Source of the DNA: a bacterium
GTDB taxonomy: Bacteria > SZUA-182 > DTGQ01
Direction: 5' to 3'
Assembly (NCBI GenBank): GCA_040752695.1
Contig: JBFMGO010000007.1
Location: 1-64,000 of the forward strand
Length of the DNA stretch: 64,000 nt
In this document: positions 1 to 64,000 of the stretch, piece by piece
Position numbering within the stretch: position 1 is the stretch's first letter
Layout: each line of letters begins with the position of its first letter
The notes under the pieces: model-generated
Told to the model about the DNA's origin: nothing
What the model saw: the letters and a program-made list of their open reading frames with translations, nothing else
Databases searched by the model: none
Made by a program: the position numbers and the translations under genes

Positions 1-2
1 AA

Positions 3-497
3 GATATTACCACAGAGGCGATATCTGCTCTGGCTTTGGCTTCAAACCTCGAAGTCGGATTGAAGGCCCTGAAGGTTAATCCTTTCACTGGCTGGGGCAT
101 TGGCGGTCACCCCTTTGCATTCGATACCTATGCACCCCCCTGGACAGCGAAATATTCCCTTTTGCTGGGACTTTGTAAGCAGGATTCCGGCAGCCTGGGG
201 ATACGTCTTATTTCAGAAACCGGCCTCATCGGATTTTTCCTCTTTTTACTGTTCTTATACGAGGTTATCCGCCGTGCACTCTTTGCACTGAAAGAAGCCG
301 AACCCTCTTCGTCCGCATCGATTCCCCTTTGCATTGGCGTACTGATTTCAACCATAGGTGTGATCACCAGAGTTTTATCCCGGTATGGAAGTTACTATTC
401 ACTCGTTTTTTGGGTATCTCTTGGGTTAACTTCCAGCATCCCGAAAGTTCTCGGCTCTTGCTCCTGTCAGGGGGAGTTGGAGATAGCCGGGGAGTAA
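3..497 (+). CDS. O-antigen ligase/Wzy-like polymerase, C-terminal part (runs in from the window edge)
   Basis: Frame is open from position 3. NPFTGWGIGG motif, ISETGLIGFFLF helix and further TM segments; lies next to a Wzz-like gene. Confidence 0.7.
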   Translation, partial: DITTEAISALALASNLEVGLKALKVNPFTGWGIGGHPFAFDTYAPPWTAKYSLLLGLCKQDSGSLGIRLISETGLIGFFLFLLFLYEVIRRALFALKEAEPSSSASIPLCIGVLISTIGVITRVLSRYGSYYSLVFWVSLGLTSSIPKVLGSCSCQGELEIAGE

Positions 498-569
498 TTA
501 TCCCTCTTTAAGCTTAATTATCATCATTATCAATGCGTTATCATCATTATCAAGGACTTGTGAAAAAAT

Positions 570-1685
570 ATGAAACATGATGAACCCAAGCTCCAGGATT
601 ACTGGCAGATAATACGAAAGCGGTGGAAACTGATCCTTTGTATTCTGTTTTTTGGCACTGCCACAGCAGCCGTAGTGAATTACTGCTTACCCGATGTGTT
701 TGAGGCCACAGCAACTCTCATGGCGCTGGAGGCTCCGGCGGGCCTTGCTTCCACAGTCAGTGAATCTTTCCGGTCCATGATCGATATCCCGTCTCTCACC
801 GGAATGGGGGGGAAATCGACTACGGAAAAAATCATCAACATTCTGGAAAGCCGCACGATGTGTGAGGAAGTTGCGACACAGCTCAATCTGCAAGCCGTAT
901 TTCCTCAAGACCCCTCCGTATCAGACCCGTGGACAGGAACTATCCGCAGGTTGAAAAAGATGCGGACCATACAGGATAATCATCAGGGGCTGATTCTGGT
1001 CAGCGTTCAGTATACCGATCCCAACCTGACCGCGTCTATAGCCAACAGTTATGTTTCCTGCCTGAAGAAGCTCCTCCAGGAAAATGCATTCTCTCTGACG
1101 AAGAAAAACCGCCTGTTTATCGAAGAGCAACTGGCCCATTACAGTGAAAAGCTGAGAAGTGCAGAGGAGAGATTTAAAGAATTCCAGATGCATGAAAAAA
1201 TTATCTCCATAGATGAACAATCCAAAGCGGCGATTGCCACCATTGCCGAACTCAAGGCACAGATTATCAATAAGGCCGTGCAATTAGGCGGCCTGAAAAG
1301 CTTTGCCACTATGAATAATCCGGAAGTTATACAGATGGAAAATGAATTGGTTGAATTGAAAAACCAGGTGCATCTTTTGGAAGAGCGGCAGGAGAATCTG
1401 AAGCCGAGTTCACTGCCATGCCTTCAGAATGCCCCCGAGTTGGGAGTAAAATACCTCAGATTGAAGCGGGACATTAACACCTTCGAGAAGGTTTACGAAA
1501 TGCTGACCCAGCAGCTTATTCTCGCCAGAATACAGGAGTCTAAAGAGGAACTCAGGTTTCAGATCGTTGACCGCGCCATACCCCCTGACCGAAAGATCCG
1601 CCCCCGCCGCATGCTTTCAATTCTCATTACCGCTGTATCAGCCATAGGTATCGGTGTTTTGTTCTCCGTCCTGTTAGAAAGATAG
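570..1685 (+). CDS. Polysaccharide chain-length determinant (Wzz/GumC family)
   Basis: N-terminal DYWQIIRKRWKLI plus TM, ILESR motif, coiled coil, C-terminal IVDRAIPPDRKIRPRR plus TM. Confidence 0.9.
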   Translation: MKHDEPKLQDYWQIIRKRWKLILCILFFGTATAAVVNYCLPDVFEATATLMALEAPAGLASTVSESFRSMIDIPSLTGMGGKSTTEKIINILESRTMCEEVATQLNLQAVFPQDPSVSDPWTGTIRRLKKMRTIQDNHQGLILVSVQYTDPNLTASIANSYVSCLKKLLQENAFSLTKKNRLFIEEQLAHYSEKLRSAEERFKEFQMHEKIISIDEQSKAAIATIAELKAQIINKAVQLGGLKSFATMNNPEVIQMENELVELKNQVHLLEERQENLKPSSLPCLQNAPELGVKYLRLKRDINTFEKVYEMLTQQLILARIQESKEELRFQIVDRAIPPDRKIRPRRMLSILITAVSAIGIGVLFSVLLER

Positions 1686-1741
1686 AAAGAAAAACAGGAC
1701 CAAGAGCAGAATCGCGAAGAGGAGGGGATGGGGAGGTGCCG

Positions 1742-2917
1742 TTACACCCTTTTTTCAAGCAGGGATAAATACCTTTTGGCCACTTCGTCCCAGTGAGGGA
1801 AGGACAGAAAATGCTGTTTGCCCTTCCGGGCCACTTCGGCCAGCAAGGAGGGATTCTCCTTCAGGGAGAGAAGCTTTCTTGCGGCATCCTCTATGGAATC
1901 CATCCGGTAATAAACAGCGCTGTCCTCACAGATAACCCGGCTGTAGGGCAGGTCTACTGTGCAGATGGGCAGGCCGAACCCAAGAGCCTCGAGCAGGGGA
2001 TTACCAAAGCTTTCCAGGTAGGAAGGAAAAAAAAGGCCATCCGCCCGCTGGTACCAGGCACTGAGTTGATCCGTGGATAGTTCCCCTACGTTGATGACCA
2101 TATCTGATAATCCCTGCCGCACGATCGCATTCATCAAAGATTGTACACCCGGTAACTGAGGGTCCAGGGTTATAATAAAGGCCAGGTCCTCAATTCCCCG
2201 CCTTTTCAGATGTTCAGCCAGTGAGAGGATAAACCGGTGATTTTTATGCGGATAATACCGGCTTACATACAGCCAGAGCATTTTATGATCTAACTTTTCC
2301 GGCATTCCTCCTGCTTTTCCCTCCATATTCGATGGTCTTCCCTCATTTTTCGAGATATCTTCAGCCGCCATTATATTACTCGCAACTGCATTGGGAATCA
2401 CGGAAATTCGCTTTTCAGAAACCTTCCAGACTGCGGCCAGTCGCGTTTTCATATAGCTCGATTGGACCACAAAGAGATCGGCATGGCGGACAGTCCGGCT
2501 GAAGATTTTGATTTCCAGATATTTTTTCATTTTCTTCAGGGTGGAAGGGTATGAATACCGGTCATTATCAACATAAAAAGAGTTACGCAGCAAGACCAGT
2601 ACCGGTATCGGTAACCTGACCGGGGCATGATTCCCCAGGGCCATGACTGCATCAGCCTTGAAATCACGAACCAGCGAAGGGAAAAGGAAAAAATCGAACC
2701 AGATTCGCCAGAGGGGATTTTCCTTTTTCCACCTGGAGAAAAACTTCCATTGCCAGTTTTCCCCCAGGGGCAGGGCCTCATACCCGAACCCTGAAGGGGC
2801 CACGACCAGATATCGATGACTTCTGGTTTTAAGGGCGGATATAGCCCGCAGGAGTTCTTTCCCCGTGACCAGTGTTCCGGCTGAAGTTAAGTTAATGGCA
2901 TTAATCGCAATACGCAC
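1742..2917 (-). CDS. Glycosyltransferase family 4
   Basis: YVSRYYPHKN and FPSYLESFGNPLLEALGFGLP (E-x7-E) motifs. Confidence 0.9.
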   Translation of the reverse strand: MRIAINAINLTSAGTLVTGKELLRAISALKTRSHRYLVVAPSGFGYEALPLGENWQWKFFSRWKKENPLWRIWFDFFLFPSLVRDFKADAVMALGNHAPVRLPIPVLVLLRNSFYVDNDRYSYPSTLKKMKKYLEIKIFSRTVRHADLFVVQSSYMKTRLAAVWKVSEKRISVIPNAVASNIMAAEDISKNEGRPSNMEGKAGGMPEKLDHKMLWLYVSRYYPHKNHRFILSLAEHLKRRGIEDLAFIITLDPQLPGVQSLMNAIVRQGLSDMVINVGELSTDQLSAWYQRADGLFFPSYLESFGNPLLEALGFGLPICTVDLPYSRVICEDSAVYYRMDSIEDAARKLLSLKENPSLLAEVARKGKQHFLSFPHWDEVAKRYLSLLEKRV

Positions 2918-3131
2918 CTTTTCCCTGACCTTTCATATTCTGTTCGTTCCATTGAACACTATCGCTTCCTGCCATATCATCGTATTCATCATCCAACTCC
3001 CTCGTTTCCCTGCCTCTCAGCTTCCCCGCTTCCCCGCCTTCCCGCCTCCTTGCGCCCCCAAGAGCCTCCCATCACTCCGCACATCCTGTCTTCCCGGTCC
3101 TGTCCCTCTCATACCCCGTTCCCCTTCATAA

Positions 3132-4346
3132 TCAGCAGCACAGACCGAGCAATCGCCCGAATTCGTCCAGGGACTGACGCCGCGAGAACCGCTCTTCCAG
3201 GTAACGCCTGCCAGCCAGCCCTTCCTGTTGGACCCTGGCCGGGTGCCGAAGGTAATCTTCAATCGCTTCCACAAGACCGTGTGCATCTCCTGCGGCCACA
3301 CTCTGGCCGCACTTTCCCTCATGGATCAGCCTGGCAGCCTCTCCTTCCGGGTCCCCGATAAAGAGAATTGGCCTGCCTGCGGCCAAAGCGCCATAGATCT
3401 TGCTTGGAAAAACCAATCCCTCTATCGTGGGATCGAGGGAGACCAGATGCAGGTCGGCAGCCCCAAGTATCTGGGGAAGTTTTTCACGAGGCTGATAAGG
3501 CAAAAACCTGACATTCGAATGCCCGTGAGCTTGAACAAACTGCCTGATACTATCCTGCCGGGCTCCGCCGCCGATCAACAGGAAGAGCAGCCGATCCTGA
3601 TAAGGCGAAAGATCCTTCATGGCTGCCAGAACCGTTTTGAAATCATGGACCAGTCCCATGTTGCCGGAATAGGCCACGACAAATTTCCCATGCAGGTTTT
3701 GCCGCGCCACAAAGGGATTTTCACCTTTCTGCATTGGCCGGATGCTCTCATCATCCGACCAGTTGCAGATTACCCTGACCCTGGCCGGAGAAACACCGTA
3801 GTGCGCTACGCGGTTTCGCATACCCTCACTGACTACCACTACATGATCTGCCTGCCGTAAAATCGAGGAGGATACCTTTTGCAGCCACCGGCTCATTCCT
3901 CCTTCCGGATTCAGATACCCAAGGCGAATGGCTACATCAGGATAAAGATCCTGGACCCAGTAGATAAACCTGGCACCTTTGATGCGGGCTATAGCCAATC
4001 CCAAGAGGCCGATCAGCGGCGGTGTGGACATGGCCATTACGACCCGGGGCTTATGTATGCGAAGTCCGCAGGCGGATGCTCCCGGATAAAAGCTCAGGTA
4101 ATTGCAGAGCCTGTTCCAGGTGCTGCTGCGAGCAAACCGTGTGGACCAGCACCGGTGAATCCTGGCCCCCCTAAAATTATCCTCTTTCCGGTAGCGGGTT
4201 TTTGGGCTTATGTAGCTGCGATTACTGGTTATTACCTCTACCGGCACTTTTCGCGATCGCAGTTCCGCCACAAGATCGGTCATTAACTGCGAGGTAGCAG
4301 CCAGATCTGGATAGAAAAACTGGTTTATCAAGAGGAGCTTTTCCAT
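3132..4346 (-). CDS. Glycosyltransferase family 4 (WcaI/WbuB-like)
   Basis: INQFFYPD, QDLYPD, YSGNMG and FPSKIYGALAAGRPI motifs. Confidence 0.9.
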   Translation of the reverse strand: MEKLLLINQFFYPDLAATSQLMTDLVAELRSRKVPVEVITSNRSYISPKTRYRKEDNFRGARIHRCWSTRFARSSTWNRLCNYLSFYPGASACGLRIHKPRVVMAMSTPPLIGLLGLAIARIKGARFIYWVQDLYPDVAIRLGYLNPEGGMSRWLQKVSSSILRQADHVVVVSEGMRNRVAHYGVSPARVRVICNWSDDESIRPMQKGENPFVARQNLHGKFVVAYSGNMGLVHDFKTVLAAMKDLSPYQDRLLFLLIGGGARQDSIRQFVQAHGHSNVRFLPYQPREKLPQILGAADLHLVSLDPTIEGLVFPSKIYGALAAGRPILFIGDPEGEAARLIHEGKCGQSVAAGDAHGLVEAIEDYLRHPARVQQEGLAGRRYLEERFSRRQSLDEFGRLLGLCC

Positions 4347-4494
4347 ATCGAATTAATAATAGAGTACTATTGTTTTTATCAGTGCCTTACCAGCGCGTTA
4401 TCTATGGTATTCCCACTGTGCACTTCGTTGTGGGTAGTCATTATGTCGCCACTACCGGTATTGTATATTCCAGGGTCCCCGCCTCTCTTTTCCT

Positions 4495-5652
4495 TTATCC
4501 TTTTTTCTCCTTTAGGGCAATAGCATCCGACTCAGGGATGTATGGCCGGGAAGTGCTCTTGTAAAGATGCGGACCACGTGCAGTCTTCAAGTCGGTCATG
4601 TTCCTTATCGTTAGACACGAGGCCAGGAGAAATAATACCCAGACTCTGTGATTGATCCTGGGCAGGAATACGGTACACAGGGCACATCCGGCAAAGATAA
4701 GGCAAAGGCAATACAAAAGTACGACAGCCAGGCGTTGAGAAAAACCCCGGTCCAAGAGCTTATGATGAATATGGCACTGATCCGCCTTGAATACGAAACG
4801 AATCTTGTCTATTACCCCTCTGTCCCGTTCTGAGCGGAAGAACCGGCGCAGCACCGCCAGGGTCATATCCATGATCGGGAACCCCAAAACCATAACAGGC
4901 ACGGCTATGGGCAAAACCGCATTATGCCTCGACTGGACCCCTTGGACGGAGAGGAACGATAACCAGAATCCGATAAAAAGGCTGCCGGAATCTCCCAGAA
5001 AAATGGATGCCGGATGAAAGTTATATACTAAAAACCCAAGAACATTTCCCACCAGGATCAGGGAAATAAAGGCAATGAATGGATTTCCATTCGTACAGGC
5101 TATGGTAAAAATGGCCAACCCCGCAATTGCTGCCACTCCTGAGGCTAATCCATCCAGTCCGTCGATGATGTTCAGGGCATTGGTAATGCCGACTACCCAC
5201 AGGAACGTGAAGGGGATCGATAACCATCCCAGGACCAGGGCACCTTCTCCGAAAGGATTACTTACCGCCCGGATCTGGAATCCGAAGCCTATGATCATAC
5301 ATCCGGCAGCCAGGCTTTGAAAAAAAATTTTCGGCCCCGGCTTGATGTTTCTGCAATCGTCATAGAAGCCAAGCCCAATAATAATGAGTGATCCCAAGAC
5401 CAAGCCTGCCCAGCCGCGGGCTGGATCGATGAGGGTCTGACGAATCCAGGGGATGAGAAGAGCAAAAAAGAGACTCAGGCAAAAGGAGCAGAAGACAGCC
5501 AGACCTCCCAGCAGTGGGACAGGAGTTTTATGCACTTTACGCTCATTAGGCATATCTAAAATACCATTTTTATGAACAAGTTTTCTCACAATAGGTGTGA
5601 CAATGAGTGATAATAAGAAGGATAAAATTAATAAGAGTAAGTAAACTATCAT
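4495..5652 (-). CDS. wecA: Undecaprenyl-phosphate GlcNAc-1-phosphate transferase (WecA/TagO, MraY family)
   Basis: RKVHKTPVPLLGG, GFYDD, NALNIIDGLDGLASG, NFHPASIFLGDSGS and HIHH motifs; multi-TM. Confidence 0.9.
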   Translation of the reverse strand: MIVYLLLLILSFLLSLIVTPIVRKLVHKNGILDMPNERKVHKTPVPLLGGLAVFCSFCLSLFFALLIPWIRQTLIDPARGWAGLVLGSLIIIGLGFYDDCRNIKPGPKIFFQSLAAGCMIIGFGFQIRAVSNPFGEGALVLGWLSIPFTFLWVVGITNALNIIDGLDGLASGVAAIAGLAIFTIACTNGNPFIAFISLILVGNVLGFLVYNFHPASIFLGDSGSLFIGFWLSFLSVQGVQSRHNAVLPIAVPVMVLGFPIMDMTLAVLRRFFRSERDRGVIDKIRFVFKADQCHIHHKLLDRGFSQRLAVVLLYCLCLIFAGCALCTVFLPRINHRVWVLFLLASCLTIRNMTDLKTARGPHLYKSTSRPYIPESDAIALKEKKG

Positions 5653-5886
5653 CTTTATTTTGCCGAGAGCTTATACACAATAAAGAATCAATGCTCATAC
5701 TTTTCAGAGAAAAAATGAGCTCATAACAACTAAATTATTAACACCTATTAATCGGTAAATTAACACATTCAACGCTCATTTTTTATGGATTGATTTTGTG
5801 GTGCCGATGGTATGGATGGTATTGAAATGGTAAAAAGAAAAGGGGAGATAAGATATTCGGGAATAGGAGCTTACCTTTTTCTGAAG

Positions 5887-6074
5887 TGTAGTATCTTAAG
5901 ACAGATTAAAAGTGAAGAAGTTTACGTAATAATCTCAGATAGTTATTATCAGAAAACCCGGAGATTTAAAAAAACTGTAGCCTATGACTACAATAGTATA
6001 AGATATCAGTATTTTTGATATTATTCAATTTATATTAAAAATCAATAGCTTGTGTCTATGGAATAAAAAATGCA
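5887..6074 (+). promoter_or_regulatory. Putative sigma-54 promoter with IHF site and enhancer-binding-protein sites upstream of the PEP-CTERM genes
   Basis: TGT-N11-ACA at 5887-5903 and 5976-5992; IHF consensus AATCAATAGCTTG at 6040-6052; TGG-N10-GC (TGGAATAAAAAATGCA) at 6059-6074. Confidence 0.6.
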
Positions 6075-6406
6075 TGTCATTACAAAATATGGTTAGAAAT
6101 GCTGAAAATATCAAAGATGCGAGTGAAAGTGGAAGGCTTGGAATGAACCTGTCTCAAAAATAAAACCCTCTATGAGAAATCTCCACACTCCATCTTTTCC
6201 GAAGGAGGGTGGGGGAGGTACCTTGAAAAATGGGGGGAGGAGGTACCTTTGAATAGGGAAGAGAAGGTAGTTTGGGGAGATGCCCATTGTAAAACTTGAT
6301 TACCATGACTTGATTACCATGATAAAGAACGCTCATTTTAAAATCAGATAAGTATCTTTATCTTTGCCTTAACGGATGAGAAAGAGAACTTAAGGAGACC
6401 CGAACT

Positions 6407-7102
6407 ATGAGAAATGTATTTCTTTGTTTATTGGCACTAGGTATCATTCTGTTTGCCAGTGCATGCTGGGCTGTTTCTTTTGTTAATGGCAGTTTTGAAG
6501 AAGCCGGCAATCTGACTGGTTGGACAACCCATGGCACTGTCTCTCAAGTCCACAGCGGTACTGTCACCTTCGATACATACAGCTACGATATCACTGCCCA
6601 GCAAGGCGATTCCATGGCGTTACTCTCTGCGCCCGGTCTTTCTGGAGGTGGAAGTTACAACAATAACTGGATCAGTCAAAACCTTGTCGGTTTTCAAGGA
6701 GGAGTAGTCTCTTTTTACTACAATCTGTTCTCGACTGACTGGGAAGGAAATGATCGATTTACAGTTAAATTTTACGATGAGCACAATGATGAGATTGTCG
6801 ATGCGAGGTTGGAGCTCGATGAATATGCCGCTGATAAACCCATTGTAGATCTTGCGCTCTACTACAGTGACTGGCAATACTTTTCACATAACTTTGGTGC
6901 TTATACCGGACCACTTACCATGTCCATGAGCATAAAACTTGCCTCTGGCAATGGAGGCGATGATAACTATAATACCTGGGCATACGTTGATAATTTCACG
7001 CTGACTCCACCAGCACCGGTCCCGGAGCCAGGAGCCATCTTTCTGTTTGGTTTTGGTTTGATGGGCCTCATCGGAATCAAAAGAAAGATCTGGAAAGTCT
7101 GA
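6407..7102 (+). CDS. PEP-CTERM sorting domain surface protein
   Basis: Signal peptide, NGSFE...GWT start typical of a beta-sandwich domain, C-terminal VPEPGAIFLFGFGLMGLIGIKRK. Confidence 0.9.
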   Translation: MRNVFLCLLALGIILFASACWAVSFVNGSFEEAGNLTGWTTHGTVSQVHSGTVTFDTYSYDITAQQGDSMALLSAPGLSGGGSYNNNWISQNLVGFQGGVVSFYYNLFSTDWEGNDRFTVKFYDEHNDEIVDARLELDEYAADKPIVDLALYYSDWQYFSHNFGAYTGPLTMSMSIKLASGNGGDDNYNTWAYVDNFTLTPPAPVPEPGAIFLFGFGLMGLIGIKRKIWKV

Positions 7103-7270
7103 CATATTCAAAAAAGAGTTATCCCTGGAAACCTGCGGCAACAAGAAAGGCCGTCCATTCATCTAAGGACTTAAATTTTCTTGATCCTGGATTTATGCCT
7201 GGCAAACGCGTTGAGGGTAAGGTTATTGGGAACAAAAAATTTTATAAAAGGGGGAGGAAGGAGTGACAAA

Positions 7271-8227
7271 ATGAGAACAAAAAACTTATTATTGGTCTTA
7301 ATTTTTGCCTTAGCAGTAACAATCCCTTCCACAGGTTTGGCCTTACAATTCAATGATCTTATTAATACCTACATAAGTTCAAGCCCATATGAGGGAAGCC
7401 TTTCGCACCTCGGAACCACCCAGATGGACACCGTCACCTCCGGTAATATCGACTACTGGAGGGACATGATCAAAAACACCACGGCCATCTTCAGCGGCTC
7501 GTCAGGCAACTATACCGTATCTACCTGGGATGATGAGCCTCTTAATCCTGTCCGGGAAAGCGAGTATAACGGCCTGCTGAAAGGGGAACTTGCTGTTAAC
7601 GAGGATGGATTGACTGCAGGACTGGCAGAAGGGGATACCATATATAAAGTGGATTGGAAAATGGGTGATACACCGTTCACTACCTATGGTGTGGGATCGG
7701 GTTCCGATTACAAGTTCGAGCCTACCATATTTCTTTCAGCCGAAGACCCTACTTGGACAGGTGGTGCCACCTGGGTCGGCCCTGAGGGCTGGAGGCGGGC
7801 TTATTACACGGTGAAGTGCACGGTAACTGAATACCCGTGCTACATCCCCAAAGACAGTGTTGTATGGGAAATCAGCTCCTGGCATACTATTCTGTGGGAT
7901 GTTCAAGGCGCGGAGACGCAGAAAAGTGTATCCGATGTACCATGCCCTCATAACTGTGCAGGCCATGGTGGCCCCTGCCCTTATTGCCCATGCGATCTTC
8001 TGGTTACGAAGTATACCGTAGGTGTATGTTCAGGCCTTAAGAGCATCGAAATCGGGGGGAATCCGATAACTGTGGCGATCGAAGGATTTGGCGGGTGCGG
8101 TGGAGTGCAAGATTATGTCGTCAATCACCAATCGCCATGCTGCACCCCGGAACCGTCAACCTGCCTGCTTTTCTTCTTTGGAGTGCTTGGCATGGTGGGG
8201 ATAAAGAAAAAGATCGGGAAAGGCTGA
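7271..8227 (+). CDS. Cys-rich PEP-CTERM sorting domain surface protein
   Basis: ATG at 7271 after a purine-rich RBS, signal peptide, C-terminal TPEPSTCLLFFFGVLGMVGIKKK. Confidence 0.85.
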   Translation: MRTKNLLLVLIFALAVTIPSTGLALQFNDLINTYISSSPYEGSLSHLGTTQMDTVTSGNIDYWRDMIKNTTAIFSGSSGNYTVSTWDDEPLNPVRESEYNGLLKGELAVNEDGLTAGLAEGDTIYKVDWKMGDTPFTTYGVGSGSDYKFEPTIFLSAEDPTWTGGATWVGPEGWRRAYYTVKCTVTEYPCYIPKDSVVWEISSWHTILWDVQGAETQKSVSDVPCPHNCAGHGGPCPYCPCDLLVTKYTVGVCSGLKSIEIGGNPITVAIEGFGGCGGVQDYVVNHQSPCCTPEPSTCLLFFFGVLGMVGIKKKIGKG

Positions 8228-8380
8228 TCGGCTGCATACGTCTTTATTAGGCAGAAACCAGCAATGGCCCTCTCTGCCTTATGTCGTTTTATCAAACAGG
8301 CGGGTCATCTCACGGAACAATCCAGCTCCTTAACCGGCTTTTAACAATCCCTTGTACCGTGCGAAAACTTGAGCAGGCAG

Positions 8381-10015
8381 CTATTTCAAAATTTCCAGAA
8401 CGTGGGGCACGAGCTGTTTTTTCCTTGACAGCATGCCCTTGGCGAAGAGCAGGTTCTGCTCAATCTTATCGTAGCCCAGGCGTTCGGCTAGGTATTCTTT
8501 CCCTGCATAGAGGAGGTAACTTCCCCCTTTCACCACATCGCTGACCATCAGGATCGAGAAAAGGTATTCATGGTTAGAGGTTATGGCCTGAAGTTGCGTG
8601 AGAAGGTCACTTTTAAGGTCATTCAAAAGAGATCGGCCAACGATTTCCACCTGACCGATCCCGAACTTTCCGGTCTCTCCCTCGTAAACCTTAAAATCGT
8701 TATTGATGATTTCCCTGGCCGAAAGCGTGCTGATAGAGGAACTGGCGGTAAACAGATCGTTTCCAAACCGCAGGATATCGAGGCCGGCTATTTCTCCCAG
8801 CCAGCAAGCCATATCCTGGTCATAGGGGGTGGTGGTCGGTGATTTGAAGAGCATGGTATCGGAGAGAATGCCCGAGAGTAACAGCCCGGCTATATCAGGT
8901 GCCGGAGGTTTTTGCATTCTATGGAAAAATTGGGTAATGATCGTGCAGGTACTCCCTAAGGGCTCATTGATGAAGCGGATCGGGCGGATAGTGTGAAGAT
9001 CCCCTAAACGGTGGTGATCGATAATTTCGACCAGTTCTGCCTCTTCGATGCCGTCGATGGCCTGGCTTCTTTCATTGTGATCCACAAGGACGACCTGCTT
9101 TCGGTAGCCTTTGAGTAAATCGGTCCGGGTAACAATGCCTTGAAGGTTCCTTTCATCATCCAGAACGACCAGACCTCTTTCTTCAGCATGGATGATCCTT
9201 TCCCTGATTTCGAAAAACCGGTCCTCCGGTTTAATGAATTCTTTTACCGGCTCGGCTACTTTTTCTACGGGCGTGGACAGGCGGGCCAAAAAGGCCGTGG
9301 CTGCCGTATCATAGGCAGAGAGCAGGATGGGGACTTCTTTTGCCGCCGCCAGTTCAAGAATGTCATCGCTGATATGCGCTCCCCCCGAAACGAGCAGGGC
9401 GTATACTCCCAACTCAATGGCCAGTTTCTGAATGTTGTGGCGGTCGCCGACAATCACCACAGGCCGGGCTGTTTCGGCAGACTGCAGAACGTGCCGGCTG
9501 AATGCATCCTCCTCCATGCCTCCAACCAGGAGCCGGACAGGAACGGTTTGCTGAGAACTTTTCCCGACCAGCAATTTGGCCTTGGTACTCTGGGCCAGGG
9601 CATTGACGGAGACAGGCAATGCATTGGGGAAGTTTTCATGCTGAAGGATATGGCGGGCTATACGGGAAAAAGTCAAGATTCCCTGCACATGATGGCTGTC
9701 CGCGGAAATCGGGATGAAGTGAAATTCGTTTTCCTTGAAAAGCTCTACCGCCTTTCGCAGCGGGTCTTGAGGATGAAGGTAAACCGCCTCCCTGGTCATA
9801 ATATCCCGTGCCCTGATATAGAGGTCGGAGACATAGACAGGGGGTAAAACGTTAAATTTATCAAGGACAAATTGGGTTTGGGGATTGATATTTCCACATC
9901 TAGCCGGAATAAAGCCTTCTTCTCCAGAAATTTGCTTTTTGAAATAGGCATAAGCTAGACTGGCACAAATAGAATCCGTGTCAGGATTTTTATGGCCAAT
10001 AACTATTGTTGACAT
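8381..10015 (-). CDS. ppaC: Mn-dependent inorganic pyrophosphatase (family II) with CBS-DRTGG-CBS insert
   Basis: GHKNPDTDSIC, LVDHNE, IIDHH, SDT and SRKKQ motifs; internal VGDR (DRTGG) and CBS segments. Confidence 0.95.
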   Translation of the reverse strand: MSTIVIGHKNPDTDSICASLAYAYFKKQISGEEGFIPARCGNINPQTQFVLDKFNVLPPVYVSDLYIRARDIMTREAVYLHPQDPLRKAVELFKENEFHFIPISADSHHVQGILTFSRIARHILQHENFPNALPVSVNALAQSTKAKLLVGKSSQQTVPVRLLVGGMEEDAFSRHVLQSAETARPVVIVGDRHNIQKLAIELGVYALLVSGGAHISDDILELAAAKEVPILLSAYDTAATAFLARLSTPVEKVAEPVKEFIKPEDRFFEIRERIIHAEERGLVVLDDERNLQGIVTRTDLLKGYRKQVVLVDHNERSQAIDGIEEAELVEIIDHHRLGDLHTIRPIRFINEPLGSTCTIITQFFHRMQKPPAPDIAGLLLSGILSDTMLFKSPTTTPYDQDMACWLGEIAGLDILRFGNDLFTASSSISTLSAREIINNDFKVYEGETGKFGIGQVEIVGRSLLNDLKSDLLTQLQAITSNHEYLFSILMVSDVVKGGSYLLYAGKEYLAERLGYDKIEQNLLFAKGMLSRKKQLVPHVLEILK

Positions 10016-10128
10016 GCCTGTCGTCCTTATGAAAGAGACACTCCCTTATGAAAGAAACCTGCCCTTATCGGGAAAACTCGCCCTTCGTTGAGTACCGCAT
10101 TTTTATCGGGTACCTTTTACGAAAACGC

Positions 10129-10692
10129 TTAGTCAAAAGAATACCGGTATTTGGATCTGCCCTTCCGGTAAAAGCCTCCCGTAATCAGGCCGATAATCCA
10201 TCCGATAAATAAAATGCCCGCACCAACGCCTATCCAGAGGATGTCTTGATGGTCTTTGAGACGGCGGTTTTCATCTTTGAGACGCTTGAGCTCCTCGGCG
10301 CTGTTTTCAAACATTTGGGAGTATTTTTTTAACGATTGATTTTCTTCGGTAAGCTGGTCAATCAATCTGGATTGTTCAGTAGTCTTGCTGGCCAGGGAAT
10401 TGACCTGCTCAGCGAGAGGTTTGTTCTCGGTAAGGAGCGATGCCATTATCCATCCCTCTTCATCCTGGGCAGTCCGGACATGGTACCATGATCCTTCCTG
10501 TTCTATGACCGTTACGGCATCACCGGACCTCACCCGCGCAACTACCTTATAATTGTTTCCTGGCCCGCTGGTTACTTTGACCCATGTTGTCTCTGTAACA
10601 TACATAGTTGTGGCCATCCCATCGGATTGGGCCAGGAAAACTATCGAGAGAGCCAATATGCATATGAAAAACAGAGAAAAGCATTTCGACAT
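10129..10692 (-). CDS. SH3 domain protein (YgiM/TIGR04211-like) with coiled coil and C-terminal TM
   Basis: Signal peptide, SGPGNNYKVV...WYHVRT..EEGWI bacterial SH3 domain, coiled coil, TM anchor. Confidence 0.85.
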   Translation of the reverse strand: MSKCFSLFFICILALSIVFLAQSDGMATTMYVTETTWVKVTSGPGNNYKVVARVRSGDAVTVIEQEGSWYHVRTAQDEEGWIMASLLTENKPLAEQVNSLASKTTEQSRLIDQLTEENQSLKKYSQMFENSAEELKRLKDENRRLKDHQDILWIGVGAGILFIGWIIGLITGGFYRKGRSKYRYSFD

Positions 10693-11066
10693 TTCTCAAA
10701 CCTCCTTTAAGAGCTGACAGAGCGTATAAAAAAGCTATCATGTCAAAAATCTATTCTTTCGTCAAGTAGGTAGTTTTTGTATTTTTTTTCATAAATCCCT
10801 GGGCCATTGCATCGCTCTCTTAAGCGGGCGATGAGCATCGAGGGGTATTGAAGCTCTTTTGAGGCAGACAGATTTCAGGCATCTGGACGGGCGCAGGAAG
10901 AAACATGGGTCTTGACCGCAAAGAAAGGTTTTAAACGCACTGCCTGAAGCCTGAGACACCTCAAAGCAGCTTTAAAAAAAATTTGATAACCCCAGACCCA
11001 AAGGTATACAATATGAGATATTATAAATGCAGGTTGGAACTATAAAATGCAGATTGAAACGATAAG

Positions 11067-11816
11067 ATGGTGAGACAATTTAAGGTGAAAAGAGTAAGGA
11101 GAAATAAGATTATGAATACAAAGCACCGCGTAAATGCTCCCTATGCCCCCCATACCCCATCTATTCCAGCAGCACATGCAGCAACACACGGCAAACGCCA
11201 TATCCATGGCGCAGGAAAAGGCATACTCCTCATTCTGATCGCAACCGGCTTCTTCTTGATCAGTTCTTTGTCTGTCCTGGCTCAGAACTGGCAGGCGCTT
11301 CCCCCATATAACACTTTGTGGCCGCTGTGGTCACCCGCACTGTCACCTGTTGATCCCGTGACCACCATTCCCACTCCAATCGTGACCAATCTGGCCAAAA
11401 CCACCGTGCTTCCAGCTCAACCTGGCCTGACATGGGATCCTGCCTGGCCGAATCCCTGGCTTCTTTATAATACGCCATCCGGCCTGCTCTTCTATGACCC
11501 GCTTTACGGCATCAATACCTGGCCTCCAAGCTACTTGGTTGATCCGGTCAGCGGTACACCGGTACCGATCTCTTTACCGGCAGGGTATGCTGCTCTGGCC
11601 CCGACTGATGCCCTCTGGATACAAGCCCAGGTTCCTATTGCCAATCCAGTTTACCTGTCAGCCTATCCCTCGTATGCACCTCCATCTCCGTTTCCTTTCT
11701 CCACTCTCTTGCTGTCATTGGGGGCGACAACCATACCTACGGTGCCTGCTTTGCCACCGGCAGCTACGAGCCTTTTAGGGCCAGCCGCTATCCTGGGTAC
11801 TACGACGCTTATCTAG
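11067..11816 (+). CDS. Hypothetical proline-rich exported protein (start may be 11112)
   Basis: Hydrophobic signal-like segment ending SVLA-Q, then a Pro/Trp/Tyr-rich region; TTGATA-18-TACAAT promoter-like element at 10983-11012. Confidence 0.7.
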   Translation: MVRQFKVKRVRRNKIMNTKHRVNAPYAPHTPSIPAAHAATHGKRHIHGAGKGILLILIATGFFLISSLSVLAQNWQALPPYNTLWPLWSPALSPVDPVTTIPTPIVTNLAKTTVLPAQPGLTWDPAWPNPWLLYNTPSGLLFYDPLYGINTWPPSYLVDPVSGTPVPISLPAGYAALAPTDALWIQAQVPIANPVYLSAYPSYAPPSPFPFSTLLLSLGATTIPTVPALPPAATSLLGPAAILGTTTLI

Positions 11817-12135
11817 GAGCCTGGTCGGGAATGCGGAAGCTCATCTGAGCAACAGGGAGTAGTCTTCCTCGTGCAGCTTTGTGCTAAAATGGTCTTCGTA
11901 ACGATATGGGCGATATCATTGACTTGAGCAATGGTCCTGTCCACTTTTCGAGAGGAGGATTAAGGAGGATTTTTTGAGATTGATGGAAATCCCCCTGTCC
12001 CCTTTGGATCCGTGTTCTGCGAAGAAGCTCGCTGTTTCTCCTCCTGTTCGTTGTCCTCAACCCGTTGCTTCTCCTGAAGAGGACTGCTCTTGCTCCTGAA
12101 GCCTCCTGTTTTCCTGGCAGCCTGCTGCCTCTCCT

Positions 12136-14541
12136 TCAGTCTTCTTTTTCTCCCCGGCCTTTTTGTTTTTCCTCATCCAGGGCATTTTTGATTGCGGTAC
12201 GGATGAAGTCCTTCAGCATGTCGAGATTTTCTTCTCCCCAGTTTTTAATATGGACATCCAGGAACTTGGTTTTATCACCAAAATAAATAGTTCGCTGGGG
12301 GAAAGGAATTTCGATACCCTCCTCGTCGAAGCGCTTCTTTATCCTGCGGTTCATTTCCCTCCCAACCGTCCACTGCTGGATCGGCTGGGTTTTGATCCTG
12401 GCCTTGATGATCAAGGCTGAATCGGCGAACTTATCCAGGCCGATAATTTCGAATGGTTCAAGAATCATGGACTTATACGGCTCCTCCTGGGCAATTTGAT
12501 CACCGATTTCCCGCAGAACGGCAAATACCCGATCAACATCCTCCTTGTAGGCTACGCCGATATCGAACAAATAGTAGGAAAAATCGTGGGTCATATTGGA
12601 GACGGTATTGATCGTTCCATTCGGAAAGACATGCACCGTTCCATCAAGACCTCTCAGAACGGTAATCCGCAGGCTTACCTTTTCGACCAGCCCGCCGGTC
12701 CCGTTGAGAATGGCCACATCCCCTACCCGGACCTGATTCTCCGCGATCATGAAGAGTCCGGAGATGATGTCTCTCACCAGGCTCTGAGCTCCAAAGCCAA
12801 CGGCCAGGCCCGCAATCCCGGCCCCTGCCAGCAGGGGACCGATAGAAAATCCGAGTTCCTTGAGGATCATGGTTCCGGTAACTGACCAGATAAAGACCGC
12901 TGCGGTTTTATAGAGAATTCCACTGATGGTGTTCAACTGTTTTTCGATCTCGATGGGAGGAGCTTCCTCTTTCAGGATTTTCGTTTCAGCGATCCGGCCG
13001 GTCATTTTTCGAACCAGGAAGGCAACGGACTGGGTCAGGAAGATGGACCCCAGAATAAGAGCAGGAATCCGGATGAGTCCGAACAGATACTCCGAGTGGT
13101 GGCTCAGGAATTTGAAGATATTAAACCCCCAGATAGCCATGAGAATAAAAAAGGTCAGGATGATAATGGAAGAGCGGATAAGGTGGCCGGTCCAGGTAAC
13201 ATAACGGTTGACCTGCTTTTCCAGGTCAGGATAGCGTTGAACACTTTCCCTGCTCAGGGCTGAAAACTTCACAAAGAGCCTGTTCCAAAGGAACCAGACG
13301 ATAAGAGCCAGAGAGATAAACAGAAGGCTTTTGAAGGTGGCCAAGAGGGTAAACTGAGCAGCGCGGTCATAGCCCAGAAGGTCCAAGGTAAGCGTAATGG
13401 AAAACATAAGGATTAAAACCAGATAGACTTTTCCCAGTGCACGGTTATAGGCTTTTTTCATTTTAGTCATCCAGGCCGGGTCATCCTCTTTCAAGGTAAA
13501 GGAAAACCGCTTCTGGATACTTGCCCTCCATCTGGTCAAAATGATAGCCAGACAGGTTACGATTCCCACCTTGTAGGTTTTCAGAAATACAGTCGAAATC
13601 TGCTCCAGGCCGAACAGCGAGCACACCCTGACCAGAACGAAAGCCCAGAGGCTCAAAAGAAAAATCCGGTGACACCAGGCTCTGATGTAGGTAACCAGTT
13701 CACTCTCAAGGATAAACAGGCGCTCGGCGTCATCTTCGGGAGAGATGATCAACCGGCATAAGCTGCACAGAAGCCGATAGACGAACCATGCACCAAGAAC
13801 GGAGACGGCAGCCGAGACGATTACCTCCTGCTGGAACAGTGATTCCAGGAACAGCCAACTCAGGGCAAAAAGGATGGCCAGAGGATAAAATTCCAGAAAG
13901 AGGTGGAATAGCAGGGCCTTGATCCTGCCGGACAGCGACACTTTTTCCCTCTTTTGATAGGCAATCAGCCATCTTCGCGTCAATATCCGGGAAAAAAACC
14001 ATAAAAGGAGGCCGATAATGAAGGAGCCCAAAAGCTTTAACCCTATGTCGAGCAGCATGAGCAGATTATCCCGGCTGGAGAGAAAAGTCCTGAGTTCGGT
14101 ATAATCTATGGAAAGACGGGTTATCTGCTCTTTGAGTAAACCTAAAAGATGGAAAAAAATTTTTTTGACATTCTGGAATATTTGGATAAAATTGAGATGT
14201 CTCCCTTTTTTTAGGGTAGGAGCAGTGCCGGTTTTTTGGGCAAGAATCCCTTTTTTGGCAGCCAGTATGCTTTCTACCTGGCTGACCGAAGCGCTTCTTT
14301 GCTTCTCATCAGAGAGAATTTTCAAAGTATTTTCGAGGGTCGTTATTTCCTCCTGAAGCTTTTGTATTTCCTGCTTTGGCGCGGTGGATGCCAGGAGCGG
14401 CGGGGGACTTGGAAAACAGGTGAGAAAAAAAATGACAAGGAATGAAATGGCAAGGGATGAAATAACAAACGATGATTCGATAAGCAATGACTTTTTCAGG
14501 TAATAAGACTTTGTTTTCATAATGCTGTACATCTTTCTCAT
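12136..14541 (-). CDS. Large MscS-family mechanosensitive channel (YbiO-like)
   Basis: Many TMs followed by the LLAGAGIAGLAVGFGAQSLVRD...GDV...VFPNG...GIEIPFPQR MscS core. Confidence 0.92.
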   Translation of the reverse strand: MRKMYSIMKTKSYYLKKSLLIESSFVISSLAISFLVIFFLTCFPSPPPLLASTAPKQEIQKLQEEITTLENTLKILSDEKQRSASVSQVESILAAKKGILAQKTGTAPTLKKGRHLNFIQIFQNVKKIFFHLLGLLKEQITRLSIDYTELRTFLSSRDNLLMLLDIGLKLLGSFIIGLLLWFFSRILTRRWLIAYQKREKVSLSGRIKALLFHLFLEFYPLAILFALSWLFLESLFQQEVIVSAAVSVLGAWFVYRLLCSLCRLIISPEDDAERLFILESELVTYIRAWCHRIFLLSLWAFVLVRVCSLFGLEQISTVFLKTYKVGIVTCLAIILTRWRASIQKRFSFTLKEDDPAWMTKMKKAYNRALGKVYLVLILMFSITLTLDLLGYDRAAQFTLLATFKSLLFISLALIVWFLWNRLFVKFSALSRESVQRYPDLEKQVNRYVTWTGHLIRSSIIILTFFILMAIWGFNIFKFLSHHSEYLFGLIRIPALILGSIFLTQSVAFLVRKMTGRIAETKILKEEAPPIEIEKQLNTISGILYKTAAVFIWSVTGTMILKELGFSIGPLLAGAGIAGLAVGFGAQSLVRDIISGLFMIAENQVRVGDVAILNGTGGLVEKVSLRITVLRGLDGTVHVFPNGTINTVSNMTHDFSYYLFDIGVAYKEDVDRVFAVLREIGDQIAQEEPYKSMILEPFEIIGLDKFADSALIIKARIKTQPIQQWTVGREMNRRIKKRFDEEGIEIPFPQRTIYFGDKTKFLDVHIKNWGEENLDMLKDFIRTAIKNALDEEKQKGRGEKED

Positions 14542-14643
14542 CGGTTAACTTTTTGTTAAGCTCGATTCTTGTTCGGCTCGATTCTGTGTAACGAACGAAA
14601 AAATTATACCACGAAACCAGAAAACAGGGTATACTTTAACTTT

Positions 14644-15843
14644 ATGGTCAGTTTAATAAAGAACTTCAAGTGGCTGGATCTTATTGACATCTTGCTGATT
14701 ACTTTCATAGCCTACCAGTTGTACAGCCTGTTTCGTCACACTAAGGCATTTCGGATCCTGATAGGGCTGATGGGGCTGGGTGTTATCTACACCCTGGTAA
14801 AGTCCTGCGGACTCTTTTTATCAACCTGGGTCTTCCAGGTTTTCTGGCAAGTGTTGATCGTTTTGATCATCATTATCTTCCAGCCGGAAATCCGCGAAGT
14901 ATTGGAAAGGGTCAATCCGCTGAATCTGATACCGGAGAAAAAGGGTCTGGCTCATGACCCCTCCATGGTTGAGGCCGTCTGTCAGGCTGTCTTTCGCATG
15001 GCCGAAGAGAGAACCGGCGCCATCATTGTTTTCCAGCAAAAGGATGACCTGAGAAATTTGATCCTGGACGGGATTCCACTCGATGGAGAAATTAATGAGC
15101 CTATCCTGTTGAGTATCTTCCAGAAACACTCTCCCATACATGACGGGGCCATACTTATTGACGGGAATAAAATAAAGCTGGTGTCAGGCTTTTTGCCCAT
15201 GACGGAAAAAGATAACCTGCCCACCAGATACGGTTCCCGGCATCGGGCCTCTTTAGGGCTGTCCGAGCACAGCGATGCCTTTATTGTCGTTGTCTCCGAA
15301 GAGAGGGGCCATGTATCTGCCGTCCAGCACGGGCAAATCAAACGGGTGCCGGACGCCAAGACCCTCAGTTCGCTGATTGTCGAGCATCTCTCCCAAAAGA
15401 AGAAAAAGGAGAAGTTATCGCTGCAGGAGATTATCTCCCGAACCGTCATGGATAACTGGCCCAAGAAAATGGCTGCCTTTATTTCGATCTTTCTGTTCTG
15501 GGCCCTTTTGGCTGGCCAGCAGAATTACTCTCTCGATCTGATCGTTCCCATTGAGTACAAAAACATTCCTGTCAATCTGGAATTGACTTCTCCACCGACA
15601 AAGGCCAAAATATTTATCAAAGGCACCCGCAAGCTGGTTGCCTCGCTCAAGCCGGAGGATCTTCGGGTTGACTTAAACGTATCTTTAGCTCAGTGGGGAA
15701 GACGCACTTTTTATCTCTCCAAGGAGGACATCAGTCTGCCTGCCGGAATCCAACTGGAGTATATCGATCCGGCGGCAGTCCGGCTGGATTTTCGGGCCAA
15801 ACCTTCTCTGGAAGGCAGGCATCATAACGATGAAAACGAATAA
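14644..15843 (+). CDS. cdaA: Diadenylate cyclase CdaA fused to a YbbR (CdaR-like) domain
   Basis: 3 N-terminal TMs, IIFQPEIR, HDGA and GSRHRAS catalytic motifs, VVSEERG, then a TM and a VPIEYKNIP...P..V.L YbbR-like domain. Confidence 0.88.
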   Translation: MVSLIKNFKWLDLIDILLITFIAYQLYSLFRHTKAFRILIGLMGLGVIYTLVKSCGLFLSTWVFQVFWQVLIVLIIIIFQPEIREVLERVNPLNLIPEKKGLAHDPSMVEAVCQAVFRMAEERTGAIIVFQQKDDLRNLILDGIPLDGEINEPILLSIFQKHSPIHDGAILIDGNKIKLVSGFLPMTEKDNLPTRYGSRHRASLGLSEHSDAFIVVVSEERGHVSAVQHGQIKRVPDAKTLSSLIVEHLSQKKKKEKLSLQEIISRTVMDNWPKKMAAFISIFLFWALLAGQQNYSLDLIVPIEYKNIPVNLELTSPPTKAKIFIKGTRKLVASLKPEDLRVDLNVSLAQWGRRTFYLSKEDISLPAGIQLEYIDPAAVRLDFRAKPSLEGRHHNDENE

Positions 15844-16009
15844 TCGTAACGATGAAAACGAATAAAGACCGATGAGAACCTATACTCTTAAAAAAATAAC
15901 GAGAAAGGGATTGGTGCACCTTTTTTTGAGGATAGGGATCATTTACCTTCAGCAACCTTACCCTTTCGACCCTCACACGTTTCCAGTCCATTGAGGAAAG
16001 GACCAATGA

Positions 16010-19000
16010 ATGGATCAACTTACCCCCTTTGGCACGTGCCTGACTATTCATTATCACCGGTATGATGGCCGTTATGATGACTGGTATCTCTGGATGTGGC
16101 TGGAAGGACGGCCCGGAGCCTTGTTCGAATTCATGGGCCACGACGATTTTGGTGTCTTCAGCCGGCTGGATTGCCAGAAACTGGGTACTTCAGCCAGGAT
16201 AGGTATTCTGATCAAAAAAAGCAGGGACAGATGGGACAGGGGAAAAGAAGAGACCAGATTTATCGATATCGGTGGGACTGTATCCTCTGAAATCTGGCTT
16301 CTGGAGAATGATCCGAAAGTCCATTACGTGCCCCCTGAAATAAAAATCAACGTCACCGCTGCCTTTGCTGACGATCCGAGAATGATTACCGTCAATCTCT
16401 CCGCTCCGATCGTGTCGGACGAAAAAGGCGAATTGAAGGCCGTGGCGTTTTCCCTGCGTGAAAAAGAAGGTGACATCTTTCCCATCCACACGATCCGCAA
16501 TAAGAACCTCCTTGGGCAAAGTGCGTCTTTCAGTCCCCGCAAAGATGGCTACGAAATCCTGGAAAATGGAGCTGTGCACTTTATCTACGATCCTTCACAA
16601 AGGGACCCCGGAGAGCGGCTGGAAGGGCCGAGAAGCATTTTCGTTCTTGGCACCCATAGCAACTGGCAGCAGGGAGAGGGAGATCCCCGCTGGAAGATGT
16701 GGTGGAACGATAAGGAAAAATACTATGAGTTGATCATGTACGGCTTTCCGCACGATGGTTCCGTCCGGTTCAAGTTTAAAGAGACGCTCGACAATCCTGA
16801 CCATGGGTGGGTTCCCGGAATAGCCGATCCCCCCCTGACTCTCCTGGGACTTCAAACACGCAGACTGGCCATTGAACTGGCCAAGGATATGGACATCCGG
16901 TACGAGTACTTCCTGGACAATGACAAGAAGGTGATTCCCAGAAAAGTTCTGGCTGAAAATCAATACTTTTACGATGGTAACGATCTTGGAGTCACCTACA
17001 GGCCGCAGGGCACTACCTTTAAGGTCTTTGCTCCCATGGCCATGAACTTTTCGGTGGTTCTGTATCCGGATCTGTGGTCCGAACAGGGAGAGGATGTGCC
17101 GATGACCTGTGAATTGAGCGGCAGATGGATTATGCAATCCAACGGAATCTGGAGTGCGGAAGTTCCGAAAGATCTGAAGGGGCGCTACTATACCTTTCGA
17201 ATAACCTGCTATGGAAAGCAGTACGAAGTCATGGACCCATATTGCCGCTGTGCCTGCTCCCGAGTCAGGGGATGTATCCCTCCCCTTGAGAATTCTCCTC
17301 CACCCGATCGCGGGGCATTTTACACTCCACAGGCCCTTTTTTTCCGGTTTCCCTTTTCCCATGCTCAAAATATGAAGGTCATTCTTTACCGGTCCTTCGA
17401 TGCGATGGAGGGGACCGAGGTTCCCCTGAGCAGGAGCAATGATGGCCTCCTCTGGCAGGGAAGCCAGGCAGGGGATTGGAAAGATTCCCTGTATATGCTG
17501 CGGATCACTGATCAGGAAGGCAGGGAAAAGGAAATCGTTGACCCATGGGCCGAAATGATCGCCGTAGGATCTTCCCGGGGGAAAATCATCGATTTCCATG
17601 AAATCGATCAAAAGATCGGATGGGCAGAGGACCAAAGACCTCCATTCCGGCAGATTGTGCCGGAGGACGGATTGATCAAACCGGAAGATGCCGTTATTTA
17701 CGAACTTCACCTCCGGGATTTTACAATTGCAGCCAACTCAGGGATAAGGAACAAAGGGTTGTACACCGGTCTTGGCGAGGCCGGAAGCACGGGACCGAAC
17801 CAGGTTAAAACCGGCCTTGATCACCTGATGGATCTGGGAGTGACTCACGTCCAGATTATGCCCACCCAGAGCTTCACCAGCTTTGTCAGTCAGCCGCAGG
17901 ATCGGGAAAAATTCCAGCGATTTTCTCATTACAACTGGGGATACATGCCAACGCTCTTTTTCTCCCCCGAAGGAACCTATGCCAGCGACCCCACCGATGA
18001 AACCACGGTCAGGGAATTCAAGCAAATGGTCAAGGCTCTGCATCGGGCGGGCCTGAGGGTCATTATGGACGTTGTTTACAACCATTACGATGGCCGCGCC
18101 CCTTTTGATTATCTTGCGCCTTACTACTATTTCCGGATGGATGAGGAGGGAAAAACCTCCAATGGCGCCGGGACGGGGAACGAATTTAATACCACCTATC
18201 CCATGGCCAGGAAACTTTTGCTGGATTCCGTAAAGTTCTGGGTGCAGGAATATCATATCGATGGCTTTCGTTTTGATCTCATGGGCCTGATCGATATCGA
18301 AACCATGACCAGAGCGGCAGCGGAGTTGCACACCATTCACCCCACCCTTCTGATTTACGGCGAGCCCTGGGCTGCCGGCCCCTCTCCCCTTGAGGTGATC
18401 AACGAGAAGGGAAAGCAAAAAGGAAGGGGCTACGGGGTATTCAACGATCATTTTCGCAACGCCATTAAAGGCTCCCCGAACGGCCAGGACCAGTCCTTCA
18501 TCCAGGGATATTCATCCCCGGATATAGCGGGCTCCATCTGCCGCGGCCTGCGCGGGTCTATCGAGGATTTTGCCCATGACCCCGATGAAACCGTCAATTA
18601 CGTCACCTGCCATGACGACCTGGTGCTGAGGGACAAACTGGAGGTGTCCGTCAATACCGATGAGGGCACCCGCAAGAAGATGGTGAAACTGGCTGGATTG
18701 CTGACAGCGCTCGCTCAGGGGATACCGTTTTTCTATTCCGGAATGGAACTGTTTCGCACCAAGCAGCACATTGCCAATACCTATAATCAGCCAGACGCGA
18801 TCAACCGGATCGACTGGCAATGGAAAATAACCCACGCCGACATTTTTCACTATATCAAGAGTGCTATTACCCTGCGTAAGCAGCATCCGGCCTTTCGCCT
18901 GGGCAGTGCGGAAAAGATCCACAGCCGGGTGCAGGCATATTCTCCTCTCCCTGACCAGATTATCTATTCCATCGATGGAACCGGTCTGAGTGGAGAATCA

Positions 19001-19183
19001 TGGTCAAAGATTCTGGTCTTGTTCAACGGGAACAATGCCAGGGCCGCAACCTTTCTCCTCCCGGAAGGGGAATGGAGGGAGATTTGCCTGAACAGCGGAG
19101 TACCGGCAGAAGGGCAGAAATTTTCGATCTCTGTGGCCGTAGAGCCCACCAGCGGAATGGTGCTCCGCAGTGAAGGTAAATAG
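16010..19183 (+). CDS. pulA: Type I pullulanase / GH13 debranching enzyme
   Basis: N-terminal IHYHRYDGRYDDWYLWMW (CBM41/PUD), YDGNDLGVTY..TTFKVFAP, IYELHLRDF, YNWGY, MDVVYNH, DGFRFDLM, YGEPW and CHD. Confidence 0.9.
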   Translation: MDQLTPFGTCLTIHYHRYDGRYDDWYLWMWLEGRPGALFEFMGHDDFGVFSRLDCQKLGTSARIGILIKKSRDRWDRGKEETRFIDIGGTVSSEIWLLENDPKVHYVPPEIKINVTAAFADDPRMITVNLSAPIVSDEKGELKAVAFSLREKEGDIFPIHTIRNKNLLGQSASFSPRKDGYEILENGAVHFIYDPSQRDPGERLEGPRSIFVLGTHSNWQQGEGDPRWKMWWNDKEKYYELIMYGFPHDGSVRFKFKETLDNPDHGWVPGIADPPLTLLGLQTRRLAIELAKDMDIRYEYFLDNDKKVIPRKVLAENQYFYDGNDLGVTYRPQGTTFKVFAPMAMNFSVVLYPDLWSEQGEDVPMTCELSGRWIMQSNGIWSAEVPKDLKGRYYTFRITCYGKQYEVMDPYCRCACSRVRGCIPPLENSPPPDRGAFYTPQALFFRFPFSHAQNMKVILYRSFDAMEGTEVPLSRSNDGLLWQGSQAGDWKDSLYMLRITDQEGREKEIVDPWAEMIAVGSSRGKIIDFHEIDQKIGWAEDQRPPFRQIVPEDGLIKPEDAVIYELHLRDFTIAANSGIRNKGLYTGLGEAGSTGPNQVKTGLDHLMDLGVTHVQIMPTQSFTSFVSQPQDREKFQRFSHYNWGYMPTLFFSPEGTYASDPTDETTVREFKQMVKALHRAGLRVIMDVVYNHYDGRAPFDYLAPYYYFRMDEEGKTSNGAGTGNEFNTTYPMARKLLLDSVKFWVQEYHIDGFRFDLMGLIDIETMTRAAAELHTIHPTLLIYGEPWAAGPSPLEVINEKGKQKGRGYGVFNDHFRNAIKGSPNGQDQSFIQGYSSPDIAGSICRGLRGSIEDFAHDPDETVNYVTCHDDLVLRDKLEVSVNTDEGTRKKMVKLAGLLTALAQGIPFFYSGMELFRTKQHIANTYNQPDAINRIDWQWKITHADIFHYIKSAITLRKQHPAFRLGSAEKIHSRVQAYSPLPDQIIYSIDGTGLSGESWSKILVLFNGNNARAATFLLPEGEWREICLNSGVPAEGQKFSISVAVEPTSGMVLRSEGK

Positions 19184-19310
19184 CAAGCCAAAGAGCCAAA
19201 GAGTAGAGTATGGAGCACAGGCAAAAAGGATGGGAGAAGGCCAAATAGCAAGCAAAAGGCAAAGAGCAGGCCAAAGGGCAGTCAAAAGGCAAATAGCAGG
19301 CAAAGAGGAG
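19171..19310. repeat. Degenerate purine-rich intergenic repeats (AAATAGCAAGC/AAAGAGCAGGC variants)
   Basis: Recurring CAAA-x-AGCA-G units between pulA and manC. Confidence 0.5.
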
Positions 19311-19318
19311 TATGCAGC

Positions 19319-20797
19319 ATGTCAGAGCAACCCATGAAAGTTTATCCCGTTCTCCTGGCGGGAGGTACAGGATCGCGATTATGGCCGATCTCAAGGGAGG
19401 TTTTCCCAAAGCAACTGGTGAGCCTGGTTGGGGCCGATTCACTGATTCAAAGCTCCATCAAAAGGCTCTTCCCTCTCCTTGAAGCGGAAAAAGTGCGCGT
19501 AGTCTGTGGTAAAGAGCATTATTACGAGATTATCAGGCATCTGAACGCCCTGCCCATACCCTCGGTTGAGGATAAAATTATCCCAGAACCCTGCGGCAGA
19601 AATACGGCTCCGGCTGTTCTTCTGGCCACCTTGAGCATTCTGAAAGAGGAAAAAGATGCCATCTTACTCCTTTTGCCTGCCGATCATGTCATCAGTGATG
19701 TAGCAGGGTTTCAGGAAAAATTGAAAGCTGCGATCAGGCTCGCTGCTGAAGATTGCCTGGTGACCTTCGGCATTCAGCCTCATTACCCGGAAACAGGCTA
19801 CGGATACATAGAGGCGGGAGAGGTCATCAAGACAGCGGATACCGCCGCAAGGCCAGAAGATGCCGCCGGAGCGGTTGAAGCCCTGACGATAAAAAGATTT
19901 GTGGAAAAGCCCGATGAGAAGACAGCCCGGCACTACCTCGAGGCCGGAAATTTTTTCTGGAACAGCGGCATGTTCGCTTTCAAGGCTTCGGTGATTACAG
20001 AGGAGTTTAAAACCTTGCAGCCCGGCCTTTATAAAGACATGCAGGATCTTGTTTCCTCCGGCAATTATGTGTATAAGGAATGCTATCAGCGGCTGCCGGA
20101 CATTTCCATCGACTACGCCATTATGGAAAAGACCGCACGGGGAGTAGTGCTCCCCTCGGATTTCGGCTGGAGTGATATCGGCTCATGGAAATCGCTCTAT
20201 GATTTCCTGCCCAAGGATGATAACAGCAATGTGGTTGAAGGAGATGTCATCCTGAAGGAAACGAAAAACTGTTTCATCAAGGGGCACAGCAGGCTGGTCG
20301 TAGCCAATGGCCTTGAAAATACGGTAGTGGTGGAAACCCCTGATACGGTTTTCATATCCGACCTGGAGAAGAGCCAGGATGTCAAATCGATTGTCAACGA
20401 ATTGAAAGCCAAAGGCCGCAAGGAGTATCAGGCCCACACCACCGTGCACCGTCCCTGGGGAACCTACACCGTCCTGGAAGAGCGGGACGATACGAGAATT
20501 AAACGGATCGTGGTTTATCCGGGCGCCAAATTATCCCTTCAGATGCACTATCACCGGAGCGAGCACTGGGTAGTCGTGCAGGGAACCGCGAGGATCACCA
20601 ATGGAGATAAAACCTTTTTCCTGGAGGAAAATCAATCCTCGTATATCTCCAAGGCCACCCCTCACCGCCTCGAAAACCCGGGCAAGATTCCGCTCCACAT
20701 TATCGAAGTGCAATTGGGAAAATACCTTGAAGAGGACGATATCGTCCGCTTTGACGATGACTTTGGAAGAATGGAATCGAAAGATTCCGCAAAATGA
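19319..20797 (+). CDS. manC: Mannose-1-phosphate guanylyltransferase / mannose-6-phosphate isomerase
   Basis: LAGGTGSRLWPISR..PKQ, EPCGRNTAPA, FVEKP and WSDIGSW motifs; C-terminal RPWG...LSLQMHYHRSEHW cupin domain. Confidence 0.95.
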   Translation: MSEQPMKVYPVLLAGGTGSRLWPISREVFPKQLVSLVGADSLIQSSIKRLFPLLEAEKVRVVCGKEHYYEIIRHLNALPIPSVEDKIIPEPCGRNTAPAVLLATLSILKEEKDAILLLLPADHVISDVAGFQEKLKAAIRLAAEDCLVTFGIQPHYPETGYGYIEAGEVIKTADTAARPEDAAGAVEALTIKRFVEKPDEKTARHYLEAGNFFWNSGMFAFKASVITEEFKTLQPGLYKDMQDLVSSGNYVYKECYQRLPDISIDYAIMEKTARGVVLPSDFGWSDIGSWKSLYDFLPKDDNSNVVEGDVILKETKNCFIKGHSRLVVANGLENTVVVETPDTVFISDLEKSQDVKSIVNELKAKGRKEYQAHTTVHRPWGTYTVLEERDDTRIKRIVVYPGAKLSLQMHYHRSEHWVVVQGTARITNGDKTFFLEENQSSYISKATPHRLENPGKIPLHIIEVQLGKYLEEDDIVRFDDDFGRMESKDSAK

Positions 20798-20907
20798 CCT
20801 CTCGTACTATGATATTATAGCGGTTTTCAGTTGTGTAGGCTACAGATGTTAAAAATCCCCCCCCAGCCCCCTTTATAAAAGGGGGAGTGATATGGAGCTC
20901 AACCAAG

Positions 20908-22278
20908 TTAATTTTTCTTTAGAACGCAAAAGGCATGATCGCCTTTCTTCCCCTGAGAAAGGACGAGATCCTTGATGGTTTTCTCTCCGAGCGCATCCTT
21001 GATGGCTTCGTCCATTCTTCTCATGATCCCGTCAACCTCGCTTATGGAGAAAAAGCTGTCCTGGCCGGTTTCGACGTTCCTGACCGTACTCAGGATGCTC
21101 TTCAGAGTGATTGTTTCGATGTCCCTGGCTGGCAGGTAGGATGGCGGATCGTGGCTGGTTTCGACAATAAAACCTTTTTTTCCCAACACATCCAGCATGT
21201 CAAAAAGAGGGCCGACAGGCAGGTTCAGATAACGCACCAAAGAGGCAATCGTCCAGGGAGGAGTATGATGATAATAACTGTCACTGATGAGGAACATGAT
21301 TGAAAAGACAAGTTTTTCCCTCAACTGGTGATCCGAAAGGAGCGCCTCCTGACGAATGCTGAGAAGTCCCGGATACTGATGATAGAAGGAAATTTGCGCA
21401 CCGATGAGGACGATGAGCCAGTTGAAATAGAGCCAGATCATGAACAGTACGATAATGGCGAAGCCCGAGTAGATGGCGGCATATTTTGTCGATGATACCA
21501 TGAAAGAGGCAAAGGCCCATCCTGTGCCCTCCCAGAGGATGCCTGCCGAAAGCCCCCCTGCCAGCGCCGATTTGAACCGTACCCTGGTATTGGGTATGAA
21601 AAGGTAGATAAAGGTAAAAGAAGCGCAGATAAAAAGAGAGGGAATCAGTCTTCCAGCAAGGTAAAAGACCATGCCAAAGGGCTTCAGGGATACCACTTTC
21701 TGAACGGCTGTGGTTCTGATAAAGGAGGCTGCGGAGCCGACGGCAGAGAAAACAAGAAGGGGACCGATGGAGATTACGCTCATATAATCGCTGAATTTTC
21801 TCAACAATCCCCTGGCCCTTTTGACCTGCCATATGGAATTAAAAGCGTTTTCGATTTTCTGAAGAAGGGATATGACTGTATAGATCAGGGTGGCGGACCC
21901 GATCGAGCCAAGCACACCCACTTTTATATTCTCCACAAAACCAGTGACTTGTCGGGTTATCTCTCCTGCTTTGGGACCGAAGGGAGCGAGAAAATTCCGC
22001 AAGAGAGGCTCTATCTGGTTATGCACCCCAAATGCCTTGAGCACCGAGAAGCTGACCGCAAGGAGAGGAACAAACGCAAGAAGCGTTGTATAGACCAGGC
22101 TCATGGCCTGAAGGGTAAGCTGCCCCTCGGAAAATTTTCTCACCGCTCCATAAAGCAGTCTCAAGAGCCTGAGCAAAAAGGCTCTGACTCTGCCCCAAAA
22201 ACTGGTATCACTGACATCCCGCCCCCAGAGCGTCCGGAAGGCCAGGTCGTCCAGCTTTCTCCTCCAGCTTGCCCGCAT
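20908..22278 (-). CDS. YihY/BrkB family membrane protein with C-terminal winged-helix (Rrf2-like) domain
   Basis: SLVYTTLLAFVPLLAV, IENAFNSIW, IYSGFA..LFMIWLY.NWLIVLIGAQ; C-terminal YLPARDIETITL. Confidence 0.9.
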   Translation of the reverse strand: MRASWRRKLDDLAFRTLWGRDVSDTSFWGRVRAFLLRLLRLLYGAVRKFSEGQLTLQAMSLVYTTLLAFVPLLAVSFSVLKAFGVHNQIEPLLRNFLAPFGPKAGEITRQVTGFVENIKVGVLGSIGSATLIYTVISLLQKIENAFNSIWQVKRARGLLRKFSDYMSVISIGPLLVFSAVGSAASFIRTTAVQKVVSLKPFGMVFYLAGRLIPSLFICASFTFIYLFIPNTRVRFKSALAGGLSAGILWEGTGWAFASFMVSSTKYAAIYSGFAIIVLFMIWLYFNWLIVLIGAQISFYHQYPGLLSIRQEALLSDHQLREKLVFSIMFLISDSYYHHTPPWTIASLVRYLNLPVGPLFDMLDVLGKKGFIVETSHDPPSYLPARDIETITLKSILSTVRNVETGQDSFFSISEVDGIMRRMDEAIKDALGEKTIKDLVLSQGKKGDHAFCVLKKN

Positions 22279-22385
22279 GGCTGCTCTTTCCCTTTCAAAG
22301 GGGGCGGGGGGATTTTTGACAGAGACACACCTCTTTCACCTCCCGGCCATTTTTGTATGCACACTTCCCCTGTGCACATTTCCCC

Positions 22386-24248
22386 TCATTTTTCCATCAA
22401 CTCCTTCAACTGCCTGGAGCGGGAAGGGTGGCGGAGTTTGCTCAACGCCTTGGCCTCGATCTGCCGGGCGCGCTCGCGCGTAATGTTAAACCTCCTGCCT
22501 ACTTCCTCCAGGGTATGGATTTGTCTGTCATCGATTCCAAAGCGCATCCTTAAGATCTCTTCCTCTCTGGGGGTCAAGGTAGCCAGCATCCTGCGGGTCT
22601 GTTCCAGGAGGTCGAGGCTCTCGGCCTCCTCTTCGGGCGAGGCGATATTTTTATCTTCGACAAACTCCTCCAGGAAGCTGTCTTCCTCCTCTCCGACAGG
22701 AGTCTCCAGGGAAATCGGCTCCTTGACGGTATCGAGCATCCTTTGTACTTTCACCACGGGAATATCCATCCGCTCTGCGATTTCCTCGGGTGTAGGCTGC
22801 CGTCTCAGTTCCTGGCTGAGCGAATGGGTGACACGAGACAGCTTGGAAATTGTTTCGGTCATATGCACTGGAATCCGGATCATTCTCGACTGATCGGTGA
22901 TTGCCCTCGTGATCGATTGCCTGATCCACCAGGTAGCGTAGGTGCTGAACCGGTGGCCCCGGTGATAGTCGAACTTGTCTACAGCTCTCATCAGCCCGAT
23001 ATTTCCTTCCTGAATCAGGTCCAGGAAAGAGAGGCCACGGTTCATATACCTTCTGGCGATGGAGACTACCAGCCGCAGATTGGCCCTGATCAAATGATCT
23101 TTGGCCAGCCTGGTTTTTATCTCTCCCCCTCTAACGAGCTGCAGGATACGTCTCAACTCCTCTGCGGCCATGCCGGTCTGCATCTTGACACTTAGGATCT
23201 GTTGCCATGCATCCGCGATTGCCTGGTAAAAGTGCGCCTCAACGTCTTCGTCTTTCTCAAGACCGACGTCTTTTGCAAGACCGCAGCTTTGGAGGTACAT
23301 CCGGCACTCTTGCGGATCATTGTCCATGAGCTTTAAGAGAGCGGGTAACTGATCGTGAGGGACTCCGGTTTGTTCCTGTACCCTTAAGATTGCAGCCTCT
23401 GCCTTGGCCAACCGGTCCCCCATTTCTTTTAACTCCTGGACGATTTTCCCGATGAACGAGATCTTTTGATCCACTTGTTTCAGCAGGAGAACAGCCCTTT
23501 CCTGATTCATCTTAACCTGCCTCCGAAGCCGGGTTCGATTGGAGCCTGAAGCTTTGCCCTCTGCCAATTGTCCCTGGATCTTTCGATCCTGCTCTTTAAG
23601 ACTGCTTATTTGGTCGATCAGGGAAAGAACCTGCGGGATATTAAGCTGTGCCGCTTCACGGTCTTCCTCCTGTTCCCCGGCCGCTTCCAAAGGGGCCTGG
23701 TTCGATTGCAATCGCTCTCTCATTCCGGCAATCTCCGCGGCAGTCAGGAGAGAGTTCATCACTGCCTGAATCACTTCCTTTTCCCCCTCCTCGATCTGTC
23801 TGGCTATGGCAATCTCCTCCTCGTGAGTCAGGAGCGGGACAATACCCATTTCCCGAAGATATATTCTGGCATAATCGAAGACACTTGGCTCTTCCACCAC
23901 CACCTCCTCATCTTCAATTTCTCTCCCGGCATCAACATTACCTTCGGCAGGTATCTCCTCTTGTTCCACTTCGGTACCTTCCTCAGGTGGCAGAAGCCGA
24001 GCCCCTTCACCGGGAGATCCTTCACTTTTCAAAAGAGCCTCTTTCCTCTTCTTCAAAGGAGCATCGACCAGCTCAATGCCCTGCTCCTGCAATGCCGATA
24101 TGAGCTCATCGACTTGTGCCGGAGAGATACCGTTGATCGGGAGGAGATTATTGACTTCGTCATAGGTCAAATACCCACCGTGTCTCTTTCCGAGGCTCAT
24201 CAATTCCTTTATTTTTTCTTCATTCTTTTTCGTCATAACTATTTTCAC
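22386..24248 (-). CDS. rpoD: Group 1 sigma-70 factor (RpoD-like); start at GTG 24248 or ATG 24236
   Basis: Region 1.1 GYLTYDEVN, region 1.2 YLREMG..PLLT, region 2 [10 protein letters not shown]...[17 protein letters not shown]...YATWWIRQ, region 4 TLEEVG..F.ITRER.RQIE. Confidence 0.88.
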
Positions 24249-24519
24249 TTCCTCCGTGTCGGGCTTCTTGGTTCATCGGTAGTCTGATCCAATAAAGCTT
24301 AAACAATCGGGGAAGATTTTCCGTTTTTCCTTATGGTCTGCATAAGAGGTATTGTCCGCATGACCGAAGAAGGCGAGGGAGGAAAGCTGCAAAAGGGATG
24401 AGAATTTTTTATAAAGAGGTAAAAAATCACCTTTGAGAAAAGAGGGCCTTTCACCAGCCTGCCTGTGAAAGGGGAGTATCAGATACCACCTTTTGTCTGG
24501 GAGAGAAGGATTGAAGGCT

Positions 24520-25908
24520 TTATTTCACCTTCCTCGACCGTAGAGCCTCTTGAGCTTTCGGCTGCACGTCCGGTTCTCCGTCTGATTTACCGCCTGACTT
24601 CACGTCTGGCTTCTGGCCTGGTTTCTCGCTCTGATTCTGCCGGACTCCCCGGATATCTCCCGCTTCGATCAGGATAGCCAGTCTGGCCAGGAGCGTAAAA
24701 ATAAAGAGGCCAATAGCCCAAATGCCCAGGGTGATGATGATTTCCGGCAGGGTAGGGTGGTATTCGAAAATTTCGCCAATCGATGAGGGGATAAAACCGG
24801 CAGCGATAAGACCGATCCCCTTATCGAACCAGACACCGGCAAAGATCCCTCCGCAGAAAAGATTGAGAAGGTCCGGATTATAACGAAATCCTGGAAATAA
24901 CAGAAAAGTAAGACAGCCGACCTGCAGGGCGATCGATATCCAGGTGGGAATCACGCAGGCGGTATGGCCATGAAGTCCGAAGAGCAGGTACTGCCGGTGA
25001 ACAAAGTGAGAACTTTTGGCGTAGCTTTCAAGGAATATCTCCGCACCGAACATAAACAGGTTGAAGAAAAGAGCTATGGTCATGATTTCCGACAGCTTAA
25101 AAAGCGCTTTTTTCTCTACCGGCCACTTTGTATACCGGCCGATGATCTGGAGGATCAGAATAAGAATGGCCGGGCCGGTCGTGAAGGCAGAGGCCAGAAA
25201 CCTCGGGGTCATGACCGCCTGATACCAGGAGGGCACAGCGGACAGAGAGCTGTAGATAAAGGCGGTCACCGTATGGATGCTGATAGCCCAGCCGACAGAC
25301 AGGTAAACCAGGGGCATGAGAATCCGGCTGTTTGGCTGCCTGCCCTGATATTTGCATGTCAGGATATACCAGGGGATGATCAGGTTCAAGAGCAGGTATC
25401 CCCACAGGACCAGGCAATCCCAGGCCATCATGGACTGCGGGAAGTGCAACTGACCGATAAGAGGGATAATATGCCAGAAGCGATCGGGTCTGCCCAGATC
25501 GAGGACAATGAAGAGCAGGCACATGATGATTGAGGATGCGGCCAGTAATTCTCCGATTATGCAAACCTCTTTCAGTGGCTGATAATGGTAAAGGTAAGAG
25601 GGGATCATTACCAGAATGGCGGCTGCCGCGATCCCTACCAGAAAGGTAAAATTCCCGATGTAGATTCCCCAGGGGAAGGGGTCCCGCATGCCGGTGATGA
25701 TCAGGCCGTAGCGAACCTGAAAAATATAGGCCACAGTGCCTGCCGCTATCGCAATTCCAAGAACGGACAGCCAGAGATAATAGCCGATTCCTCCTTTTAA
25801 GAGGAGGGGAAAAATGTGCGCCATCCGGAATCCCGGACTTGTGGAAATCCTGGAACTTTCGAAACTTTGACAACTCTCAGGGCTTTTTTTATTTACTTGA
25901 TCAATCAT
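24520..25908 (-). CDS. NrfD/PsrC/DsrP-family quinone-interacting membrane subunit
   Basis: TGMRDPFPWGIYIGNFTFLVGIAA, DLGRPDRFWH, SIHTVTAF and YHPTLPE motifs; about 10 TMs. Confidence 0.9.
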   Translation of the reverse strand: MIDQVNKKSPESCQSFESSRISTSPGFRMAHIFPLLLKGGIGYYLWLSVLGIAIAAGTVAYIFQVRYGLIITGMRDPFPWGIYIGNFTFLVGIAAAAILVMIPSYLYHYQPLKEVCIIGELLAASSIIMCLLFIVLDLGRPDRFWHIIPLIGQLHFPQSMMAWDCLVLWGYLLLNLIIPWYILTCKYQGRQPNSRILMPLVYLSVGWAISIHTVTAFIYSSLSAVPSWYQAVMTPRFLASAFTTGPAILILILQIIGRYTKWPVEKKALFKLSEIMTIALFFNLFMFGAEIFLESYAKSSHFVHRQYLLFGLHGHTACVIPTWISIALQVGCLTFLLFPGFRYNPDLLNLFCGGIFAGVWFDKGIGLIAAGFIPSSIGEIFEYHPTLPEIIITLGIWAIGLFIFTLLARLAILIEAGDIRGVRQNQSEKPGQKPDVKSGGKSDGEPDVQPKAQEALRSRKVK

Positions 25909-25916
25909 CGTGTTCC

Positions 25917-26792
25917 CTACCCAAAATAGTAATAGAACCGGGGTTGGGTGTTCAGTTCGGGTTTAAGGACAAAAACGTTTTTCTCAGCCAGAATTTGCCG
26001 GACGACACTTTCCGGATCCAGAAGGTTGCCGAATTTCCGGGCGCCGGTAGGACACGCTTCAACACAGGCAGGGTATCTGCCCTCCCTGGTCCGTTGAAGA
26101 CAAAAGGTGCACTTTTCAACCTCACCCTTATCTCGAGGCCGGTTCCCCAGATAATGCATTTTCGGGTTCATCTCGTTGGCCGCCAAAGAAGGACTGGTCC
26201 AGTTGTACTTTCGAGCCCCATAAGGGCAGGCGGCCAGGCAGTAGCGGCAGCCGATGCACCAGTCGTAATCGATGACGACAACTCCATCGGGCTCTTTCCA
26301 TGTGGCCTTTACCGGGCAAACCTTTACGCAGGGCGGATTCTGGCACTGCTGGCACTGGATCGGCAGGTAAAAATGCCCTTTTACCGGAACGGCTTCGTGC
26401 TGATAATACCGGTCTCCCCGATCGAGTTCCAGAGTGCCCCGCTTCATCTCGAGTACATCAATCCATTCGATCTGCGGATCTTTTGATTGGTTATTTTCCC
26501 TGACGCAGGACTTGGCACACCTGCGGCAGCCGATGCATTTGGACAAGTCCAGGGCCATGCCAAACAGCACGTCCTCCTGGGCTGGCGTGGCCCTGACCTC
26601 CACCTGTTCGGAAAAGGCACGCCGGTACTTTTTCTCCATCCTCTGAATCGCTCGATCCAGTTCTTCCCTGCTCATCTTTTTGAGGTGATTCTGAAAGAAT
26701 CCCTCTGAAAGACATCCGCTGATCAATGAAGGAAGGGTGAGCAGCGAAGCTCCCAGGGCTGATTTTTCGATAAATTCCCTGCGCGTTATCAT
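25917..26792 (-). CDS. Periplasmic 4x[4Fe-4S] protein (NrfC/DsrO family), Tat-exported
   Basis: TRREFI twin-arginine motif, possible lipobox ISGC, and CIGCRRCAKSC, CQQCQNPPCVKVCP, CIGCRYCLAACP, KCTFC...PACVEACP. Confidence 0.93.
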   Translation of the reverse strand: MITRREFIEKSALGASLLTLPSLISGCLSEGFFQNHLKKMSREELDRAIQRMEKKYRRAFSEQVEVRATPAQEDVLFGMALDLSKCIGCRRCAKSCVRENNQSKDPQIEWIDVLEMKRGTLELDRGDRYYQHEAVPVKGHFYLPIQCQQCQNPPCVKVCPVKATWKEPDGVVVIDYDWCIGCRYCLAACPYGARKYNWTSPSLAANEMNPKMHYLGNRPRDKGEVEKCTFCLQRTREGRYPACVEACPTGARKFGNLLDPESVVRQILAEKNVFVLKPELNTQPRFYYYFG

Positions 26793-26854
26793 AACGTAAA
26801 CTCCCCGTTCACTTGAAAAAGACTTAAAAGGCTCCTCCCTGGCTGCGATGCGCC

Positions 26855-27385
26855 TCAGCCAGGGTGATGAGGCGGCGGCTCCGGCTTCAGGGTCATCGGC
26901 TCTGGCCGGTGAGCATCATGGCATTCTACACACCGCAGCCCCAACCGGACCCCGTTCCAGGAACCGAGCAATTTCCCGTGGATCCCTTTGGACCAATCCC
27001 GATACTCGGACGCATGGCATCCGCCGCACAACTGCTCCATATCGGAAAAACCGACCCGGCGATGATCGATGGCTCGCAGGGTATCCCGATCCTCCGGTTC
27101 ATGGCAATCAAGACACCAAAGCCCGCCATGCTGAACCGATATCTGGTTATGCTCCTGCGATGTCGCCCCATCCTCTGTACTTTGTGCCGGCAGATCCTGA
27201 TGGCAGCCTGTGCAGGGGTATGCTTCCAGCGCATCCTCCCTGGCGGGAAGCTGGAAAGGCAATGAGGATTGGATAAAAGAACCGGATGATTGAGCAAAAA
27301 GATTCGACGAAATGCCGAAGAGGACAAGAAAAAGTACCGCTATCACCCAAAAACAAGGTCGAATAAACCGCCACTCGAATACCAT
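26855..27385 (-). CDS. Tetraheme cytochrome c
   Basis: Signal/TM segment and four CxxCH motifs: CTGCH, CLDCH, CGGCH, CVECH. Confidence 0.9.
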   Translation of the reverse strand: MVFEWRFIRPCFWVIAVLFLVLFGISSNLFAQSSGSFIQSSLPFQLPAREDALEAYPCTGCHQDLPAQSTEDGATSQEHNQISVQHGGLWCLDCHEPEDRDTLRAIDHRRVGFSDMEQLCGGCHASEYRDWSKGIHGKLLGSWNGVRLGLRCVECHDAHRPEPMTLKPEPPPHHPG

Positions 27386-27474
27386 ACCGACTCAAACCCT
27401 CCTTTTTTTCTCCGATACTCTTCTTATCGCTCTTTCGGGCCGAAAGTTTAAGAGAAAAATGCGGGGAGGAGAAG

Positions 27475-28788
27475 TTAAAAGTCAATAGGTGGCAGGGATA
27501 CTCCCCGTTTCCGGCAGCGGGCAAGCAGGAGGAAGAAAAGGCCAAAGACCGCAAGGGATACCGGGTAAGGCAGTGTAAGTATTCCAATGCAAAGCGCGTA
27601 AGCGCTCCCTGAGACAAGGCCGGCCAAGACACCGGAAAGAAGGTAGTGACTGGGACAGAGAAAGCCTGGCTGCGGGGTTTTCTCTTCAGGAAACCAGAGG
27701 GATAGAAAGAGAATTCCCAGGGCGAGAAGCAGTAAAACTCCTCTTTGCGCCCACCAGGCACTTTGAGGCAAAGCCTGAGATTTCAGGGAAAGCGGTTTTT
27801 TTTTCAAGATGGTCATTCCAATTCCCGTCAGAAAGACAAAACTCACGATCCAGAAACCCTTCCTGGTGGCCCTGTAATACCCCTCGATGAGATGACCGCG
27901 GCAGCGAAAGCCCAGGGAAATGAGAAGTAAAATGGACATGCCAACCGGGTGTAGAAATCTGGGATACCGCTGAAGGGGAAAAAGAGGCCAGAGTAAAGGT
28001 ACAAATCCTCCCGTGTATGTGTCCCGGAGGATATGAGAAAAATGGGCAAGCACAAAAGCAAGCCCGTACTTTTTATCCTGGTGAAACCAGAAAGGAAAGG
28101 AGAGAAGCCCGCCCAGGCAGAAGCTGTGGGCCATGGTCCTGGCTCTGACGATTCCCCTTCCGGTGCGAAGGAAGAGCAATATGTTGATGTGGTCCATGTC
28201 GATGAGCACAGCAGCCAAAAAAATAACAGCCAGCAAATATACTTTCCCTGACAGCTTTTCTTCAGACAGGATCAACGGGAATACCACTAATAGTGCAGTT
28301 AAAAGGTGCAGGAATTCATCAAACAAACTAGCCCACATCAGGCTCCTTTTTCCGATAAGCAGGATACCGATACCGGCCTGAGGAATCGACTCTCCGACCA
28401 GCAGGAAACAAAACAGACTAATCACAAAAAGGAGGTGTGACCACGCTGCATCATACCTTCTCAAGAAGCCGCACATGAAGAAAAGCCCCAGACTTAAGGA
28501 AAGCCAGGTGGCTGAGGAAAGGAATACTCCATAGACCCAAAATATGAGCAGAAGTCCATAGAAGAGTATAATTTTCTGGCCAAGCTCGTCTGAATTCTTA
28601 TACAGCCCGATGCTCACGGGGATAAACAGGACGAGGTAGCCTGCCAGGTAATCCGCATGAGCGAAAGCATCATGCAGGCCATTCAGGTAGCTGACTAAAA
28701 AAGAGAGCGAAGCCAAAATAGCCAGGGCTGTGCAGCACCAGAGAAAAATGGAATATTTTTTTTCAGGCAGTTCATGTACTTTTATCAT
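27475..28788 (-). CDS. Membrane protein with a YdjM/TMEM267-like metal-dependent hydrolase domain
   Basis: DEFLH, VLIDMDH, RTMAHS and SHILRD...VPLLWP motifs inside a multi-TM protein. Confidence 0.7.
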   Translation of the reverse strand: MIKVHELPEKKYSIFLWCCTALAILASLSFLVSYLNGLHDAFAHADYLAGYLVLFIPVSIGLYKNSDELGQKIILFYGLLLIFWVYGVFLSSATWLSLSLGLFFMCGFLRRYDAAWSHLLFVISLFCFLLVGESIPQAGIGILLIGKRSLMWASLFDEFLHLLTALLVVFPLILSEEKLSGKVYLLAVIFLAAVLIDMDHINILLFLRTGRGIVRARTMAHSFCLGGLLSFPFWFHQDKKYGLAFVLAHFSHILRDTYTGGFVPLLWPLFPLQRYPRFLHPVGMSILLLISLGFRCRGHLIEGYYRATRKGFWIVSFVFLTGIGMTILKKKPLSLKSQALPQSAWWAQRGVLLLLALGILFLSLWFPEEKTPQPGFLCPSHYLLSGVLAGLVSGSAYALCIGILTLPYPVSLAVFGLFFLLLARCRKRGVSLPPIDF

Positions 28789-28973
28789 TACTCGGCGAAT
28801 ATATCACACCAAAAGCGCCTTTCGCAAGGGTGAGGGAAAAAGAGGTTTTCAGTATTATCAAAGTACTCCGGCCAATTTCAGATAAGCAGGCAGGAGGTGT
28901 TCTTTTTTATGTCGATTTTAAACATTTTTGTCTTGAATTTTTTTCAATATGGATTATACTTTGAATAAAGGAG

Positions 28974-29390
28974 ATGATTTATATGCTAAGAAAATTAAGC
29001 CCAGTATTTTTTACTGCTTTTATCGGAGCATTACTCACCTGTGGAGTTTTGCTCACATACAGTACTGTTCTGGCGCAATTTTCAGGCACTCATACCTATG
29101 CCATTCGGATTGGAACCGTAGATCAGGGATATCTGACCGTGACTTTCAATTCAGATGGATCCATTACGGGCAATGTTCTTTTGTCGGATAAGGAGGCGAT
29201 TCCTCTGTCCGGTGTTTATGGCAAATCGATATTTGTAATTAAATATAAACTGGACGATGGTACCGAAGTCCTGGACCATTGCCGATTTATCTCTGAGGAT
29301 GAATTTATCGGCTTTGAGCGTTACACCGCCGATAATGGTGATTCCATAGGGATGACCAAGATTAACGGGTTAAGGAAAGATAAAATTTAA
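28974..29390 (+). CDS. Hypothetical exported beta-rich protein (start 28974 or 28983)
   Basis: AAGGAG RBS, signal peptide ending VLA-Q, alternating beta-strand pattern; TTGAAT-16-TATACT at 28933-28960. Confidence 0.7.
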   Translation: MIYMLRKLSPVFFTAFIGALLTCGVLLTYSTVLAQFSGTHTYAIRIGTVDQGYLTVTFNSDGSITGNVLLSDKEAIPLSGVYGKSIFVIKYKLDDGTEVLDHCRFISEDEFIGFERYTADNGDSIGMTKINGLRKDKI

Positions 29391-29539
29391 CAGTTTCAAC
29401 GATCGGCTGGAGGCGGGGCTCAAATGCCACTGAAGGCGATTGTATATGAGCCTGTTCCTGTTATGGGCAAATGTGGAGCAGGCTCAAGACCTGCCAGGCT
29501 CCTTACGAGTGGCAAGCAGTGTAAGGGGCCTGGCAGGTA

Positions 29540-30871
29540 TTATTCGCTTCCATCCTCTTTTCCCCTGTTTTCATAGAACTGATAATTGTTTTTCCCGCAT
29601 TCCTTTACGCGGTACATGGCGATGTCAGCTTTTTTGAGCAGTATTTCCTCACAATCGCCATCATCCGGATAGAGACTGATACCAATACTGACACCAATTT
29701 CACATACATTGTTTTTCAGGCAAAAGGGGTCCGTAAGCGCCGCAATGACTTTCCGGGCAACCAGCCCTGCATCCTTTACATCAGCAATCTCGGTAAGAAT
29801 GATCGTGAATTCATCTCCGCCCATCCGGGCTACGGTGTCTGATTTACGAACAGCGTCTGTGAGTCTTTTAGCGGTTTCTTTCAGCAAGAGGTCTCCCATA
29901 TCATGCCCCAGGGTATCATTGACAGCTTTAAAGCGGTCCAGATCCAAAAAGAGCAGGGCAAGAGTATAGTTATGCCGTTTGGCCAGAGATAGTGCCTGGC
30001 TCAGACGGTCAAAAAACATGATACGGTTGGGAATGCAGGTAAGAGGATCATAAAGGGCCAGATGTGCAAGGCGCTGTTCGGCAAGTTTACGGTCGGTGAT
30101 ATCACGGAAAATGACCTGCACTGCCTGTTTCCCCTGATATCGGAAGGGAATTCCGGCAATCTCGACATCAACCTGCGCTCCATCGCAGCGGACAAGCTTT
30201 TCCTCGGTCCAGGGCATCAGATCGCCATGCACTTCGAGTTGTACTAACTTCCTGGCGAGGACTTCCCGGCAGGCGGGATGAGCAAAGGAGAGCAGTGACT
30301 TCCCAAGCAATTCTTCAGAGTTTGATGATCCGAGCAGTTTTGCACCTCCAGGATTAATAAAGATAAATTTTCCTTCATCATGAACTGCGATTCCATCAGG
30401 CGAAAGTTCGACTAACTGCCTGTAGTGCTCTTCGCTTTCCTGGAGGGCCTGAATCATCTGCTGTCTTTCTTTGATAAGTTGTTGTTTACTGATTACCTGT
30501 CCGATAATGATCGGCAAAAGCTCAAGGTAGTTCATGTCGGCATCTTTAACGATATAGTCGGCTGCGCCCAGTTTCATTGCCTCGACTGCAATTTTTTCAT
30601 TACCGTTAGCAGTAACCATGATGGTGGGCAGGGGTGTTCCCCTGGCGTTCAGATACTGGATTACCTGAAGACCTCCAAACTCCGGCATGTTGTAATCGAC
30701 AAGAATGATATCATAGGCAACGCTATCTATCATGTCCAGTCCTATTCTGCCATTAGCAGCGATGTCAACGGCATAACCTTCCCGTTGCAGTTTTTTCTGC
30801 AAGAGGCGGGCAAGCCCGGCATCATCTTCCATGTAGAGAATACGGACAGAATCAGGCTTGGACATACTCAT
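29540..30871 (-). CDS. REC-PAS-GGDEF diguanylate cyclase
   Basis: ILYMEDD...DYNMP receiver, PAS (FRDITDRK), DLDRFKAVNDTLGH and RMGGDEF; RKSD (RxxD) I-site. Confidence 0.93.
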   Translation of the reverse strand: MSMSKPDSVRILYMEDDAGLARLLQKKLQREGYAVDIAANGRIGLDMIDSVAYDIILVDYNMPEFGGLQVIQYLNARGTPLPTIMVTANGNEKIAVEAMKLGAADYIVKDADMNYLELLPIIIGQVISKQQLIKERQQMIQALQESEEHYRQLVELSPDGIAVHDEGKFIFINPGGAKLLGSSNSEELLGKSLLSFAHPACREVLARKLVQLEVHGDLMPWTEEKLVRCDGAQVDVEIAGIPFRYQGKQAVQVIFRDITDRKLAEQRLAHLALYDPLTCIPNRIMFFDRLSQALSLAKRHNYTLALLFLDLDRFKAVNDTLGHDMGDLLLKETAKRLTDAVRKSDTVARMGGDEFTIILTEIADVKDAGLVARKVIAALTDPFCLKNNVCEIGVSIGISLYPDDGDCEEILLKKADIAMYRVKECGKNNYQFYENRGKEDGSE

Positions 30872-30950
30872 TCTTCACCTCTTCCTCCTGAAGATATACA
30901 CTGCCTGTACTAAGGAGGATAATCGTCATAGAGTCTTTTCCATTCATGCC

Positions 30951-33254
30951 TTATACGAGAAGTCCCGTCATGGCTCCTTCCGTTGATTCCTGTGATTCTT
31001 GCTGATTCCTGATATCCGGTCTATTTGGAATGGTAAAGCTAAAGGTTGTTCCTGCGCCAACTTCTGATTTATACCAGATGCGTCCCCCATGACGGCGGAG
31101 CAAGACCCTTGCGTAGGCCATCCCCATCCCTTCTCCCGGCACATCCTGCTTTCCCGCGCGGCGGAAAAAACCGAATACCTTATGCATATCCTCCCTGGCT
31201 ATTCCGCGGCCGTTATCACGGACGTGAAAAATTGTTTCCCCACTGTCCCGCTCTGCGTTTATTTGGATCTCTCCGCTGCGCCCTGGTTGCAGATATTTTA
31301 CCGCATTGTCCAGGATAGTGCTTATGACCTGCTTCAGAGCGGCTTTGTCGGCAATAACTTCAGGCAGTGCTCCCAGAATCACCTTTATCCCGCACTCTTC
31401 AACGCGGTCATGAATGTCTTCCAGAACAGACCGGGTGAGGGCGCCCAAATCTACTAATTCGGTCGTAAGCTTCTGATTCTCCAGATTCAAAAGGTGAAGG
31501 ATAGCGTTGATCATGGAATCCATTCTGTTCACGGAGGAGTCGATAAATCCTATTGCTTCCGGGATATTCTCATCAAGAATGAGGGGGAGCATCTCCTGAT
31601 CTTTTTTCCCCATGCGGGATACATAACGATCAAGGATAAAATCGATCCTCTTTAAATGATAGCGCAGCTCACCTGAAAATCCCTTGACATTGACCAAAGG
31701 CTCCCGAAGATGATGTTGAAAGGTATAAATCAATGCCGTAAGCTCTTCGTTTCTCTCCTTCAACTGCACTGCGGCGTGCTTTAACTTTTCTTCCGCGGCC
31801 TTGCGAGCGGTAATATCTTTGGCTATGATAACGACTCTCTCGGTATCCCCCGATTTATCTCTTATCACCGCACCTGAAAAAAGCATAGGCACTGGATCTT
31901 TGTCCCTGGTTCGGTAAGCCGTCTCATAATTCATGAAGGTACCCTTCTCAATCAGCCTCTCGAAGTCTATGCTTTTGTCCGAAAATCTTTCAGCCAGAAT
32001 AGCGGTAAAGGGCTGGCCGATGAGATCCTCTTCCCTGTAGCCTGTAAGCTCGCATGCTGCTCTGTTCACCATCTTGATCTTCATATCCTGGTCAAGCACG
32101 AGCAGGGCATCGGTCAGGGATTTTAGAATGCTATCCGTATACTCTTTGGCTGCCAGCAATTCGTCCCGTGATTTCTGTAAGTCTTCGGTCATTCGGTTGA
32201 AGGATTCGCTCAAAGTTCCTATCTCATCTTTCGACTTGATTTCTATCCTCTGGGAAAGGTCTCCATGCGCTATGGCCTCGGTAATGGCGGAAAGCCTTAC
32301 CAGTGGAGCGGTTATTATCCTGTTGGATATGCCTAAAGACAGAAGCACGGCCAAAAGAAGGATGGTACAGAAAATACTTATGATAGTGTCTTTCAAGGCA
32401 TTGGGTGAAACCATAAATTCGCGATACGGCATGATGGCGATTACGGACCAATCTCTTCCGATGACCGGAGCATAGGACAGATAACCATCTACGTCCGAAA
32501 GCATGGCGTGCCCAAAGCCGGATTCCATGGCCCTGGCCCTTCGGATGATTTCCTGACCTTTGTCCCCCCTGCCAGTCATTCTGCGCAATACCTTATCTTT
32601 TTGGGGATGAGATAGTACCGTGCCCTTGGCATCCATAAGCATAAGAAAACCGCTTCTTCCAAATCTGAATTCCTGAATACCCCTGACTATATAATCTAAG
32701 GGAACCCTCCCTATCGTCAGGCAAATAAACTTGCCGGAGGGATTCTGAAGGCAGAACGAAAATTCCATGAAAAGGGCATGAGAATTGGTCGGCGTCGAGA
32801 GCACCTGTACGAAAGGCGAGATGAAGATTTTATTCGGGTTGCGGATCGCTTCTTGAAAGCATGGTGTCTGGCTGAGGTCGGAAAGCTCGTCAGATTTTTC
32901 CCCGTAAACGAGCTTCACTTCTTCCCGTCCGCTCTCATTGACAAGAGCCAGAATGGGGAACGTCTGCTTATAGCGGGCAAGGTATCCTTCCAGCAATTCT
33001 TTGTAATGCTCAAAGTAGATCTTTATGGGCTCACCTTGGGCGATCCCTTCGAGCTCACCGGCTGTGCTCTCAACGGATGAACTTACCTGCCTGGCCTGAC
33101 TCTGCGCAATATATTCGAGACTCCTTTCCTGATTTTGCCTTAAAGAATCAACCATGAAAAAGTAACTCGAAAGTCCGATAGCAGAAGCAACCATGAGGAT
33201 CAATCCGATTTGAAAGACAAGAGTTTTGACCCTGATCGATATGAACATATCCAC
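30951..33254 (-). CDS. Cache-HAMP-PAS sensor histidine kinase with atypical H-box
   Basis: Two TMs, SKDEIGTLSESFNRM HAMP, PAS, QHHLREPL H-box, DNAVKY, DNGRGI and GEGMGM. Confidence 0.88.
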   Translation of the reverse strand: MDMFISIRVKTLVFQIGLILMVASAIGLSSYFFMVDSLRQNQERSLEYIAQSQARQVSSSVESTAGELEGIAQGEPIKIYFEHYKELLEGYLARYKQTFPILALVNESGREEVKLVYGEKSDELSDLSQTPCFQEAIRNPNKIFISPFVQVLSTPTNSHALFMEFSFCLQNPSGKFICLTIGRVPLDYIVRGIQEFRFGRSGFLMLMDAKGTVLSHPQKDKVLRRMTGRGDKGQEIIRRARAMESGFGHAMLSDVDGYLSYAPVIGRDWSVIAIMPYREFMVSPNALKDTIISIFCTILLLAVLLSLGISNRIITAPLVRLSAITEAIAHGDLSQRIEIKSKDEIGTLSESFNRMTEDLQKSRDELLAAKEYTDSILKSLTDALLVLDQDMKIKMVNRAACELTGYREEDLIGQPFTAILAERFSDKSIDFERLIEKGTFMNYETAYRTRDKDPVPMLFSGAVIRDKSGDTERVVIIAKDITARKAAEEKLKHAAVQLKERNEELTALIYTFQHHLREPLVNVKGFSGELRYHLKRIDFILDRYVSRMGKKDQEMLPLILDENIPEAIGFIDSSVNRMDSMINAILHLLNLENQKLTTELVDLGALTRSVLEDIHDRVEECGIKVILGALPEVIADKAALKQVISTILDNAVKYLQPGRSGEIQINAERDSGETIFHVRDNGRGIAREDMHKVFGFFRRAGKQDVPGEGMGMAYARVLLRRHGGRIWYKSEVGAGTTFSFTIPNRPDIRNQQESQESTEGAMTGLLV

Positions 33255-33352
33255 TCTTCATGAGAAAATGGATTGTACCAAGAGGCTATTTCGAAAAATT
33301 CCTTTTAAGGTGAATGGTTGCACATCCCGCCTGAGGTTTTTAGGACAGACTC

Positions 33353-33802
33353 TTAACATCCTCCATTCAGGGGAATTTTGACAATGGCCAAAAACAGGCC
33401 AAGCATGCGAATCGCTTCGGAAAACTGCTCATACTCCACAGGTTTGGTTACGTAGACATTGCACCCGAGTTCGTAGCACTTTGAAATCTCCTGAGGACTA
33501 TCGGTGGTAGTCAGGATAACCACCGGAATATGACGGGTCCTTTCATTTCCCTTAAGGATCTTGAGAACCTGATATCCATCGAGCACAGGAAGGTTAAGAT
33601 CAAGTAAAATCAGTACCGGAATAATACAATGAGCCCCCTGGTATTCTCCCTGGCTGAGAAGGTAATCAACGGCCGTCTGGCCGTTATCGAATTTGACGAT
33701 ACTATTGCTGATGCCTCCACGCCTCAGGTTTTTCTCGACCAAACGGGCATGACCTGCATCGTCTTCCACCAATAATATGGTGACAGCTTGTTGCTCATTC
33801 AC
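33353..33802 (-). CDS. Single-domain response regulator (Rcp1-like)
   Basis: LLVEDD, LLDLNLP, ILTTT, CYELGCNVYVTKP. Confidence 0.93.
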   Translation of the reverse strand: MNEQQAVTILLVEDDAGHARLVEKNLRRGGISNSIVKFDNGQTAVDYLLSQGEYQGAHCIIPVLILLDLNLPVLDGYQVLKILKGNERTRHIPVVILTTTDSPQEISKCYELGCNVYVTKPVEYEQFSEAIRMLGLFLAIVKIPLNGGC

Positions 33803-33852
33803 AATTGCACCTCCATATTTTTTTCAGTCTGATACACTGGATGTCTCAAGCC

Positions 33853-36234
33853 TCATACTCCGGCCCCTTGGGCTTCCCTGCATGGCAGCGTCTTCCGGGG
33901 AATTGCAAAGCTGAAGGTTGTCCCTGCTCCCAGCTTCGATTCGCACCAGATGTGCCCGCCATGTCGGCGGAGCAAGGTTTTCACATAGGCTAATCCCATT
34001 CCCTCTCCCGGTTTATCCTGAACTCCGGCCCGGCGGAAGATTTCGAATACTTTATGTATGTCGTCCTCGGCTATTCCGCGTCCATTATCGCGGAAGTGAA
34101 AAATGGTTTCTTCGTGGCTGCACTCCGCGCTCATTTCAATCTCTAAAGGCCGGTCGGGATGGAAATATTTTATGGCGTTATCCAAAAGATTACCCATGAT
34201 CTGCTCAATATCGGTTCTATCAACGACTATCTCAGGCAATTTCCCCACGATTACCTGAGCGCTGCATTGCTCAAGCTGGTGCGCCATCGTCTTCACGATA
34301 GATTGAACGACTGCCCCGGTGTCTACCAGTTCGAGCCGATGCTCTCTGTGTCCGAGGCGCGATAATTTCAGGATGGAATTGATCTGCCTATCCATCCTTT
34401 GAACCGATGACCTGATAAATTCCAGAGCTTCGGGCATATCTTCCTTAAAAGCACGGGAAAGAGTCTCCCGGTCCTCCTCGTCGATCCGGGGCAGGTATTT
34501 CTCTATGACGGATAACCCTTCTTTTACTGCCAAAGAAAGTTCATCTGAAAAGCCTTTGATATTAACCAGAGGTACCCGCAAATCATGGGAGACGATGTAG
34601 GCAAACGATTTCAATTCCTCGTTGGCTTCTTTCACCTCTTCAGCGGAAAACCGCAGTTTCTCCTCTGCACGTTTTTGTTCGGTTATATCCATGGCTATAC
34701 ATACTATCCCCTCTACCTTGCCGTCACTATCACGCATCACTGAGCCGGAGAAGAGTACCGGTATTTTTCGTCCCCCCTTGGACAAATAGGTTTTTTCCTC
34801 GTTGGCGATAACCTGTTTACCCGTACCATGTTCCGGATCTCCGAATAATAACCCGAACAGCAGATCTTCCTCTCTTTCTTCTGTAAAAATCATCCCAATC
34901 GGCTGATTTAAAAGTTCATCCCTTGTATAACCCAAAAGGTCCAAAGTGGCCTGATTGACCATGATAATCGCAGCCTCCGGCGACACCACGATCAGGCTGT
35001 CGGCCATTGTGGAAATAATGTTGTCCACATAATTTTTGGAAACCGTGCTCTTTTTCAGGTCCTGGGTCATTTTTTGGAGAGATGCCGCCAGTTGGCCGAT
35101 TTCGCCCTTCGCCCTGACTTCAATCCGGGTATCCAGACTTCCCATGCCGATACGGGTTGCAGCATCCGTGAGTGTGGTAACGGGCCGGGAGATGGAGATG
35201 GAGAAAAAGGCCCCCATGAGAACAGCCAACAAGGTTACGGCCAGAGAGACAATCAGGATATCTCTCTTGAGCTTATTCACGGGAGCGAAAATCGCCTTTG
35301 TTTCGTGATCTACCATGAAAACCATGCCTAGCAGATGAGACCTCGAATGTGCATGCCCGGATAACATTTCGCCATGCCGGGCATTGTAAGCCAGAAATAC
35401 GAATGTCTGTCTTTGCCTGTGGTTTTCAATTCGGGACAATAAACGGCTATTATCCTCCAGCATAGTAAATTCATCGGTAGAATAAAGCAGCCTTCCCCGC
35501 TGATCGATGAGCTTATAGAAAGCTCTCTGTTTTTTGTGCAGCCTGATTGTTTCGAATTTTTTTATTATTCTCGCTATATCTTCGATATTCAAAACAGCTC
35601 TCATTGCACCAATAAAATGACCATTCTTATCATTAATTCTTATCCCGATCTCCAAAGCGTATATATTTGAACTTTCATCGTAAATGACATCTCCTATGGC
35701 TAGGTCGTTCTTTTTCATCTCCTGCCACCATTTTTTATCATCCTGCCTGAAGTCGGCCGCTTTTTCGGTTTGAGCAGCAATAGCTCCATATTTATTGGTT
35801 ACCACTATTTCCCCGAAAACTTCATAACCGTATTTTTGTCTATAATATTCTGATACTTCGCGCAATTCCACTGCTGTTTTCCTATTCAATAATCCCTGCA
35901 TAAAAGGAGTTACGGTGCTCTTTGGTGCTAAAATCCATGCTTGATTCTTTTGATGAATATACTCCTGTATATTGTCCAATTCTTCATACGCCTGGTTCGA
36001 TGCTTTGATGCATTCTTGCAACACGGTATCATTGCAATATCCCTCAAGGGATTCAATCCGTTGAAAAATATTTGTTTCTATTTCATCCATAATCCCGGCA
36101 GCCAGAGTCATCGAACTTTCTTCGATAGATTTCTGCAAAGCTTCCTGACTCCTTACAATAGCAAGGTATCCTGCCAGTGAGATAAGAAAAGCAATCGCCA
36201 AAAATCCCATGATCAACTTATAGCGTATTTTCAT
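33853..36234 (-). CDS. Cache-HAMP-PAS sensor histidine kinase
   Basis: Likely start MKIRYKL at 36234; TMs, HAMP, PAS, SHDLRVPL H-box, NLLDNAIKY, DNGRGI and GEGMGL. Confidence 0.92.
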   Translation of the reverse strand: MKIRYKLIMGFLAIAFLISLAGYLAIVRSQEALQKSIEESSMTLAAGIMDEIETNIFQRIESLEGYCNDTVLQECIKASNQAYEELDNIQEYIHQKNQAWILAPKSTVTPFMQGLLNRKTAVELREVSEYYRQKYGYEVFGEIVVTNKYGAIAAQTEKAADFRQDDKKWWQEMKKNDLAIGDVIYDESSNIYALEIGIRINDKNGHFIGAMRAVLNIEDIARIIKKFETIRLHKKQRAFYKLIDQRGRLLYSTDEFTMLEDNSRLLSRIENHRQRQTFVFLAYNARHGEMLSGHAHSRSHLLGMVFMVDHETKAIFAPVNKLKRDILIVSLAVTLLAVLMGAFFSISISRPVTTLTDAATRIGMGSLDTRIEVRAKGEIGQLAASLQKMTQDLKKSTVSKNYVDNIISTMADSLIVVSPEAAIIMVNQATLDLLGYTRDELLNQPIGMIFTEEREEDLLFGLLFGDPEHGTGKQVIANEEKTYLSKGGRKIPVLFSGSVMRDSDGKVEGIVCIAMDITEQKRAEEKLRFSAEEVKEANEELKSFAYIVSHDLRVPLVNIKGFSDELSLAVKEGLSVIEKYLPRIDEEDRETLSRAFKEDMPEALEFIRSSVQRMDRQINSILKLSRLGHREHRLELVDTGAVVQSIVKTMAHQLEQCSAQVIVGKLPEIVVDRTDIEQIMGNLLDNAIKYFHPDRPLEIEMSAECSHEETIFHFRDNGRGIAEDDIHKVFEIFRRAGVQDKPGEGMGLAYVKTLLRRHGGHIWCESKLGAGTTFSFAIPRKTLPCREAQGAGV

Positions 36235-36390
36235 TCCCGCTTTTCTCCATGGCTGTTTTCTCTCCAATAGCGGTATCGGTGGATACCGGCCGCTTATTCG
36301 GGAATACTTCCTGCCGCTCAAGGGATAGCCGATTTCCATTATTCAGGAGCCATAATAATGAGCCTTTTACAGGAAACAATTCATAAAATT

Positions 36391-36419
36391 TTGACATTGG
36401 CAAGAAAATTGAGTATGAT
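36391..36419 (+). promoter_or_regulatory. Sigma-70 promoter for the dcd-like islet
   Basis: TTGACA (36391-36396), 17 bp, TATGAT (36414-36419). Confidence 0.7.
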
Positions 36420-36504
36420 AAATTTATATCCTCATTATTCCGGTTATGCCATTCAAGTCTATGTAGTTTCTATATAATTTCAATAATCTCAAATCGAGGC
36501 ATAA

Positions 36505-37134
36505 ATGATTAAGGATGGAGCCTTAATAGATAAAGATATCAAAGCATTAATGATGGAAGGGGTAAAAATCGTTGATCCTTTCGAAGAGAGTTTCTTACAG
36601 CCCGCCTCTATAGACCTGCAATTAGGAAATACCCTCTATACCTACAGTATGGAAGATTATGTTTTAGGAGAAGAGATCGACGACTGCAAGGTAGAGCAAA
36701 ACACATTGAAAGAATACACGTTACTGAACGGCAAGGTTGTTTACGTTGGCCTCCATGAAAAGATAACGATACCTGAAAACATACTTGGTCTTATAGTACC
36801 GAGAAGCAGTATTACAAGATTAGGTATATCAATTACTCCAATCTATGTAAATCCCGGATACAGAGGACAGCCGCCGCTGACAATCGTCAATAACAGTGGC
36901 AGCAACATTATCTTAAGGCCCGGAACAAGGGCAGTACAGTTACTTTTATTCTTTCTGTCAGGAATCCCTGAAAGAATTTATGGTAGTGCTGCCGATGCCA
37001 AGTATCTTGACGAAAAGGCTGATTACTCGAAATTGCATATGGATGAAGAAATAAAAAGAGCGATAAACGAGGTTCTGGAACAGGAAACATCAGATCTTTT
37101 TAAAAAGGTAAAAGAAAAAATCCTCCATGAATAA
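36505..37134 (+). CDS. dCTP deaminase/dUTPase-fold protein with substituted catalytic residues
   Basis: LQPASIDLQLG, RSSITRLG, VNPGYRG, RPG.RAVQL and Y.....AKY motifs; the canonical DPG and L-E positions read NPG and L-T. Confidence 0.85.
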   Translation: MIKDGALIDKDIKALMMEGVKIVDPFEESFLQPASIDLQLGNTLYTYSMEDYVLGEEIDDCKVEQNTLKEYTLLNGKVVYVGLHEKITIPENILGLIVPRSSITRLGISITPIYVNPGYRGQPPLTIVNNSGSNIILRPGTRAVQLLLFFLSGIPERIYGSAADAKYLDEKADYSKLHMDEEIKRAINEVLEQETSDLFKKVKEKILHE

Positions 37135-37580
37135 GCGGCAGGAAGCTGAAAAAACCATTTTAAAATACGTTACTGACTTGATTTCTTTATCAAGTCTTAC
37201 TAAAATTTTACCAAAATAAACCATCTCATCTAAAAGAGTTTAATGAGGCAGATTTCAAAAGAATCATCAATCCAATGGTAATATTTTCAGTGATAGAAGA
37301 TTATAACAAAGTAATTCTCAGTGACGAAATTAAAAAGATTGTGATCAATGACTGCAAAGATGCTCTGATGAAACGAACCAGCCTTGATAAGTGGCTGGAA
37401 GCGGGAATAGTCATAACGACTGTTATTCTTACCATTATTTTCTTTTTGTTATCAACGTCGTTAACTCCTGACCTGCAAACCATCAAAAATTCTATCTGGG
37501 CTGTGAAAATCACTTCCAGTGCGGCTTTTGTTTTGTTAATAATCGAATTAGTACTTTATATAATTCTTAAATATAAATGA
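37127..37580 (+). pseudogene. Frameshifted gene for a ~150-aa protein with two C-terminal TM helices (fragments 37127-37219 and 37182-37580)
   Basis: ATG at 37127 overlaps the dcd stop (ATGAATAA) and closes after 30 codons; the +1 frame is open from 37182 to 37580 and encodes the 2-TM domain. Confidence 0.6.
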
Positions 37581-37597
37581 GTTTTCTATATCATCAA

Positions 37598-37752
37598 CTC
37601 ACTACCGGACACTTTTACTGTCATTCCCGCGAAAGCGGGAATCCATGCATGGTTGCAGCCCCCCCTGGATTCCCGCCTACGCGGGAATGACGGGAAATGT
37701 CTGTACTTACTGACGTATACAGAATCATAGATAAAAAGTGTCCGGTAGAGAG
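37598..37752. mobile_element. 155-bp MITE-like element with 19-bp terminal inverted repeats and 8-bp target duplication, carrying a REP/dRS3-like palindrome pair
   Basis: CTCACTACCGGACACTTTT (37598-37616) versus AAAAGTGTCCGGTAGAGAG (37734-37752), 1 mismatch; ATCATCAA at 37590-37597 and 37753-37760. Confidence 0.8.
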
Positions 37753-37798
37753 ATCATCAATTCAGACAGGCTATCCTGGTCCCCCGCCTTTAAAAGTT

Positions 37799-37865
37799 AC
37801 CTGTTCCAACCGGCCCGTAAAATCAAAATGAGACCTGTTCAAACCGGCTGTAAAATCAAAATGAG
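37799..37865. repeat. Imperfect tandem duplication, 2 x ~34 bp
   Basis: ACCTGTTCCAACCGGCCCGTAAAATCAAAATGAG followed by ACCTGTTCAAACCGGCTGTAAAATCAAAATGAG. Confidence 0.8.
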
Positions 37866-37977
37866 AAGAGCATGATCATTTTTCTTGCTTTTTCCTTCTT
37901 CTCATATATTATTAAGGCAAACTTTCCCTTTTTCTTCCATATTCGAAACCCATAAACGAAAGGAATATGAGACAACC

Positions 37978-39678
37978 ATGGAAAAAATTCTGACTTCTCT
38001 TTTAGCTTCGTTTGTGGCTCCTCAAAATCTCAACCAGGCCATAGTCGATACTATCGGGCAGATCGGGCAGCATCTGGCTTTGCAGCGCAGCTATATCATG
38101 AAATTGCGGCCGCAGGAAAACGTACTTGATAACATCCATGAATGGTGCGCACCCGGCATTCCTCCCCGCAGGGAGGAATTATGGGGGGTCCCTTTGGCAT
38201 CTCTTCCTGAGTGGATGGAGCCTCTGAAAAAGAATCAGCATATTATCTTCCCGGAAATGAAAAACGCCGCCTTTGCGTCTTCATCTTCCCCCTTTGTGGC
38301 AGCGGGAATTCAGGCGCTTCTTATCATCCCCCTGTGGTTTGGTGGCCGGTTTTCCGGCTTTATCGGCTTTGAAGACCTGTCCGGTCCGAGGGATTGGCGA
38401 GCGGAGGATATTCAGTCCCTGAAAATAGCGGCGGGAGTCTATGCCCTGGCCGCTGAAAGCCTTCATATCAAAAACCTGCCAGGGGAAACATCGGATGGTT
38501 CCGGCCAGGAAATTCAAAGGAGCTGTACTCCTGCCCCTGTGATAGCCGAAGAGCTCAAAAATCAACTGGAAGCGGTGTTCAATTGCATTGCAGACCCTCT
38601 CAATATTCAAGACCGCTCACTCACCATCTTGATGTGCAACCCGGCCAGAGCGTCGCTTTACAATATGCACGTTCACGATGTCATCGGGAAAAAATGTTAC
38701 GAGATTTTTCAAGACCGCACCACGCCCTGTCTTTCATGTGCGGTCATCGATGCCTTTCAGACCGGCAAGCCGTCCTATCGGCTGCGGTACCGGGAAAGCA
38801 ACGAGCGGGCTGCCTCATGGGCCGAGGTTTTCGCCTATCCCATTTATAATGCCCAGGGGGAAGTCATTCAGGCCGTTGAGTTCGCCAGGGATATCACGCA
38901 GCGCAAGCAGGCTGAGGATGAAATCAGAAAGCTTTACGCGGAATTGGAGCAAAAAGTGGAAGGCAGGACCAGGGAACTGCAAAAAATCCAGGAAGAACTG
39001 GTCCACAAAGAGAAACTGGCCGTCATCGGGCAGCTCATCGGCAGCGTAGGACATGAATTCCGCAGTTCCCTGACCATTCTGTCCGGCATATTGTATCTGT
39101 TGAAAAACCGGGGGGAATCGGAGAATATCGAGGAATTTATCGATACTCTGGAGGAGGAAATCCACAAAATGAGCAAATTCGTCGAGGACCTCCTGGACTT
39201 CTCCCGCACCTCTGCACCCACCTTTCAAGAAGTCGATCTGGAGAAAGTTATCCAGAAACTGCGCCAGAAGATCGACATTCCTTCTCAGATCCAGGTCTTC
39301 ATCGACTGCCCGAAAGACCTCCCTAAGGCATACGTGGACCCGGATCACGCTGAGCAGATCTTCCATAACATTATCTCTAACGCCATCCAGGCCATGCCTT
39401 CCGGCGGCACGCTCAGGGTTCGAGGAAAGCAGGAAGGATCGAGGGTCGTTCTTTCCTTTACCGATACCGGAGTCGGCATATCTCCCATCAATATCCGTAA
39501 AATCTTCACGCCTCTTTTCACCACCAAGGCCAAAGGAACCGGGCTGGGATTGTCTATCGTCAATATGCTGATTAAGAAAAATAAAGGGTCAGTGTCAGTT
39601 GAGAGTGTTCCTAATCAGGGGACTACCTTTACTCTGTCTTTCCAGACCAGCCCTGAGCCGGAAAAAGAGGTGCTTTAA
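37978..39678 (+). CDS. Cytoplasmic GAF-PAS histidine kinase (NtrB-like)
   Basis: NIHEWCAPG GAF, PAS with KKCYEIF..PC.SC, EKLAVIGQLIGSVGHEFR, NAIQAM, DTGVGI and FTTKAKGTGLGL. Confidence 0.9.
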   Translation: MEKILTSLLASFVAPQNLNQAIVDTIGQIGQHLALQRSYIMKLRPQENVLDNIHEWCAPGIPPRREELWGVPLASLPEWMEPLKKNQHIIFPEMKNAAFASSSSPFVAAGIQALLIIPLWFGGRFSGFIGFEDLSGPRDWRAEDIQSLKIAAGVYALAAESLHIKNLPGETSDGSGQEIQRSCTPAPVIAEELKNQLEAVFNCIADPLNIQDRSLTILMCNPARASLYNMHVHDVIGKKCYEIFQDRTTPCLSCAVIDAFQTGKPSYRLRYRESNERAASWAEVFAYPIYNAQGEVIQAVEFARDITQRKQAEDEIRKLYAELEQKVEGRTRELQKIQEELVHKEKLAVIGQLIGSVGHEFRSSLTILSGILYLLKNRGESENIEEFIDTLEEEIHKMSKFVEDLLDFSRTSAPTFQEVDLEKVIQKLRQKIDIPSQIQVFIDCPKDLPKAYVDPDHAEQIFHNIISNAIQAMPSGGTLRVRGKQEGSRVVLSFTDTGVGISPINIRKIFTPLFTTKAKGTGLGLSIVNMLIKKNKGSVSVESVPNQGTTFTLSFQTSPEPEKEVL

Positions 39679-39721
39679 CCTGAATACGGAATTCCGGGGA
39701 ACCTTTGCGCCGGCAAAATCC

Positions 39722-41521
39722 TTATTCTGGATTTTGATTTCTGCTCTTGCTTTCTTTCCCCAGGTTTCCGAGTGCATCCATGTGCGTCTGCCACTGTTTC
39801 ATCTCCTTTTGCACGGTACTGCCAGTCTCCCCCTGCATTGCACCGCTGTTGCTTTCTTTACGCAGGTTTCCGAGTGCATCCATTTGTGTCTGCCACTGTT
39901 TCATCTCCTTTTGCACGGTACTGCCAGTCTCCCCCTGCATTGCACCGCTGTTGCTTTCTTGTTCCCTCCCTTTTCCGGGGGAAGGGTCGGAGGGGGGGGA
40001 ATCCTGCTCTCTGCCGGTGTCCGGTTTCTGGCAGCTTGAAACCAGATAGGGAGTAAGAAGGATAACCAGTTCCTTCCTTTGGGTCTGGGTGGATGACTTG
40101 GAAAACAGGAGCCTTCCCAGAATGGGAATTTTCCCGAGAACGGGCAGGCGGCCTCTGGCTTTAATTTCCGAATTTCTGATCAGCCCGCCGATAAAGATTG
40201 TCTCCCCTGCCTTGACCATAACCGAGGTAGTAACCGATGTCGTGGTCTTTTGTGGCAATCCCCCGCTGAGTACACCGTCGCTGACTTCCGGTTGAATATT
40301 CAGGAGGATATTGCCGTCTTCGGCTATATGGGGAGTCAATTTCAGTTGGGTGCCGATATCCAGAAATTCTACACTTTGCATGGTGCTGGTTTGCGTGGTT
40401 GTGGTGAGGTAATAGCCCAGTTTACCGCCAATGAGAATCTGGGCCGCTTTTCCGTCCAGCACCAGGATGCGCGGCTTGGCCAGGGTTTTTACATCGCCTT
40501 TTTTCTCCAGGGCATTCAGCTTGAAGTAGAAATGGGGGCTGATGACGCCAAAGAGAAACTGTGAAGTATCCCGCGAACTGAGACTTTGATAGGATACCTG
40601 TGAGTTGCCCTGACTGGACGAATCCCCGGAAATTGAGCCTGGTGGAAGGGCCGTCTGTCCCGGTGAGATAAGATAACCGTCTGCATTGCCCCCTTGAGAG
40701 AACGTGCCGCTCCAGTCGATACCATAAGTCATATCGTCACTGAGGTTAATTTCCAGAATCTGGGCCTCAATCATGGCCTGCTCGGGTGGGATATCCAGGG
40801 AGCGGATAATCCTTTCAACTTCTTCGAGTTCTTTATCAGAACCCTCAACCAGGAGCATCCCCTCCTGCGGGTAAACCGTTGTCCTGGGTTTCGTGCCCTC
40901 CGATTTCTCGAAAGACCATTGAATCACTTTTGATAATTCCTTAATATCAGCATAGTTGATATGAAACACCTTGACCGACCGGAGAACATCTTTCTTTTCC
41001 TCTTTTCCCTCTTTTCCATCTATTCCCTTTTCTTCCTCCTTCCCCGCTTCACCCTGATCCTTTTCCGTTGCTTCTTTGAGACTGCTCTTTTCCTTTTCCC
41101 CCTGGCTGAGGATATAAAGTGAACCCTCTTTGGTCCAGATCAATCCCATGATTCTGGCAATTGCGGTTAATGAATCTTCCAGGTTCGCCTCTTTAAGATT
41201 CAAGCTTATGCGACCCTTCACCTCAGGGGTGCTCACGATATTGGCTCTGTACTTCATGGAAAGGGCCTTGAGCAGGGTATTGATATCCATATCCCTGATA
41301 CTCATGGCAGAGCTTGCGTAGGCACCTTCCATATCCTCTGCGGTACTGCCCGATCCGGGAACGATAAGCAGCACAATGCCTGCCAGAAAGGTACTTACCA
41401 ATAAGGTATGTACCAGTAAGAAAAGGTTTCCTTTTAAAGCCGATGGCTGGTGAATGGTCTGTCTGCTCCTGAATTTCTTCCTTCTGGTGCTCATTTTCCT
41501 CATGTCCCCCTTTGTTCGCAA
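39722..41521 (-). CDS. Secretin (GspD/PilQ family); exact start uncertain
   Basis: LDIPPEQAMIEAQILEI, AKPRILVLDGKAAQILIG, GETIFIGGLI, PVLGKIPILGRLLF and ELVILLTP. Confidence 0.92.
   Translation of the reverse strand: MRTKGDMRKMSTRRKKFRSRQTIHQPSALKGNLFLLVHTLLVSTFLAGIVLLIVPGSGSTAEDMEGAYASSAMSIRDMDINTLLKALSMKYRANIVSTPEVKGRISLNLKEANLEDSLTAIARIMGLIWTKEGSLYILSQGEKEKSSLKEATEKDQGEAGKEEEKGIDGKEGKEEKKDVLRSVKVFHINYADIKELSKVIQWSFEKSEGTKPRTTVYPQEGMLLVEGSDKELEEVERIIRSLDIPPEQAMIEAQILEINLSDDMTYGIDWSGTFSQGGNADGYLISPGQTALPPGSISGDSSSQGNSQVSYQSLSSRDTSQFLFGVISPHFYFKLNALEKKGDVKTLAKPRILVLDGKAAQILIGGKLGYYLTTTTQTSTMQSVEFLDIGTQLKLTPHIAEDGNILLNIQPEVSDGVLSGGLPQKTTTSVTTSVMVKAGETIFIGGLIRNSEIKARGRLPVLGKIPILGRLLFSKSSTQTQRKELVILLTPYLVSSCQKPDTGREQDSPPSDPSPGKGREQESNSGAMQGETGSTVQKEMKQWQTQMDALGNLRKESNSGAMQGETGSTVQKEMKQWQTHMDALGNLGKESKSRNQNPE
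39747..39960. repeat. In-frame 102-bp tandem repeat (x2) in the secretin C-terminal tail
   Basis: ESNSGAMQGETGSTVQKEMKQWQT(Q/H)MDALGNL(R/G)K occurs twice; TTGCTTTCTT recurs at 39747, 39849 and 39951. Confidence 0.95.
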
Positions 41522-41560
41522 AGGGAACTTGTTTCCCCCCTTTTTAAAAGGGGCGGGGGG

Positions 41561-42151
41561 CTACTCCTCCGGTGAGATTTTCAGGACAACATCCTCTCCA
41601 TCCCTGGTGAGTATGGCCTCTTTGTCCTTTATTTCCCGTAGTTGGTAACCCGAAATGCTCTGGCCGATCGCAAGTGGCTGATTGTTGATCACCGCGATAG
41701 GCGCCCCTCCGGTTAATGTCGCTTCGAGCTTGAACCGGGAAGATGCAACTTTGGCCGGCTGCTCTCCATGTTCCCCTTTTCGGCTTACATCCGTGGCCGC
41801 TCCGGTTGCCCGCCGGGTCTTTTCGTCAGGCGTTTGATCCTGCATGGTGCCAAAGCTGAAAATATCCCTTACCAGATGGTCCGGCCATCCCTGAATTTCT
41901 TTCAAGCCCTTTTCGGAAGAAGGCAGAATGAATTTTTCTCCGAGAATCTGGCTGATCCCGGAAAGCGATAAGCCGATATCCTTTAGGGCTGATTCACCCG
42001 CACGTTCGGTTTCACCCATAGACCGCATCCTCCAGGCAGAGATCCGTTGTTTGATCTTCCCGTTAAAAACCAGGACCAGGAGGAGTAGGGCCAGAAGGAT
42101 AGAAAATTTAACGCTCTGTGATTTCGACATTTTCCGATTTCCTGATTCCAT
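41561..42151 (-). CDS. PilP/GspC/MshK-like pilus assembly protein
   Basis: N-terminal TM, RDIF motif, FKLEATL.GG.PIAVINNQPLAIGQSISGYQL; lies between pilO and the secretin. Confidence 0.65.
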   Translation of the reverse strand: MESGNRKMSKSQSVKFSILLALLLLVLVFNGKIKQRISAWRMRSMGETERAGESALKDIGLSLSGISQILGEKFILPSSEKGLKEIQGWPDHLVRDIFSFGTMQDQTPDEKTRRATGAATDVSRKGEHGEQPAKVASSRFKLEATLTGGAPIAVINNQPLAIGQSISGYQLREIKDKEAILTRDGEDVVLKISPEE

Positions 42152-42178
42152 GATTGGATTCTCCTTGCCGCTGGCAGT

Positions 42179-42715
42179 TTAAGGAGGGGACATGACAGTG
42201 AGGTCGAATTGAACCTCTTCCAGACACACGTTTGCTTCAGCCTGATCTATAATTTTCAGGGTATTGGCTTTCAGTGAGGGGGTGGATTTCTCGAATATGG
42301 CCAGGAAGCGATAAAACGAGAGAAAATCGCCGTTGAGCCTGATGAGTAATGAGCCCTGCTGATACTGATCGCTTTTCGGTATTAACTGGGGCTGTACCAG
42401 AATTACGGTGAGCCCTGCATCTTCAGCCATATTACTTAAACTCTGCATAAGATCCCACAGACGGTCGGCTTTGAAAAAGGCGGCTTCCAGAGATGCGATT
42501 TCCCGGTTTATTTCGTCCTTTGTCTGGTTTAACTGCTCTAATTTAGCTTCCATACCCTCCACCGAAAGGCTGCTTTCCGAAAGAATCCGTATTTCAGACC
42601 GCAGTTCCTTAAGCTTTCTATTGACAGGCCGCTGGAACATCAGAAGGTAGCCAAGAATAATCATAAGGCCTGCCGCAGCAAAGGTGATGTCAATCTGGCG
42701 CTGATTCAGTCGCAT
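42179..42715 (-). CDS. pilO: Type IV pilus assembly protein PilO/GspM-like
   Basis: TM, coiled coil, L..MAEDAGL and IRLNGDF.SFYRFL..FE; operon position. Confidence 0.8.
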   Translation of the reverse strand: MRLNQRQIDITFAAAGLMIILGYLLMFQRPVNRKLKELRSEIRILSESSLSVEGMEAKLEQLNQTKDEINREIASLEAAFFKADRLWDLMQSLSNMAEDAGLTVILVQPQLIPKSDQYQQGSLLIRLNGDFLSFYRFLAIFEKSTPSLKANTLKIIDQAEANVCLEEVQFDLTVMSPP

Positions 42716-42822
42716 GAGTTTTCAGTCTCTCTTACCTTACGGTATATTCCCGCCCCTTAATTTCGGAAAAAGGGGAGGAGGTATTTTCCAGGCTTAAAAA
42801 GATACGTTACCGGGCAATCTCC

Positions 42823-43410
42823 CTAATCCTGTCCCGTCCCCCGGTATATCAACGATATTTCAAAACTGATAAAGGAATTCTCCTTTTTATCCATATCCGA
42901 CCTGATCAGCCTGATTTCCTGAAAGGATTTGTCCTGTTGCAGGTGCAGGAGAAAATTGCTCAGGCTTTGATACGACTGGCTTATTCCCTGCAAGGTAAGT
43001 TCATAGTAATCCGCCGTCTCTGAAGAGGCAGTGCTCTTCCCCCTGTGCACCTGAAGATGGACGAGTCTGGTCTTTGTATCCATGTCCCGAGCCAGATTGA
43101 TCAGGATAGGAGTAAAGCACTGTTTCCGTGTCAGGTTCAACAAAGCATCCCTTTTTTTCTGGACATCCTCGATGCCCTGATAGGTTGCGACCAGCCTGGC
43201 TCCCGCCTGTTTCATCTCGCGGTTATGGATACGCCGGGTTGCTGCCCTGCCCTCCACCCTCCTGAGATAGCTATAAAAGACTATTCCCAGAAAGCAGAAA
43301 CAGACGATCTGACAGGCGATGAGAATCGACCATTTCCTGATTCTCCGCCGGTTTCTCTGGTCCCCGACTATCTCAGGTGGAACGAGATTGATGTCATTCA
43401 CTCCCGGCAT
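42823..43410 (-). CDS. pilN: Type IV pilus assembly protein PilN
   Basis: INLVPPE, TM, LTLQGIS.SYQSLSNFL.HLQ....F. Confidence 0.85.
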   Translation of the reverse strand: MPGVNDINLVPPEIVGDQRNRRRIRKWSILIACQIVCFCFLGIVFYSYLRRVEGRAATRRIHNREMKQAGARLVATYQGIEDVQKKRDALLNLTRKQCFTPILINLARDMDTKTRLVHLQVHRGKSTASSETADYYELTLQGISQSYQSLSNFLLHLQQDKSFQEIRLIRSDMDKKENSFISFEISLIYRGTGQD

Positions 43411-43476
43411 TTTTTAGAGCCTCTCGAAATGCATTGAAATCTCCCTTCTTGCCCCCTTGAAAAAAGGAGGAAATTT

Positions 43477-44598
43477 TCAGCGATCGCTGACGGAGAGCGG
43501 CTTACTTACCTGGCTGCTCTTAATCCCTCGCAGGGCCAGCCCCAGGGCGACCTCGAAAAAAGGGTATGCCTCTTCCAGTTCCTTTACCGGGGGTACATCA
43601 TGCCAGACCGTAATGTGTATGCCGGTCCTTTGCTGGATGAATTGATCAAGACCCCTGATCATGGATCCTTCTCCGATCAGGAGTGCCCGGTCGATCACCC
43701 GCTGCTGGACCATAGAAACACAATAAGAGAGGACTTTCTGAATCTCCTGACAGAAATCCTCAAGAGCCGGGCTGAGTACTTCGGTTATTACCTGACACCG
43801 GCTGCGCCAGAGTGAATCTCCTTCACCCGGTAAAGAGTCGGTTTTTTCCCCTCCGGGATGCTCTCCTCTCCCCGGATCAACTCCGTAGTATCGAAGAACA
43901 TGATTCACCCTTCCTCCTTTTAATCCCAATAAGTTCCCCACCCTTTCTTTTATGGCGTTGATACCCCAGTTCAGTTCCCGCACCACCAGGATCTGTTCGT
44001 CCACCAGCACCATGAACATGGCGTCATTCTCTTCCAGAGAAAAGACGAATTGGTCTTTCAGGGGCTCCCCTTGCTGAGCCCATTGAATTGCCCGGAACAA
44101 AGCGCAGTAGCGGGGCTCGATAACGGATGCCTCCAATCCTGCTGCCTTGAAAAGGTTCAGGTATTTTAAGATATCCTCTCTTTGTGCAGCCATAAGGAGA
44201 GCGGCCAGCGTCTGCACCTTGGTTTGTTGTGATCTTTGGTCGGATGCGGGAAGGTTAAGGTAATCGATGACGCCGTTCTCCAGGGGGAACGAAAGATAGT
44301 TGCGTGCCTCGCGAAGAATGGCCTGATCCGTTCCTTCTCCCTCTTTGAGGGTAAATTTAATCGGAATCGTGGTAACCAGGCTGTTAGGCAGGGCAGCCAT
44401 GACCTGATTGCCTTTGTACTTTCCCCTGGATAAAAGATTTCGCAGCGCATCGGTCAATCCTTTTTCGTCCTGATGGCAGTCCAACACGGTTTGAGATGCC
44501 TGGTGAATCGAAAGGCTTTCCTTCTGCCATCTAAGCTGCAAAAGTCTTATCCTGTCTGAAGCTATATCGAGGCCGATCACCGAGTAGTTTCTCTTCAT
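43477..44598 (-). CDS. pilM: Type IV pilus assembly protein PilM
   Basis: IGLDIAS..IRLLQL, EAR.YLSFP, AAGL, LIGEGSMIRGL and VALGLALRG (actin-like fold). Confidence 0.88.
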   Translation of the reverse strand: MKRNYSVIGLDIASDRIRLLQLRWQKESLSIHQASQTVLDCHQDEKGLTDALRNLLSRGKYKGNQVMAALPNSLVTTIPIKFTLKEGEGTDQAILREARNYLSFPLENGVIDYLNLPASDQRSQQTKVQTLAALLMAAQREDILKYLNLFKAAGLEASVIEPRYCALFRAIQWAQQGEPLKDQFVFSLEENDAMFMVLVDEQILVVRELNWGINAIKERVGNLLGLKGGRVNHVLRYYGVDPGRGEHPGGEKTDSLPGEGDSLWRSRCQVITEVLSPALEDFCQEIQKVLSYCVSMVQQRVIDRALLIGEGSMIRGLDQFIQQRTGIHITVWHDVPPVKELEEAYPFFEVALGLALRGIKSSQVSKPLSVSDR

Positions 44599-44725
44599 TC
44601 CCGCTCTCTTTCGTCATTCACAAGAAACAGGGAGTCCCGCTGGCAGCCAGGGTCCAGTCTTTTCATGGAGATTGCTTTCGTCGCGTACATCGCTCTTATG
44701 CAGGGTGCTCTTTCGGCCATCATGG

Positions 44726-45766
44726 CTACGGCCTCCTCCAATCCAGGTAATAGACAGTCAGTTTGGGGCTGAGGGCAGGGTTAGTTGTATTGGCACTGCT
44801 GTGGAACCTGTATTCGTAGTTGCCGGACTGGGAAGATGCCTCCAGAATCAGGCCATAGTTCGAAGATGGATATTTCATCCAGAAGCGGGTCAGGCCGGTG
44901 GCGTGCCAGGTTTGCCATCCCAGGTCTGTAAAGGTGCGGCTGTCTTCGGAACCGGCATTAAAATCACCGCCTGGCGCGGCCCAGGGGTGATAATTGTACC
45001 GGTTTCTCCATGTCGTTTCCAGATCTATCCATCGATTGGTGATCCTATGGAGGCGATAGCTGACTTGTGGCCAGTTTAAAGGGTCATCCGAAGGACCCTT
45101 AAACAGATAAAGAGAAAACCGGCTCGATACGATCGCGGCATCAGCAGGCAGCGGGTATTTCCCGAGATCGAAACGGACAAGGGTCCGATACAGTTTGTTC
45201 GTTTCGCTGTCCAGCATGAGTCTTTTCGGCTCGTTGTCCTCATACTTATCGTCCTCATGCTCGTCGGAGATATAGGTATCCTCCCCTCTGAAAATGCCGC
45301 TGCTTTGCGGCTGAATCGTCAGCCAGAAAACGTTTCTTCCCGCGGATGATTTCGTTCCCTGAGCCACTGCCCGGCTATCGATAGAGACGCAGTGACGGGG
45401 GATATCCTCAGTGAAGGAAACCGTATAGGAGCCGTCACCCAATGAGAGATCAGTCATTTGAGCCCGCCAGTTCGGGTCCTGCGCCAATTGCCATAACCCG
45501 TGGGCAAGGCCGGCTTCGGCCAGATACAAAGCCTTTACTTTTTTTATCCGGTTAAAGGCCATCATGGTCTGAATACCCCTGGACTGGGCCAAAAAAAAAC
45601 AGACCATTTCCAGGATGAATACGGTAACCAGGACCATAGCCAGGGCAAAACCGGACTGCTCGGTAAAAACGAGCCTTTGAGAGAGAACCTTTTTCTCTTT
45701 CATCGATGTACTCTTTTTCTGAATGGGCTGCTTCCTCTTGTCCTCCCCTTGCCAGCGGCTATCCAA
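44726..45766 (-). CDS. PilX/GspK-like minor pilin fused to a DNRLRE (CBM96-like) domain
   Basis: SGFALAMVL prepilin site, ALYLAEAGLAHG, EDTYI...RTLVRFDL...W....TW...W..PGGDF...NYGLIL...PKLTVYY. Confidence 0.8.
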   Translation of the reverse strand: MDSRWQGEDKRKQPIQKKSTSMKEKKVLSQRLVFTEQSGFALAMVLVTVFILEMVCFFLAQSRGIQTMMAFNRIKKVKALYLAEAGLAHGLWQLAQDPNWRAQMTDLSLGDGSYTVSFTEDIPRHCVSIDSRAVAQGTKSSAGRNVFWLTIQPQSSGIFRGEDTYISDEHEDDKYEDNEPKRLMLDSETNKLYRTLVRFDLGKYPLPADAAIVSSRFSLYLFKGPSDDPLNWPQVSYRLHRITNRWIDLETTWRNRYNYHPWAAPGGDFNAGSEDSRTFTDLGWQTWHATGLTRFWMKYPSSNYGLILEASSQSGNYEYRFHSSANTTNPALSPKLTVYYLDWRRP

Positions 45767-45772
45767 CGGATT

Positions 45773-46621
45773 TTAATGGATGATGCCCTTTAAATAGACC
45801 TGGCTCTCGATGCGAACCTCCTCCCCATTGGAAGTAGTCACGCCCAGGGTCAAAGAGACGCCCGAAATAGTGCCTGACTCTATCCGGGTAACCTGAAAAA
45901 TCGTCACCCCTTCAAGAAGAATTTCGGCCTGCCCGGTACAGTACCTTTCCATCAGGTTGCTATTAGGATCAAGGTAATAAACCCAATATTCAACCGGATC
46001 TTCGTCTATCAGGCCATCCTCATCATCGTCACCGGTATTTCTCTCATCGATCTGTCCATTGCCGTTATCATCCTTGCCGCTCACTCCCGAATACCCGTCA
46101 TCGTTGATATCCCCGCCCGGATCCTCATCTCTGTAACCATCTCCATCATGATCCTGCCCATCCATAGGATCCTCGTTCACCTGCCACCACCAAAAGAAAC
46201 GAAAGCCATCCTCATCATCGTCACTGCTCGTGGTTTCGTCGATATCTCCGTCACCATCGTCATCGATGCCCGAAATACCCGGTGCGCCATCCCCGGTAAC
46301 ATCCGCCCCCGGATCTTCATCTATCAATCCATCTGCGTCGGTATCGACCATAGCCGAGAAAGCCAGTACCTGCGAAGGATAGCCGGGACCTGAGCCTTTG
46401 AAAGGAAGCAGAAGCCGCATCGAGGGCCTGACCTTACTCAGGATATGATCCAGAGCCCAGCAGGCATTGTGCATAGCTTCACTTTGCTGCCTGCTGTAAT
46501 TCCAGGACTCTACGGCGGTGACCAGAACCTGAGAGGTCACTCCGGCCAGAAGAGAGATAATACTCACGGCCACGAGTAATTCCAGCAAACTCAGCCCTGA
46601 ATTTCCGATGTCCCTTAGCAT
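45773..46621 (-). CDS. PilW/GspJ-like minor pilin with Asp-rich DxDxDG repeats
   Basis: GLSLLELLVAVSI prepilin motif; repeated D-x-D-x-D-G-x-I-D-E units. Confidence 0.85.
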   Translation of the reverse strand: MLRDIGNSGLSLLELLVAVSIISLLAGVTSQVLVTAVESWNYSRQQSEAMHNACWALDHILSKVRPSMRLLLPFKGSGPGYPSQVLAFSAMVDTDADGLIDEDPGADVTGDGAPGISGIDDDGDGDIDETTSSDDDEDGFRFFWWWQVNEDPMDGQDHDGDGYRDEDPGGDINDDGYSGVSGKDDNGNGQIDERNTGDDDEDGLIDEDPVEYWVYYLDPNSNLMERYCTGQAEILLEGVTIFQVTRIESGTISGVSLTLGVTTSNGEEVRIESQVYLKGIIH

Positions 46622-46624
46622 ATC

Positions 46625-47053
46625 CTACAATCCGTCAGCGCCCTGAGAAGGCATTTTAACCCTCAACGTCTCCAGCCTTATCTCTCCCGCCTGAAGAAGA
46701 ACATGCTTCAGATCCGGATCCGGCGTGGAATCCCCGTCTGCGTCATAGGCAGATATACTTACCTGCCAGGGAATGCTCACCCCCAGGATTTGGCTGCCAT
46801 TGGCGTCGGACATAAGGTTAAAATCCTGAGCCAGTATCTCCTCCATCTTGGCCTGAGCAAGATAGCTTTGCCGGGCCAGTATATTCCCATCGGATCCGAT
46901 TTTGACGCTCCCGGCAAGGTTCTGGGTTATCGGGACCATAGCCACGGAAATAATGGCCATGGCCAGAACCACCTCCAGGAGTGAAAAGCCCTGCTCTTTA
47001 TAATACCTGTAGGAATCCATAATGATCCGCTGCCCGTAATCCGAGGCATTCAA
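46625..47053 (-). CDS. PilV/GspI-like minor pilin
   Basis: QGFSLLEVVLAMAII and LAQAKMEEIL. Confidence 0.85.
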   Translation of the reverse strand: MNASDYGQRIIMDSYRYYKEQGFSLLEVVLAMAIISVAMVPITQNLAGSVKIGSDGNILARQSYLAQAKMEEILAQDFNLMSDANGSQILGVSIPWQVSISAYDADGDSTPDPDLKHVLLQAGEIRLETLRVKMPSQGADGL

Positions 47054-47613
47054 TCGCCGGTAAAGGCTACCCTGCCGATTCTGCTGACCGTAATGGTGTA
47101 GGAGGAATCGGCTCCCGCAAGGGTGATCCGTCCCTCATGGTTCGGCTCTCCCATCGAATTGAACTCTACCCACGGATTTCCTCCAAAATCAGCTTCGGTA
47201 ATACGGCTGTCACTCGTTAATCCCTCCTGATTCATTCTGGTTATATAGGGTTTTTTCAGCAATGGGTTTAACAGCACATTATTCGGATCAACAACAGGTG
47301 CCCCCTGTGCGTCATAACCTTTCTGCAGATAGCAGGTAACTTCCTGGCTGCCTTCGGTTAAATCAAAGAACAGGCCGAAGCTGCAGTTTTGGTTTAAGGC
47401 CTGCTGCTGCGTATAGGTAAGCGCTGTAAATATTTCGCGCGCTTTTTTCTCCAATCCCATCTGAAAGAGGAATGCCGAGAAATGCGGCATTACCACAGAC
47501 AGTAAGATAGCCAGAATGAACAATACCCAGGTCAGTTCCAAAAGGGTGAAACCCTCTTGTGCGGTTCGTGTCATACGGCACCATGCAGGCCGAGTGCATC
47601 CTCCTTTGTGCAT
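47050..47613 (-). CDS. FimT/GspH-like minor pilin
   Basis: EGFTLLELTWVLFILAIL, VEFNSMGEP and ITVSRIGRV. Confidence 0.85.
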   Translation of the reverse strand: MHKGGCTRPAWCRMTRTAQEGFTLLELTWVLFILAILLSVVMPHFSAFLFQMGLEKKAREIFTALTYTQQQALNQNCSFGLFFDLTEGSQEVTCYLQKGYDAQGAPVVDPNNVLLNPLLKKPYITRMNQEGLTSDSRITEADFGGNPWVEFNSMGEPNHEGRITLAGADSSYTITVSRIGRVAFTGD

Positions 47614-47628
47614 CAGGCATGTATACTT

Positions 47629-48141
47629 TTAATATTGGTCATACCCAGTCGTATTGGCAATAAATTCACCCGTTTTGGACACGTATTTCCATCCGGGATT
47701 ATTCGGGTCTGCCGCGTCTGCCGCAACGGTGCCTATGGTCGTGAGCGCAGAATCTATCGTAATCTGATCTGCTACCTCAGCCTTGGCAAAGGGATTTTTC
47801 GGAAATCCCTGTTTGAGATAAGGGCCATACTTATAAGTGGTTGTTTTCGTCCTGCTTACATTTCCAGACTGATCCGTATACTGAGTCAGTTGTGCTTCAA
47901 AATTATTGGGATCAGGGTATTTGCCGTCGTGCTGGACGAGATAGAGCTCCAACGCACCCCGGATGCCGTTTAAGTTAGACTTTAAGGCAGATACTTTGGC
48001 ATCCTCTGAAGAACTGGTAAACTGAGGGATAACCACTGCCGCTAAGATGCCCAGAATAATAACGACCATCAAGAGCTCGATTAAGGTAAAACCATCGTTT
48101 TGCAAAAGTCTCTCCCTGGCGATTTGAACCTTCTTCATCAT
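47629..48141 (-). CDS. Major (pseudo)pilin, GspG/PilA-like
   Basis: DGFTLIELLMVVIILGILAAVVIPQF, ALELY..QHDGKYP and YGPYL..GFPKNPF; AAGGAGG RBS. Confidence 0.9.
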   Translation of the reverse strand: MMKKVQIARERLLQNDGFTLIELLMVVIILGILAAVVIPQFTSSSEDAKVSALKSNLNGIRGALELYLVQHDGKYPDPNNFEAQLTQYTDQSGNVSRTKTTTYKYGPYLKQGFPKNPFAKAEVADQITIDSALTTIGTVAADAADPNNPGWKYVSKTGEFIANTTGYDQY

Positions 48142-48292
48142 TTTATCCTCCTTGCCTTGTTAACCGGTTTTACTATGGGAGAAATAAAAAGTTATTCATG
48201 ACTGCATAAGCGTCAACTGCCCACCCGCCCGGCATCCGGCTTATGCCTTATGGTTTTTTTTGTTCAGTCAGTGGAAAATGCCATTCACCTCC

Positions 48293-49435
48293 TCAACTTA
48301 CGCCGCTCGACAGTCGGAAAATAGGGATAATGATTGATAGGACAATGATGCCTACGATGATTCCCATAAAGACGATGATAACCGGCTCGAGAATAGTGCA
48401 AAAGGCTTCCATACCTTTCCGGAATTCCTGGGCATAATGCTCTCCAAGCCGTATGATGACCAGATTCAGGCTGCCCGTTTCCTCTCCCGTTTGCACCATC
48501 TCTCTGACCGTTATGGGTAAAAAGGATTGTTTCCGAAAGGGCGCGGCAAAGCCCCTTCCTTTCTCTGCACTGTCAATCAGTTCCTGGACAAACTTCTGAA
48601 ACACTGCATTGCGGACAAGAGATTTGGTAATCATAAGCCCTTCCAGAAGCGGGACCCCGCCGTTCATGAGAAATCCTAATGTTGACAGGAAGGTGGAGGT
48701 ATAGAACTGAATCAGCATCCTGTTTAAAACAGGGATTCTCATCTTCTGGTTTTCAAAGAATTCAACGGCCTTCTTGTTTCTAAAAAGTGCCCATAACGCC
48801 AGACCCGCAGCAATCAGCCCGATGAACACTACGTACCAGTATCCCCGCAGGGAACGGCTCAACCACATGAGAAAGCGTGTGTTCCAGGGTAAAAGGGCCT
48901 CCTTGCCCTCCAGGAACAAGGCCAGCTTGGGAAAAACATAAACGATAACGAAGCAGACAACCAGAAAAGCGAAGATCATCAAGACCACCGGATAGGTCAA
49001 CGCCTTTTTGATGGCACTCAGATACTCCTCCCTCTGGTGGTGGTATTCAGCTAATTGCTTCATCATGTGCTTCAGGAAACCACCACTTTCGCCAGCCTTG
49101 ATCATGCTGATAAACAGCGGGGAAAAAACTTCCGGATACTTTGCCAGTGCATCGGAAAAAAGGTACCCCGACTCGATCTGCTCCAGGTTTTTCTCGATGA
49201 TTTCCTTAAAATAAGGATTTTGAACCTGTGGAGCCAAAACTGCCAGTGCCCGGTTGAGGGGATGGCCCGTTTCCAGCATCAGAGACAGTTGAGAGGTAAA
49301 CATCATTAATTCTTTACCCTTCACTCGCTTATGCCAGGGGAGATAGGAGAGAAGATCCTTTTGCCTTTCGTGTTGTCCGGCATCCAGGTCTTTACTTTTC
49401 GCCTTCAGCTTCGGTTGTGTCACACTTACAGCCAT
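48293..49435 (-). CDS. pilC: Inner-membrane platform protein (GspF/PilC)
   Basis: FTSQLSLMLETG.PL, MIKAGESGG, ALTYP, GEETGSL and LEPVII. Confidence 0.92.
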   Translation of the reverse strand: MAVSVTQPKLKAKSKDLDAGQHERQKDLLSYLPWHKRVKGKELMMFTSQLSLMLETGHPLNRALAVLAPQVQNPYFKEIIEKNLEQIESGYLFSDALAKYPEVFSPLFISMIKAGESGGFLKHMMKQLAEYHHQREEYLSAIKKALTYPVVLMIFAFLVVCFVIVYVFPKLALFLEGKEALLPWNTRFLMWLSRSLRGYWYVVFIGLIAAGLALWALFRNKKAVEFFENQKMRIPVLNRMLIQFYTSTFLSTLGFLMNGGVPLLEGLMITKSLVRNAVFQKFVQELIDSAEKGRGFAAPFRKQSFLPITVREMVQTGEETGSLNLVIIRLGEHYAQEFRKGMEAFCTILEPVIIVFMGIIVGIIVLSIIIPIFRLSSGVS

Positions 49436-49543
49436 AGATAATCTCCTGAGCAGGGTTTTTTCATTTTCCCCTTTTCGTAAGAGACGCTGTTTCCTTCAGC
49501 GGCGAAGTGACAAAAATTCCCCCCCCCCGCCCGCTCCCTTTTT

Positions 49544-51259
49544 TTAATCTCCAACCAGCACTGCCCGGTTGACCTCTTCGATAGTGCTGATACCGTCAAA
49601 GACTTTTTTGAGACCCTCGTCTTTCAAGGTCCTGCCTCCTTTTTTGGTCATGAGCTCTCTGAACTGGTTAATCCCTGCATCTTCCAGGATAAGGCGCTGA
49701 TAGTCGGGATCAATTTCCAGAAGCTCGTAAATTCCTACTCTCCCCTTATACCCTGAGTCGTAGCATGCGGGGCAGCCTTCTCCTTTGGCCAACTGGAGGC
49801 TCTTTTCGTTTTCCCAGCCAAAGGACTTGAGAATACTTTGATGAGGATAATAAAGGGTTCTGCATTCCGGGCAGACCTTGCGGATCAGCCTCTGGGCAAG
49901 GACTGCCGTAAGTGATGAGGAAATCAGGCACGACTCGATGCCCATGTTCAAAAGCCGCGTAATGGCGCCGGGGCTGTCGTTGGTATGGAGGGTGGATAAG
50001 ACCAGGTGTCCGGTAAGTGATGCCTGAATGGCGATTTCTGCGGTTTCCCGGTCCCTGATTTCACCGACCATGATGATATCGGGATCCTGACGCAGGGTAT
50101 GCTTCAGGATGCGGGCAAAAGAAAGGTCGATGGCCTCGTTCGTCTGGTTCTGGTTTATTATGTCCATATGGTACTCCACCGGGTCCTCGATAGTGACGAT
50201 ATTCTTTTCCATCGTGTTGAGGAAATTGAGTGCGGAGTACAGGGTCGTTGTTTTGCCGCTTCCCGTTGGCCCGGTAACCAGGATCAGGCCGAAGGTATTT
50301 TTCAGGGTTTTTTTGAAGCGGGTCAACTGTTCCGGATCGAAACCGAGTTTGTTGATGTCCAGAATGGCCCTTTTGCTGTCGAGAATGCGAAGGACAACCT
50401 TCTCGCCCAGAACGCCGGGCAAAGAGGAAAAGCGCAGGTCTATCATTCTTCCTTCGGCCTTGATCTGGATGCGGCCGTCCTGGGGCTGTCTGCGCTCGGC
50501 GATATCCAGATTGGCCATAATCTTCAGGCGGGAGATGACCGCCGGGAAAAGATCGGACCGGGGCGTCATGACCTGATACAAAACACCATCGATGCGGTAG
50601 CGCACCCGGAATTTGTTCCGGTCCGGTTCCAGGTGTATGTCGCTGGCCCTGTCCTGGACCGCCTTGAGAATGATCATGTTGACCAGGTTAATGATCGGGC
50701 TGTCTTCGGCCTGCGCCGATATACTCTGGTAGTCTTTATCGAGAGGGTTTTCTACCAGTTGCAGGTCACTCTCTTCGAGATCCGCCAAAAAGTCGTCTAC
50801 CTGAACGTTTTCCCTGTCCTGATAGTACTCTTCGATGGCCGACAGGATATCGTCCGTCCTGCAAACCACGGGATTGATTTCACAGCCCGTCATCTTGGCC
50901 AGGGTATCGAAGACGAATATGGCCTGCGGGTCGGCAGTGGCGACCGCGAGCGTATTCTTCACCTTGAACATGGGGATGACCTGATAGAGTCTGGCCTTTT
51001 CCTGGGGAATGATATGGACGATTTTAGGATCCACCAGTCCCTTGCGCAGCCAGACATGGGGTATGCCCAGTTGCTCGCCCAGAATGGTATCGAGCGCCTC
51101 CTCGGAGATGAGTTTTTTCTCCAGAAGAATGCGGCCCAGCCGTTTGCCCGTCTCCTTCTGGGCTCTGAGGGCATCTGCCAGTTGCTCCGGGCTGATCAGG
51201 CCGGCATCAACCAGAAACTCTCCCAGTTTTTTCCTTCGGAATCCATTGATTACGGGCAT
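49544..51259 (-). CDS. pilB: Assembly ATPase (GspE/PilB) with N-terminal MshEN domain
   Basis: Likely start ATG 51259 (GGAG RBS); KLGEFLVDAGLI..EQL..AL..Q and RLGRILL MshEN motifs, GPTGSGKTT, LRQDPDIIMVGEIRD, His box and CxxC pairs. Confidence 0.93.
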   Translation of the reverse strand: MPVINGFRRKKLGEFLVDAGLISPEQLADALRAQKETGKRLGRILLEKKLISEEALDTILGEQLGIPHVWLRKGLVDPKIVHIIPQEKARLYQVIPMFKVKNTLAVATADPQAIFVFDTLAKMTGCEINPVVCRTDDILSAIEEYYQDRENVQVDDFLADLEESDLQLVENPLDKDYQSISAQAEDSPIINLVNMIILKAVQDRASDIHLEPDRNKFRVRYRIDGVLYQVMTPRSDLFPAVISRLKIMANLDIAERRQPQDGRIQIKAEGRMIDLRFSSLPGVLGEKVVLRILDSKRAILDINKLGFDPEQLTRFKKTLKNTFGLILVTGPTGSGKTTTLYSALNFLNTMEKNIVTIEDPVEYHMDIINQNQTNEAIDLSFARILKHTLRQDPDIIMVGEIRDRETAEIAIQASLTGHLVLSTLHTNDSPGAITRLLNMGIESCLISSSLTAVLAQRLIRKVCPECRTLYYPHQSILKSFGWENEKSLQLAKGEGCPACYDSGYKGRVGIYELLEIDPDYQRLILEDAGINQFRELMTKKGGRTLKDEGLKKVFDGISTIEEVNRAVLVGD

Positions 51260-51278
51260 GGAAAACTCCGGACCACGG

Positions 51279-51614
51279 TCATAGAGAACTCCTGTAAGCT
51301 TTTTCCTGATCTGAGAAAATTTCGAAGACATTGGTCATTCTGGTCGCCAGAAAAATATCCATGATCAGGGGACCGGCATTAACCAGTTTGAGACTGCCGC
51401 TGGTTTTACGGAATTTCATAAGGGCGTCCCATAAAAGCTCCAGCCCTGCGCTATCGATCAGAGGGACCTCTTTCAAATCAATAAGGATCCGCAGATCTCC
51501 GTTGCTGAGGCATTGATCGAGCCGCTCTTTCAAAAGGCCCGCATGCTCCTCAACCAAAGGGCCAACTAGAGCCAGAATAGTGACTAAGCCTAATTTGGTT
51601 TCTTTGATTTTCAT
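51279..51614 (-). CDS. STAS domain protein (anti-sigma factor antagonist type)
   Basis: LIDLKEVPLIDSAGL with the phosphorylatable Ser retained. Confidence 0.88.
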   Translation of the reverse strand: MKIKETKLGLVTILALVGPLVEEHAGLLKERLDQCLSNGDLRILIDLKEVPLIDSAGLELLWDALMKFRKTSGSLKLVNAGPLIMDIFLATRMTNVFEIFSDQEKAYRSSL

Positions 51615-51763
51615 CGCTCTTCAATCCCCCTCACCTTAAGGCCCTCTCCCCTAAAAGGGGAGAGGGGGCAGACTGCCCGCGGATTTCATGCGCGGTACCC
51701 TGAGAATCCTGCCATCGGGTTTTGCGTATCGCTTCATAGGTTGGGATATTTGGGCTAGATGCA

Positions 51764-53524
51764 TCATTTGTGGCCTTCTCCATCCATACCAGCACCGGCA
51801 GGTACCCCTGCATCTTTCCCTGCATCGTCACCGGTATCTGCATCCAGTTTCAGAATATCTCCCTGGCTCGATTCAGCCATGTCTACAAAAACCTTAACAA
51901 TATCCGGATCCAACTGGGTTCCGGCCACTCTTTTGATTTCGGCCATAGCTTCCTGGTGAGAGCGACCCAGGCGGTAAGCACGGTTACTGGTGATGGCATC
52001 GTAGGTATCTCCGACGGCGATAATGCGTGCACTCAAGGGGATTTCCTTTCCCTTGAGACCATTGGGGTACCCCCTGCCATCATATCTCTCCTGATGATAC
52101 CGCACTCCGTCCAGGGATGCCTGAAATCCCTGGATAGGCTTCAGGATAATATAGCCGCGCTCCGGATGCTTTTTGATTTCATCATACTCCCCATCGCTCA
52201 GCTTCCCCGGCTTGGTAAGAATTTTTTCGGGGATGCCGATTTTGCCGATATCGTGGAGAATCGAAGCCCAGTTGAGATTCTCCCTGACGCTCTGAGGAAG
52301 GCCCATACGATCGGCAATCAGCATGGAAATATGATTCACTCGTTCCGAATGACCGCGCGTATAAATATCCTTGGCCTCTATGGCCGAAACAAGGCATTTG
52401 ACTACGGTAACCAGAAAGGTTTTCAGGTTCTGGTAAAGCTCGGTATTGCTGAGAAGAATGGAAATGACTTCAGCCATGGACTGAAGCAGCCTTACATCAC
52501 TGGCGGTAAATGCCCTTCGATGGCCGGAATTCGATGGCTGCTGCTGCCGTAATTCAATGTCTGCCGGCAGGAGGCATGGCTCAAGGGAAAAAAAAGCGCC
52601 AAGAGCTCCCTGACGAAGGCCGTTCATGGTAATGGGAACTGCGATGAGATTTAACGGGATGGAAGAACAGGACTTGAGTACTTCATTGTTATGCAATTGA
52701 TCCCAGATAATGAACTCATCTCTCCTCGTTACCAAAGGATCGGCAAAGGCTTTCATCAGGCCTTCCCACAGCTTCATCAGGCAGGTCCGCTTGCCTGCTT
52801 CATCCGACGTATGGCCGGGGATCCATTTTTCATAACGACCGCTTATGGCAAAAACCTCTTTACCGGGAATGACGATAAAGCTGTGGTCAACCTCCAGGGT
52901 GTCACTGATTTTATCGATAATGAGCTGGATACTCCTGTCTGTTTCCTGGACCCCTTTCAGCCATCCTCCCACGTCGTAAAACAGGTTCAGCTCTTCATAG
53001 CGGCTGGCCAATTCCTCGGAAAGACTTATTATTTCCATTTGACTGCTGTACTCTTTGGCAATGAGATCGGCCAGGTCAAGATAAAACTTAAGATCCTCAC
53101 TCTTCTCATCAAGGCCGAGGGCCTTGAGAGTATTTCGAGCTTTCGAAAGACCCTGACACGGATTGCCGGCCGCTGACGACGCAGTGGCGTCCTGATGCTC
53201 AAGGACGAGCAGGGTCCCCATGAAGGAATCCTCCCGTATGATCGGTATAGCGATCATATGCCGGCCATTGTCGATGGTCAGCCGGCGGATCTTCCCCCTG
53301 GTCAGTTCGCTGTGAAAAAGGTCCTGACAGCTTTGGTCGGAAATAAGATCCTCCTCCGGCTCCGGGCAGGAAAGAATAACCCTCCCCGCAGGGTCCCTCA
53401 ATTCAAGGTTCCGATTGAGCATCCTGTAGCCACGCCTCAGCAGGTTGGATAAGGGACTCAGATCAAGACGTGAAAATATTTCTTCGCATATAGGTAAGTT
53501 TTCCATGTATGTGCCATCCGGCAT
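51764..53524 (-). CDS. HD-GYP cyclic-dinucleotide phosphodiesterase with N-terminal sensory/GAF region
   Basis: AKDIYTRGHSERV, LHDIGKIG, HQERYDGRGYP, RIIAVGDTYDA and GTQLDP. Confidence 0.92.
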   Translation of the reverse strand: MPDGTYMENLPICEEIFSRLDLSPLSNLLRRGYRMLNRNLELRDPAGRVILSCPEPEEDLISDQSCQDLFHSELTRGKIRRLTIDNGRHMIAIPIIREDSFMGTLLVLEHQDATASSAAGNPCQGLSKARNTLKALGLDEKSEDLKFYLDLADLIAKEYSSQMEIISLSEELASRYEELNLFYDVGGWLKGVQETDRSIQLIIDKISDTLEVDHSFIVIPGKEVFAISGRYEKWIPGHTSDEAGKRTCLMKLWEGLMKAFADPLVTRRDEFIIWDQLHNNEVLKSCSSIPLNLIAVPITMNGLRQGALGAFFSLEPCLLPADIELRQQQPSNSGHRRAFTASDVRLLQSMAEVISILLSNTELYQNLKTFLVTVVKCLVSAIEAKDIYTRGHSERVNHISMLIADRMGLPQSVRENLNWASILHDIGKIGIPEKILTKPGKLSDGEYDEIKKHPERGYIILKPIQGFQASLDGVRYHQERYDGRGYPNGLKGKEIPLSARIIAVGDTYDAITSNRAYRLGRSHQEAMAEIKRVAGTQLDPDIVKVFVDMAESSQGDILKLDADTGDDAGKDAGVPAGAGMDGEGHK

Positions 53525-53550
53525 TCGCTCAGTTACAATTCAGTTACAAT

Positions 53551-53925
53551 TCAGTTGCAATACTGTCCGATAATTCTTACTAACTCCTTGGGACTGAACG
53601 GCTTTTCAAGGAATACCGTTTTTTCCATCGAGTGGGCCCATTCACGATCATCCTTCTGGAGACTGGAGGTAATAACAATAGTGAGAAAATCTCTTTCCTT
53701 TTTTAAGGGAATTGTTCGGTAGCACAGTTCCTTGCCGCTCAGTTTGGGCATATTGACGTCGCTGATCACCACGTCGGGTCTGAGGGATTCGATCTTCTCC
53801 AGTGCCTCCAGGCCGTTGGACGCCGTGATTACATCATAACCCGCATTAATTAACTTCAATTTCACCACCCGGATAACATACGGTTCATCGTCGGCAATCA
53901 ATATCTTCTTTTTCCCAGCTCCCAT
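53551..53925 (-). CDS. Single-domain response regulator
   Basis: ILIADDE, ISDVNMP and LEKPFSP; likely ATG at 53925 after GAGGAG. Confidence 0.9.
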   Translation of the reverse strand: MGAGKKKILIADDEPYVIRVVKLKLINAGYDVITASNGLEALEKIESLRPDVVISDVNMPKLSGKELCYRTIPLKKERDFLTIVITSSLQKDDREWAHSMEKTVFLEKPFSPKELVRIIGQYCN

Positions 53926-54147
53926 GATAAACTCCTCTTTTGATCTGATCACTTTTCCCTGTCTGCCGCCCTTTCCTTAAAGGGGACATCCGTCCCCCTT
54001 TAAGGAAGGGGGCAGGGATTTTACGCTGTTATGTTAGAGTGAAGTCAATTCCCACACCAGTATCGAGGCTCAACTGTCGCACCCTCAGAAGGGAGAAAAT
54101 CCAATCCTTTTTCGGGTTGATAGAGAATACGATAAGAGAGAATGTTG

Positions 54148-56142
54148 TTAGATGTATACTTCCTCCTTGGGTAAAATGATCGTGAAAGAGCTGCCGACTC
54201 CCAAATTACTTTCTACCTTGATATCCCCCTTGTGCAATTGGACAATGTTCATGGCCAGAGATAATCCTAACCCGGTTCCCGATTCCTTTCTGATCTCCTC
54301 TCTTTCGGATCTGAAAAACTTGCCGAAAATACGGCTGATTTCGTTTTCAGGAATGCCATGCCCTGAGTCGCTTACCCTGATCAGTACATGCTCTTCCTCA
54401 ACGATTCCCTGCAGGATGACCTTGCCGGGAGCAGGGGTATATTTAATGGCGTTCGTGAGGAGATTCAGGATCGCTACCTCGATGAGGTCCTTGTCTAAGA
54501 ACAGATTGGGCATTTTATCTGCCACATCTATCGAAAAATTGATTCCTTTATTTATTGCCTGAGCCCGAACGGTCTGATAACAATCTTTGAGCAGTTTATC
54601 CACCTTTATGAGTGTCCGGTCGATCTTCAGGCTCCCGGTCTCGATCTTTGATATATTGAGTAAGTTGTTGATCAATCGTGATAACCTGCTGGCTTCTTCG
54701 TTAATGCTGTTAAAGAATTCTCTCTTAGTCTGTTCATCGTCAACTTCGCCGTCGAGGAGCATTTCACTGTAAGAAAGAAGGGTATTTAAGGGGGTCTTTA
54801 ACTCATGGGCCACATGGTTCACAAACTCGTGTCTTGCCGATTCCGATTGCTTTTGCGCAGTGATATCGGTAATGGTCCAGAGAAAACCCAGGGGCTTATC
54901 CTCTTCATTCAGAAGATAGGAGCACCCATGGCAGAGTATCAGCGGAGTTTCCCTCTCAGAATCATGTACCTCCAAAAAATCATGAGCATAGATATTCTCT
55001 TTCCCGCAAAACATACTGAACATCTGCCCCAGGTCCGGATTCGCTTTACGGAGAAATTCTTTCCAGGGTTTTCCCAGAAAATTCTGTTTCTCTTCTTTTG
55101 CGTTGTCAGGTATCAGGAAATGACTGGCAAATTTGTTGGCCAAAATAGCTTTCCCCGTAGAATCGATCACGATAAGACCTGCCTTAAGGTTATCGAGAAT
55201 AGCCCTCAGCCGGCTCTTCTCATACAGCAGAATTTTATTCGATATTTCCAGCTCGGCATTGGACTCTTCCAGCTTCAGGTTCTTGTCCTGCTGCATAAAC
55301 AGGAGCTTATTCACCCCTTCGACAAGCTGCCCGATCTCTCCGTTATAAGAGACTTCTATTCTGGGGAATTCTCTTCGATGATTTCCGTTATCCGACCTAG
55401 CGGCAACAAGATCCTCCCTGACCATCTGCCTCAAGTGATAATTGATCCGGGATAAAGGAGAAAAAAACCTCTTTAATAAATAATAGAAGAGAAAGACCAG
55501 GCCAAAAATCGAAAGAGCAATACCTCCCGTCAGGTAGCTGACCTCTTTATCGAAGTGAAGGTAATTGGACAACGCCAGACCGATTTTGACCAGGCCAGCC
55601 CTGCCTCCATCAACGTAAATCGGTTTCGAGAACTCATAAATGACCTCTCCGTTTTGATTTTCTATCCGTCTTTGCGTCAAAAGGTATTCCGGAGATTTTA
55701 TCGGATCGGGCTCCTCGGCATTTTCACCGGGGTTATGGACTCCTTCTTCGGGAATCTGCCTTCCCAACTGGATCAGAGGAATCCCTTTATTATCTATAAC
55801 CAGGCAATAGAGCAATTCTTTTTCTCTGACTACATAGTCCAGCACGTTGAGATTTCGAAAGTTTTCCTCAACCATGCGAGGGGTTCGGACCAGATCAGCG
55901 ATAAGACTGCAAAGAGTAAAACCGTCCCGTATTAACTGCTTTTCTCCTATCTTCTTTTCATAGTGATAGAGTAAAAAAAGTATCAAACAGATAGCTATGG
56001 CAGCAACGGTGATGGTCAGCAGACCAAACTGATTGATACTTCTGGAGTTAAGCTGGCATTCATCTGCCGCTTTCCGAGAGTCGGCAGAATCCTGAGATTC
56101 AACAGAAAGTTCACACTTTTTCTGTCTTTTCATTACGGCCAT
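54148..56142 (-). CDS. Membrane sensor histidine kinase (HAMP-PAS-HisKA-HATPase)
   Basis: Two TMs, AHELKTPL, NLLTNAIKY, DSGHGI and GTGLGL. Confidence 0.92.
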   Translation of the reverse strand: MAVMKRQKKCELSVESQDSADSRKAADECQLNSRSINQFGLLTITVAAIAICLILFLLYHYEKKIGEKQLIRDGFTLCSLIADLVRTPRMVEENFRNLNVLDYVVREKELLYCLVIDNKGIPLIQLGRQIPEEGVHNPGENAEEPDPIKSPEYLLTQRRIENQNGEVIYEFSKPIYVDGGRAGLVKIGLALSNYLHFDKEVSYLTGGIALSIFGLVFLFYYLLKRFFSPLSRINYHLRQMVREDLVAARSDNGNHRREFPRIEVSYNGEIGQLVEGVNKLLFMQQDKNLKLEESNAELEISNKILLYEKSRLRAILDNLKAGLIVIDSTGKAILANKFASHFLIPDNAKEEKQNFLGKPWKEFLRKANPDLGQMFSMFCGKENIYAHDFLEVHDSERETPLILCHGCSYLLNEEDKPLGFLWTITDITAQKQSESARHEFVNHVAHELKTPLNTLLSYSEMLLDGEVDDEQTKREFFNSINEEASRLSRLINNLLNISKIETGSLKIDRTLIKVDKLLKDCYQTVRAQAINKGINFSIDVADKMPNLFLDKDLIEVAILNLLTNAIKYTPAPGKVILQGIVEEEHVLIRVSDSGHGIPENEISRIFGKFFRSEREEIRKESGTGLGLSLAMNIVQLHKGDIKVESNLGVGSSFTIILPKEEVYI

Positions 56143-56512
56143 GATTGTCGAATATCACCATTCTCTCTGTGTAAGCTGTGCGTACTTTCAGTTGTACGCT
56201 CTCTCCTGTGTAAGCTTGCCGGTAAGCTCTCTACTCGCTCTGTGCAAGTTATATCTTGTTGAAATAATAATCCTTTGAGACGCATGAGCATTCTGCTTGT
56301 CTTTTGTTTTTTTTATCGGTGAAATGATCCTAAAGTATCGGGATGCTGGCTTCACCGCTCATGACAGGTATGGCACGTAACGACGGATTTTTTGTAAGGG
56401 GAGGGAAAATTCAAGATGTGACAGACTTGCAGGATCTCAATTGTTCTGTAAAAAAGAGGGCGCCCGCTCAACAAGGTAAAGGGGTACCCTCCATGATGGG
56501 AGAACAGGTTCC

Positions 56513-57562
56513 CTAAGGGATGTTTACACTGGCTCTTTCAGTTTCTTGTGAAAAGACTTCTTCCTGACCGGTGGACTGATGAGCTTGATGGTCGTTGATT
56601 TTCTCAATCGCCTTTTTCACCGAATTTATGACCAATTCGTCATGCTCTGTCTCCAGGCACTTTTTCAGGGCCGGAAGAGCCGAGGCATCTTTGATATTCC
56701 CCAAAGCCATGGCAGCCCTCCATCGAATGCCGGGAATGCCATCGGTCAATGCATTGATCAGGGCAGGAGTTGCCCTGCTGTCACCGATTTTGGCCAGTGA
56801 TAGAATGGCCTCCTGCTGGTTATTCTTATTCGTGCAAATGGAACAGCCTAACAGGCTCACGAGGGCTGGCACGGTTTCCTGATCATAAACGCGGCCCAGG
56901 GCATTGATTGCCTCCCATTGTATCCACGATGAATGATTCGTCAGGCCATGTTTGAGAACGGGGATGGCCTCCGGGCGATAGAAAGAGCTCAGCGCCACCG
57001 CTGCATTCCATCTGATTCTTTCATCCTGGCCTTTCAGGGCATCGATCAGGGGCGGAAGGATCATTTCCTGCGGCATGGTGCCAAGAGCCCAAATGGATCG
57101 CCAACGAACATGATGATCGGTTGATCGCAGGGATTGCTCCACAAGATAAGGAGATGCCTTGGCATCCGCGATACAACCCATTATGTTTACCGCTTCCCAG
57201 CAGGGGATGAAGTCACTGGTGCTTTTCAGAAGATCGGCCAGGGCCGGAATAGCCGCACTCCCTGCTTTAATCAGAGACTCCCTGGCCTGGTCCCTGACAG
57301 CCTTATTTTCATTTCTGAGGAGTTGGACCCAGGATTGGATTTCGTCTGATGCCTTTTGGTTAATCTCTGAAATTTCTTCCTGATTGATCTGTGGGACCTC
57401 TCCCTGGTTGGCATCGAGAGCTTTTATCCGGGTGACGGCCTCCGGGATTTTGGATGTGTCTGGACGACTGCTTTGGCTGCTCACGTGGGCACAACCATTC
57501 ATCAGAATAAGAAATGAAATAATGCCACTATTTAAAAGTAATATGATTTTTCCCTTAGTCAT
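56513..57562 (-). CDS. HEAT/PBS-lyase repeat lipoprotein
   Basis: Lipobox-like LMNGC; repeats such as VRWRSIWALG, IRWNAAVALS, IQWEAINALG and IRWRAAMALG. Confidence 0.85.
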   Translation of the reverse strand: MTKGKIILLLNSGIISFLILMNGCAHVSSQSSRPDTSKIPEAVTRIKALDANQGEVPQINQEEISEINQKASDEIQSWVQLLRNENKAVRDQARESLIKAGSAAIPALADLLKSTSDFIPCWEAVNIMGCIADAKASPYLVEQSLRSTDHHVRWRSIWALGTMPQEMILPPLIDALKGQDERIRWNAAVALSSFYRPEAIPVLKHGLTNHSSWIQWEAINALGRVYDQETVPALVSLLGCSICTNKNNQQEAILSLAKIGDSRATPALINALTDGIPGIRWRAAMALGNIKDASALPALKKCLETEHDELVINSVKKAIEKINDHQAHQSTGQEEVFSQETERASVNIP

Positions 57563-57639
57563 GGCTTTTTCCTCTCATTTCTGCAAGGTCAGGAATGAAC
57601 AAAACACCCTCGGCGTTTGCTCCGTTGTTGTATACCTTG

Positions 57640-57699
57640 AAAAATGAAGCGAGGGTTAATCAGTACGGGATTCCTCCCGGTCATTTGATTAACCCTCGC
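57640..57699 (-). terminator. Long hairpin followed by a U-rich tract; probable intrinsic terminator or attenuator
   Basis: GCGAGGGTTAATCA (57649-57662) pairs with TGATTAACCCTCGC (57686-57699); the minus strand continues TTCATTTTT. Confidence 0.65.
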
Positions 57700-57751
57700 G
57701 GGGGTTTTTAATTCACCTCATCTATCTTTACATTATCTGATCTTCCCTTTC

Positions 57752-58891
57752 TTACTGACGGAAAGGAAGCCGAGTCTGATTCTGTGTTCTCCACCACGGA
57801 GGACGAATCGGATCGAAGGGTTTTTCATCCATCTTGGTCTCGATCGCCTCGACTTCATTGTCAATTTCATTCACGGTAGTCTGGGTATCAGTTACCCTGG
57901 GCTGCATATCGGTAGTCTGGGCACTGATTGAATTGACGGTGTTTTGTAACGTAGTCAGTGCAGCACTGATGTTGTTTATCGACGTTGTCAGGAGGTCCAG
58001 CTTGGCTTCGAGCGCTTCAAGGGTAACTGGCGGAGGAACAGCTTGCTGGGTGCAGTAGATCTCTCTGGTTAACAATGTTGGGTAGATGGCGGTGCCGTAT
58101 GCATATTCTGCGGTCATGGTAGAGGCCAGAACTTTTCCGGAGCCGAGGGGATAAAGGATCATCGTGGGATCACCGCTCATTCCATCGGTCAATATGGTTG
58201 TAGTGCCGGTGGGCAACTGTGCTGCATCGAAATATCCATGAGCGGAGTATTGCCAATTCTGGAAGGCGGAAGCGGGCTGTGCCGGCGATGTCGCTATTAT
58301 ACAGTTATTGGGAGCGCTTATGAGGATGCTGTTTGTTCCACCTTGCAGCACTCCGTAAGGAGTATAACCAGCATTAAACCCTCCTGAGGTATAAGGCAGA
58401 ATCTGTCTGCCATCTATTACACCATTGTTGGGTCCTTCGACTAAATGGACGATGGCGAATACGCCTCCCTGAACAGCTAACTGCAGGTTGGTAATATTGG
58501 CGGTAACATTTGCATAAAAGGTATTATCCTGGTCCCCCGGGATAATGATAATTTTATATGCCTGCAATTGAGCTTTCGTCATGGTTCTAAATGTTATGGA
58601 ATTTACCCGATCGTATATTTTGGCAAGCCCGTTTAATGCCTGTTCAACAGCGCCAAGGACCGGAATGGCGGCACAATTCGGAGAATATTGCCAGGGAAGG
58701 ACATCTTCGACTAAAAGCACTTCCGGTCCTACGCTGGTTATCTCCTGCACAGGATTAGTAGTACAAGCCGGTGGTATCGGGATGGTGGAATTGGGCGCCG
58801 ACCATGCCATCTTCGCCTGAAGCCCCAACATTGCTGTTAAAGCTACTGCTATGCATACAACCAGAGAAAGTTTTTTCAAATACCTTTCCAT
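57752..58891 (-). CDS. Exported protein with an alpha/beta (class I GATase/ThuA-like) domain and C-terminal coiled coil
   Basis: AAGGAGG RBS before MERYLKK, signal peptide, VLLVEDVLPW...KIIIIPGDQ...YPLGSGKVLAST, heptad LEAKLD...IETKMD tail. Confidence 0.7.
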   Translation of the reverse strand: MERYLKKLSLVVCIAVALTAMLGLQAKMAWSAPNSTIPIPPACTTNPVQEITSVGPEVLLVEDVLPWQYSPNCAAIPVLGAVEQALNGLAKIYDRVNSITFRTMTKAQLQAYKIIIIPGDQDNTFYANVTANITNLQLAVQGGVFAIVHLVEGPNNGVIDGRQILPYTSGGFNAGYTPYGVLQGGTNSILISAPNNCIIATSPAQPASAFQNWQYSAHGYFDAAQLPTGTTTILTDGMSGDPTMILYPLGSGKVLASTMTAEYAYGTAIYPTLLTREIYCTQQAVPPPVTLEALEAKLDLLTTSINNISAALTTLQNTVNSISAQTTDMQPRVTDTQTTVNEIDNEVEAIETKMDEKPFDPIRPPWWRTQNQTRLPFRQ

Positions 58892-59875
58892 TTTTGAAAG
58901 CCTCCTTCTTTCCTCACATTTACCGGTTATCGTTTTACCTTCATTTCTCACGAGAATACTGCTCTACTTCCTGCTCATCTACGAACCTGCCTGCCTGCTT
59001 TTCCTATCTTTCCCTCCTTCACCTGCTTTTCTCTCACTCCCATTATCCTTTACTCAAAACAAATCCATCCACTCACCTCCTTTTTCCCGCCTGTTTAGCA
59101 GGGGGATCTTATTATGATTAATTGACTGCACCGGCAGATTTCTCCCTTTTTTTAAGCAGTTTTTGGTGATCTGCCTTTCGGATTAATGGCCTTCTTCTAC
59201 ACCAGGCAAAACTACACTGCCATGCCAGGCAAAACTTCCATTTCTCCATCAGTTAAAACTACGTCAGGAGATGGAGACGCAAGAGATGTACATCTGTGGC
59301 TGATCGGGCTCGATCCTGGTCCTGATCGAGTTTCGATGATGCAAATGATTCCAATTTAGAGTCGCTTGCGCAGGGAGCGAACAATTTTCCGTCTGAACAG
59401 CTACACCTGTGCACTGCTGGATAAAGAAACGGAGATTCATGCGAGTAATAATTGGATAAATATTGACTCATTTTGCACCTTTTTTACTGTTTGCTGAGAT
59501 TCTTATTTACTATCCTATATCGATCAATCAGAATAAAATTACTACAATAATTATCTTTATTAATGAATTTTAACCGCATGCCTAAGTTAAGTTGCATATA
59601 TTTTTTGTAATGGTATATCGGAATAGCCCTGCTTTAGGTACTACCGTTATGTTAATTCATATGCGTAAATAAGTAATAATTAGTAATTTATTGAATATTG
59701 GATTGATCTGCTGGAGGGCCGCCTGCGTATCTTTCGAGTAAAGGGGGGATTGCTTTATGGAATATCAAGAACGTTTTTTATTGGAGGGAATAAAGATGTG
59801 ACCGATAAACAAACACTGTTCAGCTATCGACTAAAGCAATTTGAAGGGGAAGAATCTACCCTTATCGGCATGGCT

Positions 59876-61912
59876 TCACCGAGCTGTCTCCCCCGCCCTG
59901 GTGATGTCCCAGACTAAGGAAGGAGAAGCGTGTCTGATTCCCCGTATGGGTGAATAATTCATCCGGTCGAGGAAGAGCTCCCAGACCCTTTCGGAATCCC
60001 TCTGCCGGAGCATCCGGTAAATCCATCCACCTTGTTCTGGTCCGCCTTGTTCTGGCGGCCCTTGCCTTTGGCCCAGGTCTTCTGGCCGCTTTTGTCTTTG
60101 CTTTACCCTCTGTATCCGGTAAAAGGCTGGCGGAGTGTCAGACGCGGACCATCCGGACAAAAGGCAAAGCCCAAGCTCCCGCGGAGAAAGCGGGCGTGAG
60201 GAAGCGATAATGGACTCACCCGGCAGCAGGGGGAAATCCACCCCAGGCATACCTGAAACTGCCGCCGGAGGAGGAATCTGTGCAATCAGGGCTTGCAGAA
60301 ACTCTGAGAGCTTCATCTCCCCTTTTGTTCTCTCCATCACTCCTGGTTTTCCCACTTCCCTCCCTTTCTCCTTCTCTTTCTTTCCTCCTTCCTCATCAAT
60401 GAGTGATTTGATAAAATTCAAGACCCTGATCAGGCGAAAGAGGGTGACAAGGTCCAGGCGGCTGAAGCAGTCCGTTTCGATGGGAAAGGCCGAAGAGCGT
60501 AAGATACTGAAGCCGCCATCAGCCGGCAGCCAGCCGTTTTCCCGGCATTCGCAGTACATGTCCATGCCGGGGGTGGCGTAGAAAATACTGGGTGCGATCA
60601 GCACTCTTTGTCCTGCCAAAAAGCGGATGGATTCAACCATTTCCTCAAGATCGGAGCCTGGCAGGCCCAGGATCAGGTAGCCGGTGATGAAAAAGCCGCT
60701 CTCTCCTCTCTTCCCCTCTCCTCTCTTACACCCTGCTTCATGAATCCCGGCATCACGTATCCCTGCCGCATCGGCATCCGCCGCTTCATTGGCCGCCTCT
60801 TCGCTGGCTGCCGCCTCATCCATGCCGGCCTCACTGACCGTGCGGCTGAAGGAGGCAGGTGATCCTGGCCGGTTCAACTTTTTCAGGATTCTTTTTGAGG
60901 ATGTGACCAGAGGGAGGTTCAGATGGCGGCAGCCGAGCCTGTTAAGCCTGTCCAGAATTTCGCGGTCAAGGCAGTGGGGGAAAAGGCCGTTTTCGAAGAG
61001 CAGGCGAAAGGTTTCATCCTGGCCGAATTCCGACTCGATGGCGTCAAGCAGCCGCAAGGTTCGCTCTTTTTGCCAGGTAAAGTGCTCATCTTCGAAGTCG
61101 AAAATCCTGATCTGATACTGGTCGTAGCACAGCCGCATCTCGGCCAGAATGCTTTCGATGGAGCGATGGCGCACGCTGTTGCCCATAACCGCATGTCCTG
61201 CGCAGAACCTGCACTGGAAGGGGCAGCCCCGGCTAGAGAGCATCATGGTGTATCGGCTGCCCTGAAAGCGGTATCGGTCAGGGTCCAAAAGTGAGCGGTC
61301 AGGGACGGGCAGGTCGTCCAGAGCAGGTAACAGCCCTTTGGGAGGGGAGAGCCTGATGAGCCCATGTCTCCGCAAAGCCAGCCCGTCGATGGATTCAATC
61401 GCTCTCCGGCCGCAGATGGCTTCAGCCAGAGCTACGAGCCTGGTTTCTCCCTCACCGCAGATGACATAGTCTAAAGCGGGATCCTCCATCAGGTGCAAGG
61501 CTGCGACTGTAGCGTGATTTCCCCCAAGGACGGTGAGTTTCCCCATCCCCTTGGCTATCCGGGCAACCCCAAGGGCTTCTTCCTCATAGGGCGTAAACAG
61601 TGAGCTGATTCCCACAAGGTCAGCATCACGGAGCTTTTCGCGGATCTTTTCATCGCTGAGGCCGAAATGGTGAAAGCGGCCAAAGAGCCGGAAAGGACTT
61701 TTATCTTCGTCCGGGTAATATTCTCTCAGGTAATTCATTGCCGGCGGAATCGGCAGCACCGTTTTTTGCTCCGGCCCGAAGGCGTCCAGAACCTGGCAGG
61801 CAAAGCCTGCCCTCTTCAGGGATGCTGCCAGATACAAAAGCCCCAGCGGGTACATCCTGTGACCGGTATGATAAAAATCTCGGACAGGCGGCTGAACAAG
61901 GAGGATCTTCAT
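59876..61912 (-). CDS. Cobalamin-binding radical SAM protein
   Basis: YPLGLLYLAASL, VLGGNHAT, GEGE, SRGCPFQCRFC and YLILGLPG. Confidence 0.92.
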   Translation of the reverse strand: MKILLVQPPVRDFYHTGHRMYPLGLLYLAASLKRAGFACQVLDAFGPEQKTVLPIPPAMNYLREYYPDEDKSPFRLFGRFHHFGLSDEKIREKLRDADLVGISSLFTPYEEEALGVARIAKGMGKLTVLGGNHATVAALHLMEDPALDYVICGEGETRLVALAEAICGRRAIESIDGLALRRHGLIRLSPPKGLLPALDDLPVPDRSLLDPDRYRFQGSRYTMMLSSRGCPFQCRFCAGHAVMGNSVRHRSIESILAEMRLCYDQYQIRIFDFEDEHFTWQKERTLRLLDAIESEFGQDETFRLLFENGLFPHCLDREILDRLNRLGCRHLNLPLVTSSKRILKKLNRPGSPASFSRTVSEAGMDEAAASEEAANEAADADAAGIRDAGIHEAGCKRGEGKRGESGFFITGYLILGLPGSDLEEMVESIRFLAGQRVLIAPSIFYATPGMDMYCECRENGWLPADGGFSILRSSAFPIETDCFSRLDLVTLFRLIRVLNFIKSLIDEEGGKKEKEKGREVGKPGVMERTKGEMKLSEFLQALIAQIPPPAAVSGMPGVDFPLLPGESIIASSRPLSPRELGLCLLSGWSASDTPPAFYRIQRVKQRQKRPEDLGQRQGPPEQGGPEQGGWIYRMLRQRDSERVWELFLDRMNYSPIRGIRHASPSLVWDITRAGETAR

Positions 61913-62189
61913 GGGTACCTATTGTACCTCTCCTGCCGGCAATCTGCAACAGTCAGGAAACTGCAACAGCCGGAAATTGCAGCAGACAGCAAACTGCATC
62001 AGCCATTACTTTGAGGCAGCCGTTTTTACGGCAATAACCAGGAAACTGCACCCGCCCCTCATTTACAACCCGTACCTTGCGCATTGAACAGCCGAAAACA
62101 AAGGTAACTGTGATTTTTAAGATAGATTTTCACCTTCTTTTATGTTATGCTTTTTTCCTTTCCAAGAATACTTTATCAGGAGTTAGAGC

Positions 62190-63647
62190 ATGATCTGTAT
62201 ACCCATTACTGCTATAGCTACAGGAGCGGCCCTGCGGGAGATTCAGCAGGCGGAAGAAGTAGCCGATATTTTAGAATTGCGGATTGATTACCTGGCGGAT
62301 CCTGACCTGGGGGAACTTCTTGGTGCCAGAAAAAAACCGGTCATCATCACCAACAGGAAAACCGATGAGGGAGGAAAATTCCCTGGCACTGAAACAGAGC
62401 GGCTTCAACTCCTGGAGGAGGCGGTCCGCCTGGGGGCAGAGCATATCGATTTGGAATGGAGCTGCGGGCCGAACGTCTTGCGGCACTTCAAGGAACTGTG
62501 CAGGGGAGGCAAAACCCGTATTATCTCCTCCTGGCACAATTTTCTGGAGACTCCGGGGAATCTTGATGAATTATACACTTCGATGAAATCGGCGGGTGCC
62601 GATATCATCAAGATCGTCACCCATGCCAATTCGATCAACGATAACCTGAAGGTCTTTGACCTGATCTTCAGGGCACAGGAAGATGATCAGGAGATTATCG
62701 CCCTGTGCATGGGGCCCTGCGGAGAAATCAGCCGGATACTGGCTCCGCTCTTGGGAGCGTATTTAACCTTCGGCTCCTTGCAGCAGGGGAAGGAATCCGC
62801 GCCAGGGCAGGTCGAAGCACAGCTTTTGCGGGATGTCTACCGGCTCAGCGACCTGAAAGATACCGATTTTCGGCTCTACGGCCTGGTGGGTAATCCGGTC
62901 AGCCAGAGCAAGGGAATTCATATCCATAACAATGCCTTCCGGAGCCAGCAACTGGACAGCCTGTATGCCAATTTTCTAGTGGAGGATGTTGCTTCCTTTA
63001 TGCAGGGCTTCAAAGGCTACATCTGCGGCCTCAGCGTCACCATGCCCCATAAGCAGAAAATTATGGATTATCTGCCCCAGGTCGATCCCATGGCCCGCAG
63101 GATTGGGGCCATCAACACCGTAGTGAAAAAAAAGGGCACTCTGATTGGCTATAATACTGATGTTACGGGGGCTATTCAGGCCATCGAGGCGGTTACCCCC
63201 ATCGCTGACAAGAAAGTGGTTCTCCTTGGAGCAGGTGGTGTGGCCAGGGCCATCGCCTATGGGATTGTAGACCGGGGAGGCAGGCTTACCATCTTGAACC
63301 GTACCTTCAACCGGGCCCAAAGCCTGGCCAGAGAGCTGTTTTGCCAATGCGGCGATCTTGCAGGAATTCAGAACATCGAGGCTGATATTCTCATTAATGG
63401 CACATCGGTCGGTATGGCACCAAAGACCGAGGAGATGCCGGTTCCCGAATCAGTCCTAAAGCCCGGTCTGGTCGTATTCGATACGGTCTACCATCCTGCA
63501 AAGACACGCCTGCTCAAAGAAGCCATGGCACGAGGCTGCATCACCGTCTCTGGTGTGGATATGTTTCTGAACCAGGCAGCAGCTCAATTTAAACTGTGGA
63601 CCGGCATCGAGGCACCAAGAGAGGTTATGAAGGCTGCTCTTGAGTAA
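62190..63647 (+). CDS. aroE: Bifunctional type I 3-dehydroquinate dehydratase / shikimate dehydrogenase (AroD-AroE fusion)
   Basis: ELRID, SWHNF, ADIIK, SAPGQ, then GNPVSQS, SVTMPHK, GAINT, NTD and GAGGVA. Confidence 0.93.
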   Translation: MICIPITAIATGAALREIQQAEEVADILELRIDYLADPDLGELLGARKKPVIITNRKTDEGGKFPGTETERLQLLEEAVRLGAEHIDLEWSCGPNVLRHFKELCRGGKTRIISSWHNFLETPGNLDELYTSMKSAGADIIKIVTHANSINDNLKVFDLIFRAQEDDQEIIALCMGPCGEISRILAPLLGAYLTFGSLQQGKESAPGQVEAQLLRDVYRLSDLKDTDFRLYGLVGNPVSQSKGIHIHNNAFRSQQLDSLYANFLVEDVASFMQGFKGYICGLSVTMPHKQKIMDYLPQVDPMARRIGAINTVVKKKGTLIGYNTDVTGAIQAIEAVTPIADKKVVLLGAGGVARAIAYGIVDRGGRLTILNRTFNRAQSLARELFCQCGDLAGIQNIEADILINGTSVGMAPKTEEMPVPESVLKPGLVVFDTVYHPAKTRLLKEAMARGCITVSGVDMFLNQAAAQFKLWTGIEAPREVMKAALE

Positions 63648-63665
63648 GCTCAAAGAGTCAATGAA

Positions 63666-63812
63666 CCAGCATCCAAAAACCAACATTCATGAGCCGGCAT
63701 CCAGAAACCAGCATCCAGAAACCATGAGCCGGGAACCATGAGCTAGCATCCAGCATCCATGATCCAGCATCCAGCCAGCATCGAGAAACCATGAGCCAAA
63801 AACCAGGAACCA
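63666..63812. repeat. Degenerate 7-bp tandem array (about 20 units such as CCAGCAT, CCAGAAA, CCATGAG)
   Basis: 7-nt periodicity of CCR with a single 4-nt phase slip, filling the aroE-aroA spacer. Confidence 0.85.
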
Positions 63813-63816
63813 TCGT

Positions 63817-63999
63817 ATGAACCTGATAGCGCACAAGACAGCCCGTTTGGCCGGGGATATATCCATTCCCGGCTCGAAATCCCACACTATCCGGGGTGTG
63901 GTCATGGCCTCTTTAGCCAATGGCACATCGCGTCTGAAAAATCCGCTGGATTCGGCCGATACCCTGGCCGCCTTCAATGCAGCCCAAAGTTTCGGGGCC
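63817..63999 (+). CDS. aroA: EPSP synthase, N-terminal fragment (runs off the window; absent from the ORF track)
   Basis: Manual translation MNLIAHKTARLAGDISIPGSKSHTIRGVVMASLANGTSRLKNPLDSADT matches the AroA PGSKS...R and S.DT motifs; follows aroDE. Confidence 0.92.
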   Translation, partial: MNLIAHKTARLAGDISIPGSKSHTIRGVVMASLANGTSRLKNPLDSADTLAAFNAAQSFGA

Positions 64000-64000
64000 A

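Follow-up and report, generated by a model that had tools for sequence, protein, structure and literature searches.

An AT-rich bacterial islet with a coupled, frame-disrupted membrane-protein gene and a gene for a dCTP-deaminase-fold protein that lacks both catalytic residues: a candidate nucleotide-sensing conflict module

Canonical dCTP deaminase (Dcd) is a homotrimer with active sites located at the subunit interfaces. Variants of this fold in which the deaminase Glu (E138A, E145A and E145Q) or the dUTPase-type Asp (D95N) was replaced by engineering are presumably kinetically dead. The dCTP deaminases that act against phage use a zinc CDA fold. Defence systems that combine a sensor with a small transmembrane (TM) effector are also well known, and include the Pycsar and CBASS TM effectors, the retron 2TM effectors, RexAB and the SLATT-type 2TM domains. 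The islet described here, which lies in a stretch of bacterial DNA of 64,000 nucleotides that was analysed as a whole (the window), encodes a Dcd-like protein followed by a gene for a small membrane protein.

By sequence, the Dcd-like protein had its fold and family in common with Dcd and the bifunctional Dcd:Dut enzymes (E. coli 1xs1; M. tuberculosis 2qxx and 2qlp; M. jannaschii 1ogh), and shared with them the RSSxxR phosphate-binding motif, a Gln and the Tyr/Lys/Tyr lid residues. Unlike canonical Dcd, it had Asn in place of Asp, Thr in place of Glu and about 28 extra C-terminal residues, while its gene was coupled to that of a membrane protein and was mobile and patchy rather than housekeeping. 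According to the PDB titles, the same kind of substitution at the Glu position is present in E. coli Dcd E138A, which held dCTP (1xs4) or dTTP (2j4q), and in the M. jannaschii E145A and E145Q variants (2hxd, 3gf0), and at the Asp position in phage phi11 dUTPase D95N (4wrk). In contrast to these engineered variants, the local substitutions are natural, conserved in the clade and occur both together.

A passage in PMC13276650, citing Tal et al. (2022), describes the anti-phage dCTP deaminase and dGTPase systems as active enzymes that deplete nucleotides, dCTP included. A deoxycytidine nucleotide theme in phage defence would be shared with the family described here, but no PADLOC model, theirs included, matched any of its members. 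The layout resembled that of the Pycsar, CBASS, retron, RexAB and SLATT systems, in which a cytosolic ligand-binding part (putative here) is combined with a 2-TM part on mobile elements, but no sequence relationship to them was found with Pfam, Foldseek or the Atlas, and, unlike the signalling-based TM-effector systems, pairs of the local type had no signalling-nucleotide synthase beside them. In the openly available full-text papers searched, there was no Dcd-fold protein with a TM partner and no DUF1653 in defence.

The islet (36391-37580) was the lowest-GC 1.2 kb in the window, with 35.5% GC versus 49.0% for the window, at the 0.08th percentile of 1257 same-size sliding windows, in agreement with the first-pass annotation, which had singled it out as AT-rich. 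The near-consensus promoter proposed at the same time was also borne out at the sequence level: TTGACA-17-TATGAT matched 11 of the 12 consensus positions and was the best-scoring site in 36200-37900, where the scan gave 11 promoter-like sites against 5.1 expected. The nested palindromic element at the right border (Table 1), with arms at 37593-37616/37734-37757 and 37611-37645/37666-37700, had 8 long copies in the genome, the local one included, and 70 matches. An Rfam scan of 36200-37950 returned one chance-level match and nothing else.

Table 1. Features of the islet and its right border, in window coordinates
Feature	Position	Strand	Details and basis
Sigma-70-type promoter (predicted)	36391..36419	+	-35 TTGACA 36391-36396, 17-nt spacer, -10 TATGAT 36414-36419; consensus match alone
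Shine-Dalgarno-like GAGG	36496..36499	+	5 nt upstream of the Dcd-like ATG; read directly from the sequence
Dcd-fold protein, 209 aa	36505..37134	+	Pfam DCD, TIGR02274, PDB chain alignments
Partner gene, 5' piece	37127..37219	+	30 codons (MNKRQEAEKTILKYV...), TAA at 37217-37219
Partner gene, 3' piece	37182..37580	+	+1 frame; first ATG 37275; 101-aa ORF 37275-37580
Predicted TM helix 1	37395..37451	+	Residues 41-59 of the 101-aa ORF; Kyte-Doolittle mean 2.50
Predicted TM helix 2	37509..37565	+	Residues 79-97 of the 101-aa ORF; Kyte-Doolittle mean 2.39
Nested palindromic repeat (MITE/REP-like)	37593..37757	.	Right border of the islet; outside the module

The Dcd-like protein matched Pfam DCD (PF22769) at 3.2e-25 and scored 100.6 bits against TIGR02274 (cut-off 92.8), while its best phmmer match among the PDB Dcd chains, at 1.4e-14, was to M. 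tuberculosis Dcd:Dut 2qxx. It is a member of the Dcd family by sequence and fold, and lacks both the catalytic Glu and the Asp of the DPG motif. When YVNPGYRGQPPLTIVN was aligned with the M. tuberculosis Dcd:Dut segment FIDPGFSGHITLELSN and its E. coli Dcd counterpart RIDPGWSGCIVLEFYN, Asn116 took the place of the DPG Asp, a dUTPase-type catalytic or sugar-binding residue, and Thr126 was aligned to the Glu of LELSN/LEFYN, the deaminase Glu (E138 in E. coli numbering). In a clade of 13 members, Thr126 was invariant and Asn was found at the Asp position in 12, with Gln in the remaining protein, P0012. The phosphate- and lid-binding residues, R100, S101, S102, R105, Q145, Y159, K166 and Y167, were invariant across the same clade and had the same letters as the canonical Dcd signature. 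Over 13 signature positions, the local RSSRNPGTNQYKY agreed with the canonical consensus RSSRDPGENQYKY at 11, the two catalytic positions alone being different. The alignment with E. coli Dcd stopped at residue 172 of the 209 in the query, opposite residue 184 of the 193 in the E. coli chain, beyond which a tail extends from approximately residue 173 to 209, and a homologue search for longer relatives found none above 366 aa. The alignments to the two enzymes thus upheld what had been noticed in this protein at the outset: the E to T and D to N substitutions, a retained RSSxxRLG motif (RSSITRLG) and the C-terminal tail that E. coli Dcd lacks. Since the catalytic Asp and Glu are gone and the dNTP- and lid-binding residues are kept, the probable role of the protein is to bind a pyrimidine dNTP, whether dCTP, dUTP, dTTP or some phage-modified analogue, and to leave it unchanged; the ligand-bound or trapped E138A, E145A/E145Q and D95N structures suggest that such substitutions leave a ligand-binding protein.

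The downstream gene had been described as a small 2-TM protein whose ATG overlaps the Dcd-like stop. The overlap is real (ATGAATAA, ATG at 37127), but this frame closes after 30 codons, with the 2-TM part in the +1 frame; an intact coupled 2-TM gene is absent from the sequence as it stands. The N-terminus of the 5' piece aligned with the N-termini of partners at other loci and in genome G002, and the 3' piece supplied the remainder of the soluble helical part and two predicted TM helices. Read through the frame break with an X, the two pieces gave a protein of 150 aa (P0020). The TM segments were called with our own Kyte-Doolittle script and a 19-residue window, a simple hydropathy measure rather than a dedicated TM predictor. 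The partner gene was frame-disrupted in the sister species as well, and in both genus members the continuation was +1 exactly at the stop, the context of which was AAA-TAA-A here and GAA-TGA-T in the sister species; the G002 partner was additionally short of about 55 codons. The 2-TM region was open and under purifying selection, with no stops and pN 0.32 versus pS 0.65 over 77 codons. Because the membrane gene is frame-disrupted, the module is probably disabled or attenuated in the local genome.

Searches with the partner returned little. Pfam gave no family for the window fragment or for four intact partners, and nothing of the SLATT type was recognised, the sole match being to DUF4231, which we take to be a member of the SLATT clan, at E=0.71 in one of the four intact partners and none in the fragment. 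The 101-aa ORF found itself alone in a homologue search, the Atlas search gave scores of at most 0.81 and Foldseek against the PDB had no match at E<=0.001.

The pairing of the two genes proved to be conserved. A partner was counted when an adjacent ORF lay within 30 nt, was 100-170 aa long or cut by the contig end, and had a TM start after residue 60. By this definition, a TM partner followed 10 of the 16 Dcd-like genes with Asn and Thr/Val/Leu at the catalytic positions (N-type loci), but none of 115 canonical (DE) Dcd genes and none of 22 short QE/AE-type genes, so that the conserved downstream TM gene sought by the first-pass annotation was found. The start-stop spacing ranged from -3 to +11 nt. 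Remnants of the partner were present at three further N-type loci. Where no partner was counted, it had a stop at codon 7 (L109), TM-like segments lay in a different frame (L116), the 2-TM ORF was only 55 aa (L098), the contig edge was reached (L019), the Dcd gene was split (L134) or the partner was absent (L097). In all, the partner was broken beside an intact Dcd-like gene at 4 of about 20 loci, which would fit a costly or toxic effector; at all more distant pairs each of the two genes was in one frame.

A larger sister family carried the same dead domain, a helical linker and two TM helices in one chain, sometimes with DUF1653. A profile built from 5 fused proteins collected 281 representative clusters at E<=1e-30. 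Among the best 150 of these 281, the Asp position was Asn in 146, and at least two TM segments followed the domain in 70. The Glu position of the same 150 was occupied by Q in 92 (two of them fragments without the Asp column), E in 24, T in 11, M in 6, V, I and P in 4 each, and A, S and R in 1 each. Since 24 of the best 150 keep Glu, the wider family as a whole has not lost it. For one fused member, an AF2 model (pLDDT 91.5, pTM 0.80) showed the Dcd domain, the lid, three linker helices and a long helix leading into a TM hairpin, and its N-terminal part superimposed on Dcd:Dut with a TM-score of 0.88 by target. When the split partner was compared with the fused linker-TM region, hhalign gave a probability of 16.7%, a weak and non-significant value. 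Another group, with NPG, was about 365 aa long and had no TM helices and a different C-terminal domain. DUF1653 recurred as a third part in the family and its neighbourhoods; it was unmatched in the genome that carries the islet, a weak test in that the control gave no match anywhere either, and a sequence search turned up no solved structure of DUF1653. A sample of 401 genomes of another phylum contained one full-length fused member; the phylum of the window comprises 20 genomes.

The genome contains a separate dut gene, which answers the question, raised initially, of a separate dcd or dut. The Dcd-like gene was the sole full-length DCD match in its genome, and among 13 genomes of the order such a match occurred only in G000 and G002. 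The gene was thus present in one of two congeners and in none of the 10 other genomes of the order, which otherwise has dut only, and its flanks were not syntenic. The concern that this might be the only vertically inherited dcd of the genome is removed by that patchy, non-syntenic occurrence. Because of the separate dut, the patchiness within the order, the non-syntenic flanks and the lowest GC of the window, the islet is, on this genomic evidence, horizontally acquired and the gene is not housekeeping.

Mobile and defence genes were found near related loci. Integrases, recombinases or IS elements lay beside 5 of 16 loci (L018, L020, L026, L043 and L134), and specific defence genes also at 5 of 16, in what is a small sample of mutually related loci: a type IIG R-M/DrmMI (L021), IetA with IetS (L050), an AbiLi-like gene (L116), a type IV REase-like helicase (L134) and an Acb2/Tad1-type gene (L183). 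A prophage repressor was directly upstream at L108, L134 and L181, and four distinct viral or prophage contigs carried family members. By comparison, 13 canonical Dcd control loci with 129 ORFs had no specific defence gene and one weak recombinase match, their PADLOC matches being of generic ABC, MTase or TnpB type only. The suggested defence neighbourhood was seen at 5 of 16 loci versus 0 of 13 controls, a possible enrichment; defence and mobile context were both absent at 7 of 16 (L017, L042, L066, L079, L097, L100 and L101) and at the window and G002 loci. We did not accept the L079 match to mad3/AriA/mad8 in PADLOC, which was of a generic ABC-ATPase kind and recurred in the controls. PADLOC-DB 2.0 assigned no family to five Dcd-like or fused proteins (E<=1 or <=0.1) or to four intact partners, and the window fragment matched only at E 0.004 and 0.025. 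The phages in INPHARED had canonical Dcd only, at no more than 34% identity.

We put at roughly 0.55 the probability that the pair is a non-catalytic dNTP-binding sensor with a membrane effector that defends against phage or excludes it, in which case the islet holds one copy, gained by horizontal transfer, of a two-gene conflict module not described before. The first-pass annotation had likewise read the islet as a sensor that gates a membrane effector. Several observations speak for that reading, 1) the substitutions are confined to the two catalytic positions of the signature, 2) the pairing is conserved, 3) fusions of the two parts exist, 4) a separate dut is present, 5) the gene is not vertically inherited and 6) some loci have defence or mobile genes nearby. 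Against it stand the broken frame of the local TM gene, the Glu kept by 24 of the 150 fused relatives, the non-significant hhalign result, the loci with no defence or mobile context and the failure of every PADLOC model to match. In such a module, the product of the first gene, of dCTP-deaminase/dUTPase fold, would hold a pyrimidine dNTP and close its C-terminal lid over it with no chemistry taking place. The second product, translationally coupled to the first, would consist of an N-terminal helical domain in which one long helix runs into a 2-TM hairpin. Phage infection would shift the dNTP pool, and the presumed trimeric sensor would report the change through ordering or release of the lid and tail. 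The signal would pass by contact to the membrane partner, which may then damage or depolarise the membrane, with abortive infection or superinfection exclusion as the outcome.

The same anatomy might serve nucleotide handling at the membrane, the Dcd-like domain sequestering or channelling a pyrimidine dNTP as a sponge, a modified-nucleotide chaperone or a subunit in need of another enzyme, and the 2-TM protein being a mere anchor. The NPG group of about 365 aa, with a different C-terminal domain and no TM helices, and the recurrent DUF1653 would suit this role, which is nevertheless somewhat unlikely: no ThyX or other nucleotide enzyme (Pfam E<=1e-5) was present among the 101 ORFs that neighbour 17 loci (G002 and the 16 of N-type), no ThyX was seen in the window flanks, the pair is self-contained and has its own predicted promoter here, and the repeated breakage of the TM gene alone suits a toxic effector better than an anchor. 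A mobile-element cassette for addiction or exclusion, similar to a toxin-antitoxin or holin/antiholin pair, would have the Dcd-like protein restrain a membrane toxin with no nucleotide sensing. Tight translational coupling, adjoining integrases and prophage repressors and the frequent inactivation of the membrane gene are all in keeping with such a cassette, but a plain antitoxin has no need of the clade-invariant nucleotide- and lid-binding residues and a labile antitoxin is ill-suited to fused single chains, which makes this explanation unlikely.

The local break could conceivably be a regulated +1 recoding at the stop codon that keeps effector levels low rather than decay. The exact +1 continuation in both genus members and the open, selected 2-TM region (77 codons, pN 0.32 versus pS 0.65) argue for it, yet it is very unlikely, as only two genomes show it, the sequence has no Shine-Dalgarno-like stimulator or slippery run, the G002 partner is also missing its 55 or so codons, the more distant pairs are all in one frame and the break may be an assembly error. 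We give hardly any credence to a working dCTP deaminase or dUTPase that supplies dUMP with unusual catalytic residues. Its TIGR02274 score, the name 'dCTP deaminase' given to homologues in the sources and its being the sole full-length DCD match in the genome would be expected of an enzyme, but both catalytic positions are substituted, the Glu position varies freely in the fused relatives, a separate dut exists, full-length Dcd is absent from all 10 genomes of the order outside the genus and from one congener, and the gene is AT-rich and non-syntenic.

The preferred reading of a dNTP sensor with a membrane effector may extend, more tentatively, to an unnamed, widespread and nucleotide-gated superfamily, in which a trimeric pseudoenzyme would act as a 'substrate trap' that reads loss of dCTP, a rise in dUTP or phage-modified dCTP and, through its lid and tail, opens a pore of three 2-TM hairpins, the parts being split, fused or accompanied by DUF1653. 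One consequence concerns annotation, since genes that lack the catalytic residues pass the NCBIfam dCTP-deaminase cut-off and are publicly named 'dCTP deaminase', a systematic error. If the superfamily exists as proposed, it would constitute a new class of abortive infection or exclusion that senses deoxynucleotide metabolism directly. Depletion of dNTPs is known as a phage defence; sensing of dNTPs by a dead metabolic enzyme with a membrane response would be new. The reading would also assign a function to DUF1653, and the module would offer a compact model, of two genes or even one, for the turning of a classical enzyme fold into a receptor.

The islet under study had been described as AT-rich; its GC content was 35.5%, versus 49.0% for the window, and none of the 1257 sliding windows of equal size had a lower value. 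Genes for PAS/HAMP histidine kinases flanked it on both sides, and it was bounded directly downstream by a nested palindromic repeat of 165 bp. There were eight long copies of this repeat in the genome including this one, the others being 83-95% identical, and the inner 70-80-nt unit had about 70 genome matches, several at contig ends; the element looks MITE/REP-like. The proposed promoter matched 11 of 12 consensus positions. Elsewhere in the window, a 599-aa secretin-like ORF closes with a segment of about 35 residues (SNSGAMQGETGSTVQKEMKQWQT.MDALGNL.KES) that is present twice in tandem.

The Dcd-like protein scored 100.6 bits against the NCBIfam model TIGR02274 'dCTP deaminase', above the cut-off of 92.8. 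Residue-by-residue alignment to solved Dcd enzymes bore out the first-pass annotation, in that RSSxxRLG was conserved (RSSITRLG) and both catalytic residues were replaced. The segment YVNPGYRGQPPLTIVN of the window protein was aligned opposite FIDPGFSGHITLELSN in the M. tuberculosis enzyme and RIDPGWSGCIVLEFYN in E. coli Dcd, so that Asn replaces the Asp of the DPG motif and Thr replaces the deaminase Glu. The protein keeps the full set of nucleotide- and lid-binding residues of the Dcd fold but lacks these two catalytic ones. The extra C-terminal tail was also found, about 28 residues longer than that of E. coli Dcd, because the alignment to the latter stops at residue 172 of 209.

Features of the window and of related loci (L050, fused-gene locus; L183, P2-like prophage contig; L042, L079 and L184, loci with a separate DUF1653 gene)
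Feature	Location	Strand	Details
Islet	window 36391-37580		
Predicted promoter TTGACA-17-TATGAT	window 36391-36419		consensus match
GAGG	5 nt 5' of ATG at window 36505		
Dcd-like gene	window 36505-37134		209 aa; Pfam DCD 3.2e-25, dUTPase 8.6e-9
Partner 5' piece	window ATG 37127 to TAA 37217-37219		30 codons
Partner 3' piece	window 37182-37580		+1 frame open; first ATG 37275, 101-aa ORF
Palindromic repeat	window 37593-37757		
Secretin-like ORF	window 39722-41521	-	
DUF1653	L042:5486-5755	-	
DUF1653	L079:4296-4673	+	
DUF1653	L184:2427-2675	+	
IetA and IetS	L050:6217-9732	+	2.7e-72 and 1.4e-40
Acb2/Tad1-hairpin gene	L183:6133-6390	+	

The Dcd-like gene could have been the only vertically inherited dcd of the genome, and the distribution of homologs spoke against this. 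A separate 151-aa dut was located on contig 88 of the same genome (dUTPase 2.8e-29). Among 13 genomes of the order, a full-length DCD match occurred only in the window's own genome and in one congener, G002; since the others had dut-sized partial DCD matches or none, the lineage appears to be without a canonical dcd. The collection's genomes for the phylum comprised 20 species genomes only. Orthologues of the right-hand kinase in genomes G001 and G002 (71-73%) were preceded by unrelated DNA, the left-hand kinase had no match in either, and the pair in G002 lay at a different genomic location.

It had been claimed that the stop codon of the Dcd-like gene overlaps the ATG of a gene for a protein with two TM helices. 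The overlap was present (ATGAATAA), but the frame opened by that ATG closes after 30 codons and the two TM helices are in the +1 frame, where the 101-aa ORF has strongly hydrophobic segments at residues 41-59 and 79-97. The N-terminus of the 30-codon piece, MNKRQEAEKTILKYV, aligned with the 'xRDEIKxxI' N-termini of partners at other loci and, judging by this sequence, is the true start of the partner gene. When read through the break with X, the partner (P0020) was 150 aa, the same size as intact partners.

A close homologue of the Dcd-like protein occurred only in G002 among 41 related genomes (62% identity, E 4e-82), and there the partner ATG again overlapped the Dcd stop, a TGA followed after 16 codons and the continuation was in the +1 frame, the soluble part being shorter by about 55 codons. 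Between the two genomes, pN and pS were 0.22 and 0.76 for the Dcd-like gene and 0.32 and 0.65 for the 77-codon 2-TM region common to both, which had no stops. Given these values and the stop-free 2-TM region, both parts were under purifying selection through most of the divergence and therefore the breaks are either recent and independent or somehow tolerated. A +1 recoding event is possible though unlikely; the break in the window, where the large neighbouring genes are intact, may also be an assembly error. The window's copy of the pair is probably disabled.

A word-indexed protein search recovered 13 other close relatives of the Dcd-like protein (E<=3.3e-37), all with NPGY..P[LI]TI, one of them having Gln in place of Asn. 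In contigs from genomes and metagenomes, scanning identified 160 loci that each carry a Dcd-family ORF; grouped according to their catalytic-position residues, they comprised 115 canonical (DE) loci, 22 of a short QE/AE type, 16 with Asn and Thr, Val or Leu (about 200-230 aa), 5 with Asn and Gln (311-364 aa) and 2 with other residues. An adjacent partner was defined as an ORF no more than 30 nt from the stop, 100-170 aa long or cut by the contig end, with its first TM segment after residue 60. The expected downstream TM gene was conserved at 10 of the 16 Asn-Thr/Val/Leu loci versus none of the 115 DE and 22 QE/AE loci. Among the misses, the same partner is present at L109 but interrupted by a stop at codon 7, L116 has TM-like segments in a different frame, L098 has a 55-aa 2-TM ORF, the L019 contig ends 68 residues into the partner, the Dcd gene of L134 is itself split, and at L097 a dethiobiotin-synthetase-like gene follows (read from its N-terminal sequence).

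Intact split pairs had a stop-to-start spacing of -3 to +11 nt. The records name hosts that range over Desulfobacteraceae, Thiomargarita, Novosphingobium, Desulfovibrionaceae and Methanothrix. Partner sequences differed widely (mean column identity 26%, without a single invariant column) but shared one architecture. AF2 modelled the L017 partner (pLDDT 85, pTM 0.42) with a helix at 3-24, a long helix spanning 33-103 that leads into TM1, and TM2 at helix 106-133. The partner was broken beside an intact Dcd-like gene at 4 of about 20 loci, which fits a costly effector. A separate conserved synteny was observed at seven canonical DE loci of the KSSR...HY type (L071, L080, L119, L137, L144, L167 and L174), at least some from Solirubrobacterales-type MAGs, where a small ORF (72-93 aa, predicted to have two TM helices) lies 10-16 nt downstream of dcd.

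In four Asn-Gln proteins (L042, L066, L079 and P0016), the two C-terminal TM segments were in the same chain as the Dcd-like domain. Across split and fused forms, this domain is tightly coupled genetically, or fused, to a helical 2-TM module. A profile of five fused proteins, searched against 1.84 billion representatives, matched 281 proteins at E<=1e-30. Among the best 150, the Asp position was Asn in 146, Asp in 1 and Gln in 1, and 2 fragments were without the column; the Glu position was Q in 92 (including those two fragments), E in 24, T in 11, M in 6, V, I and P in 4 each, and A, S and R in 1 each. Because Asn is nearly constant while the Glu position varies, these alignments indicate that Asn is what stays constant across the wider family and that the deaminase position is free of catalytic constraint. 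At least two TM segments followed the domain in 70 of the best 150, many others being fragments.

The AF2 model of a fused protein from Tautonia (69-sequence alignment; pLDDT 91.5, pTM 0.80) had a beta domain (1-165), a lid region, helices 193-208, 213-223 and 228-240, a long helix (249-288) and helix 296-318. Its N-terminal part matched M. tuberculosis Dcd:Dut (Foldseek TM 0.88 by target, 39% identity) and also E. coli Dcd. An unrooted FastTree of 76 domains separated split (0.96), fused (0.98) and canonical (0.88) groups; homology of the split partner to the fused linker was not established (hhalign probability 16.7%). A subgroup of about 365 aa (RSRRNPGQ; P0122, P0126, P0138, P0150, P0158 and about 20 more among the best 150) formed its own clade (0.98), having a C-terminal domain of about 190 aa and no TM segments. 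DUF1653 (PF07866) was found at the N-terminus of fused proteins of 480-610 aa (P0133, P0141, P0154, P0156, P0165) and as a neighbouring gene of its own in a planctomycete, a Treponema and two viral contigs (L042, L079, L184/L185); a search by sequence found no solved structure for it. The family was rare, with one full-length fused member in a 401-genome sample (one phylum).

Neighbours were surveyed at the 16 N-type loci and on viral contigs, the control being 129 ORFs in the vicinity of 13 canonical Dcd loci. Mobile-element genes included four tyrosine recombinases and an IS3-type transposase (L018), an Arm-type integrase and a replication protein (L020), an integrase (L026), and a serine recombinase with an SNc+LTD nuclease (L043). 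Defence genes included a 1226-aa type IIG R-M/DrmMI-like gene (L021, E 1.8e-100), an AbiLi-like ATPase (L116, 4.6e-27) and, at L050, IetA and IetS 197 nt downstream of a fused gene and a DUF1016/PDC-S02 gene upstream of it; the L050 genes form a small defence island, and the genome there measures 9.3 Mb. An S24 repressor was immediately upstream at L108 and L134, with Bro/Rha genes, L134 additionally having an integrase and a type IV REase-like helicase. On the viral contigs, L181 had an upstream S24 repressor and a DnaB helicase, L184 and L185 had an HTH gene besides DUF1653, with a Prim-Pol/D5 primase at L184, and at L183 the pair was flanked by P2-type tail genes on one side and by an integrase on the other, with an Acb2/Tad1-hairpin gene directly after the pair and a Cro/CI gene next, ahead of the integrase. 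The Acb2/Tad1-hairpin family is one of anti-CBASS/anti-Thoeris sponges. PADLOC matches in the control were generic only (ABC-ATPase 'mad3/AriA', methyltransferase 'mad2', TnpB/Cas12f-like, one oxidoreductase and one PDC-S44), and there was one weak recombinase match. Neither a ThyX variant nor a dCMP hydroxymethylase was encoded among the neighbours surveyed at the N-type loci. The module is mobile and patchy in distribution and its defence or prophage context is partial, being lacking at 7 of the 16 N-type loci, the window and G002 among few, mutually related loci.

In Dcd, the C-terminal lid shuts over the nucleotide once this is bound. E. coli Dcd carrying E138A was crystallised in complex with dCTP or dTTP, and relatives carrying E145A/Q or D95N likewise serve as inactive forms (PDB entry titles). 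The Dcd-like protein would form trimers and act as the receptor of a pyrimidine dNTP, the gain or loss of which during infection would alter the lid and tail; this change would be relayed to the long helix and TM hairpins, and the resulting membrane damage would abort infection or exclude superinfecting phage. We consider this reading slightly favoured, with a probability of roughly 0.55.

None of the PADLOC 2.0 models matched any member of the module, no Pfam family matched the partner, and a full-text literature search returned nothing on the Dcd-like/TM pair or on DUF1653 in defence or with the module. The available part of a 2026 review (PMC13276650) describes only active dCTP-deaminase and dGTPase depletion systems. 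The Dcd-like/2-TM module is real, conserved and undescribed, and it is a good candidate for a defence or exclusion system that senses nucleotides.
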